Below, one piece after another: positions 1-64,000 of a DNA stretch of 64,000 nucleotides. A program made the position numbers and the translations under genes. The notes below the pieces were generated by a model. The model was not told the origin of the DNA. It ran no database searches and was given only the letters and a program-made list of their open reading frames with translations. How positions within the stretch are numbered: the stretch's first letter is position 1; each line of letters begins with the position of its first letter. The stretch covers positions 29,044 through 93,043 of the forward strand of contig JARIGQ010000001.1 in assembly GCA_029288775.1 (NCBI GenBank), in the 5' to 3' direction. The DNA comes from Candidatus Nomurabacteria bacterium. Lineage in GTDB: Bacteria > Patescibacteriota > Minisyncoccia > Phycocordibacterales > UBA5272.

Positions 1-2
1 AA

Positions 3-560
3 CTTTTGAAGAACGTTTTGGAAAAGCAAGGTGCTGAAAAAGTGCTTCATGTGACGACCGGAGGGGGATTTCGCGATTTTATAAGTGGAACATCGCACAC
101 GGCTATGGCTTGTCGTGAACTTGTAAATAGCGGTGGGTTGAGTCCGGAATTTCTGGCTATATGGAATTGGTCCACTATTTTTATCACTAGTCTTACCGGT
201 AAAGAAACGGTTATATTAGACGGTGCGCCGCGTCGTATTGATGAAGTCGCTCCGCTTCATGGGGCGATTGCCTTTTATGGTTATCCTAAACCCACTGTGA
301 TTCATCTTAATGTATCTGAAACATGGGCAATGGATAAACTTGCTTCTCGTGGAAGAGAAGATGATAATGAACGTGAAGAACAAGAAAGGAAAATGAAGTG
401 GTTTAATGAGGACATGCTTCCATGCATTGATGCGTATTCTCGTGATCCGCGCTATGATTTCATTCACGTTAACGGCGAACAGACTGTTGAAGAAGTGCAT
501 GCAGAAATGCTTGCAAAACTGGGTATGGCAATTCCTTCGCCAATGGAAACAACTGTATAG
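3..560 (+). CDS. adk: Adenylate/nucleoside monophosphate kinase, 5'-truncated by the window edge
   Basis: HVTTGGGFRD (adk HISTGD-like), ILDGAPR (LDGFPR), SRGREDD short lid, VNGEQTVEEV. Directly upstream of map. The P-loop lies outside the window. Confidence 0.8.
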   Translation, partial: LLKNVLEKQGAEKVLHVTTGGGFRDFISGTSHTAMACRELVNSGGLSPEFLAIWNWSTIFITSLTGKETVILDGAPRRIDEVAPLHGAIAFYGYPKPTVIHLNVSETWAMDKLASRGREDDNEREEQERKMKWFNEDMLPCIDAYSRDPRYDFIHVNGEQTVEEVHAEMLAKLGMAIPSPMETTV

Positions 561-562
561 AA

Positions 563-1333
563 ATGAAATACGATATTAAATTAAAAAATGAAACGGACAT
601 CAAACATCTTCGCGAATCTGGGAAGTTGCTTGCTCGTGCGCTTAAAGCTACTGCGGAAGAAGTAAAACCCGGAGTTACCACAAAATATTTAAACGATTTT
701 TTTCATGATTTTGTAGTGAAAGGTGGGGGAGAGCCGGCATTTTTAAACTATCAACCCTTTGGTGCAGATTACCCATATCCGGGGGCGATTTGTATTTCGG
801 TAAATGACGAAGTGGTACATGGGATCGGAGGAGACTATGTGCTTAAGGAAGGCGATATTATCGGTCTTGATGGTGGGGTGAAGTTGAAAGGATTGATTAC
901 GGACTCTGCTATTACGGTGCCCGTAGGAAAGGTTAGCGATGAAGATGCTGAACTGCTTCGGGTGACCCAAGAAGCCATGATGGCAGGGATTCGTGCTGCG
1001 ATATGTGGCAACTATGTGAACGATATTTCCAAAGCTATCGAAAAAGCTATTCCAAAAAAATATGGCATCGTAAAAATTCTTTCTGGGCATGGAGTAGGAT
1101 ATAAGGTGCATGAAGAACCGTATGTGCCTAATTTTGACGACGGAGTGAAAGGCCCTAAGCTTGTTCCTGGACTTGTTCTTGCGATTGAGCCCATGGTTAA
1201 TCTTGGAACTGATGAAGTGGTGCTTACCAATGACGGGTATACGTTTGTCACCGAAGATGGCAAGAAATCGGCGCATTTTGAACATACGATTTTGATTACG
1301 GAGGATAAACCAGAAATTATTACTATACAATAG
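563..1333 (+). CDS. map: Methionine aminopeptidase type I
   Basis: CISVNDEVVHG, DSAIT, GHGVG..VHEEP, AIEPMVN, SAHFEHT motifs. Confidence 0.97.
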   Translation: MKYDIKLKNETDIKHLRESGKLLARALKATAEEVKPGVTTKYLNDFFHDFVVKGGGEPAFLNYQPFGADYPYPGAICISVNDEVVHGIGGDYVLKEGDIIGLDGGVKLKGLITDSAITVPVGKVSDEDAELLRVTQEAMMAGIRAAICGNYVNDISKAIEKAIPKKYGIVKILSGHGVGYKVHEEPYVPNFDDGVKGPKLVPGLVLAIEPMVNLGTDEVVLTNDGYTFVTEDGKKSAHFEHTILITEDKPEIITIQ

Positions 1334-1419
1334 ACAATCTTTTTTAAGAGGAGTAGGCTTAAAGGTGAAGGAAGTGTCGAGGTGATACTTTCAGGGGTAA
1401 TAATGAGGAGGCTAGAGTT

Positions 1420-1827
1420 ATGTCCCGTCAGAATGAACCCGTGTACGTGATGAGCTGTCCCGATAGGCTAATTACTCCCGAGTGGAACTGGCAAATAGCC
1501 GCAGTGCGATTCGAGGAGACTCGCAATGATTTTCTGAAAAACATTCCATCTAAGGGTTTGCAGGGTTCGTGGTATTACACCTGTTTTCCTGTGCGAGGGA
1601 TGACAGGGTGTCCACTTACCGTTGAGCGGATACGTGTGATTCGCAAGATTGTGCAGGAATTTCGGGATGTGGAGCATCCCAAACGCTATGAGCGTGCTGC
1701 GCGCGTGCAGAGTTTGTTTGAGAAATATCTTGAACACCCTCCATGTTCTCTTCTTGATAACTGGGATGGCAAAGCGCCTGAGCGGCTTCAACACGCTCAG
1801 CGTATGTTCGGTCATCTCGGGTACTGA
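1420..1827 (+). CDS. Hypothetical orphan protein
   Basis: 135-aa ORF with an AGGAGG SD upstream and an intrinsic terminator right after the stop. Confidence 0.6.
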   Translation: MSRQNEPVYVMSCPDRLITPEWNWQIAAVRFEETRNDFLKNIPSKGLQGSWYYTCFPVRGMTGCPLTVERIRVIRKIVQEFRDVEHPKRYERAARVQSLFEKYLEHPPCSLLDNWDGKAPERLQHAQRMFGHLGY

Positions 1828-1829
1828 GC

Positions 1830-1858
1830 AAACGGCGCATCGCGCCGTTTTCTTTTTT
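1830..1858 (+). terminator. Intrinsic terminator
   Basis: aaacggcgc-atc-gcgccgttt followed by a T-tract. Confidence 0.75.
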
Positions 1859-1899
1859 ATGCACTAGGTTCACCTACCTCTGCACGATATACTTTCTTC

Positions 1900-4608
1900 A
1901 TGGATCAGACTCTAAAAACTCCTGAGGAAGAGATTGCTTATTTGCGTTCGCAAATTCAAAACAAAGTGGAAGCATCCAAAGGGTTCGAAGATCGTTTTAC
2001 CTCAGAAGATCATGCTCATGAAGTAGTTCGTGAGTATAAGCAAGTACCCCTTGAAAAAGCAGTTGCTCCGCAGCAGATGGTTACTGCCGGGGAAAAGCAG
2101 CGGCTTTTGGAATGGCTGACACCCAGAGAAACGGATGAACAGGTAAAAATGCTTGCGCAGGTTATGGCAGAAAAGGGCCTTAAAAATGCTTTTAGTATGA
2201 TGGAGTCGCTTAATTATCCGGAAGTTGAGGACGATTTCGAGCGTTACTTGGTGCAATACCTCATTTCTGGTCATGAAGTTAAAAACAATCTTTCCAAGGA
2301 AGAATGGAAGGCGCTCCATATGAAGCTTTTTGAAGTGGTATTACCCGACGTTCAGGATCAAGGAAAGGGAGCCAAGGAAATGATGGCGCTTATGGAGCAA
2401 TGGTATGCCTCTATGCAGGCACTTGCTCCAGAGCCCACCAACAAGGACAAGAATTACTATTCATTGGAACTTGCAGTGGCTAATGGTACAACCACGGCGG
2501 TTTTTTATTGTGCGGTACATATTGACTATGCTTCGCTTTTTGAAAAAGTGGTGCTTGGTATTTTCCCAACCGCTCAAGTTCGCGAGCAAAAGGAGGATTA
2601 TAATATTTTTACCAAGCACGCTATTACTACGTGTGCGTACGCCTCCGCAAGCACGCATCCAACACTCCCACTTAAAACCTATACCAACATGGAGGGGGAT
2701 CCGATGTCGCTTATTATTGCTTCTTTCACTAAGATAGCGCGGGAAAATGAAGGCCTTGCGCTCCAGCTTCTTATTCGTCCTTCGGGGGATATGTTTGCTA
2801 AGAGGTATGGAGAAATGTTGGAGGATTTGCGAAAAGGGGAGACGCTCAAGCGGGTTATTGAAAAGCAGGATAACTTGAAAGAGTCATTCCGTATTCTCGG
2901 ATCAATGTTTAGTAGTAAATCTGCTGAACAATTAGCTAAAGAAAAAGAGAAGAAACAAACGTTTGTGGACGAAACAGCAATGAAGCATGTACAGGACAAA
3001 CTTTCACGTACTATTGTAGAAACCAATATTCGTATTATTGCTTCGGCAGAAACATTACCTCGTGCACAAGCTATTCGTTCGGAACTTGAGGCTTCATTTG
3101 CCCAATTTGCAGAAGTAAATGGAAACAGCGTTAAATGGGTAGAAGTAGAAGGGCGTAAGCAGAAAGCCATGCTTCACCGTTATTCGTATCGCTTGTGGAA
3201 TGATGATGAAAGTTATCCGCTTAATATAGCCGAGCTTGCATCGCTATTTCATTTTCCAACCCAAACCAAAGATACGGCAAATGTACGCGAACAAACGGCG
3301 ACTCAAGCAGCTGCTCCATTGGACATGCCTTCAGAAGGGGTGGTATTGGGAGTAAATAGATTCCGCGGTCAAGAAACTATGATTCACATGTCGCGAGAGG
3401 ATCGGATGCGTCATTTGTATGTGATAGGGCAGACAGGTACAGGTAAGACCTCCATTTTGAAGAATCTTATTATTCAGGATATTAAAAATGGTGATGGGTG
3501 CTGTTTCATTGATCCGCACGGGTCCGATATTATGGATATTTTGGCGTCCATTCCTCCGGAGCGCTCGCAAGATGTTATATATTTTGATCCAGGGAATACC
3601 GCTCGTCCCATGGGTCTTAATATGCTCGAATATGATCGGAATTATCCTGAACAGAAAACATTCGTTGTAAATGAGCTTTTGGGTATTTTCAATAAGCTCT
3701 TCGATATGAAGACATCCGGAGGTCCAGGGTTTGAACAGTACTTTAGAAACGCAACTATGCTCGTTATGGAGCATCCGGAGTCGGGGAATACGCTTCTTGA
3801 AATTGCTCGTATCTTTTCTGATAAGGACTTTAGAGATTATAAGCTTTCGAAGACCAAGAATCCGCTCCTGCTTCAATTTTGGCAAAATGCGGAAAAGACT
3901 ACAGGAGAACAGGGGCTTCAGAACTGGACCCAGTATGTTAATTCCAAATTCGATGTCTTTCTTTCAAATGACATTATGCGTCCGATTATTGCCCAGGAGA
4001 AGAGTGCGTTTAATATCCGTGACATTATGGATGGACGCAAGATTTTCCTTGTGAATCTTTCCAAAGGACGCCTAGGAGACATCAATGCTTCACTTATCGG
4101 TCTTATTTTGGTCGGTAAGTTCTTACAAGCCGCCCTTTCTCGCGTGGACACCACGGAACGCCCTGATTTCTATCTGTATATCGACGAATTTCAAAACATT
4201 ACCACGCCATCCATTTCAGCTATTCTCTCTGAAGCACGCAAGTATCGTCTTAGTCTTAACTTGGCTCATCAATTCATCGCTCAGCTTCCTGAAGACACCA
4301 AGGGAGCGGTATTTGGCAACGTTGGTTCAATGGCATTCTTTCGTGTCGGACCTGATGATGCTCAATACTTGGAGCCGCAGCTTTCACCAACATTTACTGC
4401 AAGTGACCTTATGAAAATCCAGAATTATCATGCCTATCTTAAAGTACTGGTGAATGGTGAACCGAAAAAGCCATTTGACATTGTAACGCTTCCACCAGAA
4501 AAGGGTGATGCAACACGTATCGAGCCGCTTAAGGAATTAAGCTATCTTACCTATGGTCGACCAAAAGAAGAAGTAGAAGCTGAGATTTTGAAGAAGTATC
4601 AACTTTAA
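1900..4608 (+). CDS. VirD4/TraG/HerA-like (type IV coupling protein-like) P-loop ATPase
   Basis: Walker A GQTGTGKT, FIDPHG, Walker B LYIDEFQ, LSEARKYRL..AHQF; long N-terminal extension. Confidence 0.88.
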   Translation: MDQTLKTPEEEIAYLRSQIQNKVEASKGFEDRFTSEDHAHEVVREYKQVPLEKAVAPQQMVTAGEKQRLLEWLTPRETDEQVKMLAQVMAEKGLKNAFSMMESLNYPEVEDDFERYLVQYLISGHEVKNNLSKEEWKALHMKLFEVVLPDVQDQGKGAKEMMALMEQWYASMQALAPEPTNKDKNYYSLELAVANGTTTAVFYCAVHIDYASLFEKVVLGIFPTAQVREQKEDYNIFTKHAITTCAYASASTHPTLPLKTYTNMEGDPMSLIIASFTKIARENEGLALQLLIRPSGDMFAKRYGEMLEDLRKGETLKRVIEKQDNLKESFRILGSMFSSKSAEQLAKEKEKKQTFVDETAMKHVQDKLSRTIVETNIRIIASAETLPRAQAIRSELEASFAQFAEVNGNSVKWVEVEGRKQKAMLHRYSYRLWNDDESYPLNIAELASLFHFPTQTKDTANVREQTATQAAAPLDMPSEGVVLGVNRFRGQETMIHMSREDRMRHLYVIGQTGTGKTSILKNLIIQDIKNGDGCCFIDPHGSDIMDILASIPPERSQDVIYFDPGNTARPMGLNMLEYDRNYPEQKTFVVNELLGIFNKLFDMKTSGGPGFEQYFRNATMLVMEHPESGNTLLEIARIFSDKDFRDYKLSKTKNPLLLQFWQNAEKTTGEQGLQNWTQYVNSKFDVFLSNDIMRPIIAQEKSAFNIRDIMDGRKIFLVNLSKGRLGDINASLIGLILVGKFLQAALSRVDTTERPDFYLYIDEFQNITTPSISAILSEARKYRLSLNLAHQFIAQLPEDTKGAVFGNVGSMAFFRVGPDDAQYLEPQLSPTFTASDLMKIQNYHAYLKVLVNGEPKKPFDIVTLPPEKGDATRIEPLKELSYLTYGRPKEEVEAEILKKYQL

Positions 4609-4610
4609 GT

Positions 4611-4784
4611 ATGGACGCACCTCTTATTATTTTTGCCCTGACTCTTCTTGCGTACATTCCGCTTGCATGCGTTCTTTTGTATGTGTGGTGGAAATATGGA
4701 AAAGGGGAGGTTGGGGTATCGTTGGCCCGAGTCATTTTCCTTGCCGGTTCGGTAGGGTTGCTTTTCCTTATGATTACCGTATGA
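4611..4784 (+). CDS. Small two-TM membrane protein (57 aa), absent from the ORF track
   Basis: MDAPLIIFALTLLAYIPLACVLLYVWWKYGKGEVGVSLARVIFLAGSVGLLFLMITV*. Starts 2 nt after the ATPase stop, and its TGA overlaps the next ATG (ATGA at 4781-4784). Confidence 0.75.
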   Translation: MDAPLIIFALTLLAYIPLACVLLYVWWKYGKGEVGVSLARVIFLAGSVGLLFLMITV

Positions 4785-5335
4785 ATACGTTTACACCAGA
4801 ACATCTTTTAGAAGAAGGAGAAATAATCACAGAACGTATTCGCAAGCACTGGATTGTGTATGTGCAAGCTTTCTTCTTGCATGCTTTCGGCTGCGTTATA
4901 TTTCTCATATGTGCCTATTATCTTGCTTCTAAAGGTGATTTCTCGGCCCTTCTCGGGGAAGGGTCTATATACGGTTCTATGACACTCATTACCTTTGTGC
5001 TCATTTTTTGGACAAGCTTTTTTTATGCATGGACCAAAGAATATTTTGATGTGTGGTATGTGACCACCATGCATATTATTGCCATCAATCAAAAGGAGAT
5101 TTTTACTCGCGATGAGTCGTTTATGGAACTTAATCGTATTCAGGATGTTTTCTTTGAAAAGGAGGGATTTCTCGCTCATGTACTTGGGTATGGAACCTTG
5201 CGAGTGCAGACAGCTGGAACGCTCCAAGAATTCGTAATTGAAAATGTAAAAGACGTGGAGTCTGTTGCTCATCGTCTGATGGAGATTCGAGACCATCTAC
5301 AAGAACGAAAAGATCCCATTAATCCATCTCCCTAA
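4781..5335 (+). CDS. Membrane protein with bacterial PH (bPH_2/DUF304-like) domain
   Basis: Start reassigned to MNTFTPEH. Two TMs, then RIQDV..EKEGFLAHVLGYGTLRVQTAG pattern. Confidence 0.8.
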   Translation: MNTFTPEHLLEEGEIITERIRKHWIVYVQAFFLHAFGCVIFLICAYYLASKGDFSALLGEGSIYGSMTLITFVLIFWTSFFYAWTKEYFDVWYVTTMHIIAINQKEIFTRDESFMELNRIQDVFFEKEGFLAHVLGYGTLRVQTAGTLQEFVIENVKDVESVAHRLMEIRDHLQERKDPINPSP

Positions 5336-6137
5336 GCGCGAGAATATTTTCGTATTTTACTGTAGGGATGTAGTGTTCATCAATTGGAAAGCGTATATTG
5401 TTTTCATCAAAAGCGTAGAGGGAGAATTTTTGGTCTAAAAGAAAGCGAAGAATGTCATGCACAGTATAATCATAGCGTGCAAAATTTCTTGGAGCCGCTT
5501 CAAAGTATACGGCTTGCACCTTGGCAAGCATACGATGCGCTCCACGTAACGCGTGGAATTCATATCCTTCAATGTCGAGTTTAAGAAGGTTAACGTGAGA
5601 AAAATGACCAGCTAGATCATCAAGTGTGAGCATAGGAACAGTAAGTACTCCATCATCATTGATATGGTTTATATCGCTCACATATTCATCTGTTGCTTTC
5701 ATGGTGCCTGTCTTGTCACCCACTGCCACATTAAGCGCTTTTACATTAACACAGCCGTTTGCGCGCAGATTGGCCGTGAGATACCGGTAGGTGCGAGGAT
5801 GCATTTCACACGCCAGTACGTGTCCATCTTTCCCAACAAGCTTTGAGGCGGTGATAGCAAGGGTTCCCAGATGGGCGCCGCAGTCAATAACAATATCGCC
5901 AGGTTTGAGAAATGTTTCATAAAAGAGTTCGTCACTTTTATTTTTTTCCGTACGAGTCCATAACCAAAATGCCAAAGGGGCATACCACACTCGCATGCGA
6001 TACCATTTTCGACGCACCCAAAAGAGAGGGGAAAGTCCCATTCTATACAGAATATATTTAATTAGAGGAATAGGGTTACCACGAAAGAGAGCGCGTCGGG
6101 TAAATTCTTTTTCTCGAAGCGTGTGGAAAAATTTCAT
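5319..6137 (-). CDS. FkbM-family SAM methyltransferase
   Basis: VIDCGAHLG and LLKLDIEGYE motifs. Confidence 0.9.
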   Translation of the reverse strand: MKFFHTLREKEFTRRALFRGNPIPLIKYILYRMGLSPLFWVRRKWYRMRVWYAPLAFWLWTRTEKNKSDELFYETFLKPGDIVIDCGAHLGTLAITASKLVGKDGHVLACEMHPRTYRYLTANLRANGCVNVKALNVAVGDKTGTMKATDEYVSDINHINDDGVLTVPMLTLDDLAGHFSHVNLLKLDIEGYEFHALRGAHRMLAKVQAVYFEAAPRNFARYDYTVHDILRFLLDQKFSLYAFDENNIRFPIDEHYIPTVKYENILALREMD

Positions 6138-6172
6138 AGTAAAGCAAAAACGGCTCTTGCGAGCCGTTTCGA

Positions 6173-6757
6173 CTAGTTCTTAAGGCGTTCTACGTATTCA
6201 CCGGTATCAGTATTTACCACAATGGTTTCACCTGCTTCGATAAAAAGCGGTGTAGCAATTTGGGCACCGGTTTCAATGGTTACGAGTTTGTTTCCTCCTG
6301 AGGAAGTATTTCCCTTAATGGAAGGAGGAGCGTCTTTGACGAAGAAGTTCATTTTGATCGGAAGTGAAATTCCAATAACACGTTCTTCGTCTTCGTATTC
6401 AAAAACTTTAATGTCAACGAGGGTGTTATCCTTAAGAAAGCGAGCTTGGTCCCCAATTACCTCTCCTGAAATTTGGAAGCGCTTAGCTCTATCTTTTGGA
6501 TCGCAGAACCAAAATTCTCCACGATTTGCATACAGGAAGAGCGCTTCACCTCGACGAATTTCTGCTTCTTCAGCGGTGTCGGAAGCATGAAATGTACCAG
6601 GAACAACTTTACCGTTCAAAAGATTTCTCATTTTTACTTGATTTTGTGGTTTTCTTTTTTGGGTCCGTGCCACATGAGATTCGAGGATTTCGAATGGTTC
6701 GCCATCCACAAGGATGAATTTTCGCGGCTTAATTTCGTCGTAATCAAGAGTTGCCAT
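6173..6757 (-). CDS. efp: Elongation factor P
   Basis: Start at MATLDYDEIK. PPSIKGNTSSGGNK..IETGA....PLFIEAGE.I.VNT.TGEYVER. Confidence 0.93.
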   Translation of the reverse strand: MATLDYDEIKPRKFILVDGEPFEILESHVARTQKRKPQNQVKMRNLLNGKVVPGTFHASDTAEEAEIRRGEALFLYANRGEFWFCDPKDRAKRFQISGEVIGDQARFLKDNTLVDIKVFEYEDEERVIGISLPIKMNFFVKDAPPSIKGNTSSGGNKLVTIETGAQIATPLFIEAGETIVVNTDTGEYVERLKN

Positions 6758-6876
6758 AGTTTTTTCTATTAAAGATAATGTCGGAATTCTATCACGAAAT
6801 GAAGTAGTTTGACAAAAAGTTTCCTCAGGGGCAGACTGTTTATGTAAGTCCTTACACAGATACACAGGAGACAAAG

Positions 6877-7335
6877 ATGCAAATCCTTGGAGTGTTCGGG
6901 TTGGCTGTGTGCGTATATACCTTTTTTTACCTTCCGTGGCGAGCGCAAGAGCTCGTCCGGTTGGCCGAGAAGGGTGACAATAAAGCCCTTGTAAAGCTGA
7001 TTCTCTTGGACGCATGTCACGGGCACGGCATTCTTCTTGTCATGCGGGAAAATCGCCATCGCGTATATCGCGCTGACGGAACGATAAGGTATTGGGTAAG
7101 CAGTCCTTCTCCCGAGCTTTTGCGGCGGTATCGCAATGCTGTTCTCTATGGGGTTAGGGTATGCGAAGACTGCAAACAGGCCATGGAGCAGATGGTGGCT
7201 ACCTTGTGGTGCTGTGCTGCGGTGCGTTTTGTGGAATCGGAAATCGATGACGCAAACCAAAAAAGATGGATAGTCCAAATTCAGCAGGATCAATTCCGAC
7301 GGGTTTTGAAACAGCTGGATAGGTTATGCATCTGA
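6877..7335 (+). CDS. Hypothetical orphan protein (N-terminal hydrophobic segment, CHGH and CEDC motifs)
   Basis: AGGAG SD at 6866-6870, TTGACA upstream, hairpin plus T-tract at ~7357-7390. Confidence 0.55.
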   Translation: MQILGVFGLAVCVYTFFYLPWRAQELVRLAEKGDNKALVKLILLDACHGHGILLVMRENRHRVYRADGTIRYWVSSPSPELLRRYRNAVLYGVRVCEDCKQAMEQMVATLWCCAAVRFVESEIDDANQKRWIVQIQQDQFRRVLKQLDRLCI

Positions 7336-7400
7336 AACCCATATGTGAAACACACAAGCGCACTTCTGATAGTGCGCTTGTTTCCTTTTTCTTTAAGGGT

Positions 7401-8489
7401 TTATTCCGGTTGTTCGTTTTCTTCAGGATCTACCGAACCTGAATAGGAGAGACCGCCTTCATCCAAATGTTTTCTAATTTGCTTTGCAAGAGCATCTCCA
7501 ACTTTTTTATTTTCACGCAAATAGGTACGTGCCGCGTCATAGCCGCGACCAAGTTTTTCATCGCCATATACGTACACCGAGCCTGAGGATTTGCCGACAA
7601 GCTTGAATTTTTCACCCAAAGCAAGAAGCTCTCCTTCGCGCGAAATACCTTCGTTATAGATGATGTCGAATTCGGTTGTTTTAAACGGAGCGGCAACTTT
7701 GTTCTTCACCACTTTTACTTTTGTGCGAGCGCCGACAACTTCTTCACCCTTTTTAATCTGGGCAATCTTACGAATATCGATACGAACAGAGGAGTAGAAC
7801 TTGAGCGCTTTTCCTCCTGGAGTTGTCTCCGGATTGCCAAACATCACTCCGATTTGCATGCGGATTTGATTGATGAAAATAATAACCGTTTTAGATTTCG
7901 CGGCAATTGCGGTTAACTTGCGAAGGGCTTGGGACATGAGGCGCGCTTGCTTGCCGACATGCTGCGCACCCATATCACCTTCGATTTCATCTTTTGGAGT
8001 AAGCGCCGCGACAGAGTCGATGACAAGGACGTCTACTTTACCACTTCGCACAATTGATTCGGCAATTTCTAGTGCCTGCTCGCCATTATCAGGTTGAGAA
8101 ATGAGAAGTTCATTGATGTTAACACCAAGCTTCTTTGCATATTCAGGGTCCATGGCATGTTCTGCATCAATGAAGGCACATAATCCGCCCATTTTCTGAG
8201 CTTCTGCTACCACATGTAAGGTAAGCGTTGTCTTACCAGAAGATTCAGGGCCATAGATTTCGATAATACGTCCGCGCGGAAGTCCGCCGACACCGAGTGC
8301 CGCATCCAAACCAAGTGAGCCTGTAGGAACAACACCAACATCAACTTTAGGTGCAGAGCCGAGTTTCATCATGGCTCCTTCACCGAATTTATTTTGTATT
8401 TCTCGGAGGAGGGCATCGGAGGAAACTTTTTCGTTTACCTCCTTGCTCCCAACCGTTTTTGCTTGTTTTGCAACTTTCTTTTTTATCAT
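7401..8489 (-). CDS. recA: Recombinase RecA
   Basis: [35 protein letters not shown]. Confidence 0.99.
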
Positions 8490-8498
8490 ATGTTTAGC

Positions 8499-8852
8499 TT
8501 ACTGCGGAATAACTCGTAATGTTTTCGTTACGGATGCGCCATAGGCGTCCGTGGCTTCTATTACCAGTATAGTATAGGGGAATTGCGCCACCAATGTTTC
8601 CTTAAAATGGCCATCTGTATCAACGGTGATTGGTCGTCCTTGAAGCGTAATGGACGCCGAGCGCTTTACAAGACCCGATACTTCAAAGGTGGAACTTGCA
8701 ACAAAATCGCCATTATGGGGATTATAGAGAGTAATTGAAGGGCCTGCGATAAGCGGGTAGGCCCGGAAAATGCCGTAGCCCACGCTAACAAGGCACAAGA
8801 GAACAATGAAGGTTCGTTCGATTCTGCGTCTCAGGTCGTAATAGGTGAGCAT
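8499..8852 (-). CDS. Membrane-anchored small Ig-like beta-sandwich protein
   Basis: One TM followed by a beta-rich pattern (VSG.V...DG.F...IEATDAYG); operonic between ftsK and recA. Confidence 0.65.
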   Translation of the reverse strand: MLTYYDLRRRIERTFIVLLCLVSVGYGIFRAYPLIAGPSITLYNPHNGDFVASSTFEVSGLVKRSASITLQGRPITVDTDGHFKETLVAQFPYTILVIEATDAYGASVTKTLRVIPQ

Positions 8853-8854
8853 GT

Positions 8855-11116
8855 CTAGCGGAAGATATCATCGGCGCTTGCATCATGATTTTCCGCGGGT
8901 TCTTCGCTTGCAACATTTCCCACAAGTACTTCGCGATAGCGTTCTCCTTGCCGTGCGGGACCGATGACACCGAAGCGCTCAAGATCATTGATGATACGGG
9001 CAGCTTTGTTGTAGCCCCAACGAAAGGCTGTCTGCAGCGAAGAGGTTGAGGCTTTGCCGGTAGAAATGACGTAGTCCTTAGCCGAGAGGTAATCCTCATC
9101 ATCCTGAGGTTCACTGCCACTATCGGCATCTTCTGTGCTTCCACTTGCTGTGCCCACTTTAACCTTTGATATATCGATATGATCCGGAATGAAATCTAAG
9201 TTAGCCTGCTTGATGTAAGAGACAACTGCACGAATTTCTTCTGTGGAAATAAAAGGAGCTTGAAGGCGAACCAGGCGAGGGTTATCTGACGCCATGTAGA
9301 GCATGTCACCGTTTCCGAGCAAGTCTTCAGCACCGGAAGAATCCAAAATAGTGCGAGAGTCAATTTGAGAAGTAGTTTTAAGGGCGATACGCGCAGGGAT
9401 GTTGGCTTTAATGGTACCCGTAATTACTTTCACATCTGGTCGTTGAGTAGCAAGGATAAGGTGAATGCCTGCGGCACGACCTTTTTGGGTAAGCGCAGTG
9501 ATTAAAGGAGAGATTTCTTTCGGATAGGAGAGCATGAAGTCATTGTATTCATCAAAGATAATCACGATATAGGGCATCTTTGGTGGCAACCCTGTGACCT
9601 CGCTTCCTTCCTTGTTTTTCTTGCGAGCTTTCTCCAAAGCAGGGAATAGAACCTTTTTATTGTAATCTGAAACGTTTACTTGCCCGTTTTCTGCGAGCAC
9701 TTCATACCGGCGTTCCATTTCTTGAATAGCCCAATTGAGCGCCTTGATCGCCCCTTTTGGCTCTTTAATGATTGGAGTGTAGAGGTGGGGGAGATTATTG
9801 TAGGCAGTAAATTCTACGCGCTTAGGGTCCAAAATGATGAGCTTAAGATCGTAGGGTGAATTTTTATAGAGAAGTGAAACGAGAAGATTCTGAAGCGTAA
9901 CTGATTTCCCTGTACGCGTTGCACCAGCCACGAGCAAGTGAGGCATCTTTTCAAGGTCTCCAAAGAGAGGCTTGCCGATAATTGATTTACCTATTGCAAG
10001 CTGAAGCGGACCGCTGGTTTGGAATTCAGGAAGTTCAAGCATTGAACGTAGTCCCAGTTGCGCTTTGCGTTCATTTGGAATTTCAATACCCACCAATGTC
10101 TTACCCGGAATAGGTGCTTCAATGCGCAGGAATTCACTACCGAGTTCCATGGCTAAGTTGTCGTGAAGTGCAACAACTTTGGAAAGGTTTACTCCTTGTG
10201 CAGGCTTGAGCGTAAATTGGGTAACAGTTGGGCCAACAGTTACTTCACCCATGTCCACATGAATCTTAAAATGCTCAAGCGTTTTCTGAATCGTAAGCAT
10301 TTTGGATTTGGAATCTCCCGCACCAGATTTGCCAGAATCACCATTCAAAAGTTCAAGCGGTGGCGGAATGAATTCAGGTGTAAGGATGACAGGCTTTGCT
10401 TTGAGCTCTTTAAGCGCAGCATTTGCCTCTTCTTCTGGAGGAGCAAGTTCACCGAAGATCTGACGACGCAGATTATTTGTGCTTACCTCTTCAGGTTCAT
10501 CAATTTCTTTTTCTTCTATAACCTCTTCTTCGACAGGCGTATCTAATAGTTCTGGCTCATCATCAAACGCTCTGTCTTTACGTGATTGGAACAGGTAACG
10601 CACGTGCGTATAGGGGTAAGAAAGAAGAAGCAAAAATGGAGTGAGTGAAGGCTTGCGTTCAAGGACAATAATTCCTCCAATTGCGGTTAAGCCCGCAAGG
10701 AAAGCGACCGTCGGATAAATAGCAAAATTCTTAATGAGAGGCGTAGCTACAATCGCCCCCAGAAGTCCGCCAAAGTTAGGAGAGAAAATGGTACCCAAGC
10801 CTGCTATACCAATAATAAGAAATATGCTTCCAAGTGCGGGTAAAAATCTAAGATTCGGTAGTTCCTCTTTCCAGAGGTAATAAGCTACATATCCGCATAC
10901 AAGTGGAGTAAGGTAAGCAAACACTCCTATGATTGAAGTAATACCAGTGAATAGTATTTCACCACCTTCTCCACCTGCGTGAACCATGGAAAAAATGAGC
11001 AGTACTCCGATCATGACGAAGATTACCGCCAGTACTCCTAAGATGGTTTCGGTAATAACAGGGTCTTTGGTTCTGCGGCGGCGTGTTCGTGCCGGTTCTT
11101 CGTCTCGTAAGGCCAT
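8855..11116 (-). CDS. ftsK: DNA translocase FtsK/SpoIIIE
   Basis: N-terminal TMs, PHLLVAGATRTGKS, DPKRVE, LATQRPDV, C-terminal gamma domain (STSSLQ...GYNKAARII). Confidence 0.97.
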   Translation of the reverse strand: MALRDEEPARTRRRRTKDPVITETILGVLAVIFVMIGVLLIFSMVHAGGEGGEILFTGITSIIGVFAYLTPLVCGYVAYYLWKEELPNLRFLPALGSIFLIIGIAGLGTIFSPNFGGLLGAIVATPLIKNFAIYPTVAFLAGLTAIGGIIVLERKPSLTPFLLLLSYPYTHVRYLFQSRKDRAFDDEPELLDTPVEEEVIEEKEIDEPEEVSTNNLRRQIFGELAPPEEEANAALKELKAKPVILTPEFIPPPLELLNGDSGKSGAGDSKSKMLTIQKTLEHFKIHVDMGEVTVGPTVTQFTLKPAQGVNLSKVVALHDNLAMELGSEFLRIEAPIPGKTLVGIEIPNERKAQLGLRSMLELPEFQTSGPLQLAIGKSIIGKPLFGDLEKMPHLLVAGATRTGKSVTLQNLLVSLLYKNSPYDLKLIILDPKRVEFTAYNNLPHLYTPIIKEPKGAIKALNWAIQEMERRYEVLAENGQVNVSDYNKKVLFPALEKARKKNKEGSEVTGLPPKMPYIVIIFDEYNDFMLSYPKEISPLITALTQKGRAAGIHLILATQRPDVKVITGTIKANIPARIALKTTSQIDSRTILDSSGAEDLLGNGDMLYMASDNPRLVRLQAPFISTEEIRAVVSYIKQANLDFIPDHIDISKVKVGTASGSTEDADSGSEPQDDEDYLSAKDYVISTGKASTSSLQTAFRWGYNKAARIINDLERFGVIGPARQGERYREVLVGNVASEEPAENHDASADDIFR

Positions 11117-11133
11117 AATATGCTGAGGAAATT

Positions 11134-12295
11134 TGTCCTTTCAGTGTACCAAATTAGGATAGGGGATATAAGGGATAACTCATCCATTTTCTCTACGAGG
11201 AACATACGTTTTGCACACGATATAAAGCTAAGAGGAAAGTAGTACAAGGACATAAAAAATGTATTAGACAAGTCTTTACAGTTACAGTAAAAGGCATAGA
11301 ATGGACACGTATAAAGAAAGCGTTTGGAAAGGACAACAATAGGGGAGGTTAAGCTTTATTTTTAAAGAGACATAGAGGACATTTACTTTTAACAAATAAG
11401 ACAAATAAAAGACATATGAACGAGGAAGGTAAGCATGACTACGGCACGCTGGTTGCCAAAAAATCGGAACGATTGGTTACTGCTCTTTATCTTGTGACTG
11501 ATCTCATTAGCGATAACGAACCAATCAAGCATGGATTGAGAAAGAATGCGGTTGCCCTTTTGTCGTCCATGAATGCTTTGTCTCAAATGGAAGTAAAAGA
11601 CAGAATTGCTGAGTTGAAGGTGTCACTCAAGTCGGTCACTGAAATAATTTCCCTCCTCCATGTCTCAGTCACTACTGGTATTGTGTCCAATATGAATGGT
11701 GACCTTTTAATGGAAGGGTTTCGTTCCCTTCAGCTTGTCCTAGAAAAGAAACAACCTATCCTTACCCGGGATATGCTCACCATTGAGCATGAAGATGCTT
11801 TACAAGCAGATACTCAGTTTTCTTCTGCTATTACTTCGACCTCATATGATGTCCTCACTCCACTTTCCCTTGCTCGTCTTCATGGAAGTGATGAGGATTT
11901 ACGTAAGACTCAAGCCGAACTAAAATCTTCTCAGATTCTTGCTAAGTTGGAATCAAAAGGACGAAATGATGCAGTTGAAATGTCTGATAAAAATGATGAG
12001 CGTCAAGGGGTTATTAAAAAAGACATAACTTCCGTTCATGCTGTCCTTATGAAGCATGCGGCACCCACTGCTTCGCCACTACCATCTTCATTCCAAATGA
12101 GAAAGCAATCCCGAAGAGACCAGATACTAGCCCTTTTTGTAAAAGGGGTAGATGTGAGCATAAAGGACATTGCTTCCCGTATTAAGGGATGCAGTGAAAA
12201 AACCATTCAGCGTGAATTAAACGCTCTGCTCTATGACAATGTAATCGAGCGAATTGGAGAAAAACGCTGGAGTAGATATATTCTTCGATAGACAT
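11134..12295. repeat. Dispersed cluster of RGACA/TGTCY (often AAGGACA) motifs
   Basis: About 9 copies counted by eye in the 300-bp intergenic (e.g. 11134, 11246, 11329, 11367, 11376, 11398, 11409) and about 10 more inside the downstream gene. Confidence 0.55.
11416..12291 (+). CDS. Helical-bundle plus C-terminal DeoR-like winged-HTH DNA-binding protein
   Basis: C-terminal VSIKDIASRIKGCSEKTIQRELNAL...GEKRWSRY; N-terminus resembles four-helix-bundle proteins. Confidence 0.75.
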   Translation: MNEEGKHDYGTLVAKKSERLVTALYLVTDLISDNEPIKHGLRKNAVALLSSMNALSQMEVKDRIAELKVSLKSVTEIISLLHVSVTTGIVSNMNGDLLMEGFRSLQLVLEKKQPILTRDMLTIEHEDALQADTQFSSAITSTSYDVLTPLSLARLHGSDEDLRKTQAELKSSQILAKLESKGRNDAVEMSDKNDERQGVIKKDITSVHAVLMKHAAPTASPLPSSFQMRKQSRRDQILALFVKGVDVSIKDIASRIKGCSEKTIQRELNALLYDNVIERIGEKRWSRYILR

Positions 12296-12762
12296 AGAAG
12301 GCGCCTTCCAAAATCTCCCCCACCTTAATCAAAAAGTGGGGGAGATTTTGGTATAAGCAACTTCTCCTCGGATTATTCAGAGAACCCTTGCCAATATTGA
12401 CTTTTCTTGCAAAAAGTGAGAGAATTGCGCTTAAGTACAGGAATTGTACTTCAAGCAGTATTATCCACATATAAATGCAGTATTTTATTGCATTTGCATG
12501 GGGAACCACTATACTGCTTGTAGACGTCTCTGTTTGAGAGCGTCCTCTGGTATTTGAGATACATTTATAAGGTATCTTGAAGACAGGTAAGATCGTTGAC
12601 AACAGAATAGTGACGCAGATTAGAAAATCGAAATCACAGTTCGGTCGTTTACGATCATTCTGTCAAAAAAAGCATTGCGTTTAGTTAAGTCGAAACTAAT
12701 ATAAACGCATTGCGTGAGTCGAGTAATCGACTCTTAAAACAAATCTTATAAACATAACGTTT

Positions 12763-15700
12763 ATGTCTAATTTCTCAATGAAGATTGTTGCAGCTGCAAC
12801 AATCGTCGGAGGTGCGATCGCCGGTGCAGTTTCTGCATCAGCTGCTCTCAACCTTCCAACACAGAACTGTTCTTACATGTTCAATACGAACATGAAGCTC
12901 GGTTCTCGTGGTACAGATGTTATGAATCTTCAAAAGATGCTTAACATGTGGCCTCAGACACAGGTTGCCGCTTCAGGTGCAGGTTCTCCAGGAATGGAAA
13001 CTTCTACCTTCGGTCCAGCAACTCGTGCTGCGGTAAATAAGTTCCAAGCTCTTCACCTTGTTGAGCTCGGAATTACTGCTCCTACAGGAAACGTATTCGC
13101 AGGAACACGTGCATTGCTCAACGCAGCATGTAACGGTACTGTAAGTACTAACCCAGGAACTCCAGGTACACCTGGAAACACTACTGGTCCAGTTTCAGCT
13201 ATGCTCTCGGCTTCACAGCCGTCAGGTATGATTGTTCAGGGTCAGTCAGGTGCTCGTCTTGCTGACATGACTTTCACTGGAAACGGTACAGTTACATCTG
13301 TACAGCTTCAGCGTACTGGTGTGTCAACAGACTCATCACTTACTAACGTATACCTTTACGACGGAAACACTCGCATCACTGATGCAGCTTCTGTAGTAAC
13401 AGGCGGATACATCAACTTCAACAATCCTAACGGTCTCTTTACAGTATCAGGATCACGTACAATCACTGTACGTGCTGACATTGCAAGCAACACGAATGGG
13501 CAGTCAGTTGGTGTAAAGCTTAACAGTGTTACAGCTGGTGGTGCAGTCTCTACATTTTCTAATGTAATGGGCAACACTCTCCAAATTGCTAACGTAACAA
13601 CTGCATCAGTAAACATTGCAGCGATGGATACATCATCTCGTACTGTTGATGCAGGTACAGTTAACTACACACTTTGGTCAGGTTCTGCAACTGTATCTAC
13701 ACGCGATGTAAATATGCGTGCAGCTACATTTAAGTTCGTAGGTTCAGCTCCAGCTGACTTCGCAACTAACCTTAACCTCTTCGTTGATGGTGTTAAGATT
13801 GCAGGTCCTTCAATGGTTAACGCGGCTAACAATAACAAGGTTACTTTTGACCTTGGTTCAATGCCATATCTTCTAAAGACTGGCTCACACACAATTGAAC
13901 TCCGTGGTGACATTGTTAAGGGTTCAAACCGTACAGCTACTTTCTCAGTTGAGAATCCAGCTGACCTTATGTTCGAAGATACTAACCTTATGGGTGTAAA
14001 CGTATCTCCAACTGTAGCAAGCGCAACTCTTACTCAGTCAAACTCAGCTTACGGTACTATTACTGTAAACAAGGGTTCAGTAACTGTTAACGTTGATCCA
14101 TCATTCAACGGTACTAAGGTAACAGGTGGTGCTACTAACGTTCCAGTTGGTCAGTTCACACTTAAGGCGTATGGCGAAGACGTGAAGGTAAATAGCCTTC
14201 AGGTTAACTTCAACAACACGACTGCTACATCAATGAACAACGTATCGCTCTATGTAAATGGAGGTCAGATTGGTACGTCACAGAACTACCGCAACGCGGC
14301 TCTTACGTACAACCTTGGTTCATCACTTATCATCCCTGCTGGCCAGACTGTAACTCTTACAGTTAAGGCTGACGTGGTTGATGCAAACAACTCAGCTTGG
14401 TCATCGGGTACGGTACAGGCTCAGATTGGTGGTGTAGCAAATAACGCTCAGGGTCAGTCATCTAATGAACTTACTTCAGTTGCGTCTTCACCAGTATCTG
14501 GCAATAGTCTCACCGTTTCATCTGGTGCAGGAACATTTGCTCGTACTGCAGGTTTCTCAACTGTAACAGTTTCACCTAATACTTCAGGTGTTAAGATTGG
14601 ATCATTCACGATTCAGGCTAACTCATCAGAAGCTATTAATGTGACTTCTATTGGTGTTAATCCAACTGTAGCAACATACGGTATCACGAATATTTCAAAC
14701 CTTCGTGTTATGTCAAATGGTGCAACTGTAGGAACTCCAATTGGAAACCCTTCAACAGGAACTTCAACGTTCTCGTTCCCTCAGATCACTATCCCTGCTA
14801 ACGGTACACAGACATTTGATGTGTTCGCTGACATTGGTCCAGCAACATCAGGTTCTGTAACTACAGGCATGGATATTACATACCGTGGTGCGATCTCTAA
14901 TACAACGACAACTTCAACAGCTGCCGGTGTAGCGATCACATCTGCAAACTCATCACTTACAGCTTCAACGCTTGCGGCTTCATCACCGGTTGCGCAGTTC
15001 GTAGTGGGAGGTTCAACATTCGGTATTGCAACTTACACGCTTAAGACTTCTGCAGCAGGTACGTTAGCTAACGTTCGCGAACTTCGCTTCAACGTTAACA
15101 ATGGTTCGGGTTCAACCCTTACTAACGCTATCCAGTCTGTAACAGTTGGCGGTGTAACAGCTCCAGTAGTTAACGGTACGTCTACTGTTACTGGCCTCAA
15201 TATCCCAGTTAACTCAACTGGTACAGATGTTCCAGTAACTGTTACGTTCTCTAACTACCAGAACGCTTCTGTTAATCCTGGTTCACTTTCTACAACTGTA
15301 GGTAACGTAGCACTTATCCTTACATACGTAGAAGCAACATCAGGAACAGGAAACGTGATCTTCAACACTGTTACTGCAACTTCAAGTACAATGATCGGTG
15401 TAGCTTCTAAGCCTACGGTAACTACCGGTGCAGGCAACGTAGATACACTCGTACTTGGTTCTGAAAACAAGGTTGGTGAATTCACAGTAACCGCAGATGC
15501 TAACGGTAAGATTGCTGTAGGTACAACTTCAGTTGACCTCTCAGCTATCGGTGTTACGAACCCTCAGTTCTCTGCAGGACGTATCGCTGATGGAAACACT
15601 ACGATTGCTAACACAAGCGTAACTGGTTCCTCAACAATGACCGTTACCTTCACAACTCCTTACCAGATCAGTGCAGGTCAGTCAAAGACCTTCTCACTTT

Positions 15701-15873
15701 ACGCAACTGTAAACGGTGCTGCTCAGTCAGGAATCACTCCTTACGTAGCTTCACGCTTCACGACAGGATCGTCTACAGCGTTCATGTGGTATGACGTTGC
15801 AGGTGGAAACACTAGCGAAACTGGTGCTTCAATCTACGGCTTCCCAACATCAAGCTTTACAACAAAGCGCTAA
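12763..15873 (+). CDS. Large secreted surface/S-layer-like protein with N-terminal peptidoglycan-binding domain
   Basis: Signal peptide; LGSRGTDVMNLQKML...FGPATRAAVNKFQ (PG_binding_1-like); T/S/G/N/V-rich beta repeats; strong codon bias (GGT, TCA, ACT/ACA, AAC, TTC). Confidence 0.8.
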   Translation: MSNFSMKIVAAATIVGGAIAGAVSASAALNLPTQNCSYMFNTNMKLGSRGTDVMNLQKMLNMWPQTQVAASGAGSPGMETSTFGPATRAAVNKFQALHLVELGITAPTGNVFAGTRALLNAACNGTVSTNPGTPGTPGNTTGPVSAMLSASQPSGMIVQGQSGARLADMTFTGNGTVTSVQLQRTGVSTDSSLTNVYLYDGNTRITDAASVVTGGYINFNNPNGLFTVSGSRTITVRADIASNTNGQSVGVKLNSVTAGGAVSTFSNVMGNTLQIANVTTASVNIAAMDTSSRTVDAGTVNYTLWSGSATVSTRDVNMRAATFKFVGSAPADFATNLNLFVDGVKIAGPSMVNAANNNKVTFDLGSMPYLLKTGSHTIELRGDIVKGSNRTATFSVENPADLMFEDTNLMGVNVSPTVASATLTQSNSAYGTITVNKGSVTVNVDPSFNGTKVTGGATNVPVGQFTLKAYGEDVKVNSLQVNFNNTTATSMNNVSLYVNGGQIGTSQNYRNAALTYNLGSSLIIPAGQTVTLTVKADVVDANNSAWSSGTVQAQIGGVANNAQGQSSNELTSVASSPVSGNSLTVSSGAGTFARTAGFSTVTVSPNTSGVKIGSFTIQANSSEAINVTSIGVNPTVATYGITNISNLRVMSNGATVGTPIGNPSTGTSTFSFPQITIPANGTQTFDVFADIGPATSGSVTTGMDITYRGAISNTTTTSTAAGVAITSANSSLTASTLAASSPVAQFVVGGSTFGIATYTLKTSAAGTLANVRELRFNVNNGSGSTLTNAIQSVTVGGVTAPVVNGTSTVTGLNIPVNSTGTDVPVTVTFSNYQNASVNPGSLSTTVGNVALILTYVEATSGTGNVIFNTVTATSSTMIGVASKPTVTTGAGNVDTLVLGSENKVGEFTVTADANGKIAVGTTSVDLSAIGVTNPQFSAGRIADGNTTIANTSVTGSSTMTVTFTTPYQISAGQSKTFSLYATVNGAAQSGITPYVASRFTTGSSTAFMWYDVAGGNTSETGASIYGFPTSSFTTKR

Positions 15874-15924
15874 TCTGCAAACTATTCTGCAAAGAATATC
15901 TAGCTTAGGTTAGGTGTTTGGAAC

Positions 15925-15951
15925 GCAAAAGCCCCCGCAAGGGGCTTTTGC
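15925..15951 (+). terminator. Intrinsic terminator
   Basis: gcaaaagcccc-cgcaa-ggggcttttgc. Confidence 0.8.
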
Positions 15952-16006
15952 TATTTATGGCCCACGCTAGCCTAAAAGTATGTAGTGTGGTAGTATTGCT
16001 CTCATA

Positions 16007-16062
16007 AGCCAAAGAAGTAGGCGTCCTCAAGGAAACAAGAGGACATAAGTCCTGCGGAGGTA
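16007..16062 (+). promoter_or_regulatory. Probable L10 leader (autogenous rplJL regulation)
   Basis: aaagaagtagg-[gtcctc/gaggac hairpin]-taagtcctgcggagg resembles the L10-leader consensus and lies upstream of rplJ. Confidence 0.6.
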
Positions 16063-16161
16063 CTGCTGACACGCACGTGAAAGCGCTACTCTATTCATAG
16101 GTTTATCTTCCCGAATGCCTCAAGCAGGAAGGATGTTCATTACACACTAATCAATAAGTTC

Positions 16162-16650
16162 ATGGCCCTTAAAAAAGCTAAGAAAGCAGAACTTATCGAA
16201 AGCTATACAGATGCGCTCAAGAACTCCAAGACAGCTGTCTATGTGAAGTTCAAGGGACTCCCAGTAGGAGAAACTATGCAGCTTCGTGATTCTCTCTTCG
16301 GAGAAAATCTTCATTACACCGTGGTGAAGAAGACCCTCTGGACTCGTGCAACACAGGCCGTAGGCATCCGTGGCGAAGCACCGCTTGTAGGCGAAGAAAT
16401 GGCAGTGGTATGGGGAGCAGATCTCCTTGCACCTGCGCGTATCGCGTATGAATTCCAGAAATCTCACAAGGATCAGTTTGGAATTCTTGGTGGCATCTTC
16501 GATGGAGAGTACAAGGACGCAAAGGAAATGTTGGCAATCGCTACCATTCCTCCGCGCGAAGTACTTCTCTCCCAGCTTGCTTACCTTCTCAAGTCACCTA
16601 TGCAGCGTCTCGCGGTAGGTCTTGGACAGGTTGCAGCCAAGAAGGCGTAA
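16162..16650 (+). CDS. rplJ: 50S ribosomal protein L10
   Basis: VVKKTL, LATIPPREVLLSQL-like motifs; upstream of rplL. Confidence 0.95.
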   Translation: MALKKAKKAELIESYTDALKNSKTAVYVKFKGLPVGETMQLRDSLFGENLHYTVVKKTLWTRATQAVGIRGEAPLVGEEMAVVWGADLLAPARIAYEFQKSHKDQFGILGGIFDGEYKDAKEMLAIATIPPREVLLSQLAYLLKSPMQRLAVGLGQVAAKKA

Positions 16651-16686
16651 TCTCATTAGCTATTCGATATTTAAATTACAATTACT

Positions 16687-17055
16687 ATGGAAAAATTCGC
16701 AGATATTCTCGATAAGGTAGAGAACATGTCAGTGATCGAGCTTAACGAGCTCGTTCGCGCAATTGAAGAAAAGTTCGGTGTGTCAGCAGCAGCTGTTGCT
16801 GCCGCTCCAGCAGCTGGAGCTCAAGCAGGTGGAGATGAAGGAAAGGATTCATTCACAGTACACCTTGCTTCAGCAGGTGAAGGAAAGATTGCCGTTATGA
16901 AGGTGGTTAAGGAAGTCCTCGGACTTGGTCTTAAGGAAGCGAAGGACCTCGTTGACGGTGCTCCTGTTGACCTTAAGAAGGACGTTAAGAAGGCAGAAGC
17001 TGAAGAGCTTAAGAAGAAGCTTGAAGAAGCCGGAGCGACAGTGGAACTTAAGTAA
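16687..17055 (+). CDS. rplL: 50S ribosomal protein L7/L12
   Basis: [36 protein letters not shown]. Confidence 0.98.
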
Positions 17056-17066
17056 GATTGTTCCAA

Positions 17067-17100
17067 TAACAAAAAGCACCCGTTTGGGTGCTTTTTGTTA
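17067..17100 (+). terminator. Intrinsic (bidirectional) terminator
   Basis: taacaaaaagcaccc-gttt-gggtgctttttgtta. Confidence 0.8.
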
Positions 17101-17132
17101 TACTCCTTTTAGAACTGCACAAGGAGATTGAC

Positions 17133-17345
17133 ATGCCCACAATTGATGATTTGCTGAGCGTGGCCAAAAGTTCGTACCAGAACCATGGCGCGTGTTTTGG
17201 GGTCACTGACCCCAGCCTCCTCCGTTCGCAAACTGTGGTACCTCTGATGTCTCAGGAAACGGAAGGCCGGACTTGCCGCATCGTGATGGTGGAGGACGGC
17301 AACGGGAATTTCGTTCCCGATGATGTCATCCCCACAGGGAAATGA
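17133..17345 (+). CDS. Small orphan protein (70 aa)
   Basis: AAGGAG SD at 17121-17126 before MPTIDD; hairpin gaagcccttgcgggcttc after the stop. Confidence 0.5.
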   Translation: MPTIDDLLSVAKSSYQNHGACFGVTDPSLLRSQTVVPLMSQETEGRTCRIVMVEDGNGNFVPDDVIPTGK

Positions 17346-17445
17346 CTTTGCCCGCAAGAAGCCCTTGCGGGCTTCGGTTTTGACACATTTCTCTAACTTT
17401 TCAAGACTGGCGGGAAGGAGAGCATTTGAGTACACTACGGAAACT

Positions 17446-18078
17446 ATGGAGCTACTGTCACGACTGCTCGGCGGACAAGAACGAGTGAAAATTATGCGCT
17501 ACTTTCTCTTTCATGATAAAGCAGTAGTAAGTGCGAGCACGGTAGCAGAAAAGACTAAGTCAAAAGCTACGACGGTGCGCAAGGAATTGAATGCACTCAC
17601 GGGTATTGGTTTTTTGGAGAAGCGTCGCGGAAAAGAATTTGTGACCGGAAAAGGGAAGAGTGTGACTAAAGTTAAGGAGATTACCGGATATACCTTAAAC
17701 GGAGAGTTCCCACATAATCAGGCGCTCAAGGATCTCTTGTTTGATTTTGAATTGCTCGATAAGCGCGAGCTTGCTGCGCGTTTTAAGCCGGTAGGGCGTA
17801 TTAAACTCTTCATTGTATCTGGCGTGTTCTTGGGAGAAGAGGATTCGCGAGTAGATATACTCCTGGTAGGAGAAGCTATCAAGCGTCCTAAGGCTGATAA
17901 GGTGTTGGAAGTATTATCTGCTGAGCTTGGTCGTGAGGTGGTGTATTCGATTATGGATGTAGAGGAATATGCATATCGTTACAAAATGTATGATAAGTTT
18001 GTTCGGGACATTTTAGATATGCCACACGAGAAAGTGATCGATAAGCTTAGTGAGAAGACGGCTCCTGCTCAAGCGTAA
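17446..18078 (+). CDS. wHTH plus nucleotidyltransferase-like transcriptional regulator
   Basis: Start MELLSRLLGG; TVRKELNAL HTH; SGVF...SRVDILLVG MNT-like motif. Confidence 0.7.
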   Translation: MELLSRLLGGQERVKIMRYFLFHDKAVVSASTVAEKTKSKATTVRKELNALTGIGFLEKRRGKEFVTGKGKSVTKVKEITGYTLNGEFPHNQALKDLLFDFELLDKRELAARFKPVGRIKLFIVSGVFLGEEDSRVDILLVGEAIKRPKADKVLEVLSAELGREVVYSIMDVEEYAYRYKMYDKFVRDILDMPHEKVIDKLSEKTAPAQA

Positions 18079-18967
18079 GTAGATACGTTTTGTAAGTAGT
18101 GATATACGCTTGGAAACGCTTCTCATCTTCCATTCCTGTAGTTGCGGGGGTATCGATTGCAGAAAAGGTAGTATTGGTAAGCCCTAAAGATTTTGCCTTT
18201 TGATTCATGTATCCAAGGAATGTAGCATCACCGCGAGAGAGGGCAAGTGTTTTGATAACTGCTGTATCTTTTTGATTGATAAGACGAGGGAGCAGCTTGC
18301 GTCTGGTTGTATAGGTTCCTGAAGAAGGGTCATAGATTTGATCATCTTGGGTGAGTACTTCAAGGGATACAACGGCAGCCATATACCGTGTCATGTCCAT
18401 CGAAGAAATTGATGCAGTCGTTGTAGCGGTCGGGAAAAAATCGTATTCTGTACCGCTTGTCACAATAATAGGGGTACCTTGAGTAATGAATGTATACACT
18501 TTTTCTGCATCTTCGTCGGACAATCGAATACATCCCCCGCTATAGGTGCTTGATACTTTGGTGCCGTTTTCATAATATGGAATGCCATGAATGAAAAAGT
18601 TACCAAAGACGTGCACGCTCCATGGCATGTAGACGTGACCGATTGAGCTGAAATGATTTCTTATTTTGTAGTCGTTTTCATACGCTCCGCCAAGGGTTTC
18701 ATAATAGCTGTCTGGTTTGCCGATAGAGATAATGGGTATATTTTCCAAGGTGCTTGTTCCGTCCTTAAGGGACACCGTGCGCGTTTGGAGATTGACGATG
18801 ACATACTTACCTTCGTACAAAGGGGTGGATGTAGCGTAAGAAGTATTTGAAGTAGAAGGTAAGGCGGAAGGCATTAAAGCAGGGTGTATTTTCCAGCCCA
18901 CAAAAAGGCCAACTGCAGTTGCAAGGAGTCCAAGGGAAATAAAGCCGGAAGTTCGGGAGATATGCAT
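18047..18967 (-). CDS. L,D-transpeptidase (YkuD) with degenerate S11 DD-peptidase-like C-terminal part
   Basis: TM anchor, VYMPWSV..FFIHG..SGGCIRL; C-terminal YMNQKAKSLGLTNTTF. Confidence 0.8.
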   Translation of the reverse strand: MHISRTSGFISLGLLATAVGLFVGWKIHPALMPSALPSTSNTSYATSTPLYEGKYVIVNLQTRTVSLKDGTSTLENIPIISIGKPDSYYETLGGAYENDYKIRNHFSSIGHVYMPWSVHVFGNFFIHGIPYYENGTKVSSTYSGGCIRLSDEDAEKVYTFITQGTPIIVTSGTEYDFFPTATTTASISSMDMTRYMAAVVSLEVLTQDDQIYDPSSGTYTTRRKLLPRLINQKDTAVIKTLALSRGDATFLGYMNQKAKSLGLTNTTFSAIDTPATTGMEDEKRFQAYITTYKTYLLTLEQEPSSH

Positions 18968-19181
18968 GAATCGTAAAAACTATAAAACTATATCATATGA
19001 GTGGATAATTTGGATAAAAGACGCCCCGAAGGGCTTATACTATACGTACCTTTATATGTCGAATATAAAGGTACCCCGGAGAAAGTGTTTGGCATACACA
19101 AATCTTTATATGGGAACTGGTGCACGGTTCCGATACCTATACTTTTAGGGGTACACACTTTATAAATTAGTAGTACATAGT

Positions 19182-19847
19182 ATGTTAAATCCAGTTGATG
19201 TTTTGGGACAAGCGCTTGTCGATACCGGCATGACTCTCGTGGCTTTCCTTCCAAATGTCATAATCGCAATTGTTTTGTTCGCATTAGGGTGGGCTTTTGG
19301 TCTTATCCTTGAACGTGCAGTAGGGCATCTTATTTCTGCGCTTCGCATTGACAGTGCGCTCCATCGTGCCGGCTTTGATAAGCTAAGTCAGCGTGCAGGG
19401 GTTCGCATCTCGCTTGCGGGATTCTTCGGAGCAGTTGTAAAGTGGTTCGTGGTGGTTGCGTTTACGGTTGCCGCTGCTGAAATCCTTGGTCTTAATCAAG
19501 TGACTCAGCTCCTCCGTGACATTCTTCTTTACATTCCACAGGTAATTGTTGCTGCGGTGATTCTTGTCATCGCAATGCTTCTTGGAGATTTTGTTGCACG
19601 TCTTATAGACCACTCTACTCGCAGTATGGGTATGCGTGGAAGTTTTGCAGCGCAAGTTGCGAAGTGGTCTATTATTATAGTCGGTGGTATCTTCCCAGCT
19701 CTTACACAGCTTCGTATTGCGCAGGGGTTGGTGGAAGTGCTTTTCACAGGTATTGTGTTTTCAGTTTCGCTCGCACTTGGCCTTGCATACGGCCTTGGGG
19801 GACGTGATGCAGCAGCTCGCTCCATCGAAAAGATGAAGGAACTCTAA
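19182..19847 (+). CDS. TM-helix repeat (CmpX/MscS-associated) membrane protein
   Basis: FLPNVIIAIV and YIPQVIVAAVIL repeats, ALGLAYGLGGRD. Confidence 0.85.
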   Translation: MLNPVDVLGQALVDTGMTLVAFLPNVIIAIVLFALGWAFGLILERAVGHLISALRIDSALHRAGFDKLSQRAGVRISLAGFFGAVVKWFVVVAFTVAAAEILGLNQVTQLLRDILLYIPQVIVAAVILVIAMLLGDFVARLIDHSTRSMGMRGSFAAQVAKWSIIIVGGIFPALTQLRIAQGLVEVLFTGIVFSVSLALGLAYGLGGRDAAARSIEKMKEL

Positions 19848-19960
19848 TCATCAGAAAAACCAGGAGATCATAAAAAGCAAGGGTACACCCTTGCTTTTTC
19901 CTTTCTTTTAGGCCTTTTTCTTTGGCGAAACAGGTAAAGGGGAAAAGGTGAGAAAAGTGC

Positions 19961-19989
19961 TTGACTTCAAAAGGTTCTTCTGATAAGAT
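19961..19989 (+). promoter_or_regulatory. sigma70 promoter for the 23S-tRNA-5S unit
   Basis: TTGACT-17 bp-TAAGAT with an extended TGn; boxA-like gttcgttgacaa at ~20112. Confidence 0.7.
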
Positions 19990-20579
19990 TATGAGCACTG
20001 TTAATGATGAAGAACACGAAAATTACTAGCTAAAAACCGCAGGCAAGTGACGTTTCGTTACGCGCCCGCCGGTAAGGCGGATTTTCTTTTCTAAAAATTG
20101 TTACAGGGGAGGTTCGTTGACAATAGAATCCCGTGCACAACACGCGCAACAATACTGTTATCCAGTAGTAGTAATATTCACTGGGGTCTAGCGGAGTTTG
20201 TAGTACGGGGAACATGAAAGATAATCAATGCACAAGTAGCTTGTAAACCTGCTTGTGCAGCACGCACATAACAATGGAGCGGTCCGGAGTTATGTGGTAG
20301 TTATGTTTCCTAATAGGAACATAAGAGCATACGGTGGATGCCTAGGCTCTAACAAGCGATGAAAGACGTGATCAGGCGGCGATACGCTTCGGGGAGGTGC
20401 CTAATAACCTTCGATCCGGAGATTTCTGAATGGGGAAACCTCATACGAGTAATGTTGTATGGTCTTAGAGAGCATTCTCAAGACGCGCACCCAGGGAAGT
20501 GAAACATCTCAGTACCTGGAGGAAAAGAAAACAAAAGTTATTCTGCAAGTAGCGGCGAGCGAAAACAGAGAAGCCCAAA

Positions 20580-21048
20580 CCAGCACACCACTTTGCTTTC
20601 AATTGATATCGTTCATGTATGTTTATAAGGGGAAAAAAGTTCTTTGCCCGCCTACCAAGGCGTGCACATATCCGATTCATCGGATATGGCGGGTCTCAAT
20701 TAGGGAAGCAGCCATGAGGTGAGCCTCTGTGAGACCGAATGAGATACCAGAGGTTGACGTACGCTTGTTGGTGACGTTGACCGGAGCGCCCGAAAGCGCA
20801 AGCTAACGGGAACAACGCACACGAAATCTCTCGTGTGCGTTGACAATGCCGTAAGGCTTCAAGGTGCTGACAAAAATGCCTTACGGAAGCTGGCCAGGCT
20901 GTGAACGATCGCATCGGCTTGGTTGGAAGGTGAGAGGCCGCAGGAACCCCCGCTCTTTAAAGTTTTGCCGATTATAAATCGGCTCTCCTTATAAACATAC
21001 ATGAACGAATACGATATCAATTGAATTGAAGGCAAAGTGGTGTGCTGG
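20580..21048 (+). other. Intervening sequence in 23S domain I: ~50-bp closing stem enclosing a structured ORF-less core
   Basis: Arm 20580-20632 is the reverse complement of 20985-21048 (two small bulges). Replaces the short helix between cccaaacc and ggggtagtaagac. Confidence 0.85.
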
Positions 21049-21251
21049 GGTAGTAAGACAGAAACGTAGATTTCTAGAAGAGTTACAAAAGGTAAATATA
21101 GACTAAGTTGTTGGAAAGCAACGCCACAGAAAGTGATAGCCTTGTAGTCGAAATATTTATCTCTCTTTTGTTTCTGATCTTGAGTAGTTCGAGACACGAA
21201 TAGCTCGGATGAATCAGCCGGAACTAACCGGTAAGGCTAAATATTGTTAGA

Positions 21252-21297
<46 letters not shown>

Positions 21298-22397
21298 GGA
21301 AGGGGAGTGAAATAGAACTGAAACCGTATGTTTACAAAGAGTAGAAGAGGTATTTATACCTCGACTGCGTGCCTATTGAAGAATGAGCCAACGAGTTGTA
21401 GGTTACTGCAGGCTAAGTGGTATAAAGTCACGGAGCCATAGCGAAAGCAAGTGTTAATAGCGCGAACCAATTGTAGTAGCTTACAGACCCGAAGCCGGAT
21501 GAGCTTACCATGAGCAGGGTGAAGCAGTGCGAAAGCACTGTGGAGGCCCGAACCAGTAGGTTGTACGACTCCTTTGGATGACTTGTGGTAAGGAGTGAAA
21601 AGCTAATCGAATTCGGTAATAGCTGGTTCTCTCCGAAATAGTTTTTGGACTAGCGTCATGTGTTCCCTTTGGGGGTAGAGCACTGGAAGGTTTTGACTAG
21701 TAGAAATACGGCAACACCTATCAAACTCCGAATACCAAAGGTTAAAAACATGGCAGTAAGACCACGGGGGCGAAGCTCCGTCGGTCAAAAGGGAAACAGC
21801 CCAGATCTCAAGTTAAGGTCCCTAAGTATAGATTAAGTGTATAGCGAGGAGGTGGAGTTTCATTGACAATGAGGATGTTGGCTTAGAAGCAGCCATCATT
21901 GAAAGAAAGCGTAACAGCTCACCCATCGAGAGACTCTGCGCCGTAAATGATCGGGACTAAAATCTATCACCGAAACTGAGGGCTTCCTATTTATAGGGAG
22001 CGGTAGGAGAGTGTTCCACTCTGCGCTGAAGCGGAAGGGGTAACCCACCGTGGAGCGTGTGGAAGTACGAATGTTGGCACAAGTAACCGCAAGGAAGGTG
22101 AGATCCCTTCCCGCCGAAAGAATAAGGTTTCCTTTGCAATGATTGTCAGCGAAGGGTTAGTCGGGCCTAAGGAGATGGCAAACGCCGGATCCGATGGACA
22201 TAAGGTTAATATTCCTTAACTTGGTAGTAATGTGATGGGATGACGGGGTGTAGTATGTAAAGCGTCTTATTGGATTGACGTTTATTGTGTAAGTGGCTTG
22301 TGTAGGGAAATCCGCACGAGTATACCGCAAGCACCGTATGAAGGTGAGGGGCAACCCGAGCCAATTTTACAAAGCACGCCTCCGAGAAAAGTCTCTA

Positions 22398-22490
22398 CAT
22401 TCTGTGAATACAGAACGTCTTCTTGTGCCTTTTACTAGGTACGAGCTTGCTTGTATCTAGATCATCTAGGTACAAGAAGATGCTTAAGTT
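22398..22490 (+). other. 23S expansion segment (~90 nt) in domain III
   Basis: Extra hairpins between ccgagaaaagtctcta and ccgtaccgcaaaccgacacagg: ttctgt/acagaa, tcttcttgtgcct/aggtacaagaaga, ctaggtacgag/cttgtatctag. Confidence 0.7.
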
Positions 22491-22772
22491 ACTATTAATC
22501 CGTACCGCAAACCGACACAGGTATTCGAGTCGAGTAGACTAAGGCGAACGAGTGATATCTCCCTAAGGAACTAGGCAAAAAAGCGATCGTAAGTTAGCGA
22601 TAAGATCTGCCCATAGCAATATGGGCCGCAGCGAAAGTTTCCCTAGCGACTGTTTACCAAAAACACAGCTTCCTGCGAACACGTAAGTGGATGTATAGGA
22701 GGTGACGCCTGACCAATGCGGGAAGGTCAAATATCGGCGGTGCTTCGGTGCTGGATGATATAAGCCCCCGTC

Positions 22773-22804
<32 letters not shown>

Positions 22805-23018
22805 TCTGATCATATCTATGATGTGGTCAGAACGGACTAGGACGGTTATAGGGAATTTGGTTTAAATAAAGTAAAAACAGTCTAATTGTGTACGCTTCAT
22901 AAAGCTACCTGTTGCATCGAAATATGCATTCAGTCCAATGTGATTAACGAGAGACCAACGTCACACATCTGACCATTAGGTTGAAGATGAAGATAGAGTC
23001 CAACTTGAGGAATAGTTG
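22805..23018 (+). mobile_element. Compact, atypical group I intron at the 23S L1931-equivalent site (214 nt, no ORF)
   Basis: Interrupts GGTCCTAAGGT^AGCGAAATTCC, U before the 5' site, terminal G; P8 catct..agatg and S-like gaagatagagtcc. Confidence 0.8.
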
Positions 23019-23588
23019 AGCGAAATTCCTTGTCTGGTAAGTTCAGACGTGCACGAATGGCGTAACGACTGGGGAACTGTCTCAGGGAGTAGCTCGGTGA
23101 AAATACAGTGGGGGTGAAGATGCCCCCTAGCTGCAGATAGACGAAAAGACCCCGTGAGCTTTACTCTAGCTTGGTATTGCAAGTGTTCAATTACTGCGTA
23201 GTGTAGTGGTGAGAGGTTGAAGGTATGATTTCGGTTGTACTGGACTCGTCGATGAAACAGCCATCTGTAATTGGGCACTTGCTAACGTGAACGGAAAAAA
23301 CGTTCGCAGACAGTATCTGGTGGGGAGTTTAACTGGGGCGGTTTCCTCCCAAAAGGTAACGGAGGAGTATATTAAGGTCATCTAGGCGCGAATGGAAACC
23401 GTGCCGATAGCGCAAGGGCATAAGATGGCTTGACTGTGAGACGGGCATGTCGAGCAGACGCGAAAGCGGGTCCTAGTGAACCTACTCTTGGCTTTAGACG
23501 CCGGAGCAGATTAACGGATAGAAGCTACCACGGGGATAACAGGCTAGTTGTGCCTAAGAGTTCATATCGACGGCACAGTTCGGCACCT

Positions 23589-23942
23589 TAACTTTAATCG
23601 GGGTGCGTCAGGAGCAATCCTGTAGCAACACATGTACAATCGTCAAATAAATAATATGTACACAAGAAATCTTGGCTTATAACGGTGAAACCCTTATGCA
23701 TGAACACCATAAGGGCAATACCGTGGGAAGTTTATATGTAAGAAAGCGATCACTCCAATTGTATTGGAGAGCTGCACACCTCAAAATGTGATTACATGTA
23801 TAACCTCGTAGAGACTTGTCACGCATGTGACGGAGTTGTGGTTCAAAGAAGATAAACCATAGCTAATACGCCAACGCCGCCTTTGATCGGGCGGATGAAG
23901 ATATAGTCCGATCCTTCCAGTAATGGAAGACAAATACGACAG
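23589..23942 (+). mobile_element. Group I intron (IA-like) at the 23S L2500-equivalent site (354 nt, no ORF)
   Basis: Interrupts GGCACCT^CGATGTCGG. IGS atcggggtgc forms P1 with a U-G wobble and P10. R gtagagact, S gaagatatagtcc, terminal G, extra stems after P7. Confidence 0.92.
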
Positions 23943-24088
23943 CGATGTCGGCTCATCTTATCCTGGTGGTGGAGAAGCTACCAAGGGTTTGGCTGTTCGC
24001 CAATTAAAAAGATACGTGAGCTGGGTTCAAACCGTCGTGAGACAGGTTGGTTTCCTATCTTCTGCAGCCGTTCGAATATTGAGAAGAT

Positions 24089-24119
<31 letters not shown>

Positions 24120-24474
24120 TGACCTCTGGTGTGTGGGCTCTAGCGCCAGCTGGACCGCCCAGTAGCTATGTCGGGAATGGATAACCTCTGAAAGCATCTA
24201 AGAGGGAAGCCAACTTCAAGATAAGTATTCGTTGAGGGTCGTAAGAGATGATTACGTTGATAGGATCTAAGTGTACGCACAGTAATGTGTTTAGCTGAGG
24301 ATTACTAATTACCCGAATCCTATTAGGAAACATGATTATCACAAATAATCATCGTGCATCTTTCATGTGGTGAGAGGAGGTTGAAGAGTCTGATACCAGC
24401 AATGGTCGCTTACAATTTGGCTTCCTCTCACCACGTGAAGATTTGGTTCTTTCATGTTGTGAACGATATATGAT

Positions 24475-24650
24475 GGGGATGTAGCTCAGTTGGTAGAGCG
24501 TTTCCCTGGGGGTTGGGTGTCAACGCCCGACTTGTCTCCCAGCTAGTTGCCGAGTACAAAAGGCTTAGGCAAAAGGACTGCCGCCGACGAGGTGGAGGAA
24601 GGGGGAGAGCAGGGGGAAGGTCGCAGGTTCAAATCCTGCCATCTCCACCA
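24475..24650 (+). tRNA. tRNA-Ala interrupted by a 100-nt insert in the anticodon (most likely GGC after removal)
   Basis: Acceptor GGGGATG/CATCTCC with G3-U70, A73 and CCA; full D arm; T arm gcagg-ttcaaat-cctgc. Removing 100 nt gives a canonical 76-nt cloverleaf. Confidence 0.8.
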
Positions 24651-24683
24651 TCTCATATATCGACGAAACGTTTGAGTTTTTTG

Positions 24684-24792
24684 TTCTGGTGGTTTAACCT
24701 AAGGGTCACACCTCTTCCCATTTCGAACAGAGAAGTTAAGCCTTAACGTGGCGATGATACTGACATTGTCGGGAAAGTAGCTGCCGCCAGAA
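24684..24792 (+). rRNA. rrf: 5S rRNA
   Basis: ttctggtgg..cacacctcttcccatttcgaacagagaagttaagc..gatgatact..gggaaagtag..ccgccagaa; terminal stem. Confidence 0.93.
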
Positions 24793-24859
24793 CAAAGGAC
24801 TCAAAACAACAAAAACGCGAAGCGAAAGCTTCGTGTTTTTGTTTGCTATACTGGAAGAT

Positions 24860-25633
24860 ATGGAGTCCACGTGGTCAGCACGACGCAAACTTATATACGG
24901 CTTAGGGGTGCTTATTGTTATTATTCTTATAGCAGTTTTTTCGCTCCGTAACGTTCTCTTTCCCACCCCTACCTGCTTTGATGGTAAGCAAAATGGATAT
25001 GAAGCAGGAGTGGATTGCGGAGGATCCTGCAGTCTTAGGTGCTCTTCCCAAATTATTCCACTTTCTGTTTCTTGGGCTCGAGCCATTCGCACTTCTTCAA
25101 CGACATATGATTTAGCTGGTCTTATAGGTAATAGGAATGTGGATAGTTCAACGCAAGCTATTACGTACACCTTCTCGATATACGGCCCGGATGGCACGCT
25201 TATGGCACAAATGAATGGCATGACACCGGTTCCGGTAGATGGTGATTTTCCTGTAGTGGTAAACAAGGTATTCCTTCCGGCTCCTCCTTCTTCGGTAAGT
25301 CTCACAGTTCCCGGCAATGCTCTGTTTTATCACGTTACGGAAAGTGCTACCAATCCTACTCTTCGGGTGACATCTACTCGATTTGAAGAAGGGGCTATTC
25401 CTCGAGTCTATGCCACCATTGTAAATACCAAGCGTTTGCGCCTTAAGAATGTTCCGGTGCGTGCCGTGCTGTATGATGAGCAAGGAAACGCTTTTGCCGT
25501 GGGGCAAACGATTATCGACTCTCTCGATAAAGAAGGTGTTGCAAATGTTGTGTTTACGTGGAATACTGCTTTCTCTTTTCCTCCGACAAAAATTCGCATT
25601 TACCCAATCTTGGATCCGTTTGTAGTCTCTTAG
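24860..25633 (+). CDS. Membrane-anchored protein with Cys-rich CFDGKQNGxExGVDCGGSC motif and two Ig-like domains
   Basis: Start MESTWSARRK, one TM, Cys motif. Confidence 0.75.
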   Translation: MESTWSARRKLIYGLGVLIVIILIAVFSLRNVLFPTPTCFDGKQNGYEAGVDCGGSCSLRCSSQIIPLSVSWARAIRTSSTTYDLAGLIGNRNVDSSTQAITYTFSIYGPDGTLMAQMNGMTPVPVDGDFPVVVNKVFLPAPPSSVSLTVPGNALFYHVTESATNPTLRVTSTRFEEGAIPRVYATIVNTKRLRLKNVPVRAVLYDEQGNAFAVGQTIIDSLDKEGVANVVFTWNTAFSFPPTKIRIYPILDPFVVS

Positions 25634-25638
25634 CTTTC

Positions 25639-26769
25639 ATGAAATACATTTCCCAACTCCTGTCCCGCGTCGAAGCATTTTTGTTCATGCCGGTTTTTTT
25701 TATTCTCATTGCGGGGTTGCTCACCATGAGTTCTTTTGAAGTGGGAGATACGTATTTTTGGAAGCAGGGCCTTTTTATCATTATCTGTCTCAGTGCCTTT
25801 TTCTTTGCAGCCAGTTTTGAATATAGATTTTTAAAGCAGACAAGAGTAGTAATTGCTGTGTACACTTTTTTGCTCTCTGTGCTCGGGCTTCTTTTTGTGC
25901 TGGGTAAAGTTTCCAAAGGGGCACAATCCTGGTTTCATCTGGGTGGTTTTTCGTTTCAGCCAACGGACTATATGAAGCTTGGGCTCATTATCGTATTGGC
26001 TAAGTATTTTTCTCGACGCCATATAGAAATTGCCAATATACGTCATATTATCGTTTCCGGTATCTATGCTTTCATTCCATTTGTGCTAGTGGCGCTTCAG
26101 CCGGATTTTGGTTCCGCAATGGTTATTTTTGCCATATGGCTGGGCATGGTGCTTGTCTCGGGAATTTCCAAGAAGCATCTTCTTTTGGTATTTGGCATAG
26201 GAACGGTAGCCTTTTTCTTGGCGTGGCATTTTGCTTTCAAACCATATCAAAAGGCGCGTATTATCAATTTCGTGGATCCTCTCCATGATATTCGAGGAAC
26301 AGGGTACAACGCATATCAGTCTACGATTGCCGTAGGGTCAGGAGGGGTATTTGGGAAGGGTATTGGCTACGGTACTCAATCGCGCCTTAACTTTTTGCCA
26401 GAATACAAGACTGACTTTATCTTTGCGGCATACGCAGAAGAGTGGGGATTTGTAGGCGCAGTGCTTCTTCTTCTTTTTTATCTTCTCATTATGTACAAGC
26501 TTGCAAGTTATGCGCTTGTAGCGGATTCGACTTTTGAAGCCTTATTTACCTATGGCGTGATGATTTGGTTTTTGACGCACATTGTCATTAATATCGGCAT
26601 GAATATTGGTATTATGCCCGTAACAGGTATTCCGCTTCCGCTTATGAGTTATGGCGGCTCGCATTTACTTTCTGAATGCTTGGCACTGGGTATGGCGGTA
26701 GGAATGCATGCCTATGCCAGGGCGGGACACAAGTACCACATGAAAAACGAGTTTTTAGGTTTAGAGTAA
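25639..26769 (+). CDS. rodA: SEDS peptidoglycan polymerase RodA
   Basis: GAQSWF..FQPT, LQPDFGS, GSGG..GKG, FLPE..TDFIF, PVTGIPLPLMSYGGS. Confidence 0.9.
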   Translation: MKYISQLLSRVEAFLFMPVFFILIAGLLTMSSFEVGDTYFWKQGLFIIICLSAFFFAASFEYRFLKQTRVVIAVYTFLLSVLGLLFVLGKVSKGAQSWFHLGGFSFQPTDYMKLGLIIVLAKYFSRRHIEIANIRHIIVSGIYAFIPFVLVALQPDFGSAMVIFAIWLGMVLVSGISKKHLLLVFGIGTVAFFLAWHFAFKPYQKARIINFVDPLHDIRGTGYNAYQSTIAVGSGGVFGKGIGYGTQSRLNFLPEYKTDFIFAAYAEEWGFVGAVLLLLFYLLIMYKLASYALVADSTFEALFTYGVMIWFLTHIVINIGMNIGIMPVTGIPLPLMSYGGSHLLSECLALGMAVGMHAYARAGHKYHMKNEFLGLE

Positions 26770-26785
26770 ACTACTAAAGTTAACT

Positions 26786-27904
26786 TTATTCCTCGTAAAT
26801 CTTAATCGTTTTTTCAATCATTAGCTCCAAGGAAAATTCTTTACGGAGTTCGTTACGACCAGATGTGATTTTTCTAATTGGCGAAGAAAGAATTTCGCGT
26901 AATGTTTCTATAGATGACGCATTTCGTATATCAATGAGTGTAGACCCTGGATCATGAGCAAGCACTTCTGGTATCCCTCCTACATTGCTTGCAATGATAG
27001 GCAAAGTAGATTGTAGCGCTTCAATTGCCACATACGCCAAAGCTTCCGTGCGTGAAGGGAGAAAGAAAAGGTCGAAGCTTTCCAGATACTGAGCTGCGTC
27101 TTTAGTGTGCCCAAGAAGATGAACGCGAGAAGTGAGGTTGTGTTTTTTGATAAGGATTTCGATTTGTGTACGATAGTATCCTTCGCCTAAGATAAACCAT
27201 TCCCACGACAGGTCACGAAGCTGTGAAAGGTAGGTAAGCGCAATGTGGAATCCTTTGCTTGGGTGGAGCTCGCCAATGGATACCATCGCAATTCGTTCGC
27301 GTCGTATTTGCCGAAAATCTTCATAAAAAGCAGTAGGGGATTTGAACGAAATTGGTCCGATACCGTTATGAATAATTACACACTTTGGATATAGCATACT
27401 TCCCGCTCGAAGATCGATTTTAGTTTTATTTGAAACGCAAATGGTTTTATGAGAGGCAAGTACCGCCATTTTCATTAAACCTCGAAGGATAATCTTTTGC
27501 CACAGTGGTCGTTCCTCATTGAATGGCCATCCATGCGCCGTAAATATAATATGGGGCACATTTGCCAAGCGTCCGGCAAGTGTGCCAAAAAGACCTGCCT
27601 TTGAACTATTGATATGAACCACTTCAGGTTGTTCACGCCTAAAAAGAGACACCAACTCCATAAAGGCTCGGAAGGATCCTATGGGATTCATATTGTTCTT
27701 CATATGAAGAAGAGGTAGGACGCGAACTCCTCTTTCTTGTAATCTATGCGTCATTTCTCCTGTTCCGCCGGTAGCTACTTGTACATCAAATCCGCGAGCG
27801 TGGAGCCCTGTTGCGATATCGTAGACATATTTCTGAGCCCCGCCCCAGTTGGACTTTGTAATGACAAGGATAACTTTTTGTCGTTTCGTGGAGCTTTTGT
27901 ACAT
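26786..27904 (-). CDS. GT4 glycosyltransferase
   Basis: GGAQKY, TAHGW, PSRTEAL...EAL...ASNVGGIPEV. Confidence 0.92.
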   Translation of the reverse strand: MYKSSTKRQKVILVITKSNWGGAQKYVYDIATGLHARGFDVQVATGGTGEMTHRLQERGVRVLPLLHMKNNMNPIGSFRAFMELVSLFRREQPEVVHINSSKAGLFGTLAGRLANVPHIIFTAHGWPFNEERPLWQKIILRGLMKMAVLASHKTICVSNKTKIDLRAGSMLYPKCVIIHNGIGPISFKSPTAFYEDFRQIRRERIAMVSIGELHPSKGFHIALTYLSQLRDLSWEWFILGEGYYRTQIEILIKKHNLTSRVHLLGHTKDAAQYLESFDLFFLPSRTEALAYVAIEALQSTLPIIASNVGGIPEVLAHDPGSTLIDIRNASSIETLREILSSPIRKITSGRNELRKEFSLELMIEKTIKIYEE

Positions 27905-27929
27905 ATGGTATAGTTAGTGTACCAAAGGC

Positions 27930-29282
27930 ATGCTTAAACTTAAATCAAAGCAGATCGCGCTCCTTATCGGCGACATGGCAATAGCGGGCTTATCCCTATT
28001 TGTCGCCCTCACTATACGTTTCTTGGCTGTTCCTCCTGAAGATCGTTTTGTGGTGCATGTGGATCTTTTCCTCCCGGTATTTATTCTGTCCATTATTTTT
28101 TACTACAGTTTTGACTTCTATGAATTTAGTCTATTCCAATCAAAACTTCGTCAATTTTCCAAAATCATTAATCTTAATCTTTTGGCCGGATTAATTGGAT
28201 TAGGATACTTTTATATCATTGCTCCGGCTACCGGCCTTACTCCAAAGACAGTATTGGTACTTTATACAGTTTTAACTATTTTATTTTCAAGCATCTGGAG
28301 GCTTTGGATTGTTCAAAAGTCTTTTCCTGCTTCGGCTCGTTCTCGCACGCTGCTTATTGCTCAAGCAGAGGAATACAGTGAATTACGCGAAATGGTCAAT
28401 GGTCATAGTTTTTATCCATACTATATTACCGACCACTTAGATCTTGAACTGGAAAGCTTGGAAGGTTTGGACACCCTCTCCCAGCTTAAAACGATTTTGG
28501 AGCAGAATAACATAGAGCAAGTGATTGTAGATATTCGTGACGAAAGAACGGTGGAACTTTTGCCGTATCTTTATAACTTAGCTGCACAGAGAAAAATTCA
28601 TGTTTTTGATGCTGCACTTGTTTATCAAGACGTATTAAAAAAAATGCCTATGCGAGGAATTGGACATTTTTGGTTTTTTGAATCTGTTCATTTGAACATC
28701 CAAGCATATGAGGCTGCAAAACGATTTATAGATACACTTATCGCTTTACCTGTGTTGTTGGTATATCTTCCTTTGCTCCCTTTTATTTATATTGCTATTA
28801 AGCTTGATGATGGAGGTCCGCTTTTAAGTATTCAAAAGCGGTATGGACGAGGAGGAAAAATACTTAGTTTGTATAAAATCCGCACTATGAACTTTACAGA
28901 TGAAGGAGCATGGGTAAAGCATAATGTCGAAAATAAGGTGACGCGAGTGGGTCAATTTTTCCGTAAGACGCGCTTGGACGAGTTCCCTCAACTCTGGAAT
29001 GTTATTAAAGGAGATATTTCGCTTGTGGGGCCGCGTCCCGATATTTTGGCCCTTGGTGGTCAGCTTTCAGCACAAATTCCATTTTATATGATGCGCTACA
29101 CTGTGGTGCCTGGTCTTTCGGGGTGGGCTCAGATCAATCAAGTGTATCCTCCCAATTCTCTTGAAGAAACCAAGGAGCGGCTTCAGTATGACTTGTACTA
29201 TATTAAGAACAGATCCCTTGTTTTAGACTTCATTGTTATGGTGAAAACATTTCGGGTGCTGGTTCAACGTACGGGTATTTAG
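27930..29282 (+). CDS. Priming polyprenyl-phosphate sugar transferase (WcaJ/WbaP-like)
   Basis: Four TMs, KIRTM, RKTRLDEFPQLWNVIKGDISLVGPRP, PGLSGWAQI. Confidence 0.93.
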   Translation: MLKLKSKQIALLIGDMAIAGLSLFVALTIRFLAVPPEDRFVVHVDLFLPVFILSIIFYYSFDFYEFSLFQSKLRQFSKIINLNLLAGLIGLGYFYIIAPATGLTPKTVLVLYTVLTILFSSIWRLWIVQKSFPASARSRTLLIAQAEEYSELREMVNGHSFYPYYITDHLDLELESLEGLDTLSQLKTILEQNNIEQVIVDIRDERTVELLPYLYNLAAQRKIHVFDAALVYQDVLKKMPMRGIGHFWFFESVHLNIQAYEAAKRFIDTLIALPVLLVYLPLLPFIYIAIKLDDGGPLLSIQKRYGRGGKILSLYKIRTMNFTDEGAWVKHNVENKVTRVGQFFRKTRLDEFPQLWNVIKGDISLVGPRPDILALGGQLSAQIPFYMMRYTVVPGLSGWAQINQVYPPNSLEETKERLQYDLYYIKNRSLVLDFIVMVKTFRVLVQRTGI

Positions 29283-29300
29283 ATGTGATAGTATAGGATT

Positions 29301-30374
29301 ATGAAGCAGAGACTTTTTATAACTGGGGGAGCGGGATATATAGGTGCCATGTTAGCGGATCAGCTTTCTAAGCGCGAAGATGTGGACGCTATTCTCCTTA
29401 TTGATAAGGAGAAAGAAACTGAGCTCACAAAGCACACTGAATATAAGGAAAAGATTACGTTTATTCACGATAACCTTGGCAACGATGAAAAGGAAAGTAA
29501 TTGGATGCAAAAGGTTCGCGAGTTTGCGCCCACGGTTATCATTCATACCGCATGGCAAATTCGGGATCTATATGGCAATCTTCCACTTCAACGTAAGTGG
29601 AATGTGATGGGCTCGGATCACGTATTTGATCTCTCCTTTACGCTTCCTTCGGTGCATCGTTTGGTTTATTTTTCGACAGTGGCATCGTATGGAGCTTTTC
29701 CAGACAATACGCTTTCCCATCGGTTTACCGAAAGTGAACCTTTTCGCAAAACAGACTATAACTACGCAGAAGAGAAGCGAATGGTGGAAGAACGTCTTGA
29801 AAAACGATATACGGAAGCTAAAAAGGATGGATGGCACGGACAAGTGTTCGTTGTGCGCCCTGCGGCTATTACTGGACCACGTGGAAGAGTTGATCGTATT
29901 CGTTTTGGTCTTCAGTCTGCACTCTCGGGGACGCTTAAAGGAAAATCTTTCATATACAGTATTATTTCCGCGCTCGTATCCTGGGTTCCAGTTACACCGA
30001 AGTGGCTCCGTCAGTATATTCATGAGGACGATGTAAATGACATTGTAGAGCTTCTTACGTTTGTTCCCGAAGTAAAGGATATGTACGAAGTGTTCAATAT
30101 TTGTCCGTCAGGGGAGGTGGTGCTTGGAAAAGATATGGCTCAGGCCGTAGGAAAGCGTATGCTCCCGATTCAACCTTGGATGGCCCGAGTAGCTTTCTTC
30201 TTTTTTTGGCATGTAACTCGCGGAAAGATTCCTACATCCCGGGGTTCATGGAAGGGATATTCGTATCCAATTGCTGTTGATGGCTCAAAGCTTACTCAGA
30301 TGTTCGGGTATCACTATAAATATCCCTCAAAAGAGGCTTTTGTGAAGTATATTGGGCGCTATGCCAAAAAGTAG
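29301..30374 (+). CDS. NAD-dependent epimerase/dehydratase
   Basis: ITGGAGYIG, YAEEK (YxxxK), YIHEDDV. Confidence 0.88.
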   Translation: MKQRLFITGGAGYIGAMLADQLSKREDVDAILLIDKEKETELTKHTEYKEKITFIHDNLGNDEKESNWMQKVREFAPTVIIHTAWQIRDLYGNLPLQRKWNVMGSDHVFDLSFTLPSVHRLVYFSTVASYGAFPDNTLSHRFTESEPFRKTDYNYAEEKRMVEERLEKRYTEAKKDGWHGQVFVVRPAAITGPRGRVDRIRFGLQSALSGTLKGKSFIYSIISALVSWVPVTPKWLRQYIHEDDVNDIVELLTFVPEVKDMYEVFNICPSGEVVLGKDMAQAVGKRMLPIQPWMARVAFFFFWHVTRGKIPTSRGSWKGYSYPIAVDGSKLTQMFGYHYKYPSKEAFVKYIGRYAKK

Positions 30375-30420
30375 AGAGGGGTTGATAAACGCTTCAAATT
30401 AGGGTATAATTGTACCCACT

Positions 30421-31059
30421 ATGACAACATCCAAGCTTACGATTACGGCGACGTCCCGCGCCCCTAAGGAGACCAAAAAAGAAGGTTTCATTCCAGCTGT
30501 GTACTACGGTTCTCATGCCGCATCTACACCAATTTTTATTGATGCAATTGAATTTAAGAAAGTACTTGCCGGCGCCGGTGAATCAAGTTCTATCGAACTT
30601 GTTACTGAGTCAGGGCACGAGAATGCCATGATTCAGGACGTGCAGTTTGATCCAGTAAAAGGCATGCCAATTCACGCTGACTTTTATGTCATCGAAAAGG
30701 GTCAGAAAGTACACGTAAAAACTCCTATTGAATTTGTTGGTGAATCACAAGCGGTGAAGGAAGGAGGTATTCTCGTAAAGGTAATGCATGAACTTTCTAT
30801 CGAAGGTGAACCAAACAAGCTCCCGGTTCATTTTGAAGTTGATATTTCTAAGCTTGTGACGAAAGAAGATGTCATTAAGGTTTCAGATATTGTGCTTCCT
30901 CCAGGGGTCGCGCTTTATCATATTACGGAGGATGAAATCGTTGCTTCTATTACTGAAGCTAAGGAGGAATCTGAAGAAGCGACTCCAGTAGACTTGTCTG
31001 CTATTGAAGTCGAGCAAAAGGGTAAGAAGGAAGAAGAAGGGGAAGCCGCTGCAGAATAA
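30421..31059 (+). CDS. rplY: 50S ribosomal protein L25/Ctc
   Basis: IPAVYYG, DVQFDPV...HADF, C-terminal TL5 domain. Confidence 0.93.
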   Translation: MTTSKLTITATSRAPKETKKEGFIPAVYYGSHAASTPIFIDAIEFKKVLAGAGESSSIELVTESGHENAMIQDVQFDPVKGMPIHADFYVIEKGQKVHVKTPIEFVGESQAVKEGGILVKVMHELSIEGEPNKLPVHFEVDISKLVTKEDVIKVSDIVLPPGVALYHITEDEIVASITEAKEESEEATPVDLSAIEVEQKGKKEEEGEAAAE

Positions 31060-31111
31060 TAATGAAAACAAAATCGTCACATAAGGTGGCGATTTTTGTT
31101 ATACTTTATAT

Positions 31112-32479
31112 ATGAAACGTTTTATGGCTTTTGTTGTTGCCGTATTTCTGATCGGAACAACATTACTGCCTCTTTTGAATGTGCATGCTCAAACGGCGCC
31201 TACCGAATCTCGCGAACAGCTTGAGCAGGAGCTTGCCGATCTTGAAGCGCAAATCAAAGCATTGAATGGTTCCATTGCTCAAACTCAAGCACAAAAAGAC
31301 TCTTTGGCGCGCGATATTAAGCTGCTTAGTCAAAAGATTGATCAAAGCAAACTTAAAATCAAGCAGCATGATGCTGCTATTGGTCAGCTGACTAAAAATA
31401 TTACCGCAAAGAATAAGAGTATAAATGCGCTCAGTGCCAAAATGGATCGTGAAAAAGACTCTCTTGCTCAGATTATGAGAAAGACGGCATATATGGACCA
31501 ATATTCTTTGGTGGATTTTGGTTTGCAGTCGCAATCACTCTCCACGTTCTTTTCGGATGTAGATTCTTTTTCCACGTTAGATCGCGCACTTAATCAAAGC
31601 TTTGCAGACATACGCGCCACTTCCGCGGAGCTTGAAGAGGCAAAGAGTGATCTTGAACAGGCAAAAGACGATGAGACGCAACAAAAGCTTGCTCAAGAAG
31701 CAGAAAAGAAAAAAATAGAGAGCAATCAACAAGAAAAGAATACACTGCTTACTATTACCAACAATCAAGAAGCAGAATATAAGAAAACACTTGCTACTCG
31801 CCAAGCCGAAGCTGCAAAAATTCGAGCCCGACTATTTGATCTGCGTGACGCCACTGCTATTTCTTTTGGAGACGCATATGATCTTTCCGTACAAGCGTCT
31901 CAGTCCACCGGAGTTCGGCCTGCGCTTATTCTCGCTATCCTTATGCAGGAATCCTCTTTGGGACAGAACGTAGGCTCTTGTTACCTTCGTGACTATAATA
32001 CTGGAGACGGTATTTCCATTAAAACCGGTGCTTCTAAGCCACGTACCATGAGTCCTACGCGGGATGTACCAGTGTTTTTGACGCTCATGCAACAGCTTAA
32101 TCGTGATCCGCAAGGTACGCCGGTTTCATGTTGGATCGCGGCATACAGTGGAGGGCAACCATCCGGATGGGGAGGGGCTATGGGGCCAACTCAATTTATT
32201 CCTTCAACCTGGAAACTCTTTATGAATCGTATTATGGCTGTTACGGGAAAATCCTATGCAGACCCATGGAGTCCACGAGATGCTATTACGGCGACAGCTC
32301 TTTACTTGAAGGATTTAGGGGCGGTTTCGGGAAATGAAGCTTCAGAGCGCAATGCTGCGTGTAAATATTATTCGGGTAGATCGTGCGCCTCATCGTCTGC
32401 AGGGGCTGGCTATGGTAATTCCGTAATGCAAAAGATGTATAGCATGCAAAACGACATCGACAAGTTGAATCAGCAATAA
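31112..32479 (+). CDS. Secreted coiled-coil (PcsB-like) lytic murein transglycosylase
   Basis: Signal peptide, long coiled coil, QESSLG, GAMGPTQFIPSTW. Confidence 0.85.
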   Translation: MKRFMAFVVAVFLIGTTLLPLLNVHAQTAPTESREQLEQELADLEAQIKALNGSIAQTQAQKDSLARDIKLLSQKIDQSKLKIKQHDAAIGQLTKNITAKNKSINALSAKMDREKDSLAQIMRKTAYMDQYSLVDFGLQSQSLSTFFSDVDSFSTLDRALNQSFADIRATSAELEEAKSDLEQAKDDETQQKLAQEAEKKKIESNQQEKNTLLTITNNQEAEYKKTLATRQAEAAKIRARLFDLRDATAISFGDAYDLSVQASQSTGVRPALILAILMQESSLGQNVGSCYLRDYNTGDGISIKTGASKPRTMSPTRDVPVFLTLMQQLNRDPQGTPVSCWIAAYSGGQPSGWGGAMGPTQFIPSTWKLFMNRIMAVTGKSYADPWSPRDAITATALYLKDLGAVSGNEASERNAACKYYSGRSCASSSAGAGYGNSVMQKMYSMQNDIDKLNQQ

Positions 32480-32637
32480 AATGCGAATCTGCTTTGTCGC
32501 TACAGGATTTTCCTTAGTCACCCTAGAAATACCTAAGTTTCCTTCGTAACATCCTCAGGCTTTGCGCAGCTTCATTAATTTCCGGCTGGTTAAAATGAGG
32601 TTGCATTTTGGTAAAATTCGTGGTAGAATCGTTAATT

Positions 32638-32850
32638 ATGAAAGCAGACATCCATCCAGAATACTTTGCTAACGCTATCGCAACATGTGCATGTGGAGCA
32701 ACATACGTTGTAGGTTCAACCAAGGAAAATATAGAGGTTGAAATCTGTTCAGCGTGCCATCCTTTCTATACAGGACAGGAAAAGGTGCTTGACTCAACAG
32801 GACGTGTGGATCGTTTCAAGAAGCGCGCCGCTTCTGCAAAGAAGGCGTAA
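32638..32850 (+). CDS. rpmE: 50S ribosomal protein L31 (Zn-binding type)
   Basis: MKADIHPEY, CACG, CSACHPFYTG, GRVDRF. Confidence 0.97.
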   Translation: MKADIHPEYFANAIATCACGATYVVGSTKENIEVEICSACHPFYTGQEKVLDSTGRVDRFKKRAASAKKA

Positions 32851-32925
32851 CCTTAAAAAGCGCGAAGAACCAGTCGGTTCTTCGCGCTTTTTCTATGCTA
32901 CAATTTTCGCACACCTATACTTCTT

Positions 32926-33897
32926 ATGACGTTTGAAGAGTTCAAAGAAAATCCGCGCACGATGTATACCGCTCAAGAATATGAGCGTCTGTTGAAGGCA
33001 AAAGAAGAAGCGCAAGAAATGCTTGCGGATGCGTCTATGGCAGAACTTGCCCAGTCCGAAATTGATGCCTTAACACCCCAGCTTGAATCGCTATGGAAGC
33101 AAATGGAAGAAACAGCTGAGGCTGCCAAGGAGGAAGAGGCCAAGCCAAAGAGTTTGATTTTAGAAATTCAGGGCGGTGCAGGAGGAGATGAGTCGACGCT
33201 TTTTGCCGCGGAACTTGCGCGCATGTATCAAGGGTACGCGGAACAGAAAAATTGGTCTTGGACCAAGCTTGATGAATCTGTCTCCGATGTTGGTGGATAT
33301 AAGGATGTGTCGTTTGAGGTGAAAGGAAAGGATGCCTATGACGCGCTTCGCTTTGAAACGGGTGTACATCGTGTGCAGCGTATTCCTGAGACCGAGAAGA
33401 ATGGCCGCGTACACACGTCAACTGTTACGGTTGCGGTAATGCCTATACGTACAGCCAAGAAAGTAGATATAAATCCGGCGGATTTGGAATTTGAAACTTC
33501 ACGATCAGGTGGAAAAGGGGGGCAGAACGTAAACAAAGTAGAAACTGCTGTACGTGTGATTCATAAACCAACGGGCCTTGCGGTACGTTGTACGATGGAA
33601 CGATCTCAATTGAAGAACAAAGAGCGTGCACTTGAAATGCTTCAAGCCCGCCTGGATCAAATGGCTCAAGAAGAAGATGATAAAAAGCATGCTTCCGAAA
33701 AGAAAGCGCAAGTTGGTACAGGTGATCGGTCGGAAAAGATTCGTACCTATAACTTTCCGCAAGATCGGGTGACTGATCACCGCATCAGGCAATCATGGCA
33801 CGGAATACCTAAGATTTTGGAAGGGAACATCGGTCCTATTTTTGATGCACTTCAGAATTTTACAGGAGAGTTTGGAGATGTCAGCGACGAAGACTAA
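32926..33897 (+). CDS. prfA: Peptide chain release factor 1
   Basis: PET anticodon-mimic motif, GGQ, DRSEKIRTYNFPQDRVTDHR. Confidence 0.96.
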   Translation: MTFEEFKENPRTMYTAQEYERLLKAKEEAQEMLADASMAELAQSEIDALTPQLESLWKQMEETAEAAKEEEAKPKSLILEIQGGAGGDESTLFAAELARMYQGYAEQKNWSWTKLDESVSDVGGYKDVSFEVKGKDAYDALRFETGVHRVQRIPETEKNGRVHTSTVTVAVMPIRTAKKVDINPADLEFETSRSGGKGGQNVNKVETAVRVIHKPTGLAVRCTMERSQLKNKERALEMLQARLDQMAQEEDDKKHASEKKAQVGTGDRSEKIRTYNFPQDRVTDHRIRQSWHGIPKILEGNIGPIFDALQNFTGEFGDVSDED

Positions 33898-34249
33898 TAC
33901 TCGTATACATATTCACATCTCGTAATTGAAAAAGACTAGCGAGTTGTGGTATAGTTTACGTCCGTCTTGTACGTACAGGACGGAAAAGATAAGCTGCGCA
34001 AGCACTGGAATCGATGCTCGGGTACTGCCCACCTTTCCCATATATATGGAAAATCTGGAGAGTATCTGTTTGCAAAAAGGAAAGTGCTTGCTTTGTTTTT
34101 CTTGTATGGTGCTGTGCACGGCATCATGTGTATACACAAATCTTCTAGATGTTCTTTTACGAAAAACCCCTTTTAGGTGGGGTTTTTCGTTTGAGAGGAC
34201 TGCCCCTTTGAGTGCTTCACAAAGCTTATTTTTCGTGCTATAATTGTAT

Positions 34250-34362
34250 ACATACATCCAATCGGGCACATCAGGATTTGGACACCTGAGCACTCACGCC
34301 GAAGCACATGGAAGCGTAGGAAACATCCTACTTTGAGGGCGATTGAGTTGTGGCACGAGGCA
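34250..34362 (+). promoter_or_regulatory. Possible structured rpsB leader (S2-regulated, t44-like)
   Basis: After TATAAT at 34238: caatcg/cgattg closing stem, tcagg/cctga and gtagga/tcctac hairpins; position upstream of rpsB. Confidence 0.4.
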
Positions 34363-34469
34363 AATGTTTTATTAAAATCTAGTAAAGAAGTAGTTTCAGT
34401 AATGAATAAATGCGGTAATGCGTTTTCTAAACCACTGAAATCTACTTTTTACTTAATCTACTATGCAAC

Positions 34470-35138
34470 ATGGCAATCACTAAAGAAGCCTTGGCACAGG
34501 CGGGCCTTCAGTATGGGTATTCTCGTACACGCCGTCATCCATCAGTAAAGCCTTTCATCGAAAGCAACCACAATGGTGTTGACTTTATCAACCTCGAGAA
34601 GACTGCAGAGCAGCTTGAACAGGCAACAGTATTTCTTAAGTCTGTACAAGGAGCAGGGAAGACTATCCTCTTTGTAGGAGTTAAGCCTGAAATCCGCCAA
34701 ATCATCAAGGAAGTGGCGCTTTCACTTGGCGCTCCATATATCGCTGAGCGATTCATCGGAGGTACACTTACTAACTTCCCACAAATGAAGAAGCGTATCG
34801 AGAAGCTTCATGATCTTTTGAAGAAGAAGGAAACAGGAGAACTTGCCGTGTACACTAAGAAGGAACAGCTTCTTATTCAGCGAGATATCGATCGTCTTGA
34901 TCGTGACTTTGGTGGTATCTCAGCACTTACTAATCTTCCGGCTGCAATCGTTATCGTTGATCCACGTCATGAAGATATGTGCGTGAAGGAAGCAAAGCGT
35001 CTTCATATTCCTGTGGTTGCGCTTGCAAACACAGACTGTACACTGGAAGGTATCGAGTATCCAATTGTCGGCAATGATGGATCGGTAGGCGCCGTGCGCT
35101 TTGTGCTCGAAAGCTTAAAAGATGCCCTTCAGGCATAA
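34470..35138 (+). CDS. rpsB: 30S ribosomal protein S2
   Basis: ILFVG.K, ERFIGGTLTNF, NTDC, YPIVGND. Confidence 0.96.
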   Translation: MAITKEALAQAGLQYGYSRTRRHPSVKPFIESNHNGVDFINLEKTAEQLEQATVFLKSVQGAGKTILFVGVKPEIRQIIKEVALSLGAPYIAERFIGGTLTNFPQMKKRIEKLHDLLKKKETGELAVYTKKEQLLIQRDIDRLDRDFGGISALTNLPAAIVIVDPRHEDMCVKEAKRLHIPVVALANTDCTLEGIEYPIVGNDGSVGAVRFVLESLKDALQA

Positions 35139-35175
35139 GTGTAGTAGTGTGTAACACTCTCTTGTAGTAATCAAT

Positions 35176-35631
35176 ATGGACACCATTAAAGAACTTCGTG
35201 AAGAAACTGGCCTCTCATTTGCGCAAATTAAAAAGGCGCTTGATGAAGCAGGTGGGGACAAAGATAAGGCGCGAGAAATCCTCTCGCAGTATTCGGCTGC
35301 TCAAGCTGAAAAGAAAAGTGACCGTGAGGTTGCGGCTGGAGTGGTTTCTGCATATGTGCATTCAACGGGCACCACAGGCGTGTTGCTCGAACTCGGTTGC
35401 GAAACTGATTTCGTGGCAAAGAACGAGGAATTCGTAGCACTTGCCAAAGATTTTGCCATGCATGTATGTGCAATGGCTCCGGAGACAGTAGAAGGAGAAG
35501 ACGAAACCGCGCTTCTTAAGCAGACCTTTATTAAGGATGGTTCAATGACCGTAGAAGGTCGTCTTCAGGCAGCAATTCAAAAGTTCGGCGAGAATATCAA
35601 GATCATTAAATTTATCCGCTACAGCATATAA
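35176..35631 (+). CDS. tsf: Elongation factor Ts (short form)
   Basis: IKELREETG, ELGCETDFVA, GENIKI; follows rpsB. Confidence 0.93.
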   Translation: MDTIKELREETGLSFAQIKKALDEAGGDKDKAREILSQYSAAQAEKKSDREVAAGVVSAYVHSTGTTGVLLELGCETDFVAKNEEFVALAKDFAMHVCAMAPETVEGEDETALLKQTFIKDGSMTVEGRLQAAIQKFGENIKIIKFIRYSI

Positions 35632-35644
35632 GCGGACAATTACC

Positions 35645-36040
35645 ATGCTAGTACTCCTCTTAGTAATATGTGGACTGCTAGCCGCACTGCTTGCGGGTTC
35701 TATTCTCGTCTATCAGCGCTATCGTATTACGAGAGGCATGATTGAGTATAACCCTCACTACAATGGTCCAGGGGATGTATCGCTTACGCTTCTAGCTATC
35801 ATTCGGTACGGACTTAAGCGAAGCGTGCAAATGCGAAGATTTCTTCTGCAGTATCTCGCTCATATTGCGGTTCGTGTGATGTACTATACCGATAAGTTCA
35901 CAGCTTATATGTATTCCAAATCACGCAATTGGTTTGTGAAAAACGCCGTGCGCAATCGAGGAACAGTGCCCCATTTCTGGGAACATTTAAAAGTATATAA
36001 ACAGGAAATGGACAGGGAACGAGCCGAAGAAGAAATGTAA
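35645..36040 (+). CDS. Hypothetical membrane-anchored protein
   Basis: N-terminal TM, operonic with tsf, terminator at 36047-36083. Confidence 0.65.
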   Translation: MLVLLLVICGLLAALLAGSILVYQRYRITRGMIEYNPHYNGPGDVSLTLLAIIRYGLKRSVQMRRFLLQYLAHIAVRVMYYTDKFTAYMYSKSRNWFVKNAVRNRGTVPHFWEHLKVYKQEMDRERAEEEM

Positions 36041-36144
36041 CAGTAAAGTAAAAACCGCCTTGGCAATGAGGCGGTTTTTACTTGCAGTGTCTAATGACAA
36101 ACAGAGGTTAATATGGTAGGATAATACCTACGCTATAAATAAAA

Positions 36145-36220
36145 GCCAGAATAGCTCAGTTGGTAGAGCAACGGTTTTGTAAACCGTAGGTCCTCGGTTC
36201 GAGCCCGAGTTCTGGCTCCA
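36145..36220 (+). tRNA. tRNA-Thr(TGT)
   Basis: Cloverleaf; acggt-tt-TGT-aa-accgt; CCA encoded. Confidence 0.97.
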
Positions 36221-36227
36221 GAAACGT

Positions 36228-36923
36228 ATGATAGATACTCGAAAATACATCTTTACGTTTGTACTTACTGTGGCTATCTTTGCTACTGCATTTTTCGCCT
36301 CTTCCTTTTTCTCAGAAAAGAAAGTACAAACCGTTAAACAAATTCAAGACAATATCGCTATCGACATCACTTCTTCTGAAACGCAGTTTGATCTCTTGAA
36401 AGAGGTGCCGTGCTCGGACATTAATGAAAGCATGCTCTCTCCTCAACTTTCAGAAATCGGGGACAGATTATCTCGAACGGAGACTGATCGTGGAGCAAAG
36501 GATGCAGATGTGGTGTATTTAAAGAAATACTACTCTCTTCTTGAGGTGAAGGATTATTTGCTTTCCAGGCAGTTTGTAGCGAAGTGTGGCCAAACCAAGA
36601 AGCCGGTTTCTATTATTTATTTCTATTCTAATACGGGAGATTGTCCAGATTGTGAACGTGAAGGATATGTATTAACTCGCCTCAAGCAAGAGTATCCAGA
36701 TCTCCATGTATATTCTTTTGATTATAATCTTGATCTCTCGGTGGTAGATTCGATGAAGCAGATTTACAATATTCCTTCTGCTTTGCCTGCTCTTGTTATC
36801 AATGACAAAGCAACTACCGGTTTCAAATCTCTTGAGGAGCTTGACGCGCTTCTCCCTGATAGTCTCAAAGCGGCAACTTCTACATCTGTTACGGACGCAA
36901 CAACTACCAAAAAGACTAAATAG
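36228..36923 (+). CDS. Membrane-anchored thioredoxin-fold protein (CPDC)
   Basis: N-terminal TM, IIYFYS...CPDC, PALVIN cis-Pro motif. Confidence 0.7.
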   Translation: MIDTRKYIFTFVLTVAIFATAFFASSFFSEKKVQTVKQIQDNIAIDITSSETQFDLLKEVPCSDINESMLSPQLSEIGDRLSRTETDRGAKDADVVYLKKYYSLLEVKDYLLSRQFVAKCGQTKKPVSIIYFYSNTGDCPDCEREGYVLTRLKQEYPDLHVYSFDYNLDLSVVDSMKQIYNIPSALPALVINDKATTGFKSLEELDALLPDSLKAATSTSVTDATTTKKTK

Positions 36924-36938
36924 TCTTTCTTACAATCT

Positions 36939-38204
36939 ATGATAGAGCAAATTCTTTCAGCGCTCATGTATCCATTCCTTTTTCTTTCGATTTTTTTCGA
37001 AGTGCTTTTATTGGTTTCTTTTTTTGAAAACAAAAAGAAGATCGATGAGGAAGAGGAGGAATACCCGCTTACTCATTTTCCTACAGTAACCGTTGCGGTA
37101 CCGTGTTGGAATGAAGAAAGAACGCTTGCTGCCACACTCGATTCTTTGCTTGCATTGGAGTATCCAAAAGACAAGCTTTCCATTCTTGTAGTAGATGATG
37201 GCAGTCGTGATGCTACCCTTGCCATTGCTCAGAAATATGAAGCTCAGTATCCGGGCATTGTGTATGCACTTCATAAAGAAAATGGAGGAAAACATACTGC
37301 GGTAAATATGGCGCTTGATCGTTCCACTTCTGATCTTTTTGGTTGCTTGGATGCTGATTCATTTGTAGCTTCGCATACCCTTAAGAATATAGTTACGTAC
37401 TTTGAACGAGATCCGACGATTATGGCTGTAACTCCTTGTATACATATTAAGCATCCGACAACTTTTATCCAGCGCATGCAGGCCATTGAATACCTTGTCG
37501 GAGTATTCACTCGCAAAATGTTCGGCTCGCTTGATGCGATACAAGTAACACCTGGTCCATTTTCTATTTTTCGCAAAGAAGTGTTTCAGAAAATTGGTAA
37601 GTATCATAAGGCACATAATACGGAAGACTTTGAAATTACCTTGCGCATGCATAAGGCTCATTTGAGAATCGCTAACTCTCATAAGGCGCTTGTATATACG
37701 GTTGGTCCTGCAACAGCGAAAGGCTTTTTCTACCAGCGACTTAGGTGGGCTCGAGGATTCCTTGAAAATGCAATCGATTACCGTGAACTTTTTTTCAAAA
37801 AGGAATATGGTAACTTCGGCATGTTTACGCTCCCTATGGCATTTATGTTCGTCTTTTATGGTTTGTATGCTTCTATTTTTGCCATCTATTCGGGAATGAG
37901 GGCGTGGGGAAACACTTTTGATCGGTGGGCAACTGTTGGAATTCATCCCCGCATGCCACAATTTGATCTTTTTTATGTAAATACAAATTTTATGTCATTT
38001 ATTGTGATGTTTATGTTTACCATGCTCCTGCTGGTAATTTATATCTCCAATACCCTTACCGATGATCGGCAGCAGTTTTATCGTAACTTTCCCATATTTT
38101 TTATTCTTTATCCTTTTTTTGTTCCCATCTTTTTGGGTAAGGCTGTATTTGATACGCTGTTCAAACAGAAAAACCTGTGGGTGCTTCAGGACACCAAGAA
38201 ATAG
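36939..38204 (+). CDS. Processive GT2 glycosyltransferase (PgaC/IcaA/cellulose synthase-like)
   Basis: PCWNEE, DDGS, DADS, TED, QRLRW, C-terminal TMs. Confidence 0.92.
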   Translation: MIEQILSALMYPFLFLSIFFEVLLLVSFFENKKKIDEEEEEYPLTHFPTVTVAVPCWNEERTLAATLDSLLALEYPKDKLSILVVDDGSRDATLAIAQKYEAQYPGIVYALHKENGGKHTAVNMALDRSTSDLFGCLDADSFVASHTLKNIVTYFERDPTIMAVTPCIHIKHPTTFIQRMQAIEYLVGVFTRKMFGSLDAIQVTPGPFSIFRKEVFQKIGKYHKAHNTEDFEITLRMHKAHLRIANSHKALVYTVGPATAKGFFYQRLRWARGFLENAIDYRELFFKKEYGNFGMFTLPMAFMFVFYGLYASIFAIYSGMRAWGNTFDRWATVGIHPRMPQFDLFYVNTNFMSFIVMFMFTMLLLVIYISNTLTDDRQQFYRNFPIFFILYPFFVPIFLGKAVFDTLFKQKNLWVLQDTKK

Positions 38205-38235
38205 TAAGCGGAACCTCCTGTGATAGAATGATGGT

Positions 38236-39045
38236 ATGAACGGGCATTTTCACCCCATAACTAAGGCTATCGACAAGGTTGCGCGTATTTTTACCGAGAT
38301 TGGATTTGATGTTGTTGACGGCCCAGAAATTGAAAGCGAGTGGTACTGTTTTGATGCGCTTAATTTTCCTCGCAATCACCCAGCGCGAGACATGCAAGAT
38401 ACTTTTCATATCAAAGCAGAAACATTTGATCGCCCAAAAACAGAAAGCGAACAAAAATCTATGGAACGATTTGGAACTTTTAACTACGTGTTGCGAACAC
38501 ATACTTCTGGTGTCCAAGTTCGTACCATCGAAAAATGGATTAAAGAAAGGAGAGAATTTCCAATTGCAGTGGTGGTGCCTGGCCAAGTGTTTCGTAACGA
38601 AGCAACGGATGCTCGCCATGAAGCGCAGTTTTATCAAGTAGAAGGATTGATGGTTGGAAGGGATATAACACTTGCCCACCTCAAGGGCGTACTTGAACAT
38701 TATTTCTCCAAGTTTTTGGAAAAGGATATCAGAGTACGTTTCCGATCTTCTTTCTTTCCTTTTACAGAACCATCAGTGGAAGTCGATATGGAATGTTTCA
38801 AATGTGAAGGTAAGGGAGTTGTGGAGGGTGTACAGTGTTCGGTTTGTTCAGGTTCGGGGTGGATTGAGATTATGGGTGCGGGAATGGTACATCCTAATGT
38901 CCTTCAAAATGCAGGCCTTAATCCGCGTGAGTATCAAGGCTTTGCGTTTGGGGGAGGGCTTGATCGTCTTGTGATGCTCCAAACTGGTATTGATGATATA
39001 CGCCTGCTTTATAATGGAGACCTTCGGTTGGTACATCAATTCTAA
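38236..39045 (+). CDS. pheS: Phenylalanyl-tRNA synthetase alpha (lacks the N-terminal coiled coil)
   Basis: HPARDMQDTF, LRTHTS, FPFTEPS, CxxC/CxxC, GFAFG.GLDR. Confidence 0.97.
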   Translation: MNGHFHPITKAIDKVARIFTEIGFDVVDGPEIESEWYCFDALNFPRNHPARDMQDTFHIKAETFDRPKTESEQKSMERFGTFNYVLRTHTSGVQVRTIEKWIKERREFPIAVVVPGQVFRNEATDARHEAQFYQVEGLMVGRDITLAHLKGVLEHYFSKFLEKDIRVRFRSSFFPFTEPSVEVDMECFKCEGKGVVEGVQCSVCSGSGWIEIMGAGMVHPNVLQNAGLNPREYQGFAFGGGLDRLVMLQTGIDDIRLLYNGDLRLVHQF

Positions 39046-39048
39046 GAT

Positions 39049-39840
39049 ATGAACAAAAGTTATTTAGTTATCCTGAGTCTTTCTATCCTCGCTCTTATAG
39101 CGGTTGGGGTATATGTGTATGAGGGTCGCATGATACAAACTTCTCCTGCTGTCTCGGAAGCGACAGCATCAAGTACAGCTCAAGGAGTCCGTGTACAAGA
39201 GGATACGCCTGCATATACCATCGATATTACCTACCCTGCATTTCCTCAGGAGCTACATGGTGCATCAAAAGCAAATGAAGCCATAAAGAATAATCTCGAT
39301 CTTCGACTTGAACAGTTTAAGAAGGAAGCCAAGGAAAGTTTCGAAGCCCCGACTGATTTACCCGCTAGTGTGAAAAGTACAATGGGTGGCAGTCCTACAA
39401 CCGAATATGAAACCGATAGGTATATTTCTTTGTATTTCGGGGGCAATTGGTATATGCGAGGAGCTGCTCATGGTATGAATACGATTGATACCTACGTCTT
39501 CGATAAAAAGCTGGAGAAAGTTGTTGATATTACTGACATGTTTACACCTGGAAGTGGTTATTTGCAATTTCTTTCCACCTACGCTCGCCAGGATTTAGAA
39601 GCACAATCCAAAAAGGGGGATTTAGGACTTACCTATAACGAAAACATGCTTAAAGAAGGAACTGAAGGAACATTTGATAATTTTCGTCTTGCGCTTCCCA
39701 CTAAGGATGGGCTCGTGATTTATTTTACGGAATATCAAGTCGCTCCGTATGCTGCCGGTCCGCAACAGGTTGTAATACCATATGAAAAGTTAAAGCCGTA
39801 TATTAATCCTGAGGGAGCGCTTGCTGACTATCTTAAATAA
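39049..39840 (+). CDS. RsiV-like (DUF4163/DUF3298) membrane-anchored protein
   Basis: GAAHG, LVIYFTEYQVAPYAAG..VVIPY. Confidence 0.85.
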   Translation: MNKSYLVILSLSILALIAVGVYVYEGRMIQTSPAVSEATASSTAQGVRVQEDTPAYTIDITYPAFPQELHGASKANEAIKNNLDLRLEQFKKEAKESFEAPTDLPASVKSTMGGSPTTEYETDRYISLYFGGNWYMRGAAHGMNTIDTYVFDKKLEKVVDITDMFTPGSGYLQFLSTYARQDLEAQSKKGDLGLTYNENMLKEGTEGTFDNFRLALPTKDGLVIYFTEYQVAPYAAGPQQVVIPYEKLKPYINPEGALADYLK

Positions 39841-39842
39841 GT

Positions 39843-42185
39843 ATGAAATTTTCATTGAATTGGCTTCAAGAGTACAGTAAAGAACCACTTCCAAATGTGG
39901 ATAGTCTTTCGGAAATGATAACGCTTAATGCCTTCGAGATTGAAGGTATGGAAAAGCTTGCTCAGGATATGGTGCTTGATATTAAAGTATTGCCTAATCG
40001 TGCTCATGACGCTCTCGGACATCGAGGTATGGCGCGTGATATATGTGCTTTGGTAGGGAATACTTTTCACGATACTCAGGAATATTATGAAGGGGAAGGG
40101 GATACTTCTTTAGGTGAACCAAAGGTCATTGCAGCTTCTGAAGAATGTACTCGTTTTATGAGTGTACGTATTGAAGGAATAAAAGTAGAAGAATCACCGG
40201 TATGGCTTAAGGAGAAATTAAACGCCATTGGTCAGAAGAGTATTAATTCAATTGTTGATATCACCAATTTTGTTCAGTTTGCTATTAACAAGCCAATGCA
40301 TGCCTATGACGCAAGTTTGATTGCAGGTAATGCGCTCTATGCAAGGAAAGCAAAAGATGGTGAGAAGCTTATCACGCTTGATGATAAAGAACTTAGTTTG
40401 GATAGCGGTACTTTGGTAATTGCTGATGAAGAAAAGGCATTAGGGCTTGCCGGTATAAAAGGAGGCAAGTTTTCGGGGATTACCTCCGAGACGACGTCTG
40501 TGCTTTTGGAATCAGCGAATTTCAACTCCACCCTTATTAGAAAGACTTCGCAAAAGTATGGTATTCGCACGGATGCTTCCAAGCGTTTTGAAAATGAACT
40601 GGCAGATGAGTTGGTAGAAGACGGGCTCCGTCTAACAATTGCCCTTATCAAGAAACTTAACCCTGAAGCTCGCGTGAGTGCTATTGTAGACCATTGGACG
40701 CATCAAAGTTGGCCCTACGTTGTCTCTGTGTCTGTAGAGGAAATCAACAAGCATCTCGGCACTTCCTACGAAGAAAGTGACATTAAAAAAGTTTTTGAAC
40801 ATTTAGGATTTGGCGTGCGAAGTGCGACAACTCGCGAAATTATTGAAGAACAAGTAAAGAAAACAGAAGGAGCTCTCTACCAAAATCCTTCCAGCATGAG
40901 AACTGATGCGCCACATCTTTTTTCCTGTTCTTCGCTTATAAGTTTTCTTTTTGCTGGAGTATGGCAACCAAGTCTCTCTATTGATAAATATGTGTATGCT
41001 TCTCCTCTTAATAAGATTGATGCAAAGTGGGGGGATTTGGTATTTTCCAACACAGGGGAGGGAAAGATCCGCTATGAATCAGTGCAGTTTTTGCCTGGCA
41101 CTACCGTGGAGCAAGGTGTTGACCATGTGGGATTATATTTAGGGGACAACAAAGTGCTTCACATTTCCCATAACACAAATAAGGTTGTCACCCAAACCTT
41201 TGATGAAGCCGCAGACTTCACTGATAAACTTTTGTTTGCGCGACTTGTAGATGTTGAAGCTCCAAGATTATTTGTGAACGTTCCTCCAGAACGTCTGGAT
41301 ATTCGCATCAAGGAAGATCTTATTGAGGAAGTAGCTCGTATGAAAGGATTGTCTTCTATTCCTTCAGTGCTTCCGAATATTGCTCGCACGGGTATTCCTC
41401 ATAAGCGTTTATATTATGAGACCAAAATAAAAAATATTCTTTCTAAGGGGGGCTTTTCGGAAATCATGACGTACTCCTTTGGGGATGAAGGTGAGGTAGA
41501 AATCATGAAAGGCTCTGCTATGGACAAAGAAAAACTTCGCACCAAGCTTGCGCCTGGCCTCTGGAAGGCATTTCAGATGAATATGCTTAATGCGCCGCTT
41601 CTTCAGATTGATACGGTGAAGATGTACGAATTCGGAAACATCTTCACTCCTACTAATGAGCGTCGTCATTTTGCACTTATCATCGATGACGGTAAAAAGA
41701 AATCATCTTTTTCTGAAGAGGTTGATCTTGTGCTTTCTGAAATTAAACGCGAGCTTGGCGTGTCCCAGCTTGAATGCCAAACAGCAAGCACCAAGCCATA
41801 CTGTGTCGAGCTTGATTTTGATACACTGATCGAATCACTTCCTGAGCCTACGACGTATGAACCGCTTGCACAAGATCTATCACCTATTGCTTACAAACCA
41901 GTCTCTCCTTATCCGTTTATTGTTCGTGATATTGCTGTATGGGTACCTGCTTCTATCACATGGGAAACTATCCGTACTCTCGCTTTACAAATCAGTTCTC
42001 CTCTTATTGCTCGCTTGTATTGTTTTGATACCTTCGAAAAAGAGATAGAGGGGGTTCGGAAAACATCCTTTGCTTTCCGTTTTGTACTCCAATCGCATGA
42101 GCGCACGCTTACGGATGCTGAGGCCAATGAAGTGGCGGATAAGATGTACGCACTCCTTAAGGAAAAAGGGTATGAGATTCGCTAA
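39843..42185 (+). CDS. pheT: Phenylalanyl-tRNA synthetase beta with inserted NlpC/P60 domain
   Basis: LPNRAHD, B3/4 (INSIVDITN, LESANF, TDASKRFE), B5 RLDI..EDLIEEVAR split by the insert, FDX-ACB C-terminus; no B2 OB fold. Confidence 0.93.
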   Translation: MKFSLNWLQEYSKEPLPNVDSLSEMITLNAFEIEGMEKLAQDMVLDIKVLPNRAHDALGHRGMARDICALVGNTFHDTQEYYEGEGDTSLGEPKVIAASEECTRFMSVRIEGIKVEESPVWLKEKLNAIGQKSINSIVDITNFVQFAINKPMHAYDASLIAGNALYARKAKDGEKLITLDDKELSLDSGTLVIADEEKALGLAGIKGGKFSGITSETTSVLLESANFNSTLIRKTSQKYGIRTDASKRFENELADELVEDGLRLTIALIKKLNPEARVSAIVDHWTHQSWPYVVSVSVEEINKHLGTSYEESDIKKVFEHLGFGVRSATTREIIEEQVKKTEGALYQNPSSMRTDAPHLFSCSSLISFLFAGVWQPSLSIDKYVYASPLNKIDAKWGDLVFSNTGEGKIRYESVQFLPGTTVEQGVDHVGLYLGDNKVLHISHNTNKVVTQTFDEAADFTDKLLFARLVDVEAPRLFVNVPPERLDIRIKEDLIEEVARMKGLSSIPSVLPNIARTGIPHKRLYYETKIKNILSKGGFSEIMTYSFGDEGEVEIMKGSAMDKEKLRTKLAPGLWKAFQMNMLNAPLLQIDTVKMYEFGNIFTPTNERRHFALIIDDGKKKSSFSEEVDLVLSEIKRELGVSQLECQTASTKPYCVELDFDTLIESLPEPTTYEPLAQDLSPIAYKPVSPYPFIVRDIAVWVPASITWETIRTLALQISSPLIARLYCFDTFEKEIEGVRKTSFAFRFVLQSHERTLTDAEANEVADKMYALLKEKGYEIR

Positions 42186-42186
42186 G

Positions 42187-42678
42187 ATGAAACTCGTCGT
42201 TCCCTATTATTCACAATTCGTAGATATTCAGGATCCTTTTTGGATGTTACGTGCTTGCGGAGCGGTATGTCTTAAGATGGTTGCGGAATTTCAGGGAAAA
42301 GAAGTTCCCGATTTAATAATTCTATGCAATGAGGCAAAAGAGCGCGGAGGATACGATATGGTAAATGGATGGGTACATGATTATTTGGTATCTAAAGCTG
42401 AAGAGTTGGGATTGAAAGCATATCGCAAGGAAGGTCTCGATACTCTTGATGAAGTTAAAGCCTTTTTAGAAAAAGGACCGGTAATTGTTTCTGTGGAGAA
42501 ACGTGTGCTTGAGCAAAAGCGCTTTCACATGATTGTGATAACGGGTATTGAAGACGATATGGTTATCTACCACGAACCGGAATCAACTGATAAAGGGAGA
42601 GGGATGAACCGCGTGTGCACTGTGCAAGCATTTATGGACTATTGGCGCGGCAAAGCTATTTTTATCGACTCACCTTAG
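42187..42678 (+). CDS. C39-like cysteine peptidase
   Basis: VPYYSQ, ACGAVCLKMV, PVIVSV, HMIVITG, YHEP. Confidence 0.85.
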   Translation: MKLVVPYYSQFVDIQDPFWMLRACGAVCLKMVAEFQGKEVPDLIILCNEAKERGGYDMVNGWVHDYLVSKAEELGLKAYRKEGLDTLDEVKAFLEKGPVIVSVEKRVLEQKRFHMIVITGIEDDMVIYHEPESTDKGRGMNRVCTVQAFMDYWRGKAIFIDSP

Positions 42679-43424
42679 AATTGTTCTAGATGCGCTTTCC
42701 AGAGATCATGACGATCATCTATGTGTCTCTCATTGTCACTGCGGCATAGAGATTTCAGTAAAGGTGTATCTTTTATCCATTCCTTGCCATTCCAAAATTC
42801 CAGTGGTTCGACATTTGTTTTATAGAGGGCTTTTTCCGCATAGCAGGTACCGAAATAAAAATAGTGTTTGCCATTTTTTGAAAGTTCTCGTATATGATCC
42901 AGTGCAAGCCACATACCCATGGAAGATTTCGCGTATTCGTGAGCGTAAAAGGAAAACCAGTAATGACTCATGACTTCATCCTCTACCAGTAAAAGGTAAG
43001 CGACAGGTATTCCATCCTTAGCGTATTCGACAATTGAATTGATAAGGTTCATCGAGAGAATAAGTTCGAGACGTTCGCGTGGCATGACGCTTCCGTGAGC
43101 AAGGTTGAAGTATGAAAGGCAGAGGTTGAAGAATGTCTCATCGTGTAGAATATCTTCTACAGTACGAAGCTTTTTTTCAAACATGCCATCAAACATGCGT
43201 AAGACCCGACGGTTTTCACTTGTAGGCTCCCATTTCCTAATATCTGCTCGGGTTCCTCGCGCCATATAAAAAATATCTCGTATTCCTTTGGATCCAGAGT
43301 AGGGAAGAAAACCTCGCTCATAGATTTCATGAAGTTTGTCTCCGTGTTCGCGCTTAAGGTACAACGTATAGGCGAAGGAATACGTTTCGTATGAGTGGCC
43401 AAATTCAGAAGCAAATAACTGCAT
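42675..43424 (-). CDS. ATE/Bpt-like aminoacyl-tRNA-dependent transferase (GNAT-like fold)
   Basis: RGF..; FSFY...SMGMW..LDHI......YFYFG.CY....LYK....PLE matches the ATE_C pattern. Confidence 0.65.
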   Translation of the reverse strand: MQLFASEFGHSYETYSFAYTLYLKREHGDKLHEIYERGFLPYSGSKGIRDIFYMARGTRADIRKWEPTSENRRVLRMFDGMFEKKLRTVEDILHDETFFNLCLSYFNLAHGSVMPRERLELILSMNLINSIVEYAKDGIPVAYLLLVEDEVMSHYWFSFYAHEYAKSSMGMWLALDHIRELSKNGKHYFYFGTCYAEKALYKTNVEPLEFWNGKEWIKDTPLLKSLCRSDNERHIDDRHDLWKAHLEQF

Positions 43425-43427
43425 AGA

Positions 43428-44831
43428 TTAAGCGGGAAATTTTTCTTCCAGTGCTGAAATGGTTTCTGGAATGAATCCTCCCATACCTCCTGAACTTAAA
43501 ATAAGAATAACGTCATTATCTTGTGTGTAATTAACAAGATCTATTAATCCAGTAGCAGCATGTTCAAACGGGGTTACTTCGATACCAGAGGCACGCACGC
43601 GCTCTACAATTTCTTCAAGATTTAACTGCTCATGAGTTCCGCTTCCGTGCTCAGGGGGTTTATACATAAACACATGCTCTGCTCCCTTAAATACGGTATC
43701 GTACCAATGAAGTGCTGCACGGTTGCGCCAAGAAAATGTATGAGGTTCAAACACAACAACAAGCCGTCTACTTGGAAAATGAAGTTCCATTGCTTCGATT
43801 GCAGAACGTGCCTTATCAACGGATGATCCAAATCCTTCATAGACGGGAATGGAAGTTTTTTCACTCTTCTTATCCAGTCGACGCACAATTCCTTTGAAGG
43901 TCTGTATACCTTTTGCAAGCTCTTCCGGAGTGAGTTTTTGTGTTTCTAATAGAAGAGCCGCAACTCCAATAATATTTTGTATATTGTGCTTACCTAGAAG
44001 AGTGGTAGAAAGGCGGACAATAACTTCATCATTTTTTACTAAATCAAAGGTTGATTCTCGGCCAAAAGTAATGTTTGCTGCGTGATAGGTTCCTTGTTCC
44101 AGTCCGTACGAAATACTATCGTGAGTTATTTCTCCTAGTTTAGAGTGTACAGTCATATCATCCGTACAGAGGATAAGTTTTCCCTCTTGGGGGAGACCTT
44201 GAATAAGCTTCATGAAAGGGAAAAGATAGTCCTCGTGGGTTGGAAAGACATTTACATGATCATGAGCAAGCGCAGTGACAAGGAGATGTCTTGGATGGAG
44301 GAACATAAACTTAGAAGTAGTGTCCCAATTAGAAGAAGGATATTCGTCGCCTTCCATGATGAAATCATTTCCATTGCCTAGACGCGCATTGGTGGTAGGT
44401 GTAAGGGGAATTGCACCAATGAAATAACTTGGATCTTTCCCGGCTTGCTCGAGACACCAGGAAAGAAGTGATGTGCAGGTAGATTTGCCAAATGATCCAA
44501 CTACCACAGTATTTTCTTTGTGTTCCGAAAGGTGTTCAAGTACTTGTGGAAAAGAAAGGACTGGTTTTCCTGATTCTAAAGCAGCTTTTACTTCTTCATT
44601 TTCTTCAGGAATAAGTTTTGCATGTTTGCCGATGACGATATAGTCCACATCATCTGGAATATTATTTGGAGAAAACGGAGTAGTGCACGGGATTTTATGT
44701 TCCACTAAATAATCAGAAATAGGAGGGTAGAAGCCTTCATCGCTTCCTGTTACGGTTTCTCCTTTGTCGACAAGTAACTTGGCAACCGCGCTCATGCCGG
44801 CGCCGGAGACGCCGATAAAGTGATATTTCAT
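43428..44831 (-). CDS. mpl: Mpl/MurC-family ligase (most like murein peptide ligase Mpl)
   Basis: HFIGVSGAGMS, GSD..YPP, GSFGKST, EGDEY, FEPHTFS, SSGGMGG. Start chosen from the TATGAT box 7 nt upstream. Confidence 0.75.
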   Translation of the reverse strand: MKYHFIGVSGAGMSAVAKLLVDKGETVTGSDEGFYPPISDYLVEHKIPCTTPFSPNNIPDDVDYIVIGKHAKLIPEENEEVKAALESGKPVLSFPQVLEHLSEHKENTVVVGSFGKSTCTSLLSWCLEQAGKDPSYFIGAIPLTPTTNARLGNGNDFIMEGDEYPSSNWDTTSKFMFLHPRHLLVTALAHDHVNVFPTHEDYLFPFMKLIQGLPQEGKLILCTDDMTVHSKLGEITHDSISYGLEQGTYHAANITFGRESTFDLVKNDEVIVRLSTTLLGKHNIQNIIGVAALLLETQKLTPEELAKGIQTFKGIVRRLDKKSEKTSIPVYEGFGSSVDKARSAIEAMELHFPSRRLVVVFEPHTFSWRNRAALHWYDTVFKGAEHVFMYKPPEHGSGTHEQLNLEEIVERVRASGIEVTPFEHAATGLIDLVNYTQDNDVILILSSGGMGGFIPETISALEEKFPA

Positions 44832-44904
44832 ACTTTTCATCATAGCAAAAATGGACAAGAAAAAAAGCAGCGCTTGCGCGCTGCCCAAAGCACCTTTCCC
44901 GCCC

Positions 44905-45774
44905 TTAATCGTTTACGACTACCGCCACGAGATTTCTCCGCTGTACTTCTCCGGCAACCAGTTGCCGCTTATTGGAGTACCAGACAGGTTCACCGTCCTT
45001 CATCTCGCTGTAGGTGCACATCGAGTCAAGGATAATGTTTTGTTCGGGTACACCGAAGCTTGTGAATTGTCGCCGGATGAGCTCTTTAGTGTCGAGCCAC
45101 CCAAGTGTGCGACCGTGACCGTCATCCTTGAAGCATTCCCGTCCCCAGGTTTCGGAGACATAGGTGACGAGACGGGAGTTATGAGGGTTCTCTTTGTCGA
45201 ACATCGAATGCTGGAAGTGCGGTCCAGGTGAGATGGAAAACCCAACCCACACACGCACATCTTTGAGATTCTGACCTTCGAATGCACACCGGCAGATGCT
45301 GTCGACGACGCTTTGGTAGCGTCGAGGAGCTTTTCCCCGTACCCGAGCCATGTCGATGATGCTGTTGCGTCCAGCGTGGGCAGCGACGATGATGTCTCCG
45401 CACTTGGCCACGACGAGTGCGCAGTCTGCTGCCGACATGGCATAGCCGCACGAAGCATCGAGATTAGTCACGCCGTCTGCGTCTGTACCGCGGTAGATGC
45501 GGAATTCTGCGCCCGGGCTGAAACTCATACACGGGATTTCTCCCGGCCATACAATCTCGGCATTCATCTTCGATGGGGATGGTGCAGCGAAAGCTTCCAA
45601 CTCTTCGCTAGCAATGGAAGCCAAAGCTTCGAAGATCGGAGTATGCGTTTTGTGTTGCTCCTTGCTTTCGTCGAAGCCACGAAAGGAGAAATCGCAACCA
45701 TGCTCACGCCCAAAAGCATGCACCGTGATTTCGCCTCCTAAAATCGGGAGCGAAAGTGTAGGTTCGATGGACAT
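44905..45774 (-). CDS. PgeF/YfiH (laccase-domain) family protein
   Basis: DADG, AADC, AAHAGR, CTY..YS motifs; own promoter and SD; GC-rich. Confidence 0.8.
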   Translation of the reverse strand: MSIEPTLSLPILGGEITVHAFGREHGCDFSFRGFDESKEQHKTHTPIFEALASIASEELEAFAAPSPSKMNAEIVWPGEIPCMSFSPGAEFRIYRGTDADGVTNLDASCGYAMSAADCALVVAKCGDIIVAAHAGRNSIIDMARVRGKAPRRYQSVVDSICRCAFEGQNLKDVRVWVGFSISPGPHFQHSMFDKENPHNSRLVTYVSETWGRECFKDDGHGRTLGWLDTKELIRRQFTSFGVPEQNIILDSMCTYSEMKDGEPVWYSNKRQLVAGEVQRRNLVAVVVND

Positions 45775-45920
45775 TACTGTCTTCCTAAAAGTTGAGTGTA
45801 CCTCTTTCGGATTGAAAGGGCTTCTACTACCAACACTACAATAGTAAAATAAGCTTGTCAATTAAGGCTTTTTGGAGCGCTTTTGCACTGGTATTTAGGG
45901 GGTAAAAATGGTATAATTAA

Positions 45921-48020
<2,100 letters not shown>

Positions 48021-48085
48021 GCAGTTGACGAAAACACTATTTAATAGTAAAATAAAATAGGTAAGTTCAACCAGGAGCAGGCGTA

Positions 48086-48325
48086 ATGTTTGAAATTCTC
48101 TCAGATGGGGAGAACGGAGAAATCATTCTCTTCAACGGGAAAATGTGTCCTCCCCAACCTCCTTGTTCAACCTCGGAGACCGTTGCCGCGGCGACTCACG
48201 ATGCGCGGCGTCCTTTCACGAGCCCGCCGCCGGATTTCCGGACGGTGCGTCGGCCTGTGGTTCCCGTTCTCGTGGAACCAGGGAACATCATTCCGGCATC
48301 CAAGGACCCGAAGCACAACGAGTGA
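48086..48325 (+). CDS. Small Pro-rich orphan protein
   Basis: TTGACG..TAAAAT promoter, AGGAG SD, terminator at ~48344-48372. Confidence 0.45.
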   Translation: MFEILSDGENGEIILFNGKMCPPQPPCSTSETVAAATHDARRPFTSPPPDFRTVRRPVVPVLVEPGNIIPASKDPKHNE

Positions 48326-48420
48326 TCGTTCGTGCCCCGGTCAAGTCCCGCCATGCGGGACTTTTCTTTTTATTAAATCCTGATAGGATAAAAAGCTGTA
48401 ATAGTTTTTTGGAGAACAAA

Positions 48421-48558
48421 GTGAATCAAGAAACGAAAGAACGGCAGCCGTACCCAGGTGACTGGGCTTTTCCCAAGAGGTACCCGCCCCAACAGCAGGC
48501 CCCTCGGCAAGACGAAAGAAAAGAGGAGCAGCAGCAAGAGCAGCAGGTGCAATTGTGA
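48421..48558 (+). CDS. Small Gln-rich orphan peptide (GTG start)
   Basis: GGAG SD at 48411; stop overlaps the next start (GTGA). Confidence 0.35.
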   Translation: MNQETKERQPYPGDWAFPKRYPPQQQAPRQDERKEEQQQEQQVQL

Positions 48559-48836
48559 GCGCAGAGGTTATTCCGGTTCGCCCGGAAACCCGCGCCATGT
48601 TGCATCTATGCAACGAGATCAGCCAGGGCCGGGTGGGGTGGTTCAATCCCCACGTGCTTACACTTGCGCTTATCCGTGCTTTTCCTTATCTCCACCGGAA
48701 AGAGGATGAGCTCTTCGTGATCGAATTAGCTTGTGGTGTTGCTACATGGAAGATTGTACGTGCACCGCTTGAGTCTGATCCGTCGCATTACTACGTCAGG
48801 TGGCTTACGCGATATTTTCGCAAACGCTTCACCTGA
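48555..48836 (+). CDS. Small orphan protein
   Basis: 93-aa ORF ending immediately before terminator 48837-48867. Confidence 0.45.
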   Translation: MSAEVIPVRPETRAMLHLCNEISQGRVGWFNPHVLTLALIRAFPYLHRKEDELFVIELACGVATWKIVRAPLESDPSHYYVRWLTRYFRKRFT

Positions 48837-48864
48837 AAACCGCCCCGGAAGGGGCGGTTGTTTT

Positions 48865-50628
48865 TTATTTCTTTTCTTTGATTTCGTTTGTAAGACGAGT
48901 AATGAGATCATCCACTTTCATTTCTCCAATTTTTCCTTCGGTGCGATGCTCCAGGGTCACTGTGCCATTTGCAACTTCTGCATCACCAATAACTGCCCAG
49001 TAGGGTGTTTTCATTTCACGTGCATTTCGTATCTTTTTTCCGAGGCCTTCCTTAGCATCATCAAGTTCTACACGAATGTCTTTTTCTGAAAGTGTGTTTT
49101 TGATGGAAACTGCATATGCTTTATGTGCGTCAGCAATCGGCAAGATAGAAATCTGAGTAGGAGAGAGCCAGAGCGGGAAGTTACCACCCGTATGCTCAAT
49201 GAAGGTAGACATGAAGCGTTCGATAGATCCCATCACCGCGCAGTGAATCATCACAGGACGCTCTCGTTTACCTTCTTCACTTACGTATTCAAGTTCGAGA
49301 TTTGTCGGTTGAACGAAATCGACTTGGATGGTTGCTACCTGCCAGGTTCGACCAATTGAATCCTTGGCCATGAAGTCAATTTTTGGTCCATAGAACGCCG
49401 CTTCACCTTCCCCGTCTATCCAATTGTCAGCGCTTTTTGCATGAATAAGATTTTTAATTGCCGTTTCTGCTTTGGTCCAACCTTCATCTCCACCCATGTA
49501 CTTTTCTGGTGCGTTCGGGTCCCGTCGTGAAAAACGCGGTGTGAGAGAAAAGCCGAATGTCCCATAAAAGGTTTCGATGATTTGCCACACACGCCCCATC
49601 TCTTCTTCAAGTTGGGATTCGCGACAGAATACATGCGCATCATCTTGGGTAATGGATAGTACACGTGCCAGACCAGAGAGTTCGCCGGATTGTTCATCGC
49701 GATAGACCATTGTAGTTTCGGAGAAGCGAAGCGGAAGTTCTTTATATGAGCGCAGTTCGCTTGCATAAATTTGTGCATGATGTGGGCAGTTCATCGGCTT
49801 CATGGCAAAGAGATGCTTGTCACGTGTTTCAATCTTGAAAAGATCTTCGGCGTATTTTGCCCAGTGCCCGCTTTTTATATAGAGATCGCTTTTTGTGATA
49901 TGTGGAATGGTAACGCGCTGATAGCCTTGTTGTTTGCGGAGTGACCATACATAATCATTGAGAGCTTCACGAATGAGTGTTCCACGTGGAGTCCAAAGCG
50001 GAAGGCCTGGGCCTACGAGCTCGCTAAATGTAAAAAGCTTGAGCTGCTTGCCTAAAATGCGATGATCTCGCTTCTTTGCCTCTTCCTGCTGTGTGATATA
50101 TGCATCTAGTTCTTCCTTTGTATCGAAGGCAAGTCCATAGATGCGAGTGAGCATGGCATTTTTTTCATCTCCACGCCAGTACGCGCCGGCGATCTTATCG
50201 AGCTTAAAACTTCCGGGAGCAATGTCTCCTGTGGTGTCAGTATGTCCACCTCCGCACAGATCAAAGAAGGTGTCTCCGGTGTAATAGATGGTGATGGTCT
50301 TACCTTCCTTTTCTAGATTATCTATAAGTTCGCGCTTATAAGGATTCATTTCAAAAAGTGCTCGTGCTTGATCAGCAGTTACTTCTTCGTGATGAAAAGG
50401 AAGTGCTTGGCTTATGATTTCATGCATGGTCGCTTCAAGTTTTGGAAAGTCTTCTGCGCTTGGCTTGCCGGCATTTCCGAAATCAATATCATAGTAGAAG
50501 CCATGCTCAATAGCCGGACCAAGCGTCGGAACAGCATGTGGATAATGGTGCTTTACCGCCATCAGTAGTACATGAGCCAGTGAGTGGCGTTTTTTAGCAA
50601 GTAATGGAAGGGAATCGCTGTGTGACAT
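48865..50628 (-). CDS. thrS: Threonyl-tRNA synthetase
   Basis: RHSLAH, DLCGGGH, RDHR, KPMNCP, QDDAH, GSIERF. Confidence 0.98.
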   Translation of the reverse strand: MSHSDSLPLLAKKRHSLAHVLLMAVKHHYPHAVPTLGPAIEHGFYYDIDFGNAGKPSAEDFPKLEATMHEIISQALPFHHEEVTADQARALFEMNPYKRELIDNLEKEGKTITIYYTGDTFFDLCGGGHTDTTGDIAPGSFKLDKIAGAYWRGDEKNAMLTRIYGLAFDTKEELDAYITQQEEAKKRDHRILGKQLKLFTFSELVGPGLPLWTPRGTLIREALNDYVWSLRKQQGYQRVTIPHITKSDLYIKSGHWAKYAEDLFKIETRDKHLFAMKPMNCPHHAQIYASELRSYKELPLRFSETTMVYRDEQSGELSGLARVLSITQDDAHVFCRESQLEEEMGRVWQIIETFYGTFGFSLTPRFSRRDPNAPEKYMGGDEGWTKAETAIKNLIHAKSADNWIDGEGEAAFYGPKIDFMAKDSIGRTWQVATIQVDFVQPTNLELEYVSEEGKRERPVMIHCAVMGSIERFMSTFIEHTGGNFPLWLSPTQISILPIADAHKAYAVSIKNTLSEKDIRVELDDAKEGLGKKIRNAREMKTPYWAVIGDAEVANGTVTLEHRTEGKIGEMKVDDLITRLTNEIKEKK

Positions 50629-50785
50629 CTTTTAATACTAACAGAAAAAGGCTTTTCTAGTAATACTGAAACTTCATTCTCCCTGGAACATTCCCTTGAC
50701 AGGGGGTGTAGGTTTTGTACTATGAATCTACTTCTTGGACGTGAACACAGATCTTGACCGAACGCCAAGAACAGTATATTTTCAA

Positions 50786-51346
50786 ATGTCACCACTCACT
50801 ATAGGTTTGATTGTTCTCGTTGCAGTAGTGCTTATTCTTATTGGCATGTATAACGGCCTTGTTCGTACCCGTGTGCGCGTACGAGAGGCATGGTCAGATA
50901 TCGATATACAGCTCAAACGTCGTTTTGATCTTATTCCAAATCTCGTAAATACGGTAAAAGGGTCTACTAACTTTGAATCCAGCACGCTTGAAAAGGTAAT
51001 TGCTGCGCGCAGTGCCAGCATGGCGGCCAAGACACCGGGTGAGGTTAGTCAGGCGGAAGTTGGTATGCGCGGCGCCCTCAACGGATTTTTTGCGCTTGCC
51101 GAAAGCTATCCTGATCTTAAATCAAATCAAAATTTTATTGCTCTTCAAAATGAACTTTCAGACACGGAGAATAAAATCCAAGCTGCGCGCCGCTTTTACA
51201 ACAGCGTAGTCACCGACTTCAATACCAAACTACAAACGTTCCCGACTAATATCTTCGGCAGCATCCTTGGTTTTCAGGCAGAAGAATTCTTTGAGCTTGA
51301 AGAAGAGGATAAGGCAGCACGAAATCCTGTCACTGTTAGCTTTTAA
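50786..51346 (+). CDS. lemA: LemA family protein
   Basis: YNGLV, QLKRRFDLIPNL, ESYPDLKS, ARRFYN. Confidence 0.95.
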   Translation: MSPLTIGLIVLVAVVLILIGMYNGLVRTRVRVREAWSDIDIQLKRRFDLIPNLVNTVKGSTNFESSTLEKVIAARSASMAAKTPGEVSQAEVGMRGALNGFFALAESYPDLKSNQNFIALQNELSDTENKIQAARRFYNSVVTDFNTKLQTFPTNIFGSILGFQAEEFFELEEEDKAARNPVTVSF

Positions 51347-51373
51347 TTCCGCTTAGCGGTAGTACAACGGAGT

Positions 51374-52294
51374 ATGGCTTCTCTTTATTCTCATCAGTCG
51401 TCTAATGTGCGCAAGACGTGGCTGCTTATGACAGTGTTTTTCTTGCTTGTGATTGCTCTGGGGTTTGCTTTGTCCTTTATATACGGTAATCCACATATCC
51501 TTTACGGTGCAGTGATTATGAGTGTGCTCATGAATATTTCAGCCTATTGGTTTTCAGACAAGCTCGTCCTTTCGATGGCGAATGCACAGCCGGTTGCATC
51601 CAGAAATGAATATCCTGAGCTATGGAATATTGTGGAGAATCTCTCTATCACTGCCGGGCTTCCTATGCCAAAGCTGTATGTTATCGATGATCCGGCACCG
51701 AATGCATTTGCTACCGGTCGAGATAAAGACCATGCGGTGATCGCTGTCACTACAGGAATTCTCCCGCTTCTTACTAAGTCAGAACTGGAAGGAGTGATTG
51801 CTCACGAGCTTTCTCACATTGGTAATCGCGACATGCTTATTAGTACTATGGTTGTCGTTTTTGCTGGACTTATCTCTATCGTAGCCGATATCGCCCTTCG
51901 TTTTTCTTTCTATGGAAGAGGAAACGATGAAAAGAAGAACCCTCTTTTTTTGGTGCTTGGTATATTTGCGGTTATTCTTGCTCCACTTGCTGCAACTATT
52001 ATCAAGCTTGCCGTTTCGCGTCAGCGCGAGTTCTTGGCAGATGCTTCAGGCGCACTTCTTACACGGTATCCCGAAGGGCTTGCTTCTGCACTTCAGAAAA
52101 TTGCGAGTTTCCATCAGCCTATGCGTGTGCAACGTCCGGCAATTGCTCATCTATTCATTTCTGATCCATCGGGAGCTAATGATGAATCTGAAATTCGTGA
52201 GCATGAAGAAGTATCGTGGATTCAGAAACTCTTTATGACCCATCCACCGATTAGTGAACGCATTGAGCGCTTAACTGGTGGTAGGGAAGTGTAG
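51374..52294 (+). CDS. htpX: M48 zinc protease HtpX
   Basis: PNAFATG, HELSH, SRQREFLAD, THPP. Confidence 0.95.
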   Translation: MASLYSHQSSNVRKTWLLMTVFFLLVIALGFALSFIYGNPHILYGAVIMSVLMNISAYWFSDKLVLSMANAQPVASRNEYPELWNIVENLSITAGLPMPKLYVIDDPAPNAFATGRDKDHAVIAVTTGILPLLTKSELEGVIAHELSHIGNRDMLISTMVVVFAGLISIVADIALRFSFYGRGNDEKKNPLFLVLGIFAVILAPLAATIIKLAVSRQREFLADASGALLTRYPEGLASALQKIASFHQPMRVQRPAIAHLFISDPSGANDESEIREHEEVSWIQKLFMTHPPISERIERLTGGREV

Positions 52295-52345
52295 AAGTAA
52301 ATATGGTAGAATACATTCCGCGCACGAAAGTGCGCGGAATTGTTT

Positions 52346-52432
52346 GGAGGCGTCGCATAGCGGTCTAGTGCACTGCCTTGGAAAGGCAGCAACGGGGTAA
52401 CTCGTTCGAGAGTTCGAATCTCTCCGCCTCCG
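52346..52432 (+). tRNA. tRNA-Ser(GGA)
   Basis: ctgcc-tt-GGA-aa-ggcag, long variable arm, G73, no encoded CCA. Confidence 0.95.
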
Positions 52433-52600
52433 CACAAATTAAAACCCCCAGAGATTCTTGCTCTGGGGTTTTAATTTGCTAAGGAGCTTTAGAAAGCAAG
52501 CCATCTGCATGGCTTGCGGAGATTCGAATAGGGGTCGCGAAACTTTATCGACGAGCTTGCGAGGAGAAGTTTTGTGACCGAATCTCTCCGCCTCCGCACA
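52415..52600 (+). repeat. 22-bp duplication of the tRNA-Ser 3' end flanking a ~140-bp palindromic mini-element
   Basis: cgaatctctccgcctccgcaca at 52415-52436 and 52579-52600. Confidence 0.85.
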
Positions 52601-52639
52601 TCTATCTGCTATACTTTACTAATTACACTTATACAACCT

Positions 52640-53164
52640 ATGGAAAAATATTCAGTACTTTTGGACATTACAAAACAGAACTTACAAGCGCTTCTTCGCA
52701 TTTTGGATAAAGCCGAGGCTCATGTGAAGGAAAAGGGGATTGAGGAAAGTGTCCTGCTTTCAGCTCGTTTGTATCCCGATATGATGGATTTTACCAAGCA
52801 GATTCAAATTTCGTCTGATTATGGTCGCAAGGACTTGGCGCTTTTGGCTGGGAAGGAGCCTGTGAAAATGGAAGATACTGAGACTACTATTGCGCAACTT
52901 AAAGAGCGTGTGCAGAAGTCGCTCGATGTTGTAAATACTTTTACGATGGAAGATTTTGCACATGCCGATACGCAACAAGTGAAGCTTTTCTGGTTCCCCG
53001 AAGGAATGCATGTCAGAGGTAAGGACTTTCTTAACCAGTTTGCAATTTCCAATTTCTTGTTCCATGTGGTGACCGCATATGACATCTTGCGCAAGGAAGG
53101 AGTAAATATTGGCAAGGCAGATTTTATTGGTGACATGACCATGGTTCCTGATACGTCAGCATAA
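52640..53164 (+). CDS. DUF1993 (DinB-like) protein
   Basis: ARLYPDM..F..QI, NFLFHVVTAYDILRKEGV.IGKADF. Confidence 0.9.
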   Translation: MEKYSVLLDITKQNLQALLRILDKAEAHVKEKGIEESVLLSARLYPDMMDFTKQIQISSDYGRKDLALLAGKEPVKMEDTETTIAQLKERVQKSLDVVNTFTMEDFAHADTQQVKLFWFPEGMHVRGKDFLNQFAISNFLFHVVTAYDILRKEGVNIGKADFIGDMTMVPDTSA

Positions 53165-53174
53165 GGTAACTAGT

Positions 53175-53900
53175 ATGAAAAACGCTATAGAAATAGACAA
53201 TCTCCAGAAGGTATACAAAGGAGGCAAAGAAGTCTTGCACGGACTTACGCTTGCCGTACCAAAGGGTCAGTTTTTCGGCCTCTTAGGGCCAAACGGGGCC
53301 GGGAAGACGACTACTATAAGTTGTGTGACGGGTATTACCTCCCCAACAGGTGGGTCTATTTTGATAATGGGTAATGACGTGGTGAAGGAGTATCGAGCCG
53401 CGCGCTCCCATGTCGGTCTTTCTCCGCAAGAATTCAATATCGATATCTTCCAGACGGTCGATGAAATACTTGACTATCAAGCTGGATTTTTCGGCATTAC
53501 TGGAGAACGCATGAGAAAGCGTCGGGAAGAGATGCTTGAGAAATTCGATCTTTTGGCGCATCGCGAAAAGAAATTTCAATTCCTTTCAGGAGGGCTCAAG
53601 CGTCGCGCAATGCTTGCAAAAGCAATGATGCATGATCCTGACGTGCTCATTTTAGATGAGCCGACCGCCGGAGTGGACGTGGAGACACGACATGCACTGT
53701 GGAAGTTCTTGCGAGAGCTTCATGCAAGCGGTAAGACTATCGTACTTACTTCCCACTATTTGGAAGAGGTAGAAGCACTTTGCGAGCGAGTAGCAATTAT
53801 TAAAGACGGGGCTATTCTTATAGATGATACGGTGAAAAATCTTACCCAAGGAAAGAGTTTGGAAAGTGTGTATTTAGAAGTTGTCGACCACGTTGCTTAA
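53175..53900 (+). CDS. ABC-2 transporter ATP-binding protein (YadG-like)
   Basis: GPNGAGKT, LSGG, ILDEPT. Confidence 0.93.
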   Translation: MKNAIEIDNLQKVYKGGKEVLHGLTLAVPKGQFFGLLGPNGAGKTTTISCVTGITSPTGGSILIMGNDVVKEYRAARSHVGLSPQEFNIDIFQTVDEILDYQAGFFGITGERMRKRREEMLEKFDLLAHREKKFQFLSGGLKRRAMLAKAMMHDPDVLILDEPTAGVDVETRHALWKFLRELHASGKTIVLTSHYLEEVEALCERVAIIKDGAILIDDTVKNLTQGKSLESVYLEVVDHVA

Positions 53901-53906
53901 ATTCCT

Positions 53907-54695
53907 ATGAAAACAACAAACATTCAAACGTTTAATTGGGCAGGATTCCTTACCCTTGTTCGTCGAGAAGTGGGACGTACTAAGCGTGTGATTGGGCAGG
54001 CAATAGTTACGCCGCTTGTAACTGCATCGCTTTATATTTTCGTGTTTGGCTATGTACTTGGAAGTAAGATAGCCACTATTCAAGGTGTTCCCTACCTAAG
54101 CTTCGTATTTCCTGGCGTGTTTACTATGAACCTTGTTATGGCGGTATTTAGTGCCACATCCTTTTCTATCTTCTTCATGAAGTTTCAAAAGACTATAGAA
54201 GATATGCTTACGCTACCTCTTTCGTATTTGGAACTGGTAATATCGCTTATCATTTCTGGTATTGTGCGCGCGCTTGGTATTTCTCTTGCATTATCCATTG
54301 TAGCTGTATTCTTTGGTGTCAACTCTTTGCCGCATCCTTTTATTCTTATAGGGTATGTGCTTTTAGCAAGTATTCTTTTTGGGCTCTTTGGTGTGGTAGC
54401 GGGTATTTGGGCGGATAACAACTTTGAGAAATTCGGTTTTGTAACCAACTTCTTGCTAACCCCACTTTCCTTTTTGGGTGGCGCGTTTTATTCAGCAAGC
54501 ATGCTACCTCAGAAGTGGCAGTTCGTTGTGCACTGGAATCCGATTTTCTACATTGTGGATGGTATTCGTTATTCACTTACGGGATATCATGAAGCCGGTC
54601 TTCTTTTTGGTACGGGAGTACTTACCGCGCTTTCTTTGGTCATGCTCGGTATCTGTATTTGGATATTCACCACAGGTTGGAAATTGCGCGCATAA
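53907..54695 (+). CDS. ABC-2 permease (YadH-like)
   Basis: Six TMs, PLSFLGGAFYS, NPIFYIVDGIRY. Confidence 0.92.
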   Translation: MKTTNIQTFNWAGFLTLVRREVGRTKRVIGQAIVTPLVTASLYIFVFGYVLGSKIATIQGVPYLSFVFPGVFTMNLVMAVFSATSFSIFFMKFQKTIEDMLTLPLSYLELVISLIISGIVRALGISLALSIVAVFFGVNSLPHPFILIGYVLLASILFGLFGVVAGIWADNNFEKFGFVTNFLLTPLSFLGGAFYSASMLPQKWQFVVHWNPIFYIVDGIRYSLTGYHEAGLLFGTGVLTALSLVMLGICIWIFTTGWKLRA

Positions 54696-54712
54696 GCTGA
54701 TAGAGTGGGGGC

Positions 54713-55183
54713 ATGAAAGTCGCGGTACTCGATAACCTAAGAAGCGTGTACAACGTGGGCTCTATTTTCCGCACGGCGAATGCTGCGGGGATTGAGAAGC
54801 TCTATTTGTGCGGCATAACTCCCACGCCTCTTGATAAGAAGGGGAGACGACGCAGTGATTTTGCCAAAGTTGCTTTAGGGGCGGAGGATAATTTACTTTG
54901 GGAATATTGGGAAACTACCGAAGGTGCTCTGGAAGATCTTCGTGCAAAGGAGCATCATATTATTGCACTTGAGCAGGATACGCGCGCTATAGACTATAAA
55001 GCTATTGTTATACGAGATAAAGCGAATGTGGCTTTTGTTATTGGCCCTGAAGTCGATGGGATGAAACCTGAAACCCTTGCCCTATGCGATCAGATTGCCG
55101 AAATCCCTATGCTAGGAAGCAAAGAATCTTTGAATGTGACTATTGCCTTCGGTATTGGGGTGTACAGGATGTTGGGTCTTTAA
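54713..55183 (+). CDS. TrmH/SpoU family RNA methyltransferase
   Basis: NVGSIFRTA, GPEVDG, IPMLG.KESLNV. Confidence 0.92.
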   Translation: MKVAVLDNLRSVYNVGSIFRTANAAGIEKLYLCGITPTPLDKKGRRRSDFAKVALGAEDNLLWEYWETTEGALEDLRAKEHHIIALEQDTRAIDYKAIVIRDKANVAFVIGPEVDGMKPETLALCDQIAEIPMLGSKESLNVTIAFGIGVYRMLGL

Positions 55184-55203
55184 AAAAGGTATATACTGAG
55201 GCT

Positions 55204-55605
55204 ATGGAACCCACCTCTCCCTCTTTGCCTTCGCCAGAAAAGCCTGATATCAATTTAAATGAAAAGCTCAAGCCGGCAACCCTTGATGTAAATCTAGAGG
55301 AGGTAGAAAATGAGGCACGTGTAAAGGAATGTACAAGCTGGATACAACTGTATGGGGCTTTGGATGCTTTTCATTTTATCCCTATGGGATCCGTTCTTGT
55401 TCCTTCTCCGCAATTTCAAGGTATTGTGGAAGAGGTACGAAAAGAAATTGAAAGCATTAAGCATATGCCCGGCTTTGACCCGCTTCAGGAAAAATACAGG
55501 AAGGGGTTGAAAGAAGTATTGAGAAAAATGCCCAGAAAGTGGAAAATTCGGGAAACTGTTGCTCGATTATCCGGAGTCGAGTATGTTACTGAATCTGATA
55601 ACTAG
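55204..55605 (+). CDS. Hypothetical protein
   Basis: ORF from MEPTSP with TATACT 6 nt upstream; abuts folB. Confidence 0.6.
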   Translation: MEPTSPSLPSPEKPDINLNEKLKPATLDVNLEEVENEARVKECTSWIQLYGALDAFHFIPMGSVLVPSPQFQGIVEEVRKEIESIKHMPGFDPLQEKYRKGLKEVLRKMPRKWKIRETVARLSGVEYVTESDN

Positions 55606-55606
55606 T

Positions 55607-55957
55607 ATGGATATTGTTTTTATTGAAAATTGCACTGTCCTAGCCAAGCATGGATATTATAAAGAAGAACATGCAAAAGAGCAGCGCTTTGTCGTGAGTA
55701 TTTACGCCTATACTGATACAGCAAAGGCAGGAGAAGCAGATGATCTCAAGCAGACGCTTAATTATGAACATCTGCGGATGTATATTTATGAAATTCTCTC
55801 CAAATCACCTCACGATCTCATTGAATCTCTAGCCGAAGAAATTGCTAGACGAGTGCTGGTAGAGCATGACGTGCATAAGGTTGAAGTAGAAATTAAGAAA
55901 CCGGACGTATGGAAGGATTCTTCTCCTGGAGTAAGGATTACAAGGAACGCTTCATAG
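55607..55957 (+). CDS. folB: Dihydroneopterin aldolase
   Basis: HG...EE...QRF, DDL..TLNY, LIESLAE, IKKP. Confidence 0.9.
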   Translation: MDIVFIENCTVLAKHGYYKEEHAKEQRFVVSIYAYTDTAKAGEADDLKQTLNYEHLRMYIYEILSKSPHDLIESLAEEIARRVLVEHDVHKVEVEIKKPDVWKDSSPGVRITRNAS

Positions 55958-56000
55958 CTTCCCCAGGGTCTTGAGCGATTTTTCTGTATACTAGAAACAC

Positions 56001-56336
56001 ATGAAAGGTTTTCGTTTTTTTTCACTCTTTTTCGTCCTCTTTTGCCTTTTCTTACTAGGAGGGTGGGCGGTGTACCATAGTGGGAAAACGATCTTATACC
56101 AGAATAGGATTTCTTCGGACACACAAATAAATACACAAGATTTTCAGATAGTCGATGTCGACGCTCCCGATACTCCTTCTCCACAAAAGAATATAGTCTT
56201 TGCAAGAAACGGTGACTTCCCAGTTCGATTTATTTTCTTGGAAATAGTAAGTATTTTGTACGTATATACGTTCTATGTCCGTGGAAGAAAAATCTCTCCT
56301 CATTCTTTGTGGCAGCAAGCAATCACCTCGCGTTAA
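56001..56336 (+). CDS. Hypothetical membrane protein
   Basis: Hydrophobic N-terminus, TATACT upstream. Confidence 0.4.
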   Translation: MKGFRFFSLFFVLFCLFLLGGWAVYHSGKTILYQNRISSDTQINTQDFQIVDVDAPDTPSPQKNIVFARNGDFPVRFIFLEIVSILYVYTFYVRGRKISPHSLWQQAITSR

Positions 56337-56377
56337 TTTCTTGCTTCTTATTATTTATTACCTCTATAATCAAATCT

Positions 56378-56698
56378 ATGAACATCAAAACTATTCTTAC
56401 TATCAGTTCACTAGCGCTTACTCTTGGAGTAATGTCAGCTTCAGCAGAAACTATGACGGCTACCACTACAGCAGCTCCTACTAAAAAGATGGAAATGCAT
56501 CAGATGATGAAGCAAGCGCAAGCCGATAAGAAGGCTGCCATGGAAAAGGCTCAGGCAGAGAAGAAAGCTGCAATGGAGAAGGCAAAGGCAGACAAGAAAG
56601 CAGCTATGGAAAAAGCAAAGGCAGACAAGAAAGCAGCAGCTCAGAAATATATGGAGACCAAAAAGGCTCTCAAAATGGCTACGACTACCGCACAGTAA
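56378..56698 (+). CDS. Small secreted Ala/Lys-rich protein with 11-aa repeats
   Basis: Signal peptide (ASA), about four (K)AQADKKAAME repeats, terminator 56706-56751. Confidence 0.8.
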   Translation: MNIKTILTISSLALTLGVMSASAETMTATTTAAPTKKMEMHQMMKQAQADKKAAMEKAQAEKKAAMEKAKADKKAAMEKAKADKKAAAQKYMETKKALKMATTTAQ

Positions 56699-56781
56699 GC
56701 AACGATGCAAACAAAAAACCAGGGACTTCCATCCGTGGTTTTTTGTTTGCAAACTTTTTGTACTACACTGAATCAACTTAT

Positions 56782-57315
56782 ATGCATCCGTATTGCGCTT
56801 ACGTTGCGACACTCAAAGATAAGAAAGACGTTGATAAGGTGTATCATGACCGCTACTATGGTGTGGCTATTAAGGATGATAATGAATTATTTGGAAGGTT
56901 GGTTATGGAAATCAATCAGGCTGGCCTTTCGTGGCGGACAATTCTTTTGAAAGAAGAAGGTTTTAGAAAGGCATATCATAACTTTGCTATTGCAAAAGTA
57001 GCGCAGTATACAGAAAAGGACAGAGAAAGGCTTTTACATGATGCAGCCATTATTCGTAATCGATTGAAAATAGAAGCAGCGATTCATAATGCTCAAGCTA
57101 TTGCGAAGTTACAGAAAGAATATGGAAGTTTTTATGCGTGGTTAAAATTGCTTTCAGAAGAGTTCAAAGATGATAAGGTGGCGTGGCTCAAGGAGTTCAA
57201 GAAGCGTTTTAAGTTCGTCGGAGGAGAAATTATAGGGGAATTTTTGATGAGTATTAATCTCTTGCCTGGAGCTCATGATAGAAAATGTCATCGTTTTCGG
57301 AATGTGATAGGATAA
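56782..57315 (+). CDS. tag: DNA-3-methyladenine glycosylase I
   Basis: YHD..YG, EINQAGLSW.TIL.K, IIRNRLKI.A. Confidence 0.93.
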   Translation: MHPYCAYVATLKDKKDVDKVYHDRYYGVAIKDDNELFGRLVMEINQAGLSWRTILLKEEGFRKAYHNFAIAKVAQYTEKDRERLLHDAAIIRNRLKIEAAIHNAQAIAKLQKEYGSFYAWLKLLSEEFKDDKVAWLKEFKKRFKFVGGEIIGEFLMSINLLPGAHDRKCHRFRNVIG

Positions 57316-57321
57316 GAATAT

Positions 57322-59310
57322 ATGAAAAAACTCCCGCTTACTGAAAAAGATTTTATATGGTCCAAGCTTACTCCAAAGCACATCGAAAAGATCGGCCAAG
57401 AAGCAATTGAATATAAAAGGGAAAGTTACAAAAAAATTAAAGCCATTCTTCCCGAAGATCGTACCTATATAAATACAATGTATGCGCTGGAGCAGGCTGA
57501 TGGCCCTTCAGGCGATATGCTTAAAAAGGTTGCGCTTCTTGGAGAAGTTTCGCCAAAGGAAGAAGTTCGCAACACTGCATCACGCGTTTTAATAGAAGTG
57601 TCTTCCAAAATGGTTGATGTGGAATACGATCGCGGTATCTATACGTCGCTACTTGAATACTACGAAGGCAATTTCCGTGATGAAAAGAAGAAGCTTAGCA
57701 AGGAGGACATAAAGCTCTTGGAAGATATCATCCGTGAATATAGGCGCATGGGATTTGATCTTCAAGAAAAAGATCAGAAGCAGCTTAAGACGTGGCTGAA
57801 GCGTGCGTCTAAACTTGGCGAAGAATTTAGAAAGAATATCAATGACTACCAAGACTATATTCTCTGCACACGCGAAGAGTTAGATGGCCTTGCTGATCGC
57901 GTGATTGACTCACTTCCTAAAGATAAGTCGGGTAAGTATATGGTTACCCTTCAGTATCCGCATATCGGGCCTTTCATGCAGTTTGCCAAGAATAGGAAGA
58001 AGCGCGAAGAACTTGCAGTTAAAAATCTTCGTAAAGGTGGTGCTAAGAATTTAAAGCTCATTAAGGAACTAGTCGAAATTCGCAAGCAGTTCTCTTCACT
58101 TTTAGGATATGCGACCTACGCCCATTTCAAGACTGAAAATCGTATGGCCAAGAAAGGGGAGATCGCTGAAAAGTTTCAAAATGATCTCTTGAAAAAGCTT
58201 ATCTTGCCTGCCAAGAAAGATACGGACATGCTCCGCGCGCACGCGAAGACACTTGGTATAGATACGCTTGAGCACTATGACCTAGCATTTGTGGCAAATG
58301 ACCTGCAGCAAAAGCTCTATGGGGTAGACCCAGAAGCAATCCGTGCTTATTTCCCGCTTGAGCATGTTATGAAGCAGATGTTCACTCTTTTCGGAAAGAT
58401 GTTTGGAATAACGTTTGAACAAAAAGAATGGAAAACCTGGCACAAGGATGTCCGTGTCTATGAAGTAAAGAATAAGGATAAGTCGCTGGTGGGGTATATG
58501 CTTTTTGATCTTTTTCCGCGTCCAGGAAAATATGGCCATGCATGTTGTATAGATATTGTGATCAGCCGAGAAACAGCTTGGAATGCAGATACGATGATTG
58601 CGCCAGTAACGACAATGGTGTGTAATTTCCCTTATCCGACTAAGAAACTGCCGTCACTTATTTCTATCGGTGAAGTAGAAACGTTATTCCATGAGTTTGG
58701 TCATGGGCTTCATATGACGCTTTCACAGACGCGCTATGAATCACAAAGCAGCGCGCATGTGGCATGGGATTTTATCGAGACGCCGTCCCAGATGATGGAG
58801 AATTGGGTGTGGAATGATGAAATGTTGAAGAAGCTCTCCAAGCACTACGCGACAGGAAAATCTCTTCCTCGCGATATGAGGCAAAGAATCATTTCCAGTA
58901 AGAAGTTTTTAAGTGGTTACTATACTATGCGCCAGCTCATTATGGGAAAGCTCGATATGGATTATCATCTTGGGAAAATCGAGAATCCTCAGGAAGCATA
59001 TCGGCAGATGGTGAAATTATATTCAGGAATAGAACTCCCCCACAAGGATTCACTTTTTCCTGCAAGCTTCGGGCATATTGGAGGCGGGTATGATGCCGGA
59101 TACTACTCTTATCTCTGGGCACTTGTATACGCACAGGACGCTTTCTCCTTATTTGAAAAGGATGGAATTACTAATCCGGAAGTTGGCATGCATTGGCGCA
59201 GGGAAGTGTTAGAAAAAGGTTCATCAATAGACGAGCTTGAGCTTATGAAAAAATTCCTTGGTCGTAAGCCGTCTAATGCTGCGTTCTTGAAAGAGCTAGG
59301 AGTGAAATAA
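57322..59310 (+). CDS. M3 family oligopeptidase (thimet/oligopeptidase A-like)
   Basis: FHEFGH, DFIETPSQMMENW, GYDAGYYSYLWA. Confidence 0.95.
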   Translation: MKKLPLTEKDFIWSKLTPKHIEKIGQEAIEYKRESYKKIKAILPEDRTYINTMYALEQADGPSGDMLKKVALLGEVSPKEEVRNTASRVLIEVSSKMVDVEYDRGIYTSLLEYYEGNFRDEKKKLSKEDIKLLEDIIREYRRMGFDLQEKDQKQLKTWLKRASKLGEEFRKNINDYQDYILCTREELDGLADRVIDSLPKDKSGKYMVTLQYPHIGPFMQFAKNRKKREELAVKNLRKGGAKNLKLIKELVEIRKQFSSLLGYATYAHFKTENRMAKKGEIAEKFQNDLLKKLILPAKKDTDMLRAHAKTLGIDTLEHYDLAFVANDLQQKLYGVDPEAIRAYFPLEHVMKQMFTLFGKMFGITFEQKEWKTWHKDVRVYEVKNKDKSLVGYMLFDLFPRPGKYGHACCIDIVISRETAWNADTMIAPVTTMVCNFPYPTKKLPSLISIGEVETLFHEFGHGLHMTLSQTRYESQSSAHVAWDFIETPSQMMENWVWNDEMLKKLSKHYATGKSLPRDMRQRIISSKKFLSGYYTMRQLIMGKLDMDYHLGKIENPQEAYRQMVKLYSGIELPHKDSLFPASFGHIGGGYDAGYYSYLWALVYAQDAFSLFEKDGITNPEVGMHWRREVLEKGSSIDELELMKKFLGRKPSNAAFLKELGVK

Positions 59311-59320
59311 GGAGAATCAT

Positions 59321-59516
59321 AAAAAAGAGCGGCCGGAAGGCCGCTCTGAAGGGTTCGGTTCCCCTTGAAGAAACTTGCAAGAAACTTCGGGATTGCCAAA
59401 CCACCTGAAATGGTCTCCAACCTTGGTTGATGCAACTTTGTTAGGCCGGTAAGCTGTACAAGATATGCAGGGAGGGAGTGGGTTGCGTCCACGTCTCCAG
59501 GAGCCAAGGTCAGAGA
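59321..59516 (-). ncRNA. Candidate ~190-nt small RNA
   Basis: Minus-strand TTGCGC-17 bp-TAGAAT promoter (59550-59522) and a minus-oriented terminator (hairpin 59326-59347, U-tract 59321-59326); no convincing enclosed ORF. Confidence 0.45.
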
Positions 59517-59608
59517 ACCATATTCTACTCTTCTTTTAAAACTAGCGCAATTGGAAAAAATATGGTACTATGCTAGGCACCTAAACGGCAATGCCGTTTT
59601 CTTATTTT

Positions 59609-61402
59609 ATGCAGCAAGAAATTCGAAATATCGCTATTATCGCCCACGTAGACCATGGAAAGACCACGCTTACCGATGCGCTTATGCAGCAGTGTGGAGT
59701 GGGAGTAGAAGGTCAGACTATGGATTCCAATCCTATGGAAAAGGAGCGCGGCATTACTATTACCGCCAAGAATACTTCTGTTCCGTACAAGGGAGTAAAA
59801 ATTAACATTCTCGATACGCCAGGTCACGCGGACTTTGGTTCGGAAGTGGAGCGCGTGTTGCGTTCAATCGACTGTGTGCTTCTTGTGGTGGATGCTCAAG
59901 AAGGGCCAATGCCACAGACTCGTTTCGTACTTAAGAAGTCTCTTGAACTTGGCCTTAAGCCGATTGTGGTTATTAACAAAATTGATAAGCCAGCCTCTGA
60001 TCCTACGCGTGTACATGATGAAGTCTTCGAACTTTTTATGGAGCTTGGGGCAAATGACGAGCAGTTGGATTTTACCACTGTCTACGCCATTGGACGTCAG
60101 GGAGTCGCAATGAGAAAGCTTGATGACGAGCGTAAGGATCTCACGCCGCTTCTTGATATTATTTTGGAAAAAGTTCCTCGCGCTACGGGAGATATGACAA
60201 AGCCAGTTGTTGCCCAGGCCTTCAATCTTGCGTATGACAACTTCCTTGGCCGCATGGCTGTGGTCCGTGTGTACGATGGAACCTTGAAAGTGGGTGAAGA
60301 GTTTATTGTAAAAAAGTCCGATGGAAGTTCTTCCAAGTCTAAGGTAACGAAAATTTTCACCTTTAATGGTATTAATCGTATGGATGTACCTGAGGTTATT
60401 GCGGGTGACATTGCGATGATTGCCGGTTTTCCAGATATTTATATTGGAGATACCTTCGTGAAGAATGCTGAGCAGGAAGCCATGGAGGCGATTCATATTG
60501 ATGAACCAACTATTGCGCTAAATTTCTTGGTAAACGATTCTCCATTTGCCGGGAAGGAAGGTAAATTCGTAACCGGACGTCAAATTCGTGACCGTCTCGA
60601 AAAGGAACTTGAAATTAACGTAGGGCTTAAGGTTGATTTTGATACCGATAAGTATTTGGTATATGGGCGTGGCGAGCTTCACATTGGTGTGCTTTTGGAA
60701 ACTATGCGCCGCGAGGGATATGAACTTCAAGTGTCGCAGCCACAAGTTATTTTCCATGAACATGATGGCGTGAAGGAAGAGCCGTACGAGGAACTTGTTA
60801 TCGATGTGCCGGTAGAATCAGCTGGAGCTGTTATGGAAAAGCTTGGACGTCGCAAGGCAACCATTCTTGATATGAGCGAGAAGCATGGAGTTAATCGCAT
60901 CAAGGCAGAAATCCCTATGCGCGGACTCCTTGGCTATAGAGGGGAATTTGTTATCGATACAAAAGGGCTCGGTATTCTTTCGGCTCGTTACTTGAAGTTT
61001 GGTCCCTATGCAGGCCCAATTCAGCGCCGTTTAGTAGGTTCTATGACTTCTATGGCAACAGGGAAGGCGCTTGCGTTTTCACTTTGGAATTTGCAGGATC
61101 GTGGAACTATTTATATTCAGCCAACCACGGAAGTGTATGAAGGTATGGTGATTGGAAACACATCCAAAGGCGAAGAAATGATTGTGAATCCCACAAAAGG
61201 CAAGCAGCTTTCAAACATGCGTTCATCAGGAGCTGATGAAGCAATCGTTCTTACTCCTCCATGGGAAATTACCATTGAACGTGGACTGGAAATCATGAAT
61301 GCCGATGAGTATTTGGAGGTGACTCCAAAATCCGTTCGACTTCGCAAACAGCTTTTGACCGAAACCGATCGCGCGAAAGCGGGACGTAAGGTCAATCTCT
61401 AA
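59609..61402 (+). CDS. typA: Translational GTPase TypA/BipA
   Basis: [34 protein letters not shown]. Confidence 0.97.
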
Positions 61403-61403
61403 C

Positions 61404-61922
61404 ATGAACTCAATTATTCATACTGCTCGCCAGAGAAAGGTGGTAACCATTATAGTGGTAGGGCTTCTTGTATGTGTGGTTGCATACGGATATCGCTGTG
61501 TGGGAAGAAAGATATGCGGAGCAACGATTCTTGATCAGACAGTAAGAAGCGAGGCAAGTATTGTAGCTCCAAATGGAGTTAAACTTTCTTTGGAAATTGC
61601 AGATACGCCGGAGTCTCGCGAGCAGGGTTTATCAGATCGCAACGGTATCCATGACAATGATGGCATGCTCTTTGTATTTGATGAGCCGGGAAAGTATGCA
61701 TTTTGGATGAAAGACATGTATTTCCCTATTGATATGGTATGGGTGAATGAAGATGGTGTCGTGGTACATGTAGAAAATAATGTAAGTCCTGATACCTATT
61801 TTCTTTCAAAGCCTCCGCGGGTATTTGTAAATGGCCCTCAGGCAAGCTATGTATTGGAATTAAAAGCAGGGGAAGCTGAAAAGGATGGCATGTATTTGGG
61901 TACCCATCTTATATTTGAATAA
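61404..61922 (+). CDS. DUF192 protein
   Basis: EIADT..REQGLS, GMLFVF, FWMKDM.FPID, YVLEL. Confidence 0.92.
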   Translation: MNSIIHTARQRKVVTIIVVGLLVCVVAYGYRCVGRKICGATILDQTVRSEASIVAPNGVKLSLEIADTPESREQGLSDRNGIHDNDGMLFVFDEPGKYAFWMKDMYFPIDMVWVNEDGVVVHVENNVSPDTYFLSKPPRVFVNGPQASYVLELKAGEAEKDGMYLGTHLIFE

Positions 61923-61960
61923 TGAAAAAGCTCTCCGGTAGGAGGGCTTTTTCATATATG

Positions 61961-62231
61961 TCTTTGTCTGTAAGCCGAATTCTGTTTTTGTGTAGACATG
62001 TATCTTGTCCCGCCATTGCTGTCGAGATCTAGCGACACTCCTTAGTATTGCTAATAAGGCACGGTCTTGCACACGCGTATGTATTTAGCCGTTTCAGCCG
62101 GACTGAACCGGATCGTTTCTGTTCGCAACACGGTGGTCACCCACGACGGGCGTTACCCGCTACGTTTCCACAGTGAAGTGGTGTGTGTTCGGACTTTCCT
62201 CACCGTTTCCGGCGCGTCTACCCAACAAAGA
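61961..62231 (-). ncRNA. rnpB: RNase P RNA (compact, ~270 nt)
   Basis: Minus strand: GAGGAAAGTCC (CR I), ACAGAAA, TGAAACGG, GCAAG, AACAGAATTCGGCTTA (CR V); P1 tctttgttg/cagacaaaga; TATACT box upstream. Confidence 0.92.
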
Positions 62232-62290
62232 ACTTTTTTAGTATACCATATATTACAAAAAAATCAAGTTTGTGCTATACTATGAAAACG

Positions 62291-63574
62291 ATGATTCTCA
62301 GAAACTCAGCAATTCTTGCTTTTTTTTCCATACTCTCACTTCTTCTTGGTGTTTTACGAGACCGCCTGCTTGCTACCATTGTAGGCGTAGGACCGGTGCT
62401 TGATGTGTATAATGCTGCTTTCCGTATCCCCGATCTCGTCTATGGAATTCTTCTGTCGTTTGTCTCAGCGGCAATTGTTGTGCCATTCATCACAAGTGAA
62501 GTGCATGCCTCCGATCATGATGGACTGGAGAAGAAGATGAATTCGCTTTTGTTTTTCTTTGCTGGAACGCAGATCGTTTTGCTTTCGCTTATGGCGATAG
62601 TGCTTCCGTATGTTACGCAGTATATTGTGCCTGGGTTTGATGCTTCTCAAACCACGCTCTATGTCACTGCAACGCGACTTCTTCTTATTCAGCCGCTTCT
62701 TCTTGGCATTTCCATGCTCATTTCCTGCATTGCTCAGGTCAAGCATAAGTTTGTATTGTATTCTGTTGCACCTCTTTTATATACAGCGTGCATCATCATT
62801 TCCATTCCATTTCTATATCCAACATACGGACTCCTCGGAATTATTGGAGGGGTGGTTATTGGAGCCATTATACATTTTACGGTCCAGTCATATACATGGA
62901 TCACTTCGGGTATGGTACTCAACTCTTCCAAGTTTTCCTGGAGTATTGTGCGAGAGCATCTTCACTTTGCTATTCCTCGTTCAGGTTCCCATATTACGGG
63001 GCAAGTGCGAAATCTTATTTTTGCTACGGTAGCTACCAGTATGGGGGTAGGGGTGCTCTCCATATATGTATTTGCACAACGCATTATCGATGCCTTCATT
63101 CAGGTGTTAGTGCAGAGTGTTTCAAGCGCTTCTGTTCCCATTTTAGCCAAGCACCATGCGCATAATGAAGAAAAAGAATATTCTACGGTTCTTTTGAAGG
63201 TAATTGGAGGTATCGTTGGTCTTTCCTTTGTAATGCAAATTGCGAGCCTCTTGTTCGGAAATTTCATTGTCACGACGCTCTATGGTCATAGCGCTTTTAG
63301 GGGGGATATTGAACACCTTTTTATTCTTTTGGTTTGGTCCTTGCCGCTATATGCAATCAATAGTTATTTGGCAAATGCTTTTTCCGGGAGAGATACACGA
63401 AGTCTTTTTTATGCAAATTTTATGGCAACGCTCTTCACTATTGCAGTGTTATATCTTACCGCCAAAGAGGGGATTGTTGCTTTTGCTTATGCAACGTGGA
63501 CACTCGGTATAAGCTATCTCTTGCTCATTCTGTATTTCTATAGTAGAAAGAGGAGACTTTCGAGTGCGTCTTAA
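62291..63574 (+). CDS. murJ: Lipid II flippase MurJ (MviN)
   Basis: [20 protein letters not shown], multiple TMs. Confidence 0.88.
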
Positions 63575-63578
63575 GAGT

Positions 63579-64000
63579 ATGAATATCCGCAATTTCTCCA
63601 TTATCGCCCATATTGACCATGGTAAATCAACGCTTGCCGACCGCATGCTTGAAATGACGCAGACGGTGGACAAGCGTCACATGAAAGAGCAAGTGCTTGA
63701 TAGCATGGAACTTGAACGTGAGCGCGGCATTACCATCAAAATGACTCCCGTGCGCATGCAGTACAAAAGTGAAGCCGGTGAGGACTTTATTTTAAACCTG
63801 ATCGACACCCCTGGACATATTGATTTTTCTTATGAAGTGTCACGTTCGCTTCGCGCGGTGGAAGGGGCGATACTCCTTGTAGATGCGACGCAGGGTGTGC
63901 AAGCACAAACGATGACCACGCTTGAAATGGCACAGGCTGCTGGACTTACTATCATTCCGGTGGTGAATAAAATTGACAGTCCGCTTGCCCGTGCAGAGGA
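63579..64000 (+). CDS. lepA: Elongation factor 4 LepA, 3'-truncated
   Basis: [47 protein letters not shown]; absent from the ORF track because it runs off the window. Confidence 0.95.

Follow-up and report, generated by a model that had tools for sequence, protein, structure and literature searches.

The closest described counterparts of the element reported here are the intervening sequences (IVSs) that RNase III excises from the 23S rRNA of Salmonella, Leptospira, Coxiella burnetii (helix 45), and alphaproteobacteria (helix 9), in which the tip of a 23S helix is replaced, as set out in the available text of PMC4990558 and PMC8708148. Helix 25 is the third classical site beside helices 9 and 45 (PMC4990558, available text). 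These IVSs measure 428 to 444 nt, and that of Coxiella has a terminal stem of 28 bp that RNase III cuts mid-stem; in E. coli the excised RNA shows a half-life of about 4 min (PMC4990558, available text). RNase III itself holds about 22 bp (available text of PMC6212723). The insert described here is 465 nt long with a terminal stem of 52 bp, and like these IVSs it replaces a helix tip, is sporadic among relatives, and lies in a host with RNase III. Unlike them, it lies at helix 15 rather than at helix 9, 25, or 45, lacks an S23p open reading frame (ORF), and has as its loop a 333-nt multibranch fold, and its excision is a prediction.

The host is a member of the Patescibacteria (CPR), for which Tsurumaki et al. 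(2024; PMC11270868, available text) report 968 inserts in 23S rRNA, 469 of them ORF-less, non-intron, and mostly shorter than 200 nt; 15 non-intron inserts carry GIY-YIG. Our insert shares a CPR host, non-intron character, and the lack of an ORF with their unclassified inserts, but neither structure nor a shared frame with exchanged cargo is described in the available text of that study. Its site is probably their 23IS1, judging from a figure label near positions 200-300 (PMC11270868, available part). Helix 15 is also expanded in Mycobacterium and seven other bacteria, where it is solvent exposed near the L1 stalk; according to the available text of PMC5737476 this expansion is short and conserved and kisses helix 16a, whereas ours is long and patchy. 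Group I introns likewise interrupt CPR 23S genes, and two apparently lie further down the same gene, but our insert has no Rfam group I match, occupies a variable peripheral site, and is built around a long terminal stem rather than a conserved core. H15 is not mentioned in the available text of PMC9297842, and a search of a largely open-access library turned up no paper dealing with helix-15 excision or with CPR inserts that contain folded RNA cargo. We regard the insert as real and place it in a known class that has been little described, of which it is an unusually elaborate example.

A long stem at helix 15 of the 23S rRNA gene

The 692-kb host genome has unlinked 16S and 23S genes. Within the window, by which we mean the whole stretch of 64,000 nucleotides that was analysed, the Rfam LSU match places the 23S gene at 20311 to 24327 (+), 4017 nt including insertions, with a promoter-like site of its own at 19961-19989 and the 16S gene on another contig. 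The 465-nt insert (20582 to 21046, +) lies wholly within this gene, at the loop of a hairpin at model positions of about 274-296, and both flanks align normally in the Rfam LSU alignment. In the usual numbering this hairpin is helix 15. Most genomes of the same genus have in its place a helix 15 hairpin of only 18 to 20 nt.

The insert is closed by an outer stem of 16 + 15 + 21 = 52 bp, formed by a 52-nt 5' arm (20582 to 20633, +) and a 3' arm (20984 to 21046, +) that carries both bulges, of 6 nt and 5 nt; the region as a whole folds with a z score of -13. A preliminary description made from the sequence had proposed a near-perfect stem of about 50 bp and an IVS-like anatomy inside 23S, and both proposals hold: normal rRNA stands on either side of a long terminal stem, so that an extended stem-loop takes the place of the helix tip. 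The unbroken 21-bp segment (20613-20633/20984-21004, +) is a predicted target of RNase III, on the strength of the duplex of about 22 bp given in the available text of PMC6212723 and by length alone. A side hairpin (20967 to 20983, +) stacks on the 3' arm.

RNase III is intact in the host (230 aa, signature motif present). Its gene, rnc, lies between a gene for a four-helix-bundle IVP protein (PF05635) and a gene called NusB-like from its N terminus, the three forming a row at G000:C10:48966-51070 (L120, L130). The NusB-like gene has a C-terminal extension that looks NUDIX-like by eye, and a long, imperfect inverted repeat surrounds the IVP gene. Contig C11 has another IVP gene, which is broken. 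Neither a Y1 transposase, nor SRP54, nor a GIY-YIG of the helix-15 kind was found in the host genome.

Several further features of the 23S gene and its surroundings were observed. The 23S leader (window 20030-20310; L001-L020) contains blocks strongly conserved across the genus and a variable hairpin slot just 5' of the processing stem. An extra branched hairpin of ~80 nt lies in 23S domain III (window about 22400-22490), and two more insertions, too short for a nuclease gene, lie at about 22805-23020 and 23590-23945. These two have group I intron R/S-like motifs, and in relatives the same part of 23S gives Rfam group I matches below the gathering score. The 23S-5S spacer holds a tRNA-like gene (window 24475-24650, +) with normal acceptor, D, and T arms, whose anticodon arm is enlarged by ~100 folded bases; ARAGORN reads the gene as Pro-GGG with an intron, and no splicing route for it is evident. 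Similar spacer genes with 35 to 90 extra bases occur in four same-genus genomes (L268, L274, L271, L289), an inner motif of 30 to 33 nt is common to those of the host, G465, and G030 (0/300 shuffles), and G029 has a normal tRNA-Lys there. The 23S-tRNA spacer of G010 contains a 205-nt domain (L289:518-722) with a T-arm-like end followed by a boxA-like motif; it has no Rfam match, no homologue in the 52 other same-genus genomes, and a weak likeness to two helix-15 cores. The host RNase P RNA (window 61955-62233, -) is a short type A molecule of 279 nt without P13/P14, and both short and long forms occur in the genus.

Fold and identity of the enclosed core

The core enclosed by the stem comprises 333 nt (20633-20965) and folds with z scores of -5.85 on the + strand and -3.7 on the - strand. 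It contains three perfect stems of at least 9 bp, against 0.05 per shuffle and a maximum of 1 in 300 shuffles. G-U pairs account for 16 of its 107 pairs, a use like that of the host's stable RNAs (13/79 in RNase P RNA, 15/129 in tmRNA), and the core therefore looks RNA-selected. An unpaired 5' linker (20634 to 20647, +) precedes a 5' half (20645 to 20782, +) of four hairpins or helices, including a borderline candidate for an H-type pseudoknot. The 3' half (20783 to 20956, +) is a multibranch domain with four hairpins and a T-loop-like hairpin, closed by a helix (20783-88/20951-56, +; p 0.76) that is partly overlapped by a 3' linker (20952 to 20966, +). Both linkers resemble boxA, and the core has GNRA-like loops beside the T-loop-like hairpin. 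The A-run plus GTTCTTT motif of the 5' linker has a single counterpart elsewhere in the genome, at the RNase P RNA 5' terminus, with which the linker is identical over 14 nt (BLAST E 3.2 for the 14-nt match alone), and the 3' linker resembles a motif preceding the spacer tRNA-like gene of G010. The sister inserts of G008, G009, and G015, described below, have no boxA-like linkers.

Most hairpins listed in the preliminary description reappear in the minimum-energy fold: catatccga/tcggatatg, cccg/cggg, caacgcacacga/tcgtgtgcgttg, ccgtaaggc/gccttacgg, and gccgat/atcggc all pair with probabilities of 0.95 to 1.0. Two others were not borne out as described, the cccgcc/ggcggg helix costing +11.5 kcal/mol and gcctctg/cagaggt +7.8 kcal/mol (+14.8 kcal/mol together), each overlapping stronger helices, with clashes at 20692-93 and 20752-55. 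The pairing of ggtctca with tgagacc, offered earlier as a pseudoknot or kissing contact, is a real helix (p 0.96) but an ordinary nested one, and it makes a pseudoknot only jointly with gcctctg/cagaggt (20692-98/20730-36 with 20722-29/20748-55, +). The core has one H-type candidate of that kind, which 3.6% of 500 shuffles equal under criteria set afterwards. The suggested gagat/atctc kissing pair is at chance level (40% of 2000 permutations), and the best hairpin loop-loop duplex anywhere in the core is equalled by 25% of 2000 permutations. The tertiary contacts proposed for the core are weak, with the pseudoknot borderline and the kissing pair no better than chance.

The insert has no credible ORF, as had been noted (the longest inside it is 72 aa, on the minus strand), and it contains neither a GIY-YIG or S23p/four-helix-bundle ORF nor a remnant of one. 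The absence of a group I or II core was also borne out: Rfam covariance models, read up to an E value of 10, gave no match to group I or II introns, known small ribozymes, HEARO, or other Rfam RNAs, the sole match being a chance one of 19 bits. Several other identities were considered and rejected. The genome's tmRNA and SmpB lie on C11, and the core does not align to that tmRNA; for SRP RNA there is no Rfam match, in a genome where SRP54 was not found. A collinear likeness to the RNase P specificity domain is visible by eye only, with no nhmmer match and a pairwise score reached by 18/200 shuffles; a specificity-domain model of the genus scores the core at 5.1 bits versus 81.6 for the host's own RNase P. 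Similarity to pieces of the host's 16S, 23S, 5S, leader, or spacer tRNA-like genes is not significant. For the core of G015, 2/200 shuffles reach the score against 16S and 6/200 that against RNase P, among 48 comparisons. A short motif common to our core, the G008 core, and the G010 spacer domain occurs in only these three places in 650 kb of loci; it was defined from those three, is partly self-complementary, and has pairwise scores reached by 9/200 shuffles, and it may serve as a weak lead.

DNA searches for homologues of the core found none above chance in 400 genomes of the class (short matches only), none in 300 genomes of the phylum, and none in phages or plasmids. Single-sequence covariance models, which are weak models, found none in the host genome and 52 same-genus genomes, and the assembly holds no second copy. 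Of the 31 weak BLAST matches in the class, neither the 13 inspected with their surroundings nor the 16 run against Rfam revealed an RNA homologue. The G008 core had no match in 301 phylum genomes, a draw that held no positive control. Pattern scans of viral sequences gave seven matches to a small internal-loop hairpin, with no extended likeness, and one chance match. In several phage contigs (among viral contigs L121-L127), small ORFs that look HNH nuclease-like by eye are preceded by a conserved hairpin whose internal loop is symmetric and A-rich and which has no Rfam match. That no core homologue was found weakens the reading of the core as a functional orphan RNA.

Helix 15 among relatives and across the order

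The helix 15 region is present in 28 of the 52 other same-genus genomes and was resolved in 26, the contigs of the other two ending at the site. A plain hairpin of 18 to 20 nt occupies helix 15 in 18 of the 26, and the remaining eight have inserts of 52, 84, 128, 140, 140, 165, 288, and 335 nt. Three of these share the frame of our insert: G009 (165 nt), G015 (288 nt), and G008 (335 nt). Their 5' arms are homologous to ours, the scores being reached by 0/300 shuffles for G015 and G008 and, more weakly, by 4/300 for G009. Relative to G008, G015, and G009, respectively, 9, 11, and 15 aligned stem pairs have changed on both sides with the helix still closed, counts that are favoured by taking partners from each sequence's own fold; 2 to 4 of 46 stem columns lose pairing. 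The side hairpin recurs at the same position in all three with a different sequence.

The contents of the frame are another matter. No core of the three relatives aligns to ours above shuffles (144, 137, and 301 of 500 reach the score), their lengths differ, and a covariance model of the 3' half of our core does not recognise them. The G008 and G015 cores fold with z scores of -1.9 and 0.1, versus -5.85 for ours. As far as sampled, all three stem-sharing relatives (3/3) thus conserve only the outer stem, the outcome that the preliminary description had named as counting against its proposal of an undescribed structured noncoding RNA or ribozyme; with no core homologue found either, that proposal is unsupported.

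On a 19-row tree of the leader plus 23S without helix 15, which omits L009 (contig ending at the site), the four frame carriers require 4 changes, and a single clade of the four is rejected (p-AU 0.0002), in a test run after an earlier tree, itself without three short rows and eight duplicates, had been seen. The frame is therefore sporadic (3/26) and its carriers are scattered, which suggests that helix-15 alleles likely move sideways or give way to plain alleles. Contigs G032:C46, G469:C1, and G709:C25 end at or just before helix 15 and may hide more long inserts.

In the order as a whole, 244 of 401 genomes searched had matches, and of 130 high-scoring loci examined, 128 were resolved. Helix 15 ranges near-continuously from 16 to 465 nt among them, our insert being the longest and the 26- to 60-nt class the commonest (52/128 loci), and the site holds GIY-YIG genes, repeats, or hairpins. 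Five inserts of 302 to 324 nt encode a small GIY-YIG ORF preceded by a -10-like box; four of the ORFs are intact and one is broken, and both of those tested (2/2) pass the Pfam cut-off. An insert of 84 nt shares its basal stem with an ORF-bearing insert but encloses just a hairpin. An unbroken helix of 20 to 25 bp is present in 9/9 listed frame or ORF inserts, in 17/41 loci above 100 nt, and in 4/53 of the 26- to 60-nt class, counts that omit L161, L211, and L220 (mis-parsed short helices) and L133, L134, and L147 (repeats). Our arm shows a weak likeness to two GIY-YIG stems (2/300 and 4/300 shuffles, among 101 comparisons).

A basal stem related to this one is also found at helix 25, and one rRNA region has it at as many as three places; records labelled Paceibacterota, Campbellbacteria, Saccharibacteria, or Patescibacteria bear such a stem at helix 15. 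RNase P RNAs of the genus also have stem-bracketed inserts at helix tips (L327 (G008), L330 (G026), L313, L322, L325, L329); two have GIY-YIG-like ORFs, recognised by eye, and in one RNase P RNA three inserts share a basal stem.

Origin and meaning of the insert

The stem is homologous and still paired in relatives, the contents differ, the carriers are scattered, and the host encodes an intact RNase III. Because relatives keep the outer stem around unrelated contents, excision by RNase III is likely and the inner fold is likely a passenger, and we give somewhat better than even credence to the insert being an RNase III-excised IVS cassette with a fast-changing folded passenger. The insert would be transcribed with 23S, after which the stem would close and RNase III would cut it within the 21-bp segment, leaving 23S as two unligated pieces held by the helix-15 stump. 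The released 333-nt core would be a replaceable passenger, presumably then degraded. Helix-15 alleles may spread when the conserved flanks recombine, perhaps with help from the GIY-YIG genes found in related stems. What selection would maintain is the stem and a compact, self-folded cargo that does not disturb rRNA folding, rather than a conserved activity or core sequence; conserved frames around unrelated cores agree with this. Several observations stand against this proposal. Excision is opposed by the position of helix 15 outside the classical IVS helices 9, 25, and 45 and by the retained expansion in mycobacteria (PMC5737476, available text). A passenger role sits uneasily with a core that folds far better than those of G008 and G015, uses G-U pairs as an RNA does, and has boxA-like linkers. 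GIY-YIG-aided spread is opposed by the weak link to the GIY-YIG stems and by a host without such a GIY-YIG gene and without a Y1 transposase.

The insert could instead be a giant retained expansion segment, in which helix 15 grew by nested tip insertions and is kept on the 50S surface near the L1 stalk, a reading that we consider unlikely, if a serious one. Helix 15 expansions are retained in Mycobacterium and others (PMC5737476, available text), and unprocessed IVSs are tolerated without blocking ribosome function (PMC8708148, available text). The near-continuous series from 16 to 465 nt across the order, with its commonest class at 26 to 60 nt, speaks for this reading; the inserts of G009, G015, and G008 look like nested steps in one frame, and the core is fully self-folding between intact flanks. 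Yet a 21-bp unbroken duplex coexists with intact RNase III, it is difficult to imagine a mature ribosome with the 300-nt protein-coding inserts that occupy the same site, and scattered carriers with unrelated cores are unlike a vertically grown segment. We are more doubtful of a reading in which the captured cargo is itself a functional structured RNA: RNase III would free one copy of it per ribosome, and its boxA-like linkers would recruit NusB-NusE. The strong, strand-biased fold, the RNA-like G-U use, the borderline pseudoknot (3.6% of shuffles), and the 5' linker that matches the RNase P RNA 5' end over 14 nt and no other genome site all point that way, as do the intact genes carried by related stems; no core homologue emerged from the class, phylum, phage/plasmid, or same-genus searches, however, the sister inserts hold other cores without boxA-like linkers, and the 14-nt match has an E value of 3.2 by itself. 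Equally doubtful is the more general proposal that CPR bacteria use RNase III-cut stems of their single 23S gene as expression slots, the one here releasing, once per ribosome, a pseudoknotted RNA of 333 nt that would be stable, would belong to a new class, and would be loaded with NusB-NusE via its boxA-like ends.

It is improbable that the insert is a new ribozyme, self-splicing or self-cleaving, able to remove itself and rejoin 23S. The size, the multibranch fold, and the T-loop- and GNRA-like loops would suit one, and CPR rRNAs are rich in introns (PMC11270868, available text); but there is no Rfam intron or ribozyme match up to E 10, no core is conserved among relatives, and a catalytic core should not be freely replaceable by ORFs or simple hairpins. 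Least credible of all is an assembly artefact or chimera. The insert is known from a single genome, and no listed sequencing run (as contigs) holds half of the sampled words, the best share being 0.36 with flanks included; against this, the insertion is seamless and in register, a homologous, covarying stem exists in three other genomes, and the core is unique, with no second copy in the assembly.

The cassette reading bears on a large group of elements, ORF-less non-intron inserts being about half of CPR 23S inserts (469/968; PMC11270868, available text). Helix 15 provides a natural series within one helix, from a plain hairpin through a short stem to that stem enclosing three folded cores unrelated to one another, and to related stems with nuclease genes. 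With this series, it becomes directly testable whether such inserts are cut out, which would leave 23S in fragments with helix 15 as a new break point, or kept, which would give supposedly minimal ribosomes expansion segments of eukaryote-like size. If the core were both stable and conserved, it would represent a new way to express a large RNA, although present evidence favours a passenger; were the expression-slot reading true, this would be an rRNA-hosted noncoding RNA in a bacterium. Whether the inserts are cut out or kept, the outcome bears on how expansion segments arise.

Follow-up and report, generated by a model that had tools for sequence, protein, structure and literature searches.

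What is a cysteine peptidase domain of the NlpC/P60 family doing in the middle of the β subunit of a phenylalanyl-tRNA synthetase (PheRS)? The question is raised by a 64,000-nucleotide stretch of DNA (hereafter the window) from a Candidatus Nomurabacteria bacterium, an ultra-small member of the Patescibacteria whose genome amounts to 692 kb and is 98.9% complete; the homologues of the domain come from sources named Paceibacterota, Parcubacteria or Patescibacteria. A first-pass annotation had reported the insertion in the B5 domain of PheT and had offered three readings of it: muropeptide processing linked to translation, an extra editing hydrolase, or a tolerated passenger. Our analysis reveals a real, selected and exchangeable domain, predicted to be an enzyme, which resides in a presumably working PheT and is able to exist without pheT. 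The fold, the triad and the novelty of the fusion stood up to scrutiny, whereas a partner gene of the C39 type and the cassette-like exchange of the domain had been missed.

The host protein has the features of an ordinary PheRS β subunit. The pheT gene (39843..42185, + strand) encodes a short form of 780 aa composed of B1, B3/B4, B5 interrupted by NlpC/P60, B6-7 and B8, the B2 OB-fold domain being absent. With a score of 405.1 against the whole-protein model TIGR00472 (cut-off 402.65), it belongs to the bacterial PheTs, and Pfam recognizes B3/4, B5 in two stretches, NLPC_P60, a catalytic-like module and the anticodon domain, which include all three domains named in the first-pass annotation. 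It shares B1, B3/B4, B5, B6-7 and B8 with the bacterial β subunits of S. haemolyticus (2rhs) and T. thermophilus (1b70), its B5 superposes on theirs at 1.2-1.4 Å and its editing residues are conserved, but it lacks B2 and carries a 144-residue peptidase-domain insert in B5. The α subunit is encoded by pheS (38236..39045, + strand; TIGR00468, 293 bits over the cut-off), the sole PheRS α found by profile searches of the source genome, where monomeric PheRS is absent. Since this genome contains no other PheRS, the PheT of the window is presumably the functional one. As to the surroundings of the two genes, the family-model match of PheS begins at model position 68, the N-terminal coiled coil region being missing, and the protein carries a CxxC...CxxC zinc-finger-like insert. 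A PdaC/DUF3298 (RsiV-like) gene whose product has an N-terminal hydrophobic stretch lies between pheS and pheT (39049-39840) and separates them also in some other family members, insert-bearing or insert-less. A promoter and terminator scan of positions 38000-43000 returned 0 and 0 sites, such a scan being uninformative for this lineage.

The insert itself (MEROPS C40-like; residues 329-470, 40827..41252, + strand) was delimited by Pfam, a structural model and alignments. It is preceded by the N-terminal half of B5 (residues 290-328, 40710..40826, + strand), whose two helices and first hairpin strand superpose on the S. haemolyticus B5, and followed by the C-terminal half (41253..41360, + strand) with R484, D486, D492, E495 and E496, which are conserved in 310-321 of the 324 fusions and mostly lost in 34 standalone copies described below. 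The acidic residues of B5 bind Mg2+ at the subunit interface. The annotated length of about 145 residues agrees with the 144 residues (net) that the window PheT has in excess, at the B5 hairpin tip, of the closest insert-less PheT of the same genus (locus L054, 637 aa); on the two sides of the insert, these proteins are 65% and 71% identical. The GC content is flat over the insert, which is the sole NlpC/P60 match found in the source genome. The profile NLPC_P60 (PF00877, cut-off 23) matches the insert alone with 33.7 bits and the full PheT with 27.7 bits. The codons of Cys362 (40926), His428 (41124) and His440 (41160) lie exactly where they had been annotated, that of Tyr346 is at 40878, and Ser361 (40923) stands, as had been noted, in place of the Asp of the DC motif. 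A subfamily-specific hairpin of about 20 residues between the GDLVF strand and the catalytic His (41049..41117, + strand) appears as a gap against the solved NlpC/P60 structures in the alignments, and its strands are present in the model.

An AlphaFold model of residues 290-506, built on a 51-row alignment, has a mean pLDDT of 94.9. Its residues 40-181 superpose on 4hpe, a P60-type endopeptidase, with Z 16.2 and an rmsd of 2.0 Å over 121 residues; 8wt3 (Z 16.1) and 7cfl (Z 16.0) follow, Foldseek agrees (7cfl, E 2.7e-8), and NlpC/P60-type folds are the only ones matched by the insert. Both B5 flanks taken together superpose on the B5 of 2rhs with Z 14.2 and an rmsd of 1.2 Å over 73 residues, and in the model the B5 and peptidase folds are both intact. 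The profile match, the P60 fold, and the Cys-His-polar triad of the sequence with the putative oxyanion Tyr346 place the insert in the NlpC/P60 family, so that the annotated split of B5 by such a domain is confirmed. The top sequence and fold matches are all peptidoglycan DL-endopeptidases. With P60-type enzymes of this kind (C. difficile Acd24020, 7cfl, 4hpe; B. subtilis CwlO, 8wt3; E. coli MepS/Spr, 2k1g) the insert has in common the fold (Z 15-16, rmsd about 2 Å), the Tyr-Cys-His-His active site and the GDLVF and HVG motifs. Unlike them, it is cytoplasmic, nested in an aminoacyl-tRNA synthetase and devoid of signal peptide and wall-binding domain, and it possesses the extra hairpin of about 20 residues, while the subtype found in the window has lost the Asp, Arg and Trp of the pocket.

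Matches to the insert were found in 154 proteins at E<=1e-3 among PheT-length candidates, nearly all of the 120 listed having the same domain order, and therefore the fusion is neither a chance match nor an artefact of assembly or frameshift. A profile search against 50% representatives gave 375 matches at E<=1e-30, PheT fusions making up most of the 150 listed. From 324 distinct fused domains, 7 fragments without the Cys region were left out; in the remaining 317, which are kin and hence not independent, the Cys is present in every one, and Cys-His-[H/D/N/E/Q] in 308, the others comprising 1 truncated domain and 8 with another third residue or a lost His. The catalytic residues, far from being lost in most homologues, are thus nearly invariant, and the annotated triad holds for the family. 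Among the 25 closest pairs (dS about 0.8-1.1), the pairwise dN/dS values obtained by the Nei-Gojobori method for the insert and the rest of PheT were 0.10 and 0.08 (L025/L026), 0.12 and 0.14 (L089/L095), and 0.16 and 0.12 in a further pair, the exception being pairs that involve L098 or L101, where the dN of the insert is 1.7 to 3.2 times that of the host. The mean identity is 0.51 for the insert and 0.46-0.63 for the other PheT domains. As judged from these alignments, the insert is evidently under purifying selection similar to that on the rest of PheT.

Which bond would such a domain cleave? The most instructive relative is YkfC, or dipeptidyl-peptidase VI (3h41), a cytoplasmic NlpC/P60 enzyme of muropeptide recycling. 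In YkfC, γ-D-Glu is bound by Asp237, Ser239 and Tyr226, Arg255 forms a network with Asp237, the S1/S2 sites are lined by Trp228, and Asp256 is the residue that marks the subfamily (PMC2954226). When the motifs are aligned to 7cfl, Tyr346, Ser363 and Ser379 of the window correspond to YkfC Tyr226, Ser239 and Ser257, and Ser361, Ser377 and Asn348 stand instead of Asp237, Arg255 and Trp228. At the five positions of the γ-D-Glu pocket (Tyr226, Trp228, Asp237, Ser239, Arg255) it thus reads Y, N, S, S, S, and the complete pocket is encountered only in the FDCS subtype of its relatives. The insert also falls outside the YkfC subfamily: position 378, the counterpart of Asp256, is occupied by Leu, Ile, Met, Val or Thr (a hydrophobic residue in the window), the SH3b domain is absent, and there is no tracking epimerase gene. 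Among 152 domains with Ser361, Ser377 is found in 149, Asn348 in 132, Lys382 in 145 and Arg353 in 145, whereas in the FDCS subtype the Asp is paired with the Arg in 123 domains. The co-occurrence of these changes and the grouping of the subtype in a 44-row clade of the insert tree (100/99) indicate one inherited remodelling rather than decay. The suggestion of muropeptide processing therefore fits the ancestral FDCS subtype, which likely cuts γ-D-Glu-X bonds, and is weakened for the FSCSS subtype of the window, whose specificity has likely shifted: with Asp, Arg and Trp changed together, classical muropeptide specificity becomes doubtful there, and a cell-wall substrate is an extrapolation.

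Gene content did not single out a pathway. In 53 genomes of the genus, murD is missing in 9 of 31 insert-bearing and 3 of 22 insert-less genomes, and glutamate racemase is found in 14/31 and 11/22, so that the insert as a bypass of MurD or of the racemase was rejected. A YkfB-type partner was likewise discarded, the epimerase being found in one of three genomes with and one of two without the insert, and so was a substitute for D-aminoacyl-tRNA deacylase (DTD) or peptidyl-tRNA hydrolase (Pth): in the five genomes tested, insert-bearing and insert-less alike, DTD was found in none and Pth was equally present.

One neighbour does accompany the insert. A gene for a C39-like cysteine peptidase of 163 aa (42187..42678, + strand) starts one base past the pheT stop; its product belongs to Peptidase_C39_2 by profile (PF13529, 35.2 bits, cut-off 24), by fold and by the residues Gln10, Cys24 (42256) and His114 (42526), invariant in 51 homologues. 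The model (pLDDT 97.4) is best matched by C39 leader peptidases (Z 18.4), then by B. anthracis 3erv (Z 17.4) and the pseudomurein endoisopeptidase PeiR (Z 16.1). It shares the fold and the Gln-Cys-His residues with the C39/C39_2 peptidases (PCAT leader peptidases, 6mpz; 3erv; PeiR, 8z4h) and differs from them in being single-domain, without a transporter, and tied to pheT::NlpC. At the 85 family loci whose flanks are long enough, insert and C39 occur together in 31 cases, the insert alone in 22, C39 alone in none and neither of them in 32. Genome-wide in the genus, C39 is present in 28/31 insert-bearing and 0/22 insert-less genomes, with a cut (E<1e-45) that was set once the locus gene had been seen to stand apart from a weaker band of paralogues. 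A tree-based table of C39 and insert, from which genus g325 is left out since its hits lie in the ambiguous band, reads 37, 4, 3 and 31, independent pairs going the same way in 6.8 cases and the opposite way in 0.1 (median p 0.016). Across the class, 15 of the 18 genomes with a C39 orthologue have the peptidase, while only 12 of 25 fusions have a C39 orthologue (E<1e-45); G406, G407 and G418 retain C39 without any NlpC. Two separate single-chain fusions join the domains, B5::NlpC-C39 in L210 (403 aa) and plain NlpC-C39 in L266 (330 aa). No other conserved neighbour specific to the insert was found. In these genomes the C39-like gene is genetically coupled to the insert, and its product is likely the partner of the latter.

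The peptidase also outlives its host gene. In a family of standalone proteins of about 200 aa (41-50% identity to the window region), only B5-half, NlpC/P60 and B5-half are left; Cys-His-His is kept in 32/34, the N-terminus is not hydrophobic and the acidic residues of B5 are mostly lost. In a scan of GTDB that is biased to the subtype of the window and supplied the named loci (80 of 92 kept), 20 of the 80 loci are B5-flanked standalones, of which 17 adjoin a monomeric mitochondrial-type PheRS, 9 co-directionally and 8 head-to-head; the gene neighbourhood there is that of pheST in the window, and thus the old pheST locus. In family f164, all 12 matches are plain NlpC/P60 genes that are devoid of B5 and immediately precede the gene of a monomeric PheRS. 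Five genomes with standalone copies (95-100% complete) contain a B3/4 domain in no case and one strong PheRS α match. In a tree of 138 columns, a single clade of 137 rows (SH-aLRT 99), poorly resolved inside, unites all the fusions, B5 standalones and plain small copies and sets them apart from the secreted NlpC/P60s, and an atlas search with one standalone returned NlpC/P60 clusters only. Where a monomeric PheRS has replaced pheS/pheT, the predicted peptidase persists as a gene of its own; many other freed copies sit at unrelated loci, so that the adjacency to PheRS can be historical.

Several observations on these replacements deserve mention. Many Paceibacteria (L167, L168, L170-L177, L250-L263) have a monomeric mitochondrial-type PheRS instead of pheS/pheT, with 220-249 bits for TIGR00469 and 216-261 for NF051887, both below cut-off, and its tree suggests several transfers. 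Two same-order genomes with monomeric PheRS (L018 and L019; G143 and G284) have no NlpC match, and hence the peptidase is sometimes lost after displacement of pheST. A second, more diverged standalone family with B5-like halves around NlpC/P60 (L003, L005, L009, L165, L166, L265) is scattered over classes, away from PheRS, and two members of the wider clade (L265, L277) adjoin a gene of the γ-glutamyl-ligase family.

That PheT normally lacks such a domain, as had been annotated, is borne out by insert-less relatives and by solved PheRS structures, none of which has an NlpC/P60 insert. The proposed survey of relatives found the patchy distribution, together with dN/dS values similar to those of the host: in the family of the window, the insert is present in 56 of 96 genomes, absent in 38 (in 3 of which pheT is split across contigs) and undetermined in 2. 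Even samples of 401 genomes each gave 13 fusions for the phylum, of which 11 are B2-containing long forms, and 25 for the class. On a PheT tree of 89 rows (insert columns removed, quick LG+G4), presence and absence change 13 times, a count that cannot separate gain from loss, and the nearest rows to the window include insert-less ones; the B5 hairpin of every insert-less allele is short and canonical. In the clade of the window, the inserts are monophyletic (100/99) and branch as the host tree does with L037 as the one exception, a pattern in favour of inheritance and repeated loss. Elsewhere the insert tree rejects the host sisters L100+L101 (p-AU 7e-59), L037+L049 (0.0013) and L038+L045 (7e-5), pairs that were picked from the host tree after the tree with the 137-row clade and the dN/dS results had been seen. 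In L037 and L049, the two halves of PheT stay sisters, and so do the C39 genes; the C39 gene was not swapped alongside the insert, which speaks against a type-specific interface. The trees indicate that inserts are exchanged between hosts as a unit, and the simplest mechanism would be recombination within the conserved B5 halves, by which gain, loss and exchange may all proceed. A block transfer of 3' pheT and C39 was rejected as the cause of their co-occurrence: the trees of the N- and C-halves of PheT are broadly congruent, alleles with and without the insert being mixed in both (7 and 8 changes), and insert and C39 gene lie 300 retained residues apart.

The model we propose, to which we would give about even chances, is that of a cytoplasmic two-peptidase module (NlpC/P60 and C39) for peptide salvage, carried as cargo on PheT. 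PheT would remain an ordinary β subunit, the tip of its B5 hairpin bearing an independently folded and putatively active cytoplasmic cysteine peptidase, whose production would be ensured, in a genome of 0.7 Mb, by its fusion to an essential and constantly made protein. Insert and C39 peptidase, which both lack a signal peptide, would degrade scavenged peptides in two steps, these peptides being most probably fragments of the host cell wall or other γ-glutamyl or isopeptide fragments. The insert would act by a papain-type Cys-His-His mechanism with a thioester intermediate, and C39 on the product of NlpC or after it, because NlpC commonly occurs in the absence of C39, but C39 seldom in the absence of NlpC. 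Against this salvage reading, the insert tracks neither murD, nor glutamate racemase, nor the YkfB-type epimerase; the best fold matches of the C39 model are leader-peptide proteases and not wall enzymes; the insert is dispensed with by the 38 family genomes without it; and the coupling to C39 is loose in the class, with orthologues in fewer than half of the fusions and three genomes that keep C39 insert-less.

Could the substrate be a tRNA instead? As a form of quality control, the Cys might attack the ester bond of tRNAs that are mischarged, N-blocked or loaded with a D-amino acid or a peptide, which we consider rather unlikely, or it might transfer the Phe of Phe-tRNA to an acceptor and leave the completion of the product to C39, a variant that seems equally doubtful. 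The wider proposition that NlpC/P60-C39 is an undescribed thiol hydrolase or transferase of Patescibacteria acting on acylated tRNA-Phe or its products, as an exchangeable B5 cassette whose FSCSS pocket accommodates a non-cell-wall substrate, is no more probable. Such readings draw on the three arrangements in which the domain directly adjoins PheRS after the loss of pheT, on the absence of the B3/B4 editing module from monomeric PheRS (available text of PMC3275996), on the B5 halves with their nucleic-acid-binding-like fold in the standalones, on the pocket remodelled in the subtype of the window, on the failure to find DTD, and on a few freed copies near SerRS, IleRS/ValRS-type, ProRS/IF-2, SmpB and RluA genes. 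However, displacement of pheST in place by monomeric PheRS would account for the adjacency without a functional tie, neighbours are unrelated in the majority of the 29 inspected loci to which copies have moved, and insert-less genomes are equally without DTD and equally with Pth. Moreover, the B3/B4 editing-site residues are identical across 54 insert-bearing and 35 insert-less PheTs; this, with the departure of many freed copies from the PheRS locus, lends no support to the extra editing hydrolase of the first-pass annotation.

The pair might also strip amino-acid or γ-glutamyl tags from intracellular proteins or cofactors, which appears improbable: the two freed copies beside an F420-0:γ-glutamyl-ligase-family gene, the ATE-like aminoacyl transferase that comes after C39 in the window, and the C39 relatives DUF3335 fused to GNAT-type ligases (available text of PMC10318531) are offset by the presence of the ATE-like gene at the insert-less loci L054, L067 and L070, by its rarity at fusion loci (3/84 in the class sample and GTDB scan), and by a ligase neighbour at 2/29 loci. 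More improbable still is a selfish or conflict cassette, that is, a conditionally useful protease hidden in an essential gene and spread by recombination. The 13 state changes, the inserts swapped between sister PheTs and the clean hairpin of every insert-less allele have this appearance, but no nuclease, repeats or mobile-element genes were seen, the insert tree has long vertical stretches, and the peptidase is retained as an ordinary single gene once pheT is lost. As for a neutral passenger in a tolerant surface loop, one sense of the tolerated passenger of the first-pass annotation, it agrees with the family genomes that manage without the insert and is otherwise largely refuted by the invariant catalytic residues, a dN/dS on a par with the host, survival as a separate gene and the coupling to C39, so that we regard it as very improbable.

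Whichever substrate applies, full-text searches of the main texts of open papers yielded no published description of a PheT::NlpC fusion, and the words NlpC and peptidase occur 0 times in the AARS Online paper (PMC11580382). It would be unusual for a minimal genome to house an accessory function in an intact foreign domain in the core of an essential synthetase, a domain that relatives swap like a cassette and that survives the loss of its host gene. Small and soluble, with natural standalones of 200 aa, two pocket subtypes and a defined partner, it offers a testable handle on peptide scavenging by host-dependent Patescibacteria and, if the domain is linked to tRNA, on a novel form of quality control in translation.

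Finally, the genes downstream of the C39 gene have peculiarities of their own. On the - strand, positions 42675-44888 encode an ATE/GNAT-like aminoacyl transferase and a MurC/Mpl-like ligase where most relatives have murC-murD, an arrangement also present at L026, L037, L049, L054, L067 and L070. All 7 genus genomes with the ATE-like gene at the locus are without a murD match at E<=1e-40, and in the source genome MurE and MurF are present while MurD and the racemase are without match. This suggests a stem-peptide salvage in place of MurC/MurD, independent of the insert. The adjacent stretch (44905-45861, - strand) encodes a divergent PgeF-like protein and was probably acquired recently, its GC content being 0.52-0.59 against about 0.42. 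In two other genomes, MurD lies in unusually long frames, possibly fusions (G211, C9 ~21300-22200, 888 aa; G462, C9 ~13600-14900, 1178 aa).
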